From Thermodesulfobacteriales bacterium (GTDB taxonomy: Bacteria; Desulfobacterota_D; UBA1144; Nemesobacterales; UBA2774), in assembly GCA_004525335.1 (NCBI GenBank), contig SPCL01000002.1, positions 1 through 32,798 of the forward strand: a stretch of 32,798 nucleotides of DNA, read 5' to 3'. The translations under genes and the position numbers were made by a program. Every line of letters starts with the position of its first letter. Positions within the stretch are counted from its first letter, which is position 1. This document shows, in pieces, positions 1-32,798 of the stretch. Below the pieces are notes generated by a model, which was not told the DNA's origin, ran no database searches, and saw nothing but the letters and a program-made list of their open reading frames with translations.

Positions 1-699
1 TTATTTTATATTCTTCAAATAACTGGTTCCCCCAAGATTACTTATCTGTTCCCTTATCCATCTTTCCCTATTAAGAAGATGCTCAGAGGGTTTAGCGGGA
101 GACGTAACTCTTGGGTCAGGGAGTATCGCTGCAATAAGTGAGGCATCTACAATATCTAGGTTTTTGGCTGATCTTCCGAAATAAACTTGAGCCGCTTCAT
201 CTACCCCGTATATACCGTTTCCTGTCTCTATAACATTTAAGTAGATTTCGAGAATCCTCTTTTTACCCCATATTTTCTCTATTAACACTGTGAAATATGC
301 TTCAAAACCTTTTCGAACCCATGATCTCTCAGGCCAAAGGAAAACATTTTTAGCACTTTGTTGGCTGATCGTACTAGCCCCTCTTAGGCGGCTACCTTCA
401 AGTCTGTCATCAATTGCCTCTTCTATAGCATGAAAATCAAATCCGTTATTAAAAGGGAAAGTCTGATCCTCTGCTGCAATTACGGCCATTTTCATGTTAT
501 TTGAAATTTCATCGTAACTTTTCCACTTTGTTTTGATTGATCTCTGTACACTAGGTTGCTCAAAATACCTTATAAGCATCAACGGGGTAATAGGGGGATT
601 TGCAAATTTATAAAGCGTAACCCAAGCTACTGACAATATGATTAATAGTAGCAGTAGTTTCATAACAAAGATTAAGATTTTTCGCAGTATTTTCTTCAT
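1..699 (-). CDS. mtgA: monofunctional biosynthetic peptidoglycan transglycosylase (GT51 family)
   Basis: 232-aa ORF with an N-terminal TM helix. GT51 motifs AAEDQTF and GASTISQQ are present. Stop codon TAA lies at 3..1 on the minus strand, so the gene is complete in the window. Confidence 0.85.
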   Translation of the reverse strand: MKKILRKILIFVMKLLLLLIILSVAWVTLYKFANPPITPLMLIRYFEQPSVQRSIKTKWKSYDEISNNMKMAVIAAEDQTFPFNNGFDFHAIEEAIDDRLEGSRLRGASTISQQSAKNVFLWPERSWVRKGFEAYFTVLIEKIWGKKRILEIYLNVIETGNGIYGVDEAAQVYFGRSAKNLDIVDASLIAAILPDPRVTSPAKPSEHLLNRERWIREQISNLGGTSYLKNIK

Positions 700-806
700 G
701 GTTTTAGTTGAGATAAATATGTTAGAATATTAACCAGATACAAGTGTTTTTAGTACATCATTCTAAACTTTATCTTTATAAACTATATCTGACACAACGC
801 AAAAAA

Positions 807-833
807 TTGACTCTTATGATCCTCTGATATAAA
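807..833 (+). promoter_or_regulatory. candidate sigma70 promoter for gyrA (TTGACT, then TGaTATAAA extended -10)
   Basis: TTGACT at 807..812. TG at 825..826 and TATAAA at 828..833. The 15-16 nt spacer is short. The site lies about 45 nt upstream of the gyrA ATG. Confidence 0.35.
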
Positions 834-877
834 CTTATTGATCAATATTTATAGATATTTAGGAGGGGTCCATCTAG

Positions 878-3325
878 ATGACAACACCGTCTCAGATTAT
901 ACCTATTAACATCGAAGATGAAATGAAGGAGTCTTATCTCTCTTATTCCATGAGTGTGATCATTGGTCGTGCTCTGCCGGATGTGAGAGACGGGCTTAAG
1001 CCTGTGCATAGACGAATTCTTTTTGGTATGGATGAGGTTGGCAACCAGTGGAACAAACCTTATAAAAAGTCAGCCAGAATCGTGGGTGATGTGATGGGTA
1101 AATACCATCCCCATGGTGATGCGGCTATTTATGACACACTTGTCAGAATGGCGCAGGATTTCTCCATGCGCTACACACTTGTAGACGGTCAGGGCAACTT
1201 TGGCTCAATAGACGGCGATCCTCCTGCAGCTATGAGATACACTGAGGTCAGGCTCGACAGAATTGCAACCGAGATGCTTGATGATCTCGAAAAAGAGACT
1301 GTAGATTTTGTTCCTAACTATGACGGTGGTGAGCATGAGCCACTGGTTCTTCCTTCAAAAATTCCTAATCTCCTTTTAAACGGTTCTTCCGGTATTGCTG
1401 TGGGTATGTCAACTAATATCCCGCCCCATAACCTGACTGAATTAATTAACGCTGTAATAGCGCAAGCTGCTAATCCTGAAATTACACTTGATGAATTAAT
1501 GGTACACCTGCCGGGACCTGACTTTCCAACCGCTGGTTTTATAACCGGCAAGAACCCGATTAGAGAAGCATATGCAACCGGGCGCGGAATAATAAAGCTC
1601 AGGGCAAGGGCGAGAATTGAAAAGCAGAAGAAGGGCGACAGAGAAGTAATTATTATAAATGAAATCCCCTACCAGGTTAATAAGTCCAGATTAATTGAAC
1701 GAATAGCAGAGCTTGTAAAAGATGAAAAGATAAAGGGTATTTCGGATATACGTGATGAGTCCGATAGGGACGGTATCAGAGTAGTTGTCGATGTTAAACG
1801 CGGAGAGATCGCGGAAGTTGTATTAAACCAGCTCTACAAACACACCCCGATGGATACTTCTTTCGGGATTATTATGCTTGCGCTTGTAAGAAATCAGCCA
1901 CGCGTACTGTCTTTAAAAGAAATAATAAATCACTTTTTAGAACATAGAAAAGAAGTAGTAACCAGAAGAACACAGTTCGAATTAGCTAAGGCAGAGGCAA
2001 GGCTTCATATCTTAGAAGGTCTTAAGATTGCTCTAGATCACATAGATGAAGTTATTGCATTGATTCGCAAATCAGATAGCCCTCAAGTTGCAAGAGACGG
2101 TCTTATGCAGAAGCTCGGTCTAAGCGCTATACAGGCTCAGGCTATCTTGGACATGCGTCTACAGAGACTAACAGCTCTTGAGCGCGATAAGATAATCGAT
2201 GAGAGAAAAGAACTTATACAGACGGTAAAAGGATTAAAAGAAGTTTTAGATCAAGACAATCTGATCCTTGGAATAGTCACTGATGAACTTGCTGACATAA
2301 AAAACCGTTATGGTGATGCTAGGAAAACAGAGATTCTAGACAGCTTAGAGGAGATATCAATTGAAGACCTCATTGCTGATGAAGATATGGTGGTGACGAT
2401 TAGCCATGATGGATATATAAAAACTACTCCCTTAAGCATTTACCGCAGTCAAAGAAGGGGTGGTAAGGGCAGAACCGGAATGGGTACAAAGGAACTGGAC
2501 TTTATTGAGACTCTTTTTATTGCCTCACAGCACAATTACGTCTTATTCTTCTCAAATCACGGAAAGTGTTACTGGCTCAAGGTTCATGGAATTCCTGAAG
2601 CAGGCCCAACGGCAAGAGGAAAGGCATTAGTTAACTTGCTGAACCTTGCTGAAGGGGAGAAAATTGCAGCTGTATTACCTGTTGTTGAGTTTAACGACGA
2701 GCAATCCCTCATTATGGCAACTAAAAATGGTGTAGTTAAAAAGACAAAGCTTAGTGCTTACTCTAAGCCCCGTGTAGGGGGCATTATTGCTCTTAACATT
2801 AGGGACGATGATGAACTAATTGTAGCCAAGCTTACCAGCGGTCATGATGAGATATTAATCTCCTCACACTTTGGACAGGCGATAAGGTTTAAAGAAGAAG
2901 ATGTGAGAGATATGGGTAGAACCGCAACCGGCGTCAGGGGTATTAGACTCGATAAAGGTGACAACGTTGTAAGTCTTGAGGTAATTGAAAACTCTGAAGC
3001 TCAAATTCTTACTGTTACTGAGAAAGGTTACGGAAAGAGAACGCTAGTATCTGAATATAGAATTACGGGCCGCGGTGGTAAAGGTGTTATTACGATTAAG
3101 ACCACTGGGAAGAACGGTAGAGTTGTTGGAACCTTCCAGGTGACAAATGATACTCAAATAATGATGATAACAACCCAGGGCGGCAAAGTGATACGCATGA
3201 ATGCATCTGAAATCAGTATATTTGGAAGAGGCACACAAGGTGTCAGACTCATCGGCCTTGCTGAAGATGAAAAAGTTGCGGCCGTTGCTAAAGTAGTAGA
3301 AAGAGAGCAGGGACCCATAGATTAA
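878..3325 (+). CDS. gyrA: DNA gyrase subunit A
   Basis: 815-aa ORF with the GyrA N-terminal signature [28 protein letters not shown]. The active-site region AAMRYTE is present, as are C-terminal beta-pinwheel repeats. AGGAGG lies 7 nt upstream of the ATG. Confidence 0.97.
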
Positions 3326-3360
3326 ATCTACTTAGTTCCTATAATGAGAACTTCCATTCA

Positions 3361-3855
3361 ATGATTCGAGAGATTGAAAACATATTTCTAGATTTCCCAG
3401 GGTACGGATGTTTTGCCTGTGACCCAAGAAATCAGCTAGGGCTTCGTCTTAAATTTTTTGCAGATGAAGAAAAAGGCGATGTGTTTACTAAATACACCCC
3501 TGAAGTGCATCTTGAAGGCTTTCCCGGAATACTGCACGGCGGTATACAATGCGCTCTTATTGATGAAGTAGCCTTTTGGACAATGTTTGATCAGTTTAAG
3601 AAAATCGCTCTTACATCTAAACTTGATATGGAATTTCTAAGACCGGTTGATGGTAAATCAGAATTAACTATTAGAGGAAAAGTGACAGAGGCTGACGGAC
3701 GGAAGGTTAGAGTAGAAGTGAATCTGTTAAATGATGATAACAAAGTATGTACTAAAAGCACTGTTGATTACACTATAACTACTAGAGAAATGACATATAA
3801 GATTCTGGGCAAGGAAAGATTTACAGAAAAATTTCAGAAATACTTGGAAGACTAA
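3361..3855 (+). CDS. hotdog-fold acyl-CoA thioesterase (PaaI-like)
   Basis: 164 aa. Carries the CFACDPRNQLGLRLKF and ILHGGIQCALIDEV motifs I associate with PaaI-type hotdog thioesterases. Confidence 0.7.
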   Translation: MIREIENIFLDFPGYGCFACDPRNQLGLRLKFFADEEKGDVFTKYTPEVHLEGFPGILHGGIQCALIDEVAFWTMFDQFKKIALTSKLDMEFLRPVDGKSELTIRGKVTEADGRKVRVEVNLLNDDNKVCTKSTVDYTITTREMTYKILGKERFTEKFQKYLED

Positions 3856-3856
3856 A

Positions 3857-4462
3857 ATGATAAAACTCTATGACCACCAACTTTCGGGCAACAGTTATAA
3901 ATCAAGACTGCTTTTAAATCAGCTTGGTGTTGAATATGAGAGGATTAACGTTGATGTATTTAAAGGGGAGCAGAATGATCCGAAATTTGCCGCTCTAAAT
4001 CCTAATAAGAAGATCCCGGTATTGGTTGATGAGGATTTTATAATGTGGGAGTCAAACGCCATTCTTTTCTATATAGGTAAGAAGTACTCTCCAAATCCTC
4101 TATATCCGGAAGATCCTAAATCTCACGGTCTGGTTGCGCAGTGGCTCTTGTTTGGAAAAACTACAATTGATCCTAATTTGGCAATGGCTAGGTACCTAAC
4201 CCGTTTCGTTCAGCCACAAATGCAGGATCAGCAGGAGCTTACTAAATGTAGAGCTCACGGCATGATGACACTTAAAATCCTGGATGATCACTTAAAAGAT
4301 AACCAGTTTCTTGCAGGAGAGTACTCTATAGCCGATATAGGATGTTATCCTTATGTTCATTTAGCTCCAGAGGGCGAGATAGATATTGAGGCCTATTCTT
4401 CCGTAGTATCCTGGATTGAGCGTATTCAATCTCAACCCGGATATATTGCTATGGATGTTTAA
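3857..4462 (+). CDS. glutathione S-transferase family protein
   Basis: 201 aa. The thioredoxin-like N-domain contains [21 protein letters not shown] (the cis-Pro and ES motif). An alpha-helical C-domain follows. Confidence 0.85.
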
Positions 4463-4486
4463 TTGGGCAAAAAAGCTAAATAAGGA

Positions 4487-4563
4487 TGGAGCGGGAAACG
4501 GGATTCGAACCCGCGACCTTCTCCTTGGCAAGGAGACGCTCTAGCCAGCTGAGCTATTCCCGC
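4487..4563 (-). tRNA. tRNA-Gly (anticodon GCC)
   Basis: The reverse complement folds as a 77-nt cloverleaf. Acceptor stem is GCGGGAA/TTCCCGC and D stem is GCTC/GAGC. Anticodon stem is TCTCC/GGAGA with loop TTGCCAA. The T arm is GCGGG-TTCGAAT-CCCGT and the CCA end is encoded. Confidence 0.93.
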
Positions 4564-4578
4564 TTAGCAAGCCCCGTA

Positions 4579-4607
4579 AATGTATCAAGCCAATAGAATG
4601 TTGTCAA
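4579..4607 (-). promoter_or_regulatory. candidate sigma70 promoter for tRNA-Gly
   Basis: On the minus strand: TTGACA (4607..4602), a 17-nt spacer, then TACATT (4584..4579). It ends 15 nt upstream of the mature tRNA 5' end. Confidence 0.45.
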
Positions 4608-4660
4608 GAATTACTTAATTTATAGCCGTTTAGGGTAAAATATAGCTTCAGTGAAAGAAA

Positions 4661-5800
4661 ATGAGCCAAGACCTAAGAAAAACAATTATATCCAAAGTTA
4701 GTCGAGTAATAATAAAGATCGGTAGTAGTATACTTACCGATAAGAACGGCAGTCTGTCTGAATCTGTTTTCGAAAAGCTAGCTCAGGAAATTTCTAAAAT
4801 AAAAAGTAAGAATATTGAAGTGATCGTAGTTTCTTCAGGAGCAATTGCTTCAGGTATGAAGAAATTGGGCCTAACTGAAAGGCCTACTGAAATATCAATG
4901 AAGCAGGCTATTGCTGCAGCAGGTCAAAGTACACTTATGTGGCATTACGAGAGAGCCTTTTCTGAGTTTAATCAAAATGTTGCTCAAATCCTTCTAACCT
5001 TAGACGGACTTTTGGATAGAAAAAGATTTTTAAATGCCCGCAAAACTCTTACTACAGTTCTCTCGATGGGGATAATTCCTATTATCAATGAGAATGATAC
5101 GGTGGCTGTTGAGGAGATTATGCTAGGAGACAACGATAATTTATCAGCTCAGATTACCTCTTTGATCGAAGCTGATTTGTTGATCATGCTTACTGATATA
5201 GACGGGCTCTATAATAAGGATCCTCGAATTCATAAAGATGCGGAGTTACTATCTTTGGTAGAACGGATAGGGGAGGATGTTGAAAATAACGCAGGAGATA
5301 CTTTCGGTAGGACAACGATAGGCGGAATGAAAACCAAGATCGAGGCTGCGAAAAAAGCAGCTGCCTATGGTGTTCCTACAATTATTGCAAATGGAAATAA
5401 CAGATCAACTCTAAAGGACATCTTTGATGGTAAGGAAGTTGGTACCCTGTTTCTTCCCTCAGAGCAGAGTTTAAGCGGTAGAAAACACTGGATCGCATTT
5501 ACTCTTAAGTCAGCGGGCGAAATAGTAATAGACGCAGGCGCTACGAAAGCTATAACTTCTTCTGGTAAAAGTCTTCTCCCTTCGGGAATCAAAGACGTTA
5601 GGGGAAGCTTTGGGGTGGGTGAGTCGGTAACCTGTATTGATGAAAACGGTGCACAGATAGCAAGAGGGCTTTCATCTTATAGCTCTAATGATATAAGGAA
5701 AATAATGGGTTTAAAAACTTCCGATATCGAAGGCGCTCTGGGTTACAAGTACAGCGATGAGGTCATTCACAGAGACGATCTGGCAGTTATTGCAGAATAA
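4661..5800 (+). CDS. proB: glutamate 5-kinase with C-terminal PUA domain
   Basis: 379 aa. The amino-acid kinase fold begins IIKIGSSILTD and includes VVSSGAI and NENDT. The PUA-like C-terminus contains GKSLLPSGI. Confidence 0.93.
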   Translation: MSQDLRKTIISKVSRVIIKIGSSILTDKNGSLSESVFEKLAQEISKIKSKNIEVIVVSSGAIASGMKKLGLTERPTEISMKQAIAAAGQSTLMWHYERAFSEFNQNVAQILLTLDGLLDRKRFLNARKTLTTVLSMGIIPIINENDTVAVEEIMLGDNDNLSAQITSLIEADLLIMLTDIDGLYNKDPRIHKDAELLSLVERIGEDVENNAGDTFGRTTIGGMKTKIEAAKKAAAYGVPTIIANGNNRSTLKDIFDGKEVGTLFLPSEQSLSGRKHWIAFTLKSAGEIVIDAGATKAITSSGKSLLPSGIKDVRGSFGVGESVTCIDENGAQIARGLSSYSSNDIRKIMGLKTSDIEGALGYKYSDEVIHRDDLAVIAE

Positions 5801-5822
5801 TTATTCTTTTTAGAATCTAAAC

Positions 5823-6824
5823 ATGAAGTCCAAAAAATTATTATACATATCAACCTTCTTTATTATTTTGCTAATCTTACTAGGAGCTTCTTACCTTGCT
5901 ATTTTGCATTATATATATAACAACCCCTCTGTTAAAGAGGACGTTGTTGTTGCTATACCTGAGGGTTCAGGACTGAGCGGTATCTCTTCAAAGCTTCTGG
6001 AATCGGGAGTTATTGTAAACGATAAACTTTTTATTCTGTTTGTGATTAAAGAAGGATGGCAGGATGACTTAAAAGCCGGTGAATACAAATTTGAAAAAGG
6101 CCTAACTATGTCAGATGTCGCCAACAAAATTGTTCAAGGAGATGTTCAGCTAGATAAGGTGACAATACCAGAGGGCTTAACGGTTAAGGAAATTGCGAGA
6201 CTGCTCGACCAAAAAGGAATTGTTCCCGAAAGTGAATTTATAAATGAGACTCAAAATAAAGAGCTCATAGAAGACCTGCTTGGCCCAGGTGTGAATAGCT
6301 TGGAAGGATACCTCTTTCCTGAAACCTACTCTTACTCAAGATCCCTAACCTCCAAAGAGTTGATCACTTTAATGGTTCAACGATTTAAGGCTGTTTATGA
6401 GCCGCTTTCAAGTTTGAGGAACAAAATCAATCTTACCGATACTGAAATTCTGACTTTAGCATCTATTGTTGAAAAAGAAACAGGAGCTGGATTTGAGAGA
6501 CCTCTTATCTCAGCTGTGTTTCAAAATAGGCTTAGAATTGGTATGAAGCTAGACAGTGATCCTACTGTTATATATGGAATGGGGAATAATTATAACGGTA
6601 ATCTCAGAAAAAGAGACTTAAGACAATATACTGAATATAACACCTACGTTATAAAGGGGCTTCCCCCCTCTCCGATTGCCAACCCGGGAGAAGATTCGAT
6701 TATGGCCGTACTCAATCCTGCAGATGTTAAATATCTCTATTTTGTTTCCAAAGGAGATGGGACTCACCATTTCTCCAATAGTCTTAGAGAGCATCAAAAT
6801 GCAGTCAATAAATATCAAAGATAA
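5823..6824 (+). CDS. mltG: endolytic murein transglycosylase (YceG/MltG family)
   Basis: 333 aa with an N-terminal TM helix. YceG motifs are present: LASIVEKET, DPTVIYG, YNTYxxxGLPPxPIxNPG. Confidence 0.9.
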   Translation: MKSKKLLYISTFFIILLILLGASYLAILHYIYNNPSVKEDVVVAIPEGSGLSGISSKLLESGVIVNDKLFILFVIKEGWQDDLKAGEYKFEKGLTMSDVANKIVQGDVQLDKVTIPEGLTVKEIARLLDQKGIVPESEFINETQNKELIEDLLGPGVNSLEGYLFPETYSYSRSLTSKELITLMVQRFKAVYEPLSSLRNKINLTDTEILTLASIVEKETGAGFERPLISAVFQNRLRIGMKLDSDPTVIYGMGNNYNGNLRKRDLRQYTEYNTYVIKGLPPSPIANPGEDSIMAVLNPADVKYLYFVSKGDGTHHFSNSLREHQNAVNKYQR

Positions 6825-6839
6825 TCATCATAAAAAGAT

Positions 6840-7817
6840 TTAAGCAAATACTTCGCCGAACGGATCTACTCTGGTTTGATCTGCAACCTGCTTAATAATC
6901 TTTTTGTCTTCTCGTTCTATTCTGATTAATCCATTCTTTCTTTTAGTCGCTATAAACTGAGTTCCGCTTGTTTCCTGTGAAATTCTTTCTAGAATCCTAG
7001 GATAGTTTTTAGATCCGATAAATATTGAATGTATACATACTCCTAGTTTCTTAGCACGCATTCTTTCGTTGATAACATCGCAGTCTCCGGATGTGGGTAT
7101 ACCGTCAGTAATAAATAAAATATGCTTATTTCTGAGTCCTCTGCCTTTAAATTCAGAGATTGCGTCTTTAAGGGCGTCTTCATAGTTCGTGTTTCCCGAA
7201 CATTCGGTTTTCGAAGCTAGATCAAACATCCAGTTATAGTCTCGGGTAAAGAATTGGGAGTTTCTTTTATACTTGTAGGACCTATGATTAAATTCAACAT
7301 ATCCAACTCTCATTCTCTTTGATCTGGCTAGCTCTACAACTCCTCTTACAACAGATGAAGACCATTCACTATAGACACCCATCATTGAAGTGCTTACATC
7401 TCGGAGTATAGCTATCTCACCGCCCATCATTTCTTTCTCTCTTTTATGAACGCGGGGTAATGTGGGGCTAGTGTTTTCAGCCCAGATCATTGCCTCGAAT
7501 GGATCGATATCCTCAATCTCATCGAAATGATTCATTCTTTTCCATGTTCTGGGCATTCCTCCCGGGTGAGGAGCCCTGAGAGCCATGCTTCTCTGGAAAT
7601 TGCCTTCCAGAACCTTCATTATAATTCTTACGTTATCTGCGGAATCAGTATTCTTATCGCCGCCTAGCCAATAATCCTCTTCATCACCCGGATCCTGGGA
7701 CTTGCTGGCAAATACTTTGTTTGATTGTGGTGGTTCTCTATCTTCTCGGTTCCCCAGGTCATCACTTATCTGACCTTCTGGATCAGAGGGGATATCCTGA
7801 TTGTCAGGGGGGATCAT
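6840..7817 (-). CDS. von Willebrand factor A (VWA) domain protein, partner of the upstream MoxR ATPase
   Basis: 325 aa counted from ATG 7817. The MIDAS motif is DVSTS (DxSxS), followed later by ITDGIPTSG. The N-terminus is acidic and low-complexity. There is no strong SD before ATG 7817. The same frame stays open upstream to 8033 (see findings). Confidence 0.8.
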   Translation of the reverse strand: MIPPDNQDIPSDPEGQISDDLGNREDREPPQSNKVFASKSQDPGDEEDYWLGGDKNTDSADNVRIIMKVLEGNFQRSMALRAPHPGGMPRTWKRMNHFDEIEDIDPFEAMIWAENTSPTLPRVHKREKEMMGGEIAILRDVSTSMMGVYSEWSSSVVRGVVELARSKRMRVGYVEFNHRSYKYKRNSQFFTRDYNWMFDLASKTECSGNTNYEDALKDAISEFKGRGLRNKHILFITDGIPTSGDCDVINERMRAKKLGVCIHSIFIGSKNYPRILERISQETSGTQFIATKRKNGLIRIEREDKKIIKQVADQTRVDPFGEVFA

Positions 7818-7999
7818 GTTACTTTCTCTCTCTATATTCTCTTTGAGTTCTTTAAGGGCTTGAAAAAAGGTTTTTCGGGCTTCGGAGAGCTCATCATCCC
7901 GGGATTCTTTTGTTGCATCTTCGTCGGGAATTTCCTGGTGTTTATCCTCATCTTCTCCCGGCTGATTACCATCTGGTTGAGAGGCTTCTTGTTCTTGCT

Positions 8000-8962
8000 C
8001 TAACTCACCCGGCCTGTCGTTGTCTTTTTTTTTTTATTATTCAGGTCGTCAAGAATTTGATCGAGTTGCTGAAAAACTTCTTCAGGGACTCTGAATGCAG
8101 TCATAAATTTGAGTGCGTTTAAGTCCTCTACCGTGCACACCTCTCTGTCGTGTAATAGGGCGTGTGCTCTCATTATCTTGAGTGATTTAACAAAGAATGT
8201 TCTGTCTGATATTAGAGAGTTTGTTTCATTACATCCGTAGTCTTCTATTAGTGTCGCAACAAAATTAGCCAATGCTTCTTGAACAACTAGAGGTATTTCA
8301 ACACTTTCAAGTTTCTCGTAATACTCATCGAAGACCTCTCTGTTTACCCTTGCAGGCACCTCATAGGTACTTGGCCTTTCGCTGTAAAGTTTAATAACCT
8401 CTCTTGCTTCCTTCCACTTCCTTCCGTAAGAAAGCCCTTGTGAATTAATCTGTAAAACAAATCTATCCAAGTTGGCCGGATCGAGAGGCTCGTTGTAATA
8501 CTCATCAGCAGTCGGGTTACTAGTACCAATTGCTGTTAGTAGAGGAATATTTTCGTTAAAGAATTTTCTTTCATTAAGTATTCTAAGTAGTACGTTAAGT
8601 GATTCCCCAGGGGCTCTTGAAATATCATCAAGGAGACAAATCTCTGAAGTTAATATCCCGCCCTTTACAACTTTTTGCTTAATTAATTCGCCGTCGTCAG
8701 TTGTCTCTTTTGAAATTACCAAGTCGCCAATTAATTCTGATAACCTGGTGTCTCTGTGAAGCTGATAGAAAAAGAATCTGAGACTGGCAGCTGCAGATAC
8801 AATTTCAGATAACATGGTTTTTGCAGTTCCAGGAGGCCCCTCTATATATATGTGTTCTCTTGCTATGATGCCTAGTAGAAGAGCTAATTTTACTTCTTCA
8901 TGCCCTACTACTAGTTTATCCATTTCTTCTTTGAGAACTACGAACGGATTTTGAGTTGTCAT
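8000..8962 (-). CDS. MoxR/RavA-like AAA+ ATPase
   Basis: 320 aa. Walker A is GPPGTAKT and the Walker B region is CLLDDISRA. The LNVLLRILNER and NLDRF motifs are typical of MoxR-class ATPases. GGAGG lies 12 nt upstream of the ATG. Confidence 0.88.
   Translation of the reverse strand: MTTQNPFVVLKEEMDKLVVGHEEVKLALLLGIIAREHIYIEGPPGTAKTMLSEIVSAAASLRFFFYQLHRDTRLSELIGDLVISKETTDDGELIKQKVVKGGILTSEICLLDDISRAPGESLNVLLRILNERKFFNENIPLLTAIGTSNPTADEYYNEPLDPANLDRFVLQINSQGLSYGRKWKEAREVIKLYSERPSTYEVPARVNREVFDEYYEKLESVEIPLVVQEALANFVATLIEDYGCNETNSLISDRTFFVKSLKIMRAHALLHDREVCTVEDLNALKFMTAFRVPEEVFQQLDQILDDLNNKKKKTTTGRVS
8024..8035 (-). other. A11 homopolymer containing an A_AAA_AAG heptamer (candidate -1 recoding, slippage or phase-variation site)
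   Basis: Plus strand 8025..8035 is T11. On the mRNA strand the ATPase frame reads AAT AAT AAA AAA AAA AAG ACA. The heptamer is 8030..8024. The presence of the tract is certain. The confidence value refers to a recoding function. Confidence 0.45.
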
Positions 8963-9012
8963 TATAAGGTCTGGCCTCCGTCTATTTCATTTCTGTATTG
9001 GTATGATTATTA

Positions 9013-9041
9013 ATTGTACATAAGGGGTGTTTTTTTTGCAA
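9013..9041 (-). promoter_or_regulatory. candidate sigma70 promoter for the MoxR-VWA operon
   Basis: On the minus strand: TTGCAA (9041..9036), a 17-nt spacer, then TACAAT (9018..9013). It lies about 50 nt upstream of ATG 8962. Confidence 0.5.
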
Positions 9042-9163
9042 TAAAATACTCATTAACCTCAAGAACTATTTCATTGTTTTATCTGAATGCCGATCTTGCT
9101 ATTACTTTAGATAATTTAGTATGATAAGTTACTAGCTAACTTTTAGTGGAAAATGGAAGTCAT

Positions 9164-10516
9164 ATGCAACAACAAATTTTAGAAATTCTTACTTCATTAA
9201 GTGGGTTTGTCTGGGGACTTCCTCTTATTGTTCTCTTACTAGGGACCGGTATTTATCTTACCGTCCTTTTGAGAGGTATACAGTTCACGGCTCTATTGCC
9301 CGCTCTTTATTTAGCTCTAATTAAAAGAAAAGAAGATGGGGATGCTCAGGGGGATATATCTCATTTCCAAGCTCTTATGACTGCTCTGTCTGCGACCGTA
9401 GGAGTAGGGAACATTGCCGGGGTTGCAACCGCCATTGCAGTCGGCGGACCAGGTGCACTATTTTGGATGTGGGTAACAGGACTTTTGGGAATGGCTACTA
9501 AGTACTCAGAAGCAGTGCTTGCAGTTAAATATAGAGAAGTTGATAAAAATGGATATATGAGTGGCGGCCCTATGTACTATATTTCAAAGGGACTTGGGCT
9601 CAAGTGGCTCGGCATGCTTTTTGCCATATTCGCATCAATTGCCGCTTTTGGTATTGGCAATATGGTTCAGTCGAACTCTGTAGCAGATGCTCTGGGTCAA
9701 GCTTTTGGAATCCCGCTCTGGGTAACGGGCGCTGTATTATGTATTGCGACCGGGCTGGTAATAGTTGGCGGTATTAAAAGTATTGCTAAAGTTACGAGCG
9801 CAATTGTTCCAGCAATGATAATCTTTTATATGCTCGGGGCCATTGTGATACTTGTAGTTTTTCGTGCAAATATCCCTCACGCTTTCTACCTCGTTTTTTA
9901 TCATGCTTTTACTCCAACCGCAGCAGCGGGTGGTTTCCTTGGAGCAACAATAGCCCAGACAGTTAGGATGGGAGTAGCTCGGGGAATCTTCTCAAATGAA
10001 TCCGGATTAGGCAGCTCCCCAATTGCAGCGGCCGCAGCTAAAACTCATAACCCTGTTGCTCAGGGTCTTGTCTCGATGACCCAAACATTTATTGATACTA
10101 TCGTTGTTTGCACTTTCACCGGGCTAGTTATCATCTCTAGCGGGTTATGGTCTGATGGGGACACTGGAGCGGGTCTTTCAGCACGCGCATTTGATAGCGG
10201 ATTCCCCCAGTTCGGAGCTGACATAGTGGCGATAAGTCTTGCGTTCTTCGCCTATTCCACATTGCTGGGCTGGAGCTATTATGGAGAGAAATCAGTAGAG
10301 TATATCTTTAATGAAAAGGCAATCATGCCATACAGAGTTCTATTTACAGCGGTAGTATTTGTTGGAGCTGTTGTAAAATTAGATTTGGTTTGGACTTTCG
10401 CTGATGTAATGAACGGTCTTATGGCTTTTCCAAACCTTGTAGGATTGTTAGGTTTATCAAGAGTGGTTGCTGAGGAAACAAAAAAATATTTGTCTTTAGA
10501 AATATCTAGAAAGTAA
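9164..10516 (+). CDS. alanine/glycine:sodium (cation) symporter, AGCS family
   Basis: A polytopic membrane protein with AGCS-like motifs [18 protein letters not shown] and [20 protein letters not shown] prefer ATG 9164 (GGAAG 4 nt upstream) over the SD-less GTG 9146 used by the ORF track. Confidence 0.9.
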
Positions 10517-10573
10517 ATGTCTTAAATGTAAGCTGATATACTTAATATATAGAGAATAAAGACGAGGTTAATT

Positions 10574-11017
10574 ATGATTGAAACAAAAAAGATTAAATAC
10601 TTGTTCTTGGTAATAGCTGCCATCCTGTTTGTTGGGCTTCATTCCTGTGGCAGTGATGATAAAACATCAGATGACATAGGGAAGTATGCTGGTGATGTTA
10701 GGGATGAAAAGGGTGGAGTGGTCTCTGTATATATTGATTTACAGAATATGCAGATCGAAGGCCAAATCAGAAAATTCTGGATTAGGTATTACGGAGAAAA
10801 AAGTATTGGCAAGAGTAAAGAAAGTTATATGAGGCAAATTGGGTTCTGGGAAGTAGATTGTCAGGACCGCACGCTTCATGTCTTAAGCGAGGAATATTAT
10901 GGTGTTGATGGACAAGTTTTGGGCAGAACCGAGGAAAGGTTCAAGGAGGAATATAAAGAGGGTTCCCTTGGAGACAAACTTGCCTCAGCCGCCTGCCGAT
11001 ATGCAGGGAGAAATTAA
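10574..11017 (+). CDS. hypothetical lipoprotein
   Basis: 147 aa. It has a signal peptide with lipobox LHSC, and GAGG lies upstream of the ATG. It loosely resembles the surface-adhesin-E type of small lipoprotein, but I cannot verify that. Confidence 0.6.
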   Translation: MIETKKIKYLFLVIAAILFVGLHSCGSDDKTSDDIGKYAGDVRDEKGGVVSVYIDLQNMQIEGQIRKFWIRYYGEKSIGKSKESYMRQIGFWEVDCQDRTLHVLSEEYYGVDGQVLGRTEERFKEEYKEGSLGDKLASAACRYAGRN

Positions 11018-11244
11018 TGTATAGCGGTATTCGGTATCAATACCATTTCCCATATTGAAAATATGATTTCTTCTTTGTCTGAGAGTTCCGGATTCTTTCC
11101 CTCGATTGTATCTTGAGCATATTTATTGGCGAATTCGTTAAAATCATTTAAAGAGATTTCAAACTCTTCGCTGTTATCATGATTGATAACATGAAAACCC
11201 TTATTCGTCTGTGTGGCGGTGAAACCATTTAGTTGTCTGTTCAT
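11014..11244 (-). CDS. hypothetical protein (76 aa)
   Basis: A strong AAGGAG lies 7 nt upstream of the ATG. I recognise no family. Its stop codon overlaps the stop of the convergent lipoprotein gene. Confidence 0.5.
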   Translation of the reverse strand: MNRQLNGFTATQTNKGFHVINHDNSEEFEISLNDFNEFANKYAQDTIEGKNPELSDKEEIIFSIWEMVLIPNTAIH

Positions 11245-11439
11245 TTATGTACTCCTTTTTTTCATTCTCATTAATCTTTCCGATCTAGTGTGAATATAAT
11301 CATGTAAAAAGAGTTTTAAAGGGTAGTTTTTATTCTGCTTTATTCTTTTTGAGTTATCTCAAGAGATTGGGTGAATCGCCTTTAGAAACAGACCATCTAA
11401 TATTAGTATAGGTAGTTAAAAAGCCTGGAATACTATGAG

Positions 11440-12570
11440 ATGATCAAGAGCCAAAATTCAGTAAACTCCTTAATTAGATATTTTGCATTAAGTTTATTAC
11501 TGCTTCTATTTTTTACATTTACTGTCGAATCAGTATTAGCTCACGAATCAATCTTTCGTGCGAACATGGAACGCTCGGGAGAATATAAATCTCAAGGTCT
11601 CAAAAAACTAAAGGGTATAAAATGGAAATATAAAACTCTGGATAAAGTTCGATCTTCTCCAGTTGTATCAGGAAACAATCTATATTTTGGTAGTAATGAT
11701 GGTTTCCTATATGCGCTGAACAAAAATAGTGGCAAAGAGCTTTGGAAATTTAAAACTAAAAGTGAAATTTATTCTTCCCCCACAATAGATTCAGGAGTCG
11801 TTTACTTTGGCAGCAATGACGGAAATTTGTATGCAGTCAATGTCAACAATGGTCAATTGAAATGGAGTTATCAAACTAGTGCAGAGATCAATTCTTCACC
11901 GATAATTAAAAACGGTGTTATTTATTTCGGTGGTCTTGATACTTATGTTTATGCGTTAGATTCTTCATCGGGAAAGTTATTGTGGAAATTTAAAACCCAA
12001 AGGGGGATTGTTTCATCTCCTGCAATTTCAAATGAAGTCCTATACATCGGCAGTTTGGATAATAATTTATATGCTATTGATATAAACAGTGGGAATGAGC
12101 TTTGGAAATTTATAGCAGAAGATATCCTCGTCTCGATTCCTGCGGTGTCTGAAGGCAAGGTCTTTTTTGGAGTTCAGGATACTCATTTATATGCACTTGA
12201 CGTGAAGACTGGAAAACTAGTCTGGGACATTAAGACTGATGGCGGAATTCTTGACTGGCTCTATTCATTTCCTGCAGTAAATAAAGATTCGGTTTTTATA
12301 GGCGGAGTAGACAGTATGTACTCTTTTAATAAAAAGACTGGTAAGCGTAATTGGAAATTCCACACTCTGCGTGCGGTCTCATCACCTTCTGTAGCGGATA
12401 CTGTTCTTTATTTTGGAGGTAACGATAAGATTCTCTATGCTTTAGATTCCAGGACCGGTAAAGAGCTTTGGAGATTTGAAACTGAAGGTGAGATAGAAAC
12501 TTCACCAATTATTGATAACGCCGTAGTTTATTTTGGAAGTAACGACGGTTATGTATATGCGTTGGATTAG
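11440..12570 (+). CDS. secreted PQQ-like (BamB-type) beta-propeller repeat protein
   Basis: 376 aa with a signal peptide. About eight repeats of roughly 40 aa follow the pattern LYFGSNDGxLYALDxxxGKxLWKFKTxxxIxSSP. Confidence 0.85.
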   Translation: MIKSQNSVNSLIRYFALSLLLLLFFTFTVESVLAHESIFRANMERSGEYKSQGLKKLKGIKWKYKTLDKVRSSPVVSGNNLYFGSNDGFLYALNKNSGKELWKFKTKSEIYSSPTIDSGVVYFGSNDGNLYAVNVNNGQLKWSYQTSAEINSSPIIKNGVIYFGGLDTYVYALDSSSGKLLWKFKTQRGIVSSPAISNEVLYIGSLDNNLYAIDINSGNELWKFIAEDILVSIPAVSEGKVFFGVQDTHLYALDVKTGKLVWDIKTDGGILDWLYSFPAVNKDSVFIGGVDSMYSFNKKTGKRNWKFHTLRAVSSPSVADTVLYFGGNDKILYALDSRTGKELWRFETEGEIETSPIIDNAVVYFGSNDGYVYALD

Positions 12571-12780
12571 CTATCTGTCTTTGAGTAGTTTGCTTTTGGC
12601 ATCTTTAGGAAGATGTCTTTTTAGGTACTCAACAACAGCTTCTCGTACTATTTGAGCGGGCTTCATGCGGAGATGCCATTGTGATTCATTTAGCATTTCC
12701 ACAAATTCTTGAGACGCTTTAACATAAATAGCTTTGTCCAGAGTTTCTTTCTTTTCGGTAATTTTCTTTTTCGTTGCCAT
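12571..12780 (-). CDS. ribbon-helix-helix (CopG/Arc-like) DNA-binding protein
   Basis: 69 aa. The layout is a basic N-terminus, a beta strand (AIYVKAS), helix 1 (QEFVEMLNESQ) and helix 2 (PAQIVREAVVEYLKRH). The SD is weak. Confidence 0.55.
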   Translation of the reverse strand: MATKKKITEKKETLDKAIYVKASQEFVEMLNESQWHLRMKPAQIVREAVVEYLKRHLPKDAKSKLLKDR

Positions 12781-12915
12781 ATGGTATATGTTACCTATTT
12801 TTGATATGTTTTCAACAAAAATTTATTTCTTCTAAGAGTGTCTAGAATGAATATTAATAAATTATCGGAAATTTCCCGATGTCGAGTAAAGATTGCAAAT
12901 CTACTATAACTTATT

Positions 12916-12942
12916 AATGCTTTAAGAAGAAAGCATTTTTTT
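12916..12942 (+). terminator. intrinsic terminator-like hairpin with T tract
   Basis: The stem is AATGCTTT (12916..12923) paired with AAAGCATT (12930..12937), with loop AAGAAG. The T run extends to 12942. Confidence 0.5.
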
Positions 12943-12967
12943 CTATAGATATTCCCTAACTTTGTTC

Positions 12968-12976
12968 TGATATAAT
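12968..12976 (+). promoter_or_regulatory. extended -10 element (TGaTATAAT), candidate copA promoter
   Basis: TGATATAAT lies at 12968..12976, 75 nt upstream of the copA ATG. The -35 is poor. Confidence 0.4.
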
Positions 12977-13051
12977 AGTGAGTATATTAAGTAGTAGGTG
13001 TTAGTTGTTAAATATCGTCTTTAGAATTGCTTTTAGAGAGCGGCGGATTCT

Positions 13052-15280
13052 ATGAATAATAAATCTACATCATATAAGCGTCTTTACGTCTCCGATATTA
13101 GCTGTGCAAGTTGCGTAAACACTATTGAAACAGCACTAAAATCTCTCCCTGGAGTAGATGAGGTAGAGGTCAATTTCGCTGACCGCACTGTAAACGTTTC
13201 GGGAAATGCGGCAGAAGATGTTTTGATTAAGGCCATTGCAGGCTCCGGCTATACAGCTTGTCTCGTCGAAGATAACACACAAGATTCTGATAAAGAGAAC
13301 CAAGAGCTGGCCCACTACAAAGAGCTGCTCAAAAAAACTATAGTTGCAGGCGTCATAAGCTTAATAATAATTGCGGTTACTATGTTAGACCTCCTCCCTG
13401 ATTTGACCACATTTAAAGGTCAATTCTCCTGGGGGATAGTATCACTTCTTTCTCTTTTCGTGCTTGTTTACTCGGGAGGGCGGTTTTTTACAGGCGCTCT
13501 AAAATCTTTTAAAAATCATAACGCTAATATGGATACCCTGATTGCGATAGGTACTGGAGTCGCGTGGGTGTATTCAACTTTTGTCGTTATATTTCCTGAC
13601 TCGGTTTCTGAAATCGCAAGGCACGTTTATTTTGATACAGCCACTTTAATTATCGCCTTTATCAACCTAGGCTCTGCGCTTGAGATGAGGGCGCGCGGTA
13701 AAACATCGGAAGCTATAAAACGTCTTATTGGACTTCAGCCCAAAACCGCAAGAGTCTTAAGAGACGCTCAAGAGGTGGATATTCCTATAGACCAGGTTCT
13801 TTTAGATGAAGTTATACGAGTAAGGCCAGGAGAAAAAATACCGGTCGATGGGGAACTCACCGAAGGCTCCTCCCATGTCGATGAATCTATGCTTACAGGG
13901 GAGCCTATACCAGTCAGTAAAAAAGTGGGAGACCAAATAGTTGGGGGATCTGTTAACAAATCAGGCAGTTTCTTGTTTAAAGCGACCCACATTGGTAAAG
14001 ACACAGCGCTATCTCAAATAATAGAAATGGTTAGAAAGGCTCAAAATACCAAGCCTGAAATAGGGCGTTTGGCAGATAAAGTATCCTCTATATTTGTTCC
14101 AACAGTAATGATTATTGCAGTTCTGACCATGTTTGTATGGTTCAATTTCGGACCTGATCCGAAATTGACTTATATACTTGTTACAACTGTTGCAGTTCTA
14201 ATTATTGCCTGTCCCTGTGCACTGGGCCTCGCAACCCCAATCTCTGTAATGGTAGGAGTAGGGAAGGCGGCTGAATACGGAGTGCTTATAAGAAAAGGAG
14301 ACGCGCTTCAGAAAGCGGGTCAATTAACTACTGTAGTGCTCGATAAAACAGGGACTATTACTGAAGGTAAGCCCGTTGTAACGGCGCTTGAACCTTCAGA
14401 TGGGTCAAGCGAAGAGAAGTTATTAAGGATAGCAGCCAGTGTTGAGATAAATTCAGAGCACCCACTTGCAGAAGCAGTTGTCGAGGCTTCAAAAGAAAAG
14501 AATATAGAACTCTCAACTATAGAATCATTTGAGGCTATCTCCGGGCATGGTGTGAAGGCCATCTATCAGCAAAAAACCGTGCTTCTGGGTAACAGAAAAC
14601 TAATGCAGGATAATGATGTAAATATAGGTGAATTGGGCGGTAGGTCAGAAGAGTTATCCAAACTCGGCCAAACTGTCATCTTTGTTTCTTTAGACGGACA
14701 GCCACTAGGCCTGATCGGTATATCGGATCCAATAAAAACAGATTCAAAAGAAGCTATCCAAAGACTACAAGAAATAGGAATTAAGGTTGTTATGCTGACA
14801 GGTGATAACCGGGCAACGGCTCAAACAGTAGCTAGTTTAGTAGGGGTCGACGATTTTATCGCAGAGGTGCTACCTCAGGACAAGGCAGATGAGATTACCA
14901 AGCTACAAGAGAAAGGTGAAAAGGTTGCAATGGTTGGGGACGGGATAAATGATGCCCCTGCTCTGGCTGGCGCAGATGTGGGTTTTGCAATTGGTACTGG
15001 TACAGATGTCGCTATAGAAAGCGCCGATATAACTTTAATGCGAGGCTCCCTACACGGGGTTGCAGATGCTGTAGCAATCTCAAAAGCAACACTTCGAAAT
15101 ATTAAAGAGAATCTGATTGGCGCCTTTGGCTATAACACGTTAGCAATACCTATAGCGGCCGGCATACTTTATCCTTTTACCGGCATATTATTAAGCCCTA
15201 TTATAGCGGGGGCGGCAATGGCTCTATCATCAGTTACTGTTGTAACAAATGCCAACAGGTTAAGGTGGTTTAAACCGTAA
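13052..15280 (+). CDS. copA: copper-translocating P1B-type ATPase
   Basis: 742 aa with one N-terminal HMA domain (CASC). It has the CPC motif in the TM helix, the DKTGT phosphorylation site, TGDN and GDGINDAP. Confidence 0.95.
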
Positions 15281-15281
15281 A

Positions 15282-15641
15282 ATGGGCATCCTGATAAACT
15301 TAATCGGCGTTTTATTGATTGCTTTTATAATCTGGTGGTTCTGGTTATATAAAAAGCAGTCTGAAGCCACTGTTGAAGGCAGCTCACTCGATATCATCGT
15401 AGATTCAGGAGTATATAAGCCCTCAGTAATACATGCCAAAGCTGGAGAAGAGATTACCCTGCGATTTATTCGTAAAGACAGTAATCCCTGTTCTGAAAAA
15501 GTGCTTTTTAACGACCTTGATATAAGTGCGGATCTTCCATTTGAAACACCATATGAGATGACCTTTACACCTGACAAAAAAGGTGAGTTTGAATTTACCT
15601 GTCAGATGGCAATGTACCGCGGCAAATTGATAGTTGAGTAG
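15282..15641 (+). CDS. membrane-anchored cupredoxin-like domain protein
   Basis: 119 aa. It starts 1 nt after the copA stop. It has an N-terminal TM helix and a small beta-sandwich ending FEFTCQMAMYRGKLIVE, which resembles the Cupredoxin_1-type proteins often found next to copA. Confidence 0.7.
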   Translation: MGILINLIGVLLIAFIIWWFWLYKKQSEATVEGSSLDIIVDSGVYKPSVIHAKAGEEITLRFIRKDSNPCSEKVLFNDLDISADLPFETPYEMTFTPDKKGEFEFTCQMAMYRGKLIVE

Positions 15642-15740
15642 GGGTTATCCCTAATTCTTGAATTTACCCGAACTTAATTACTTCTTGGCAGACATTTTAT
15701 ATTGACATTGAAAGCTATTCTATATAGCATTGAATCGGTT

Positions 15741-15760
15741 TTAATAAATCATATGTAATT
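15741..15760. repeat. copy 1 of the exact 20-mer TTAATAAATCATATGTAATT
   Basis: Identical to 18341..18360. It lies between the candidate tpx promoter (TTGACA at 15702..15707) and the tpx SD (15768..15773). Confidence 0.9.
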
Positions 15761-15783
15761 AAATATCAGGAGGAATTTCTATC

Positions 15784-16302
15784 ATGGCAGAAGAAAGAAC
15801 AGGGGTAGTAACTTTAAAAGGAAACCCACTAACACTAATCGGACCTGAGGTTAAAGTCGGCGATAAAGCGCCAGACTTCTCATCACTAAAAGGTCTTGGA
15901 GCACCAATTACGCTTGCGGATTTAGAAGGCAAGGTGAAGGTTTTTAACGTAATTCTTTCAGTTGATACACCGGTTTGTGATGTGCAGACAAAAAGATTCA
16001 ACCAAGAAGCTGCCAATTTAGGCGACGAGGTTGTAATCCTTACTCTAAGTATGGACCTCCCTTTTGCGCTAGGACGCTACTGTGCTGCTGAAGGCATAGA
16101 TAAGGTTCAAACAGCTTCAGATTACAAAGACGCTTCTTTTGGAGAGGCCTATGGAGTTCTGATTAAAGAACATAGACTTCTAGCTAGGGCCCTTTTTGTT
16201 GTAGATAAGGACGATATTGTGAGATACGCAGAGTATGTTCCTGAAGTAGCCACAGAACCTAACTACGATCCTGCAATTGCAGCTGTAAAAGAATCCCTCT
16301 AA
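15784..16302 (+). CDS. tpx: thiol peroxidase (atypical 2-Cys peroxiredoxin)
   Basis: 172 aa. The Tpx signature is SVDTPVCDVQTKRFN (peroxidatic Cys) with the resolving Cys in GRYCAAEG. AGGAGG lies upstream. Confidence 0.93.
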   Translation: MAEERTGVVTLKGNPLTLIGPEVKVGDKAPDFSSLKGLGAPITLADLEGKVKVFNVILSVDTPVCDVQTKRFNQEAANLGDEVVILTLSMDLPFALGRYCAAEGIDKVQTASDYKDASFGEAYGVLIKEHRLLARALFVVDKDDIVRYAEYVPEVATEPNYDPAIAAVKESL

Positions 16303-16316
16303 TTCATAACAATAAG

Positions 16317-16351
16317 ATAAGGAGCTCAATATAGGGGCTCCTTATATCTTT
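16317..16351 (+). terminator. intrinsic terminator-like hairpin after tpx
   Basis: A 9-bp stem, ATAAGGAGC (16317..16325) paired with GCTCCTTAT (16337..16345), has an 11-nt loop. The T tract (ATCTTT) is weak. Confidence 0.45.
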
Positions 16352-16460
16352 AATCCCAGCCACATAGATAATAATTTTAGATCTTTATATCATTGAAATG
16401 CATCTCATTAAATGTATTCTTATAGAAGATAGGTTTTGCAATATCTTAGGGGGTCCTAAA

Positions 16461-16943
16461 ATGGGCATCGGAAATATGATCAACAGGCTTTTGAACAACG
16501 AAAGCAAAGATGAAAAAGATGAAAGGCTAAATATTTCAACACAGAAAGAAACACCTGTAGTGTCTGAACAACCGGTTGTAGAAAAAACAGTTGATGAAGT
16601 AATTGCCAAAGATAACTCCTCCAATGCTGCTGAACCGGTTGGTGAACTAACCCAAGAAAAAGTTCTTGAGGTACTAAGCGAAGTCTACGACCCTGAAATA
16701 CCTATAGACATAGTCAATCTTGGTTTAATTTACGGAATAGATATAAAGGATAGAAATGTTGTAATTACTATGACTATGACTGCTCCAGGATGTCCTGCCT
16801 CAACCCAAATTGCCGGAGAATCGAAACTTATGGTCGAGGAGCTACCACAGGTTGATTCTGTAGATATCGACATTGTCTGGGACCCACCATGGGATCCTAG
16901 CAAGATGAGTGAAGAGGCTCAGGAAAGCATGGGTATGCTTTAA
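16461..16943 (+). CDS. DUF59 (SufT/PaaD-like) Fe-S assembly-related protein with a long N-terminal extension
   Basis: The C-terminal roughly 100 aa carry the DUF59 pattern VYDPEIPIDIVNLGLIY...MTMTAPGCP. I place the start at ATG 16461 (AGGGGG 8 nt upstream) rather than ATG 16398 used by the ORF track. Confidence 0.8.
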   Translation: MGIGNMINRLLNNESKDEKDERLNISTQKETPVVSEQPVVEKTVDEVIAKDNSSNAAEPVGELTQEKVLEVLSEVYDPEIPIDIVNLGLIYGIDIKDRNVVITMTMTAPGCPASTQIAGESKLMVEELPQVDSVDIDIVWDPPWDPSKMSEEAQESMGML

Positions 16944-17031
16944 AGTAAATATTCTTGCCACTTTTTGATACTTCCTTATGCTCAAATCAATCTATAATTT
17001 GAACTAATCTTTTTTACAGGAGAGCTATATC

Positions 17032-17490
17032 ATGAGCGAAATACCTAAAGTTGGAGACCAGGCTCCTGGCTTTGAAGCGGAGACTTATGGCGGAGAAAAA
17101 ATCAAATTAAGCGATTATAAGGGAAAGAGCACAGTTGCGCTTTACTTCTATCCAAAAGACAACACCCCGGGATGCACCAAAGAAGCCTGCTCTTTAAGAG
17201 ACGGGATGGATGAGCTTCAGAAACTAGGAGTTCAGGTCTTAGGTGTCAGTACTGACGGAGTTAAGTCGCATGAGGGTTTTAGAAATAAATTCGAACTAAA
17301 TTTTCCTCTTCTTAGCGATAAGTCTAAAGATATCATCACGGCCTACGGAGTTGAGAGCGAGTATGGTTCTGCAAGAAGAGTAACTTTTCTTATTGATAAA
17401 TCCGGAGTAATAAGACACGTTTGGATGAAGGTCAAGACTGCTAGTCATTGTGATGAAGTTGTGGAGAAGGTAATAGAGCGGGGTTTATAA
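17032..17490 (+). CDS. bcp: peroxiredoxin Bcp/PrxQ
   Basis: 152 aa with the signature YFYPKDNTPGCTKEAC. AGGAG lies upstream. Confidence 0.92.
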   Translation: MSEIPKVGDQAPGFEAETYGGEKIKLSDYKGKSTVALYFYPKDNTPGCTKEACSLRDGMDELQKLGVQVLGVSTDGVKSHEGFRNKFELNFPLLSDKSKDIITAYGVESEYGSARRVTFLIDKSGVIRHVWMKVKTASHCDEVVEKVIERGL

Positions 17491-17548
17491 TTAATTCCAT
17501 CTCGTGGATTTACAGACTTGATCAAATTAAATATAATAGCTCTTTATT

Positions 17549-18289
17549 ATGAGCGAGTTTCCAAAGGGTATATTCATAACCGGTACGGATACCGGAGTTG
17601 GCAAGACTATTGTTACAGCTGCAATTGCATGGAATTTAAAACAGGCGGGCCGAAACGTTGCTGTAATGAAGCCTGTGCAGACCGGCACTATAGTTAGCGG
17701 TCCTACAGACATCGAATTTGTTCAGAGCTTGATCGGTGACGATTATACTATTGATACTTCATGTCCATTTATGTTTCCCGATCCGGTTGCGCCTCTGGTT
17801 GCTTCAATGCTTGCCGGTGAAAGAATTAATATCAAAAAGATTAAGGAATCTTTTTCTGATCTCAGTAAAGAAAATGATACTGTTCTAGTCGAGGGCGCAG
17901 GCGGGCTTCTCGTTCCTATTTTAGAAGACTACTTCATGTCTGATCTCGCGTTAGATTTAAATATTCCCATCTTAATTGTTGCGCGTCCAAACCTCGGAAC
18001 ATTAAATCATACACTTTTAACACTGGAATCGGCTAAAAGGAAGGGGCTTGAGGTAGCCGGAATTGTTATCAGCAATTACCCTTGGGACCCTGGAATACCG
18101 GAGCAGACTAACCCTGAGCTTATTCTTAGTATGACCGGTGTAAATATATTGGGGATACTGCCGCATGATAATTCAATATCTGTAGAAAAAGGTGAGGTCG
18201 GTAACCTAAGGGATTTAGCCTTGTCAGGATTATCTAAAGAGCTAGGCGGCACATTTGATATGGAAGAGTTCCTCTCTTCATTTGAATAG
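17549..18289 (+). CDS. bioD: dethiobiotin synthase
   Basis: 246 aa. The N-terminal P-loop is FITGTDTGVGKT, and EGAGG is also present. No other bio genes are in the window. Confidence 0.88.
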   Translation: MSEFPKGIFITGTDTGVGKTIVTAAIAWNLKQAGRNVAVMKPVQTGTIVSGPTDIEFVQSLIGDDYTIDTSCPFMFPDPVAPLVASMLAGERINIKKIKESFSDLSKENDTVLVEGAGGLLVPILEDYFMSDLALDLNIPILIVARPNLGTLNHTLLTLESAKRKGLEVAGIVISNYPWDPGIPEQTNPELILSMTGVNILGILPHDNSISVEKGEVGNLRDLALSGLSKELGGTFDMEEFLSSFE

Positions 18290-18340
18290 AGATTAAGACT
18301 GCTTTTTCTTCCGACTTTATGTATATTTCAACTAAATTAG

Positions 18341-18360
18341 TTAATAAATCATATGTAATT
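18341..18360. repeat. copy 2 of the exact 20-mer TTAATAAATCATATGTAATT
   Basis: Identical to 15741..15760. It ends 21 nt upstream of the actA -35 hexamer. Confidence 0.9.
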
Positions 18361-18381
18361 GAAAGAAAAGTGCTTCAAAAC

Positions 18382-18410
18382 TTGACAGATTTCTACGACA
18401 TGATATAAAT
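18382..18410 (+). promoter_or_regulatory. candidate sigma70 promoter of the ACIII operon
   Basis: TTGACA at 18382..18387, a 16-nt spacer, and the extended -10 TGaTATAAA (18401..18409). It lies about 70 nt upstream of the actA ATG. Confidence 0.5.
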
Positions 18411-18478
18411 ACTAGGCGTTTTAAGAATTAGGCATTAATTCTTTCCAAACGGACACATTTCATAGCTAAGGAAAAAGG

Positions 18479-19045
18479 ATGAAAAAAGGGACAAAAATAC
18501 TTTCAATACCTCTACTATCAGTCTTTATTCTTCTTGGTTTCTATTTTTATAATGCTGAAAGCAGTGATCAAGGGCCAAAACAGCCGATTCCTTTTAGCCA
18601 TAAGATACACGCTGGTGAAGATCAGCTTCCTTGCCAATATTGTCACAGCTTTGTAGATGTGTCTCCCAATCCTGGAATACCGTCCGTAAAAAAATGTATG
18701 GGCTGTCATCAGCATATCGTTGGTCGTGATGTGGATTACGACTTTGACGGGACTACTATAAATATTAAAAATGAAATAGCTAAAGTTAGGGAATACTGGG
18801 CAAATAAAGAGCCCATCCCTTGGACAAAGGTTAATTCAACGCCGGGATATCTGCACTTTACTCACAAGCGTCATGTCAAACGCGGTTTTGAGTGTGCGCA
18901 GTGTCACGGGGACGTAGCAAGCATGGATCAGGTTTATAAAGTTAACAGAATGAATATGGGATTTTGTATTACTTGCCATACAGAAAATGCTAAAAATCAC
19001 GAAGAACTTACACACTTAAAGGATTGTTTGACCTGTCATTATTAA
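18479..19045 (+). CDS. actA: alternative complex III subunit ActA (pentaheme cytochrome c)
   Basis: 188 aa with an N-terminal TM helix. It has five CxxCH motifs: CQYCH, CMGCH, CAQCH, CITCH, CLTCH. It is the first gene of the act-type gene order. Confidence 0.88.
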   Translation: MKKGTKILSIPLLSVFILLGFYFYNAESSDQGPKQPIPFSHKIHAGEDQLPCQYCHSFVDVSPNPGIPSVKKCMGCHQHIVGRDVDYDFDGTTINIKNEIAKVREYWANKEPIPWTKVNSTPGYLHFTHKRHVKRGFECAQCHGDVASMDQVYKVNRMNMGFCITCHTENAKNHEELTHLKDCLTCHY

Positions 19046-19057
19046 GTGGAGGATAAG

Positions 19058-21994
19058 ATGTCCGAAGAGAAAAAAGGTGGTATCAAAAGAAGGGATTTTC
19101 TTAAAATCATCGGTGTAGCCAGTGGTACAGCTGCTGTTGCTTCATCGTGCTCAGAGCCTGTTGAGCAAATAATCCCTTATGTCATTCCGCCTGAAGGAAT
19201 TATTCCCGGAGTCCCAAATTACTATTCAAGCACGTGTAGGGAATGCCCTGCGGGTTGCGGAATCATAGTAAAGAACCGTGAAGGAAGGGCTATTAAGATT
19301 GAGGGTAACCCTGAAAGTCCTATTAATACCGGATCCACCTGTGCAATGGGGCAAGCAGCGCTTCAAGGTCTTTATAATCCAGACCGTTTAAGATCCCCAC
19401 TTTCTAATATAAATGCAGAAAAGCTGCAACCTCTAGGATGGGCTGCTGCTGAAACAGCTTTAACCCAGAAAATAGAAGAAGCCAGAAAAAACGGCAAAAC
19501 CGGAAATATAGTATTTTTATCCAATAATATTACAGGAAGCCTTGGTAACTTAGTCGACCAATGGATGGGTGCTTTGGGTGGTACGCATATTCAATATGAA
19601 ACATATCCCCATGAACCGCTTAAAGAAGCTAATAAGATCTCTTTCGGAATAGATAAAATTCCAACATATCACATTGAAAAGACAGAGTATCTCCTTTCCT
19701 TTGGAGCTGACTTTGTAGAAACGTGGCTCTCACCTGTCCAATATACAAAACAGTTTAGCCAGATGCACAGCGTTAAAGACAAATCAGTAGGAAGGTTTGT
19801 CCATGTTGAGCCTAGAGCTTCATTGACTGCTTCAAATGCCGATGAATGGATTTCAATCAAACCCGGAACAGAAGCTATGTTAGCGCTAGGTATTGCAAAT
19901 GAAATAGTAAAGAGTGGGCAGTCACCTAACGGCGGCGCAGGGTTAAGGGGATTATTGTCCCAGTACTCTTTAGATAAAGTGTCTGAAATGACTGATGTTC
20001 CTAAAGAGACAATCGCTCAGATAGCTAAAGAATTTTCTTCCATGCAGCCAAGCCTCGCAATAGGCGGCGGAGTATCTGTTACAGGGACAAACGCAACTGA
20101 GACTCTAGTTGCTATCAACATACTTAACTATGTTGCAGGAAACATTGGAGAAACCGTAGATTTTGGCGATACACTGTCCATCTCAACAGCAAATTCTTTC
20201 CAGGATATTACTTCTTTAGTAAGCTCAATGGAAAATGGCGATGTTGATATACTTTTTGTATATGATGTAAATCCGGTTTTCACACTACCTAAACAATTAA
20301 ACTTTAAAGAAGCGGTTGGTAAAGTTCCATTTGTTGTAAGTTTCTCAAGCTTTATGGATGAAACAACCGAGCTTGCAAACCTAATACTTCCTAACAATAC
20401 ACCGATAGAAAGCTGGGGAGACTACTCTCCAAGAGAGAGCGTGCACGGACTTATACAGCCTGTGATGACCCCTGTATTTAATACCAAAGGTACCGGTGAC
20501 GTAATTCTATCAGTAAGCGGACAGGTTGAAGAGTTGAACGGTAAATTTACACAAACAACATTTTACGATTATTTGCAGGATTCTTGGAAAAAAGTATGGA
20601 CTGGAGCTTCCGGAGCAAGTGATTTTGATACATTCTGGAAAGAATCTCTTGAGAAAGGCGGATATTATAAAGAATTACCATCTAAGCAAGTTTCGCTTTC
20701 ACCTGGAGTTTCCAGTGTAAAATTCCCAGAGCCCGAATTTATTGGGGAGGGGGATTTTTACTTCATAGCCTATCCTTCATACAAGTATTATGATGGAAAA
20801 GGAGCTAATAAACCATGGCTTCAAGAGCTGCCGGATGCACTTACTACCGGTGTTTGGAGCTCTTGGGTTGAGGTTCATCCCGATACAGCTAAGAAGTTAA
20901 AAGTAGAACTAGGGGATTTTCTCTCAATAGAATCGCCTCAAGGCGTTATTGAAACCCAAGTGTATGTTTATCAAGGAATTAGACCCGATACTATATCAGT
21001 CATGATAGGGCAGGGACATACGAGTTACGGAAGATACGCTAAAGACAGAGGTGTAAACCCTACAACTATTCTTCCTATTGCTACAGATGCCAGGTCAGGT
21101 GGTTTTGCTTGGCTTTCTACTAAAGTTTCTGCTGCAAGGGTCAATAAAAGCGAACAATTTGTTCAAACTCAATATACGACAACACAGCATGATAGAGACA
21201 TAGCTCAAGCTATTAGTTTGACTGAGCTTGAGAAAGGCATACATCATGAAGAGCATCCTGAGCCTGATTTCTATCCCCCTAGAAAATACAATAAATACCG
21301 TTGGGCAATGAATATTGATCTACAAAAATGTGTGGGCTGTGGTTCATGTGTTACAGCATGTTATGCAGAGAACAACATAGCTTTTGTAGGAAAAGACATG
21401 GTTGCAAAAAGGCGCGATATGGCCTGGATTAGAATCGAAAGGTATTTCGAAGAGGCCAATAACAGCGCTGGTTTCCGGACTAGTTTTTTACCAATGCTCT
21501 GTCAGCAATGCGGCAACGCTCCTTGCGAGCCTGTATGTCCTGTATTCGCCACATACCATAACCCTGAAGGGCTTAACGGTATGGTATATAACAGGTGCGT
21601 AGGAACTAGATATTGCGCAAACAACTGCACTTATAAAGTTAGAAAATTCAACTGGTTTACCTATAAATGGCCTGAACCTCTTAACTGGCAGCTCAATCCT
21701 GATGTGACGGTTAGAAGTAAGGGTGTCATGGAAAAATGTACTTTCTGTGTCCAGAGAATTAATCACGCAAAAGATCTTGCCAAAGATGTAGGCCGTGATG
21801 TTGGTGAGGGTGAATTTAAAGTGGCATGCGAGCAGGCCTGTCCTGCTGAAGCGATTGTGTTTGGAAATCTGGAAGACCATGAAAGCACGGTTTCAAAGCT
21901 GTCTCATGATGATAGAGGTTATAAAGTTCTGGCAGCAGTAAATACTCAACCTGGGATTACATATCTAAAAAAAGTGACACAGGATAAGGCATAA
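19058..21994 (+). CDS. actB: alternative complex III subunit ActB (molybdopterin-oxidoreductase-like B1 domain fused to Fe-S B2 domain)
   Basis: The Tat motif RRDFLK is followed by a lipobox-like VASSC. The B1 domain carries CX2CX3CX27C. The C-terminal ferredoxin-type cysteine clusters include CVGCGSCVTAC and CQQCGNAPCEPVCP. I prefer ATG 19058 (GGAGG 6 nt upstream) to GTG 19046. Confidence 0.92.
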   Translation: MSEEKKGGIKRRDFLKIIGVASGTAAVASSCSEPVEQIIPYVIPPEGIIPGVPNYYSSTCRECPAGCGIIVKNREGRAIKIEGNPESPINTGSTCAMGQAALQGLYNPDRLRSPLSNINAEKLQPLGWAAAETALTQKIEEARKNGKTGNIVFLSNNITGSLGNLVDQWMGALGGTHIQYETYPHEPLKEANKISFGIDKIPTYHIEKTEYLLSFGADFVETWLSPVQYTKQFSQMHSVKDKSVGRFVHVEPRASLTASNADEWISIKPGTEAMLALGIANEIVKSGQSPNGGAGLRGLLSQYSLDKVSEMTDVPKETIAQIAKEFSSMQPSLAIGGGVSVTGTNATETLVAINILNYVAGNIGETVDFGDTLSISTANSFQDITSLVSSMENGDVDILFVYDVNPVFTLPKQLNFKEAVGKVPFVVSFSSFMDETTELANLILPNNTPIESWGDYSPRESVHGLIQPVMTPVFNTKGTGDVILSVSGQVEELNGKFTQTTFYDYLQDSWKKVWTGASGASDFDTFWKESLEKGGYYKELPSKQVSLSPGVSSVKFPEPEFIGEGDFYFIAYPSYKYYDGKGANKPWLQELPDALTTGVWSSWVEVHPDTAKKLKVELGDFLSIESPQGVIETQVYVYQGIRPDTISVMIGQGHTSYGRYAKDRGVNPTTILPIATDARSGGFAWLSTKVSAARVNKSEQFVQTQYTTTQHDRDIAQAISLTELEKGIHHEEHPEPDFYPPRKYNKYRWAMNIDLQKCVGCGSCVTACYAENNIAFVGKDMVAKRRDMAWIRIERYFEEANNSAGFRTSFLPMLCQQCGNAPCEPVCPVFATYHNPEGLNGMVYNRCVGTRYCANNCTYKVRKFNWFTYKWPEPLNWQLNPDVTVRSKGVMEKCTFCVQRINHAKDLAKDVGRDVGEGEFKVACEQACPAEAIVFGNLEDHESTVSKLSHDDRGYKVLAAVNTQPGITYLKKVTQDKA

Positions 21995-23325
21995 TGAGTG
22001 AGCAAAATACGTTAACTTACGCAAGAGTCAATGATGATATAATAAGAATGCTTGATAAACCCACGTTTAAGTGGTGGGCACTCTTTTTGCCTACACTATT
22101 ATTTGTTGGATTTGGCCTATTTTGTTTTATCTATCAGGTTCATTATGGGCTAGGCGTTGCAGGATACAGACACCCTGTTTTTTGGGGCGTATACATTACC
22201 GACTTTGTATTCTGGGTTGGTATTGCGCACTCGGGAACTTTGATTTCTGCAATTTTATTCTTATTCCGCGCCAATTTTCGAATGTCTATATACAGAATTG
22301 CCGAAGGTATGACTGTGTTTGCGGTTCTAACAGCGGGGCTCTTTCCCATTATTCACTTAGGTAGGCCGTGGAATTTTTACTGGTTATTCCCATATCCAAA
22401 CCAGCGAGAGCTTTGGGTTAACTTTAAATCTCCACTGCTATGGGACGTTTTCGCGGTAAGTACTTATCTGACCGTTAGCGCTCTTTTCTTCTTTATCGGA
22501 ATGATCCCGGATATCGCGGCAATCAGAGACAGGGTTACAGAAGTTCCCAGGAAAATTATCTACTCGATACTTTCTTTAGGATGGAAGGGGTCTAACTGGG
22601 AGTGGCTCCATTACACAAGGGCATATCTTTTCTTTGCCGCTTTTGCAACTCCTCTAGTGCTCTCTGTACATAGCGTAGTATCTTGGGATTTCGCAATGTC
22701 CAATCTACCTGGATGGCATACTACTATCTTTGCCCCATACTTTGTTGCCGGCGCAATATTCTCAGGGCTTGGTATGGTTATTACACTCACCGTTCCTATT
22801 AGAAAAATTTTCCACTTAGAGGACTATATTACTCTTGATAACTATGACGGCATGGCAAAGCTTATTATGCTTACCTCCTGTATTGTGGGTTACGCATACG
22901 GAATAGAGTTCTTCATGGCGTGGTACAGCGGTAGTCCTGCCGAGTGGGGTCAGTTCTACTACAGGGCAACCGGCGAGTATGCGCTGTTCTATTGGATTAT
23001 GGTTGTTTGTAACGTTGTCATTCCACTACCTCTTTGGTTTAAGAGCGTACGTAGAAATATAAAAATACTATTTATCATGTCGATCTTCATTAACATTGGA
23101 ATGTGGTTTGAAAGATTTAATATCATTGTGATTTCCCTATCTCGTGGATTTGATCCTGCGGCTTGGGGAATCTACACACCTTCATGGGTTGAGATTGGTA
23201 TTACCGTAGGAAGTTTTGCATGGTTCTTTATGTTCTTCCTAATTTTCCTAAAAACTCTTCCCTCGGTTTCTATAACTGAAATGAAGGAATTATTGCCTGT
23301 ACCTAGAAAGGAGGCAAAGACATAA
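21994..23325 (+). CDS. actC: alternative complex III subunit ActC (NrfD/PsrC-like quinol-interacting membrane subunit)
   Basis: 443 aa and polytopic, with about 10 TM helices. Its start overlaps the actB stop (TAATG). Confidence 0.9.
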   Translation: MSEQNTLTYARVNDDIIRMLDKPTFKWWALFLPTLLFVGFGLFCFIYQVHYGLGVAGYRHPVFWGVYITDFVFWVGIAHSGTLISAILFLFRANFRMSIYRIAEGMTVFAVLTAGLFPIIHLGRPWNFYWLFPYPNQRELWVNFKSPLLWDVFAVSTYLTVSALFFFIGMIPDIAAIRDRVTEVPRKIIYSILSLGWKGSNWEWLHYTRAYLFFAAFATPLVLSVHSVVSWDFAMSNLPGWHTTIFAPYFVAGAIFSGLGMVITLTVPIRKIFHLEDYITLDNYDGMAKLIMLTSCIVGYAYGIEFFMAWYSGSPAEWGQFYYRATGEYALFYWIMVVCNVVIPLPLWFKSVRRNIKILFIMSIFINIGMWFERFNIIVISLSRGFDPAAWGIYTPSWVEIGITVGSFAWFFMFFLIFLKTLPSVSITEMKELLPVPRKEAKT

Positions 23326-23837
23326 TGAGTGATAAACAGGGAGTTCTTGGAATATTCACATATTTGGATGTGACAATTGAGACGGTAAAAAAACTAAGAG
23401 ACGCCGGTTTTAAAAATCTTAGAGTATTTTCTCCGTTCCCTAATCATGAGATCGAAGAGGTTATGGACGAGCCTGAGAGCATAGTTCGCTTCTTTACTCT
23501 TTTTGGAGCAATGCTCGGTGCTGCTTGTGGAGTAGGGTTTACAGTCCTTATGTCCTCGGATTGGCCCATTTCCGTAAGTGCAAAGCCAATCGTATCATTG
23601 CCGCCATTTATGGTGATTATATTTGAGTTAACGATTTTAATGGGAGCGCTATCTACGCTTGTCGGCTTGCTTGTTAACTCACGTCTAAGACGCAACGCTC
23701 CAAGAACTATGTATGACACCAGGTTTTCTGAAGACAAATTCGGCATTATGATTACATGTTCTAAAGAAGGTGTTAAGGATGCTGAGGAGATATTAACTTC
23801 TCAGGGGGCTGAAGATATTAAATTTGACAGTATATGA
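23325..23837 (+). CDS. actD: alternative complex III subunit ActD
   Basis: 170 aa. A soluble N-domain is followed by two TM helices (DUF3341-like layout). It is coupled to actC by TAATG. Confidence 0.8.
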   Translation: MSDKQGVLGIFTYLDVTIETVKKLRDAGFKNLRVFSPFPNHEIEEVMDEPESIVRFFTLFGAMLGAACGVGFTVLMSSDWPISVSAKPIVSLPPFMVIIFELTILMGALSTLVGLLVNSRLRRNAPRTMYDTRFSEDKFGIMITCSKEGVKDAEEILTSQGAEDIKFDSI

Positions 23838-24459
23838 ACGGTTTTTTGACTATCTAGGAGGTAAAACAGGATTGTTCTTAAAAAATAGGAAATTTTATCT
23901 ACTTTTAATACCTGTTTTAAGTTTAATGGGTACTTTGAAGGCTTTTTCCTTTCCATGGTCTTTTGATATGTGGGTGCAGCCTTCTATACTCCCATATGAG
24001 GAGCCTGTAATTTACCCAGACCTTTCTGTTAGTACTACAGGGCTTAGAATAAAACCGGAGCCAAGAGAGGACTTTGAGAGTATTTCAGTAAACCCAGTTC
24101 CTGCAACCCAAGAATCACTTGCGAATGGTGAGAAGGAGTTCAATATATACTGTTTTGCTTGCCATGGAATGGAAGGTAAGGGAGATGGGCCGGTAATCAA
24201 AAGAGGTTTCTATCCTTTAAATCTTCTAACACCCGGCGTAATAGCAAGAACTGACGGATATATATATGCATACATAAGATACGGTGGGAAGGTTATGATG
24301 CCTAGTTACCGTGAAAGCATCACTTCAGAAAATGCTTGGGATATTGTGAATTATGTAAGAAAGCTACAAGGTAATCCAGTGAAAGAAACCGTAGCTGAAC
24401 CGCCTGCAAATACTGAAACCCCGGCAACTGAGGACACTGAACAGGAGAGCGCTGAGTAA
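23824..24459 (+). CDS. actE: alternative complex III subunit ActE (monoheme cytochrome c)
   Basis: It has a single CFACH motif, a distal Met region (GGKVMMPSY) and an N-terminal hydrophobic anchor. The start is uncertain. It is either TTG 23824 or in-frame TTG 23872, which has AGGAGG 10 nt upstream. Confidence 0.8.
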   Translation: MTVYERFFDYLGGKTGLFLKNRKFYLLLIPVLSLMGTLKAFSFPWSFDMWVQPSILPYEEPVIYPDLSVSTTGLRIKPEPREDFESISVNPVPATQESLANGEKEFNIYCFACHGMEGKGDGPVIKRGFYPLNLLTPGVIARTDGYIYAYIRYGGKVMMPSYRESITSENAWDIVNYVRKLQGNPVKETVAEPPANTETPATEDTEQESAE

Positions 24460-24460
24460 G

Positions 24461-25702
24461 ATGGATGATAAAATAAGAGATGATATATTAGCCAAAAGAT
24501 CGCTGATACCTAGTTGGTCTATCTATTTATTCCTGATAATTGCATTGATCGGCTTCGGCACTTTTGTTTATAAAATCACAGGGTCCAATCCTGAAAACGC
24601 ATGGGAAATTTTCTTAATAAACTTTCTATTCTGGACCGGTATTGCACAGGCTGGAATAATATTCTCCTGTATTCTCCGCATAACCAACGCAAGGTGGGCA
24701 AGAGCACTTCTTAGAATTGCCGAAGGACTTGGAGCATTCCTCCCTATATCCTTCATATTGCTTCTCGTGATTTTTGCTGGTCGGGACTATATACTTCCTT
24801 ATGCAACCGAGCACTATCATCACCCAAAAGATGTATGGCTTAATATGACTTTTGTAGTTGCTAGAAATGTTATCAGTTTTCTAATTCTACTAATACTGAG
24901 CGCTTTCTACTTGTACTATTCCTTAAGGCAGGATCTTGGAGGAGTAGGGGATAAATTAGGCGGCTTTGCAGGCTGGATTGCTTCGGGATGGACTGGAGAA
25001 GACGAAAGGAAGGCGATTTGGAAAAGGCTAGGGCAACTAGCTCCCGCAGTATTAATTTTTTACGCTATCACATTTAGCTTTTTTGCTTGGGATTTGATAA
25101 TGTCCCTTGATCCTCATTGGTTTAGCACTCTATTTGGCCCTTACTATTTCATGGGCAGCTTCTTGGGTGCTCTTGGAACTATAATTATTCTATCCATAAT
25201 GCTGAGAAGAAGACTTGGGTTGGAAGAATATATAGTAGATACACATTACCATGATATGGGCAAGCTGCTTCAGGGTTTCTCATTATTCTGGGTCTACCTC
25301 TTTTTCTCACAATTACTACCTATCTGGTATGCAAACATGCCTGAAGAAACAGGGTTTGTTATTAAGCGAATACAGGAAGAGCCGTTTCAATCCTTAGCAT
25401 GGGCAGTTCTAACCTGCGTTTTTATCTTCCCGTTCCTCTCACTCGTACCTAGAACTAATAAAATAGTAAAACCAATTGTTGTATTCATCGCTGGAGTTTC
25501 TCTAACAGGACTATGGCTTGATAAATTTGTGCTTATAGTTCCTTCTTTATCAGATACAATAAATATAGGGATTACTCAATTACTTATAACTCTTGGTTTC
25601 TTAGGAGCCTTTGTTATGATGTTCCTATTATTCATGAGAGCATTCCCGTCAATATCTGTGGGCGATCCATTCTTTGGCGGTAAGGCAAAAGGAGGACATT
25701 AA
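24461..25702 (+). CDS. actF: alternative complex III subunit ActF (second NrfD-like membrane subunit)
   Basis: 413 aa and polytopic. It is a paralogue-like partner of ActC and sits in the expected operon position. Confidence 0.88.
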   Translation: MDDKIRDDILAKRSLIPSWSIYLFLIIALIGFGTFVYKITGSNPENAWEIFLINFLFWTGIAQAGIIFSCILRITNARWARALLRIAEGLGAFLPISFILLLVIFAGRDYILPYATEHYHHPKDVWLNMTFVVARNVISFLILLILSAFYLYYSLRQDLGGVGDKLGGFAGWIASGWTGEDERKAIWKRLGQLAPAVLIFYAITFSFFAWDLIMSLDPHWFSTLFGPYYFMGSFLGALGTIIILSIMLRRRLGLEEYIVDTHYHDMGKLLQGFSLFWVYLFFSQLLPIWYANMPEETGFVIKRIQEEPFQSLAWAVLTCVFIFPFLSLVPRTNKIVKPIVVFIAGVSLTGLWLDKFVLIVPSLSDTINIGITQLLITLGFLGAFVMMFLLFMRAFPSISVGDPFFGGKAKGGH

Positions 25703-25845
25703 TGGACGAAAAGCATCTTGATATGATAGCTCAGGGAGTTGTTGTTGGTCTTTGTCTTGGAGTTGTAGGCTTTTTATCATTACTTACGGTTGTTGCGTTC
25801 CTAGGTCCTCAGATTGCGCCTTTGATGAATAAGCTTCCTTGGTAA
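25702..25845 (+). CDS. 47-aa single-TM protein, candidate small ACIII accessory subunit (in the position of ActG/ActH)
   Basis: This ORF is not in the supplied track. The ATG overlaps the actF stop (TAATG) and AAGGAGGA lies 6 nt upstream. The product is MDEKHLDMIAQGVVVGLCLGVVGFLSLLTVVAFLGPQIAPLMNKLPW, with one clear TM helix. Confidence 0.55.
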   Translation: MDEKHLDMIAQGVVVGLCLGVVGFLSLLTVVAFLGPQIAPLMNKLPW

Positions 25846-26000
25846 TTGAATTCTCATATTTAAATCGTTTTGTATTACCCTCTAAGAATAATCTGACTTA
25901 CTATATTCTCTTATTAAAACTCTGATATTGGTAGTTTGACAAATCTCCCTATTTAGTGCGAAAATGGTAAGACATTAAATACATTAGGAAGGAGAATCTT

Positions 26001-26849
26001 ATGCCGACAGCTAAAACAACCACAAAGAAAGCTGCAGTAAAAAGAACCGTAAAGAAGAACCACGGTCTTGATCTAAAGAATGTGGTTTATCTAAAGAAGA
26101 GTAAGGTTGCCTACGTAACAATTAACCGCCCGGAGACTCGTAACGCGCTTAATACTCAAACTAGAGAAGAATTAGCCATGGCTTTTGAGGATGCATGGGT
26201 TGATGACAAGGTTGGAGTAATAGTTCTTACCGGTGCTGGAGGCAAAGCGTTTTCTGCCGGCGGTGATCTGTCCTGGATTCCTGATCCAAAGAAAAAAGTC
26301 GACAATAAATTTATGCTTGTCCATTACAGGCTGGCTACCGCTATGCGCTGCTGTGGTAAGCCTATCATTGCCAGAGTAGACGGTTACTGTGTAGGCGGCG
26401 GTAATGAGCTGAACATGCTGTGCGACCTAACTATAGCTTCAGACACATCAATTTTCGCTCAGGCCGGTCCACTCGTAGGGAGCGCGCCAATTTGGTACGG
26501 TATGCAGCAGCTCCAGCACTCAGTAGGAGACAAGAAGGCAAGAGAGGTAGTTTATCTTTGTGATCGCTACACTGCACAAGACGCCGCTGAGATGGGATGG
26601 GTAAATAAAGTAGTGCCAAAGGATAAGTTAGACGAAGAGGTTGGCGCTTGGTGTAAGAGTCTGCTTCAAAAGAGCCCGCAGTCTCTAAGAATCGCAAAAT
26701 TGCAGATCAATTTTGCTTCCGATATGGCTCATCCACAAATAACTCACGGTCTTGAGCTGGCAAGGTTCTTTATGAAAGCGCCTGAGATGGTAGAGGGGGC
26801 AAACGCATTTTTAGAAAAGCGCAAACCTGATTTCTGGAGCGTAAAATAA
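26001..26849 (+). CDS. crotonase-superfamily enzyme (MenB/BadI-like enoyl-CoA hydratase/isomerase family)
   Basis: 282 aa with the motifs VTINRPETRNAL, LTGAGGKAFSAGGD and DGYCVGGGNELNMLCDLTIASD. It has a Lys-rich N-terminal tail of about 25 aa. AGGAAGGAG lies upstream. Confidence 0.85.
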   Translation: MPTAKTTTKKAAVKRTVKKNHGLDLKNVVYLKKSKVAYVTINRPETRNALNTQTREELAMAFEDAWVDDKVGVIVLTGAGGKAFSAGGDLSWIPDPKKKVDNKFMLVHYRLATAMRCCGKPIIARVDGYCVGGGNELNMLCDLTIASDTSIFAQAGPLVGSAPIWYGMQQLQHSVGDKKAREVVYLCDRYTAQDAAEMGWVNKVVPKDKLDEEVGAWCKSLLQKSPQSLRIAKLQINFASDMAHPQITHGLELARFFMKAPEMVEGANAFLEKRKPDFWSVK

Positions 26850-26879
26850 TCTGCTTAAACTTACAATTGGGAGTATTTA

Positions 26880-27218
26880 ATGTCTAAGGAAGCCCAGATT
26901 AATTTTGTTGTAAAACTGGATGATGATAACTCACCTGCTGAGATTTTTTGGGGAGCTTCAGAGGCTGATTTTGAAGGCTTAAAGCCCTGTGAATCTCTCC
27001 TGATTTCTATGTGGGATCAAGTAGAAAAAAACACTATGAGCATTGATCTCTGGACAAAGGAGATGGAAGTAGGTGAGATGAGCGCTCATTATTATTTCAC
27101 ATTAATGAAAATGGCGGATACTTACCAAAGAGCAACTAAGAACGATGAGCTCTCTGAGATGATCAGAAGTTTTGCGAAAGAGTTTGCGATTAAAGTAGAA
27201 GAGCTGGCGAATAAATAG
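26880..27218 (+). CDS. GldC-like small protein
   Basis: 112 aa. The pattern INFxVKLDxxxxPxxIxW...SIDLWTKEMEVGEM...TYQRAT matches my memory of the Bacteroidota GldC family. This has not been verified by a search. Confidence 0.45.
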   Translation: MSKEAQINFVVKLDDDNSPAEIFWGASEADFEGLKPCESLLISMWDQVEKNTMSIDLWTKEMEVGEMSAHYYFTLMKMADTYQRATKNDELSEMIRSFAKEFAIKVEELANK

Positions 27219-27238
27219 ACTCTGTTAGCTTATTGTAT

Positions 27239-28168
27239 TCAAAAAGCCGACATGACCTCTTTTGCAAAAAATGTAAGGGTGTCGTGATTCATAATATCAG
27301 AGAAGAAAAGGGTGTATTTAGTAATACCTCGTTTTTCGTTCTCTAATATTTTTTCTATACATTGATCTGGCGTGCCCACTATGCCAAACTTGGAAATATC
27401 TCCAAAAAACCCATACCTTCTCTGACCCTTCTCAAGTTTAACAGCAAGCTCTGCTTCGTCTTTTGCTATCACGCAAACTGTTTGCTGAGAAATCCCTATA
27501 TCATTAATATCTCTCCCAACATCTTTGCAATGTTGTTTCAGCACTTGAAGCTTATGATCGTAAGCTTGGGCATGGTTTGCCGGACAGTTCCATTCATCAG
27601 CCAACTCAGCGACTAACCTAAGAAGATATTTCTCTCCGGCGCCCCCAATCATTATAGGCGGATGCGGGGTCTGAATAGGTTTCGGATTACAATATGCATC
27701 CTCTATACTGTAATGAGTTCCTTTGAAACTGGGCTTATCCTCTGTCCACATAGCTCTTATTATTTTTATAGATTCCGATAATTGTTCTATTCTGGTTTTG
27801 GTGTCCGGGAAATGGTAGCCATAGGCTTTATATTCAGGCTCAAACCAACCTGCTCCCATTGCAAATTCGAGTCTTCCGTTGCTGATAACATCAAAGGTAG
27901 AAGCCATCTTTGCCAGGAGCGCAGGGGGTCTAAATGAATTACAGAGAACCATGGTTCCTATCTTTATCTTCTCTGTAACACTCGCCAGTGCCGACATTGA
28001 AGTCCAGGCCTCATAAATATCCATTTCAACTGCGCCCATTCCTAAAATATGATCATAGAACCAGACCGAATGGTAGTCGAGCAAATCGCAAAGCCGCGCG
28101 GTTTCGCGAATCTCAGAAAAATCTATCTTCTGCTGACGCATCATTACTCCGAATTTAATTCTGCTCAT
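27239..28168 (-). CDS. LLM-class (luciferase-like) flavin/F420-dependent oxidoreductase
   Basis: 309 aa with a TIM-barrel LLM pattern: FGVMM, SVWFYDH, GRLEFAMGAGW, PPIMIGGAGEK. Confidence 0.85.
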   Translation of the reverse strand: MSRIKFGVMMRQQKIDFSEIRETARLCDLLDYHSVWFYDHILGMGAVEMDIYEAWTSMSALASVTEKIKIGTMVLCNSFRPPALLAKMASTFDVISNGRLEFAMGAGWFEPEYKAYGYHFPDTKTRIEQLSESIKIIRAMWTEDKPSFKGTHYSIEDAYCNPKPIQTPHPPIMIGGAGEKYLLRLVAELADEWNCPANHAQAYDHKLQVLKQHCKDVGRDINDIGISQQTVCVIAKDEAELAVKLEKGQRRYGFFGDISKFGIVGTPDQCIEKILENEKRGITKYTLFFSDIMNHDTLTFFAKEVMSAF

Positions 28169-28249
28169 CTGTTCACCCCGTTATGTAAGTAGTTAAGAGG
28201 ACAATTTAACAGAGCTAAAGTTCAGAATCAAATCTAAGATATATCCTGT

Positions 28250-28277
28250 TTGACACTACAGGGGGAATACTATAAAT
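28250..28277 (+). promoter_or_regulatory. candidate sigma70 promoter of the cyclophilin gene
   Basis: TTGACA at 28250..28255, a 15-16 nt spacer, then TATAAAT at 28271..28277. Confidence 0.35.
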
Positions 28278-28314
28278 TTAGAGGCCGAGAGAAACACTAA
28301 GGAGGCTAAAAGCC

Positions 28315-29034
28315 ATGTATAAGAGTTTAATCAGATATTTTGTAGTTGTGACAATTATTCTTTTCCTACCGACAGTATTTTTTCTAGCCGGTTGTAATCA
28401 GAATGGAACTGCAGAAAATGAAACTGTAAGCGAGACTCAACCCACATCATCTGAAACAGCACAAGATTCTCAAGTTGCGGAAAGCAATAGAAGTAGTGAC
28501 GCAAAGAATGATGAAGTGAGTGGCGATGACAAAGCAACACAAAATACAGGAGGCAATCCAGTGGTAATAATTAAAACTAATAAAGGCGATATTAAAATAG
28601 AGTTAGATAAGGAAAATGCGCCAATAAGCACAGAGAATTTCTTGACCTATGTTCAAGAAGGATATTATGACGGGACTGTCTTTCACAGAGTCATAAACAA
28701 CTTTATGGTTCAGGGCGGTGGTTTTACAACCGAGATGCAGCCTAAGTCTACAAAGGCTCCTATTAAGAATGAAGCTGATAATGGTTTAAAGAATGGAAGA
28801 GGTACAATAGCTATGGCACGTACACAAGATGTTAATAGCGCCACATCTCAATTTTATATTAACCAAGCGGATAATAAATTTTTAGATCACGGTAGAAGAG
28901 ATTTTGGTTATGCTGTTTTTGGTAAGGTCGTAGACGGCATGGATGTTGTAGATGCAATTGCAACAGTTCAGACCGGACCCGGAGATGTTCCTAACGAGCA
29001 AGTAGTTATGGAATCTGTAACTGTCGTAGAATAG
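28315..29034 (+). CDS. peptidyl-prolyl cis-trans isomerase, cyclophilin type, lipoprotein
   Basis: 239 aa. After lipobox LAGC comes a low-complexity linker, then a cyclophilin core with [15 protein letters not shown] and QFYIN. Confidence 0.92.
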
Positions 29035-29055
29035 CGCTGCAGTGTTATTAGTTAT

Positions 29056-29652
29056 CTAGAGAACGCCCCTGAATGACCTTCTATGAATAGGGCAGGGGCC
29101 GTGTTCTCTAATAGCTTCGTAATGTTCTTTTGTTGGGTAGCCCTTATGGCCCTTGAAATTATATTCGGGGTATTTCAAATCATACTCCTTCATTATGGAG
29201 TCTCTGGTAACTTTGGCGATAATGGATGCCGCAGCGATAGAGCAAGATTTGGAGTCACCTTTAACAATTGTTTCCTGCATTAGTAAAAGTGAGGTTTTTT
29301 GATTTCCGTCTATCAGCAAATAATCCGGTTTGGTTGTAAGCTTTTTTACTGATATTTCCATAGCCAAAAGAGCAGCTTGTAGTATGTTAATTCTGTCTAT
29401 TTCCTCAGGCTCAACTATCCCAATGGCATAAGATATCGCAACAGACTTTATCTCCTCAAATATCCTCTCTCTCTTTGAATGGGAAAGCTTCTTTGAATCA
29501 TCAAGCCCTTTAATTACACAATCATCAGGAAGCACAACCGCAGCAGCTACGACAGGTCCTGCAAGCGGACCCCTTCCTGCTTCATCAACCCCGGCAGGTA
29601 TCTTCCCCTTTGCCCAAATTTTCTTCTCAAAATCAAGATTGGGAGGACTCAA
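29056..29652 (-). CDS. rnhB: ribonuclease HII
   Basis: 198 aa with GVDEAGRGPLAGPVV and the DDSKKL motif. The start is TTG with GGAG 6 nt upstream. Confidence 0.92.
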   Translation of the reverse strand: MSPPNLDFEKKIWAKGKIPAGVDEAGRGPLAGPVVAAAVVLPDDCVIKGLDDSKKLSHSKRERIFEEIKSVAISYAIGIVEPEEIDRINILQAALLAMEISVKKLTTKPDYLLIDGNQKTSLLLMQETIVKGDSKSCSIAAASIIAKVTRDSIMKEYDLKYPEYNFKGHKGYPTKEHYEAIREHGPCPIHRRSFRGVL

Positions 29653-29740
29653 CTCTATCTCCAGAAATTAAAGTGTGTTAAATAGACTTATAGTATGATT
29701 GTAACTACATAAGAGAAATTAGAGAATAGGTGCCGGCTAT

Positions 29741-30619
29741 TTAGCTAATCAAACCATAATCTGAAAGCGCCTGTTTAAGTTCATCATAATTATTTTGTGC
29801 CATTTCAGAAAGTGGAAGCCTGTATTCGTATTTGATCTTATCCATCATACTGAGTGCAGCCTTTATAGGGATTGGATTTGTTTCGATAAACAGTGCTTCG
29901 TTTAAAGGCAATAACTTATAGTGAAGATCCCTAGCTCTATCAAACTCTCCATCCACATAAAAATTATATAGATCTGACAGATCTTTTGGCGCAATATTAG
30001 CTGTTACACTGATGAACCCTCTTGCTCCAATTGTAAGTAGAGGGAAATTTAATGCGTCTTCCCCGGAGAGTACCAAGAAATCCATTCCACAAAGCTGAAG
30101 AATTTTGCTTGCCTGAGGTACTGATCCCGCAGCTTCTTTTACTCCTATAATGTTTTTAAAGTCCCCCGCCAGTCTTGCTATTGTATCAGGGGTCATATTC
30201 ACTCCTGATCTACCGGGGATATTGTAAAGTATTATAGGGATATCTACTTGAGAAGCTATTTGTTTAAAGTGTAGATAAAGTCCTTCCCGCGTGGGTTTGT
30301 TGTAATACGGAACAACTACAAGAGCTGCATCTGCTCCTATTTCTTTAGCAAAACGTGTAAGTCTAATGGCCTCTTTGGTACTGTTAGATCCCGTACCTGC
30401 TATTACCGGTACTCTTTTCTTTACTGTTTGTACTGTAAGCTCAATTACATATTCATGTTCTTCATGTGATAGGGTGGGTGACTCTCCGGTAGTACCGCAT
30501 GGCACGATCCCGTGGGTTCCATTTTCAATTTGGAATTCAATAAGATTTTTAAGAGCATCCTCATCAATTTTGCCGTCTCTAAACGGAGTAACTATCGCAA
30601 CTATTGAGCCGTGAATCAT
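29741..30619 (-). CDS. dapA: 4-hydroxy-tetrahydrodipicolinate synthase
   Basis: 292 aa with GTTGES, YNKP, YNIPGRSG and the active-site Lys region GVKEA. Confidence 0.95.
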   Translation of the reverse strand: MIHGSIVAIVTPFRDGKIDEDALKNLIEFQIENGTHGIVPCGTTGESPTLSHEEHEYVIELTVQTVKKRVPVIAGTGSNSTKEAIRLTRFAKEIGADAALVVVPYYNKPTREGLYLHFKQIASQVDIPIILYNIPGRSGVNMTPDTIARLAGDFKNIIGVKEAAGSVPQASKILQLCGMDFLVLSGEDALNFPLLTIGARGFISVTANIAPKDLSDLYNFYVDGEFDRARDLHYKLLPLNEALFIETNPIPIKAALSMMDKIKYEYRLPLSEMAQNNYDELKQALSDYGLIS

Positions 30620-30708
30620 AATAAATCTCCTCTGCTTTCAGTATATTTAAGCTTGGGGTTAAATCAAGATAATAATCAAATGTTCTTCAAATGGTGTAGT
30701 TTTTATTT

Positions 30709-31257
30709 CTAAAAGGCGTCTAATCTTGAGCCGCATTCTGAACAGTATTTACTCTGGCTGAGCACTTTGCTGCCGCACTTTCTGCAAAGAATATGTTCGT
30801 CGCTTGTGGTCTCTTTCTTTTGGGTCTTTGCATTTTCTATTGCTAGGTCTATTCTTTTATCTAGGTTCTCGCAATGTTCAGCCCCGGCTCTCATAAACTC
30901 AATAATATCCTCATTCCCAGGAGTTGTTATGGAAACTCTTGGCTCTGTGTCATCAAGCTCATAGAAAATCTGTGTGATATCCGAGAGCGCTATATCTCTA
31001 AACCTTTTGAAAGTAGAAGAGTTTTTGGCAATGATAATTCTATGGGTTGTCAGTATGAACCATGAATTGAAAAAAGTGTTGCTGTCTACGAATTTCGGTG
31101 CTCTGTAGACAGCTCTATAGTCCATAAGGGTTAATATTATCTTTTCATCATCTTTTAGGTATTTGTTGACACCATCTTGAATCTTTACGGGAAGCTCAGT
31201 GTAGTTATGAGCAACTATACTCCCCATAAAATCTTTGATCGTCTCCACTATTGCCAT
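30709..31257 (-). CDS. bacterial PH-like domain protein with C-terminal zinc ribbon
   Basis: 182 aa. The central region FILTTHRIIIAKN resembles YokE/bPH-type domains. The C-terminus is CRKCGSKVLSQSKYCSECG (CxxC-N10-CxxC). The ATG overlaps the asd stop by 1 nt. Confidence 0.6.
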   Translation of the reverse strand: MAIVETIKDFMGSIVAHNYTELPVKIQDGVNKYLKDDEKIILTLMDYRAVYRAPKFVDSNTFFNSWFILTTHRIIIAKNSSTFKRFRDIALSDITQIFYELDDTEPRVSITTPGNEDIIEFMRAGAEHCENLDKRIDLAIENAKTQKKETTSDEHILCRKCGSKVLSQSKYCSECGSRLDAF

Positions 31258-32279
31258 TATATATAGTCTCCGATTAAGAGCTCTGCAATTTGCACTGCAT
31301 TAAGCGCAGCGCCCTTTCTCAACTGATCCCCAACTACCCAAAAGCTAAGGCCATTTGGTATTGTATAGTCTTCCCTAATTCTTCCAACTATACAATCATC
31401 TGTTCCGGCGACATCAATTGGCATAGGGTATTTCAGTTCTGAAGGTTCATCGAAAACTCTTACACCCGGAAATTTGTTAAGAGCTTCTCTGGCTTCTTCA
31501 ACTGTGATTTTCTTTTCAGTTTCAATATTAACAGAGACTGAGTGCGCACGGAATACAGGAACCCTTACGGTAGTTGCAGTAAGAGCGATTTCACTGTCTC
31601 CAAGAATCTTCCTTGTCTCATTGTGGAGCTTCATTTCTTCCTTTGTGTATCCATTATCCAAAAAACTATCAATTTGAGGCAGTAAATTAAAAGCGATTTG
31701 ATAGGGGAATGTTTCAGCGTGAATCTCTTCTGAATTGGCCCAGGCAAGTGTTCGATTTTTAAGCTCTTCAATGGCCTGTGCACCTGCTCCAGAGACCGCT
31801 TGATAGCTCGATGCTATTACTCTTTTAATATTACCTAAATCGTGAAGGGGTTTTAGTGCCATCACAGTAACTGCAGTAGTACAGTTCGGATTGGCTATTA
31901 TACCCTTGTTCTTGTAGCCGGCTACAGCCTCTGGATTAATTTCCGGCACTACTAAAGGCACTCCTTCTTCCATTCTGAAGGCGGAACTGTTATCTACTAC
32001 GACGGCTCCGGCTCGTGCGGCAATTGGTGCGAATTCTTTACTCCTAGAGCTCCCTGCCGAAAATAGCGCAATGTCTATATCTTTAAATGAATTCTCATCT
32101 AGTTTTTGAATTTTAATTTTGCGGCCTTTGAACTCAAGCTCTTTTCCGGCTGATCTTTGAGATGCCAGAAGTCTTAGCTCGTTCACAGGGAAATTTCTCT
32201 GTTCTAATATCTCCATCATTTCCCGTCCGACAGCACCTGTAGCGCCAACAATAGCAATATTATAACTATCTTTCTTCAT
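31257..32279 (-). CDS. asd: aspartate-semialdehyde dehydrogenase
   Basis: It carries IAIVGATGAVG, the active-site motif NPNCTT and SYQAVSGAG. I prefer ATG 32279 (GGAG 6 nt upstream) to TTG 32291 used by the ORF track. Confidence 0.95.
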   Translation of the reverse strand: MKKDSYNIAIVGATGAVGREMMEILEQRNFPVNELRLLASQRSAGKELEFKGRKIKIQKLDENSFKDIDIALFSAGSSRSKEFAPIAARAGAVVVDNSSAFRMEEGVPLVVPEINPEAVAGYKNKGIIANPNCTTAVTVMALKPLHDLGNIKRVIASSYQAVSGAGAQAIEELKNRTLAWANSEEIHAETFPYQIAFNLLPQIDSFLDNGYTKEEMKLHNETRKILGDSEIALTATTVRVPVFRAHSVSVNIETEKKITVEEAREALNKFPGVRVFDEPSELKYPMPIDVAGTDDCIVGRIREDYTIPNGLSFWVVGDQLRKGAALNAVQIAELLIGDYI

Positions 32280-32314
32280 TACAATCTCCAAATGTTATTA
32301 TTCGTTCAATAAGT

Positions 32315-32761
32315 TTATTGTCGAGAATACTTTCTTTCTATCTCGCTTACTTTCTCAATATTAGGCTTTTCTTCCTCTTTTGGATTGGCGCTAAACCAAG
32401 CCTCTAATATTTCTTTGGCCACAGTTTGAGAAGTCACTCTAAGGCTCATCGCTAACACGTTTGCATCATTCCATTTTCTAGCACCTTGTGCAGTCTGAGC
32501 ATCACCACAAAGAGCAGCCCTAATCCCAGGGACTTTATTTGCTGCAATGCTGACCCCTGTGCCTGTCCAGCAAAAAAGTATACCCTGGTCACATGATCCG
32601 TCTTTAACCTTCTCTGCAACTCTCTGTGCAACCTCTGTCCACCCAATATCATCTTCATCTAGCGCGCCATAAAGTTCCAGTTCTATTCCCCTAGCTTTTA
32701 GCTCATCAATTACAAAATCTGTAAGATGGGTCCGTTCGTCACTTCCAACAGCAATCTTCAT
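32315..32761 (-). CDS. rpiB: ribose-5-phosphate isomerase B (RpiB/LacAB family)
   Basis: 148 aa beginning MKIAVGSDERTH, with CWTGTGVSIAANK and a GAR motif. GAGG lies upstream. Confidence 0.9.
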   Translation of the reverse strand: MKIAVGSDERTHLTDFVIDELKARGIELELYGALDEDDIGWTEVAQRVAEKVKDGSCDQGILFCWTGTGVSIAANKVPGIRAALCGDAQTAQGARKWNDANVLAMSLRVTSQTVAKEILEAWFSANPKEEEKPNIEKVSEIERKYSRQ

Positions 32762-32798
32762 TATTGCCTCGTTATATTTACTACGCCACTAGTTTAAA

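Follow-up and report, generated by a model that had tools for sequence, protein, structure and literature searches.

A conserved A-tract as a probable programmed frame change site in a gene for a MoxR-class ATPase with a VWA domain

Organisation of the locus

The window, by which the whole analysed stretch of 32,798 nucleotides is meant, carries on its minus strand an ORF for a MoxR-class AAA+ ATPase, which ends shortly after a long A-tract, and a VWA domain encoded downstream in the -1 frame. The features of this locus are as follows.

6840..8962, minus strand: whole predicted recoded gene; its product joins a MoxR-class AAA+ ATPase through an acidic linker to a VWA domain and has 707 aa once the A-tract gains a base or has one read twice
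8000..8962, minus strand: 0-frame ORF of the short product, 320 aa, ATPase only, C-terminus KKKKTTTGRVS*
8025..8035, minus strand: A11 tract (T11 on the plus strand), the putative slippage or shift site, coding for a nearly invariant KKK(K)
8024..8030, minus strand: A_AAA_AAG heptamer, in phase (X_XXY_YYZ), a candidate site for -1 ribosomal frameshifting
8000..8002, minus strand: 0-frame stop TAG, 7 codons past the tract
8034..8036, minus strand: -1-frame stop TAA just upstream of the tract, from three-frame translation
7818..8024, minus strand: acidic linker of 69 codons that are reached only through the shift and include no in-frame ATG, GTG or TTG
7836..7880, minus strand: conserved helix block ARKTFFQALKELKEN in the linker, upstream of ATG 7817, from alignments; predicted helix 352-380
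6840..7817, minus strand: separate 325-aa 'hypothetical protein' of the public annotation, comprising the remaining linker and the VWA domain
7386..7400, minus strand: MIDAS motif DxSxS (D522, S524, S526) of the VWA domain, invariant alignment columns
8816..8839, minus strand: Walker A, GPPGTAKT, from alignments
8624..8629, minus strand: Walker B position, DD (LLDDISR) where DE is usual, family-invariant in alignments
9013..9041, minus strand: promoter-like TTGCAA-17-TACAAT upstream of the gene, kept in close relatives, a consensus match only

The 3' end of the ATPase ORF reads GAC CTG AAT AAT AAA AAA AAA AAG ACA ACG ACA GGC CGG GTG AGT TAG, with the G at 8024 directly following the A11 run. 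The -1 frame is open from the TAA at 8036..8034, through the 69 codons to ATG 7817 and on to a stop at 6840; as this TAA closes the -1 frame just upstream, the overlap between the two frames is confined to the region of the tract. A product of exactly 707 aa (313+69+325) results whether the frame shifts by -1 or one A is added. The anatomy set out in the original prediction, in which A_AAA_AAG lies within A11, the stop follows seven codons on and the -1 frame runs into ATG 7817 to give 707 aa, is therefore confirmed on the sequence. The frame junction carries both a slippage-prone run (A11, where at least eight As were sought) and an in-phase X_XXY_YYZ heptamer (A_AAA_AAG). The peptide DNDRPGELEQEQEASQPDGNQPGEDEDK is encoded in the -1 frame, and the tail peptides of the short form are TTTGR and VS. 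A11 is the longest homopolymer of the 32.8-kb window, in which the runner-up has 8 nt, and outside the tract 725 kb of related loci have only 25 A or T runs of at least 9 nt.

Among Pfam families the ATPase matches bpMoxR best (3e-21), followed by AAA_5 (3e-18), AAA_3 (5e-10) and AAA_lid_8 (3e-6), all of which exceed their thresholds, and the C-terminal part is matched by VWA families. A profile search of the PDB placed the MoxR-like 2r44 (1.9e-25) and RavA (2e-12) first, and Foldseek ranked 2r44 and 3nbx at the top. Judged from sequence and modelled structure, the protein belongs to the MoxR/RavA class of AAA+ ATPases, with a predicted RavA-type lid and a VWA domain. T592 and D620 of the VWA domain are, like the MIDAS residues, invariant in the family alignment. 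The structure model has a moderate mean pLDDT of 63 and was used for domain boundaries only; in it, the last lid helix ends at the tract, which is followed by a low-pLDDT linker that is probably disordered.

Membership of the chlD family was rejected on Pfam, NCBIfam, PDB sequence/profile and fold searches. Pfam PF01078 (Mg_chelatase) scores 17.4 bits, below its cut-off of 20.3, over residues 18-55 only, TIGR02442 scores 30 bits against a cut-off of 779, and chelatase I/D or CobS/T chains are absent from the lists returned by the PDB profile and fold searches.

The neighbours of the gene in the window encode Adhesin_E-like, Na_Ala_symp, YceG and AA_kinase/PUA (ProB) proteins, of which the Na/Ala symporter, YceG and ProB lie on the opposite strand to it. 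The flanks of the window and those of 8 diverse loci contain neither chlH/cobN nor tetrapyrrole genes, and across these 8 loci there is no conserved operon partner, be it a beta-propeller, a chelatase H/N subunit or any other common neighbour.

Distribution and conservation of the tract

The arrangement was compared across 80 species-representative genomes or loci. The same -1 break, at the same codon and with a tract of A9-A11, is present in 50 of them, at protein identities to the window of 58-96%, and a further 20 or so metagenome contigs share it. At all of the split loci the 0 and +1 frames are closed within 3-18 codons and the -1 frame is open for about 390-400 codons. About 20 of the 80 species loci are in frame and retain an A9-A12 tract, with stops in both other frames within 2-26 codons. 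Overall, an A9-A12 tract is found at the same codon in about 71 of the 80, the lineages concerned being Dadabacteria / Thermodesulfobacteriota and relatives of Entotheonella. The tract is missing from nine of the 80, which are SAR324 and Lambdaproteobacteria MAGs, and all nine have a fused gene adjoining a separate ATPase-only gene that stops at the aligned position of the tract. By contrast, the flanks of the 71 loci with a tract, covered over about 4 kb, contain no separate ATPase-only gene, such that the tract and the stand-alone ATPase gene have complementary distributions.

More than 100 homologs are single proteins of 574-751 aa, which runs counter to the premise of the original prediction that MoxR ATPases and their VWA partners are normally separate polypeptides; the premise fails for this AAA+-linker-VWA family. 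The closest 34 homologs span 98-100% of the reconstructed product. The ancestral state is a single AAA+-linker-VWA gene, and at least 4-5 switches between the fused and the split form have occurred, each through a change of one A; the window (A11) and its A12 relative L001, at 97.5% DNA identity, and L043 (A10) and L012 (A11), at 95.7%, are examples.

The tract is conserved at the nucleotide level beyond the need of the protein. Its lysine codons are AAA in every case in 67 genes, compared with an AAA:AAG ratio of 1715:1740 elsewhere in the same genes, and the tract stays all-AAA even where AAA makes up only 7-20% of lysine codons genome-wide. None of the nine other KKK triplets in these genes is encoded as AAA AAA AAA. 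The A11 allele itself recurs in other assemblies: a SPAdes contig (ENA ERZ24842203) and the Logan assembly of ERR5010715 encode the exact 320-aa product of the window and must therefore carry A11 too, and a JGI contig 99% identical to the window also has A11.

In the 49 split genes, dN/dS calculated in the -1 frame is 0.079 over the 69 linker codons that lack a start; for the VWA domain it is 0.051. By this measure, purifying selection acts on the 69 'intergenic' codons as read in the -1 frame. The comparative data hence give strong support to the central idea of the original prediction, that a -1 frame change at the A-tract joins the ATPase to the VWA domain.

A probable programmed change of frame

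Recoding at the tract, by one mechanism or the other, very probably takes place. The conserved A-run, which lies exactly where the AAA+ lid gives way to the linker, would be a programmed recoding site, and one gene is thus likely to provide both a short and a long protein. Standard expression of the A11 allele would yield the 320-aa ATPase-only protein, and in a set fraction of expression events the frame would change to -1, giving the 707-aa ATPase-linker-VWA protein. Both products may be needed and, by analogy with BchI/BchD, CobS/CobT and frameshifted chlD, would probably co-assemble; if the short and long forms do so, the tract would set the ratio of the two subunits. The comparisons show the site, its conservation, the constraint on the -1 frame and a distribution complementary to that of a separate ATPase gene; we infer the molecular mechanism, its efficiency and the co-assembly, the last of these and the function of the complex being suggested by the analogous systems.

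As to mechanism, slippage of RNA polymerase on the T11 template, with one A gained in the mRNA, is the most likely, and a ribosomal -1 shift on A_AAA_AAG may contribute. On balance, we favour transcriptional slippage as the main route. The shortest tract in about 71 genes has 9 As, which matches the threshold for slippage by RNA polymerase, not the 7 nt of the ribosome (PMC3711429, PMC5009743), although this threshold may not be that of the Dadabacteria RNA polymerase. The tract is found in all three codon phases, followed by G, C or T. Since it is a homopolymer of at least nine As that is conserved, with phase and 3' base varying and neither hairpin nor Shine-Dalgarno (SD) element accompanying it, slippage is at least as likely as ribosomal frameshifting; insertion of an A by RNA polymerase, which had originally been listed as an alternative, thereby gains in standing.

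The same pair of products could instead arise mainly through dnaX-type -1 ribosomal frameshifting on A_AAA_AAG or A_AAA_AAA, with the mRNA remaining homogeneous. We regard this as a rather unlikely main route, and it is nevertheless the alternative that best survives the evidence. The in-phase A_AAA_AAG of the window is invariant in its clade, every tract of at least nine As holds an in-phase A_AAA_AAN heptamer, with a single exception the split loci of the species set require -1 rather than +1, and A_AAA_AAG is the most shift-prone heptamer in bacteria with a single tRNA-Lys (PMC5009743). Set against this are the complete lack of tracts shorter than nine, though 7 nt would suffice, the retention of long runs in in-frame lineages as well, and the differences in phase and 3' base between clades: the heptamer is kept as A11+G across the clade of the window, and other clades have A10+GCC, A10+TCC or A11+CCC. 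Hence the original emphasis on the dnaX heptamer stands in so far as the heptamer is present and in phase in the window, but the conserved element is the homopolymer.

Nor is there any conserved downstream structure or well-placed upstream SD of the kind that would assist the ribosome. When the 75 nt downstream were folded in 19 diverse split loci, z-scores ranged from -2.0 to +1.75 and no common position of a hairpin emerged; no SD-like stimulator at a suitable upstream spacing can be read in the window sequence, in agreement with the earlier observation that a convincing stimulator is lacking, and an Rfam scan gave no match.

A cassette of the E. coli dnaX type, with an upstream SD and a downstream stem-loop around A_AAA_AAG, was considered as a description of the site and rejected, neither flanking element being present. 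The in-phase A_AAA_AAG and the invariant G in the clade of the window are compatible with ribosomal frameshifting as the main route. The same base, however, opens a conserved Asp codon.

Other readings of the frame break

Phase variation would require slipped-strand mispairing of the DNA to change the tract length back and forth, A11 being the off state with the ATPase alone and A12 or A9 the on state with the fusion, so that VWA would be made only in in-frame cells. Tract length does vary between very close relatives: the window (A11) and its nearest species representative (A12) are 97.5% identical in DNA, and the same flanks also carry in-frame A9 or A12 alleles (L081-L084) and A10 alleles (L040, L113). 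However, 50 species and about 20 further contigs have the out-of-frame allele as their consensus, and it is stable within whole clades, as A11+G or A10+GCC; a gene that was almost always 'off' would not hold dN/dS at 0.05; what the gene makes is a cytoplasmic ATPase rather than a surface protein; and in-frame lineages also keep the tract. Phase variation is hence an improbable account of the locus.

That the locus consists of two ordinary genes, with a VWA protein initiated at ATG 7817 (M383) and no fusion, is more improbable still. Public annotations do call the 325-aa protein from this ATG, which is present in 45 of 49 split loci against 8 of 18 in-frame loci, and an AAGGAG-like sequence lies upstream of it in a few relatives. 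Yet the median SD energy at ATG 7817 is -2.4 kcal/mol, no better than the -3.0 of background internal ATGs and far from the -7.3 of true starts, and thus lends an SD no support. The distance of 183 nt from the 0-frame stop is too great for translational coupling, and no promoter, terminator or Rfam element is found between the two ORFs. The 69 upstream codons are conserved as protein, including the invariant ARKTFFQALKELKEN block, a search of the linker for start codons in the clade of the window finds none, and the in-frame orthologs are all single polypeptides. M383 is a conserved methionine and not a supported start. The refuting condition of the original prediction was that relatives would carry a VWA gene with a separate start and SD, stops in the upstream frame and no tract; the opposite was found, with the tract present, no -1 stops and no conserved start or SD.

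Least credible of all is an artefact or decay, either a homopolymer assembly error hiding a plain fused gene with A12 or a recent pseudogene, for although homopolymers are error-prone and the nearest species representative (98% amino acid identity, 5x coverage) is A12 and in frame, the A11 allele is shared by the window and the SPAdes, Logan and JGI assemblies, the -1 break occurs in 50 species whose assemblers and platforms differ (k141, NODE, complete OZ chromosomes and MFD contigs, as judged from contig names only), and the downstream ORF is intact and constrained. Individual assemblies do show such problems: one relative (L036) has Ns at the tract and a long-read MAG (L059) has additional frame breaks. 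The A12 assembly error and the phase variation entertained in the original prediction are thus essentially excluded as the main explanation by the 50 species and the constrained downstream ORF.

Implications

Programmed recoding at the tract, as preferred here, has a direct consequence for annotation. Dozens of public MAG annotations have a 'MoxR-like ATPase' next to a truncated 'hypothetical protein' in place of the one gene, with the loss of 69 conserved codons, and a recoding annotation is due. More generally, frame breaks at homopolymers should be compared with relatives before they are called assembly errors.

For MoxR ATPases in general, little is known of their clients and of how they assemble. 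The analogy with BchI/BchD leads to the prediction that this MoxR family works as a mixed complex of ATPase-only and ATPase-linker-VWA subunits. The three interchangeable genomic solutions, namely two genes, an in-frame tract and an out-of-frame tract, constitute a natural comparison for the setting of subunit ratios, which could also help to separate transcriptional from translational changes of frame.

A broader reading is offered tentatively, and we consider it somewhat doubtful: that this is an ancient and so far unreported recoding family extending over most of Dadabacteria and Entotheonella-like relatives, in which the A-run would serve as the stoichiometry device of a MoxR-VWA machine and its length, from A9 to A12, as an evolvable dial of the ratio between short and long forms. 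As slippage would yield both products from either allele, tract length would then be free to drift between in-frame and out-of-frame states. If this were true, together with frameshifted chlD it would make an 'I-like plus D-like subunit from one gene' a general AAA+/VWA design, repeatedly used or possibly inherited from a common ancestor.

Comparison with known systems

BchI-BchD, CobS-CobT, RavA-ViaA, NorQ-NorD and CbbQ-CbbO are two-gene AAA+/VWA machines, each formed of a MoxR/chelatase-class ATPase and a VWA/MIDAS partner. The chelatases among them are also described in PMC9227772. At the locus of the window, unlike in these machines, both subunits would come from one gene through recoding, and the Walker B position is DD throughout the family, not DE. 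BchD is a VWA protein with its own AAA+-like N-domain and an acidic linker, and the tract-less relatives, with a fused gene beside a separate ATPase gene, match this arrangement.

Pfam PF20030 bpMoxR, the top Pfam match, derives from the MoxR-vWA-beta-propeller ternary systems. As in those systems, a VWA partner is present; the window gene differs in having no adjacent beta-propeller or other conserved third gene, and in holding ATPase and VWA domain in one gene.

The tau and gamma products of dnaX arise by -1 frameshifting on A_AAA_AAG in E. coli and by slippage on a 9-nt run in Thermus thermophilus, and Chlorobi have a two-ORF dnaX with A10 (PMC5009743, PMC3711429). Like dnaX, the window gene would use an A-run to make two products of one AAA+ gene that share their N-terminus, and the heptamer of E. 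coli dnaX is identical to that of the window. Both dnaX and the window family exist in an in-frame form, where slippage gives the short product through stops in both other frames, and in an out-of-frame form, where the long product needs the shift; the in-frame loci with tract and stops resemble Thermus dnaX (PMC5009743), whereas the out-of-frame arrangement is the common one in the window family. The window gene belongs to an unrelated AAA+ clade with another function, and its site lacks the upstream SD and downstream hairpin that stimulate shifting in E. coli dnaX.

The closest parallel is fs-chlD, the frameshifted genes for the medium subunit of Mg/Co-chelatases (Antonov et al. 2013, PMC3711429; Atkins et al. 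2016, PMC5009743; Kuznetsov et al. 2022, PMC9227772). When chlD poly-A cassettes were placed in E. coli, the frame changed at 63% with 11 As, 40% with 9 As and 10% with 7 As (PMC3711429). A set ratio of short to long product through poly-A frameshifting has thus already been described for this analogous AAA+-VWA gene (PMC3711429, PMC9227772), and the original remark, which was unaware of any description of a regulated ratio of ATPase to ATPase-VWA, overstated what is new in this respect; in the literature, no earlier report was found of a MoxR-VWA or Dadabacteria frameshift, or of a case of AAA+-vWA transcriptional slippage like this one. The two differ in protein family, the AAA+ module of the window gene being of the MoxR/RavA class rather than a chelatase, in lineage (Dadabacteria / Thermodesulfobacteriota and Entotheonella relatives for the window family), in the lack of tetrapyrrole genes in the examined flanks and in the downstream RNA structure that usually accompanies fs-chlD sites (PMC9227772), none being conserved at sites of the window family. 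In both, however, one gene encodes an AAA+ module followed by an acidic linker and a VWA domain, and a conserved -1 change falls where the AAA+ module ends, on an A_AAA_AAR or poly-A run (7-11 As in fs-chlD). Annotations show each as a pair of neighbouring genes of ~1 kb, both have in-frame fused orthologs, and in both the signal is missing where a separate small-subunit gene exists. In fs-chlD the small, I-like subunit is read from the 0 frame and the medium, D-like one after the shift, and the same logic would apply to the gene described here.

Junction anatomy and domain structure

The junction was re-read from the window sequence, and the anatomy originally described (an A11 run, an in-phase A_AAA_AAG, a 0-frame stop, an open -1 frame and a 707-aa product) is accurate. 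Its features are as follows.

8962..8000 (-), 0-frame ORF of 320 aa, ending ...AAT AAT AAA AAA AAA AAG ACA ACG ACA GGC CGG GTG AGT TAG
8036..8034 (-), TAA, after which the -1 frame opens at once
8035..8025 (-), A run of 11 nt (the tract), with G at 8024 next
8030..8024 (-), A_AAA_AAG heptamer in the X_XXY_YYZ phase

Sixty-nine codons of the -1 frame lack ATG, GTG or TTG before ATG 7817 is reached, and the frame stops at 6840; one added A, or one re-read base, yields the 707-aa protein. The tract is the longest homopolymer of the window, and A/T runs of at least 9 are scarce in related DNA (25 in 725 kb, tract site excluded). The sole tRNA gene in the window is a tRNA-Gly(GCC) at 4487..4563 (-); the window lacks any tRNA-Lys, whose repertoire bears on frameshifting. 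In a promoter-like TTGCAA-17-TACAAT element upstream of the gene, at 9013..9041 (-), the spacer includes an A8 run (T8 at 9030..9037 (+)); the element is kept in close relatives, with A7 in one (L095), and such a spacer homopolymer could modulate expression.

When the reconstructed 707-aa sequence was searched against 5.8 billion proteins, more than 100 homologs proved to be single polypeptides of 574-751 aa, 34 of them matching at 66-77% identity and 98-100% coverage. Pfam places bpMoxR, AAA_5, AAA_3 and AAA_lid_8 at residues 12-287, and VWA families at 504-674. In the homolog alignment the tract-encoded KKK is nearly invariant, the supposed intergenic stretch holds a strongly conserved block, (L)SEARKTFFQALKELKEN, and no variation is seen at the MIDAS residues (DxSxS, T, D). 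Together, these homologs, domains and conserved residues indicate that the unit is one gene, encoding an AAA+ ATPase, an acidic linker and a VWA domain. In an AlphaFold model, used for domain boundaries only (mean pLDDT 63), the tract falls where the last AAA+ lid helix ends; next come a linker (312-440) modelled with low confidence, in which a single helix covers the conserved block, and a VWA fold modelled with confidence. At the Walker B position (8624..8629 (-)), LLDDISR, with Asp-Asp, stands in place of the usual hhhhDE and is invariant in the whole family (L001-L080, the species-representative loci), stand-alone ATPase paralogs included; ATP hydrolysis may be slowed or altered as a result.

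Conservation of the frame break

Scanning one genome per GTDB species gave 80 loci, whose frame states were assigned by tblastn with the 707-aa product and inspection of the junction DNA.

Frame states of the 80 species loci
Same -1 frame change, residues ~310-313: 50 loci; A9 (2), A10 (26), A11 (22; 23 counting the window)
+1 needed: 1 locus (L040); A10
In frame with tract: about 20 loci; A9-A12
In frame without tract: 9 loci (L039, L042, L044, L045, L046, L048, L050, L054, L055); none

The split loci, which need the -1 change, range from 96% down to about 58% identity to the window. Stops shut their 0 and +1 frames within 3-18 codons, leaving the -1 frame, which continues for about 390-400 codons. 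Contig names (k141, NODE, complete OZ chromosomes, MFD contigs) suggest several assemblers or platforms, as far as names alone can indicate. The window's A11 allele is reproducible, since its exact 320-aa product recurs in a SPAdes contig and a Logan assembly, and a JGI contig 99% identical to the window is also A11. The original prediction had allowed that the true sequence might be A12; this recurrence in other assemblies, and conservation of the same break across 50 species loci, essentially rule out assembly error as the source of the break.

Within the window's clade, metagenome contigs are mostly A11 and split (n=20), alongside in-frame A9 (n=2), in-frame A12 (n=2) and A10 (n=1). The same flanks surround other tract lengths in very close kin of A11 genomes, either in-frame A12 or A9, or A10 (L001:~1490-1510; L081-L084; L040; L113); these may be real alleles or homopolymer assembly errors, and the A12 reading of L001 comes from a contig of 5x coverage. 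Two irregularities look like assembly problems, not biology: Ns directly past the tract, a scaffold gap at the homopolymer (L036:~4940), and a shortened tract and, near residue 500, another frame break in a long-read MAG (L059).

Translation through the tract

By the Nei-Gojobori method, dN/dS among 49 split genes comes to 0.044 in the ATPase, 0.079 over the 65 linker codons, taken in the -1 frame, that reach from the 0-frame stop to ATG 7817, 0.133 in the acidic stretch after them and 0.051 in the VWA domain. In the window's clade, no start codon is found from the tract to the conserved block. ATG 7817 (7815..7817 (-)), which is M383 in the long product and the annotators' VWA-gene start, is Met in 45 of 49 split and 8 of 18 in-frame loci, and a Shine-Dalgarno sequence there is unsupported (median -2.4 kcal/mol, against -3.0 for background internal ATGs and -7.3 for true starts). 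No promoter-like or terminator-like site on the mRNA strand, and no Rfam match, was found between the ORFs. An independent VWA gene, with its own start and Shine-Dalgarno sequence, upstream stops and no tract, was looked for in relatives, where no such initiation signals are conserved, the -1 frame is open and the tract kept. On this evidence translation very probably reaches the downstream part by way of the tract, and a minor VWA-only product may arise by internal initiation at M383.

Many NCBI, JGI, ENA and Logan assemblies annotate two proteins, a 319/320-aa 'MoxR-like ATPase' and a 325-aa 'hypothetical protein', one 320-aa variant occurring on 41 contigs; a recoded gene is here being mis-annotated systematically.

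Selection and gene arrangements

Tract lysines are encoded by AAA only in 67 of 67 genes, even in genomes where AAA makes up 7-20% of Lys codons; outside the tract the same genes have AAA:AAG of 1715:1740. AAA AAA AAA occurs at none of their 9 other KKK triplets, and the minimum tract length is 9. Such codon usage, its probability reckoned with related genes counted as independent, indicates that the tract itself is under selection.

Directly downstream of each of the nine fused genes that lack the tract (in SAR324, Lambdaproteobacteria and other MAGs) lies a separate ATPase-only gene, eight being flagged as such and the ninth truncated where its contig ends; in the roughly 4 kb of flank examined, no such gene accompanies any of the 71 tract-bearing loci. 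The stand-alone ATPase is 325-348 aa in seven of eight cases (the eighth ORF, of 417 aa, is over-extended), and its C-terminal end falls exactly at the aligned tract position. It is 50-56% identical to the window's ATPase domain, against 41-48% for the N-domain of its fused neighbour, and has a canonical Walker A (GPPGxAKT) where the fused gene has a diverged one (GEPGCAKT), a division of labour like that of BchD and BchI. A simple neighbour-joining tree makes the tract an ancestral trait of a large clade, with at least 4-5 switches between in-frame and out-of-frame states. Two sister pairs, the window (A11) with L001 (A12) and L043 (A10) with L012 (A11), at 97.5% and 95.7% DNA identity, differ essentially by one A. 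This distribution would be expected if short and long forms were both required, the tract supplying whichever is missing from the DNA frame.

Probable mechanism of recoding

The proposal that a -1 change at the A-tract joins the ATPase to the VWA protein holds on comparative evidence, and conserved recoding into a putative short and long product is well supported. The molecular route can be inferred from what is conserved. RNA-polymerase slippage, originally offered as an alternative, is favoured as the main route: the polymerase would slip on the tract and add one A, equivalent to a -1 change. Conservation attaches to a run of 9 or more, a length in keeping with an RNA:DNA hybrid of 9-10 bp and with the An>7 requirement of slippage (PMC3711429, PMC5009743); across the 80 species loci the run lies in all three codon phases and is followed by G, C or T; and in-frame lineages retain it, both alternative frames shutting within 2-26 codons. 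In chlD cassettes in E. coli, frame change rose with the length of the run, 11, 9 and 7 As giving 63%, 40% and 10% (PMC3711429).

Ribosomal -1 frameshifting at the heptamer, kept at lower weight, is less likely to be the main route. The optimal A_AAA_AAG is invariant in the window's clade, and the near-exclusive need for -1 fits it as well as it fits insertion-biased slippage, but the variable phase and 3' base of the run speak against it, as does the lack of conserved downstream RNA structure at split loci, in line with the absence of a convincing hairpin noted originally. Slippage may also act together with frameshifting at the tract.

Comparison with known systems

Membership of the chelatases (chlD) was considered and rejected: Pfam Mg_chelatase is below cut-off, TIGR02442 scores 30 against 779 bits required, and MoxR-like 2r44 and RavA head the matches listed by PDB sequence, profile and fold searches, among which chelatase I/D and CobS/T chains are absent. 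Neither chlH/cobN nor tetrapyrrole genes lie near the gene, either in the window or at 8 diverse loci. The bpMoxR ternary systems differ in having a beta-propeller partner, which the recoded gene lacks. For MoxR-VWA genes, and for Dadabacteria, a literature search of limited extent found no earlier account of recoding.

The closest precedent is frameshifted chlD (fs-chlD), which shares the AAA+-linker-VWA architecture and an A-rich run, closing the AAA+ module, on which the frame changes by -1; there, one gene gives small and medium subunits, is annotated as two genes and has fused orthologs elsewhere, and the signal is lost once a separate chlI exists (PMC3711429, PMC5009743, PMC9227772). The run kept by the in-frame lineages, where stops close both alternative frames, has its parallel in Thermus dnaX (PMC5009743). 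By analogy, the gene would function like fs-chlD and dnaX, its class being MoxR. The finding is real, and the recoding is of a known kind, not a new principle; a MoxR-VWA gene is added to that type.
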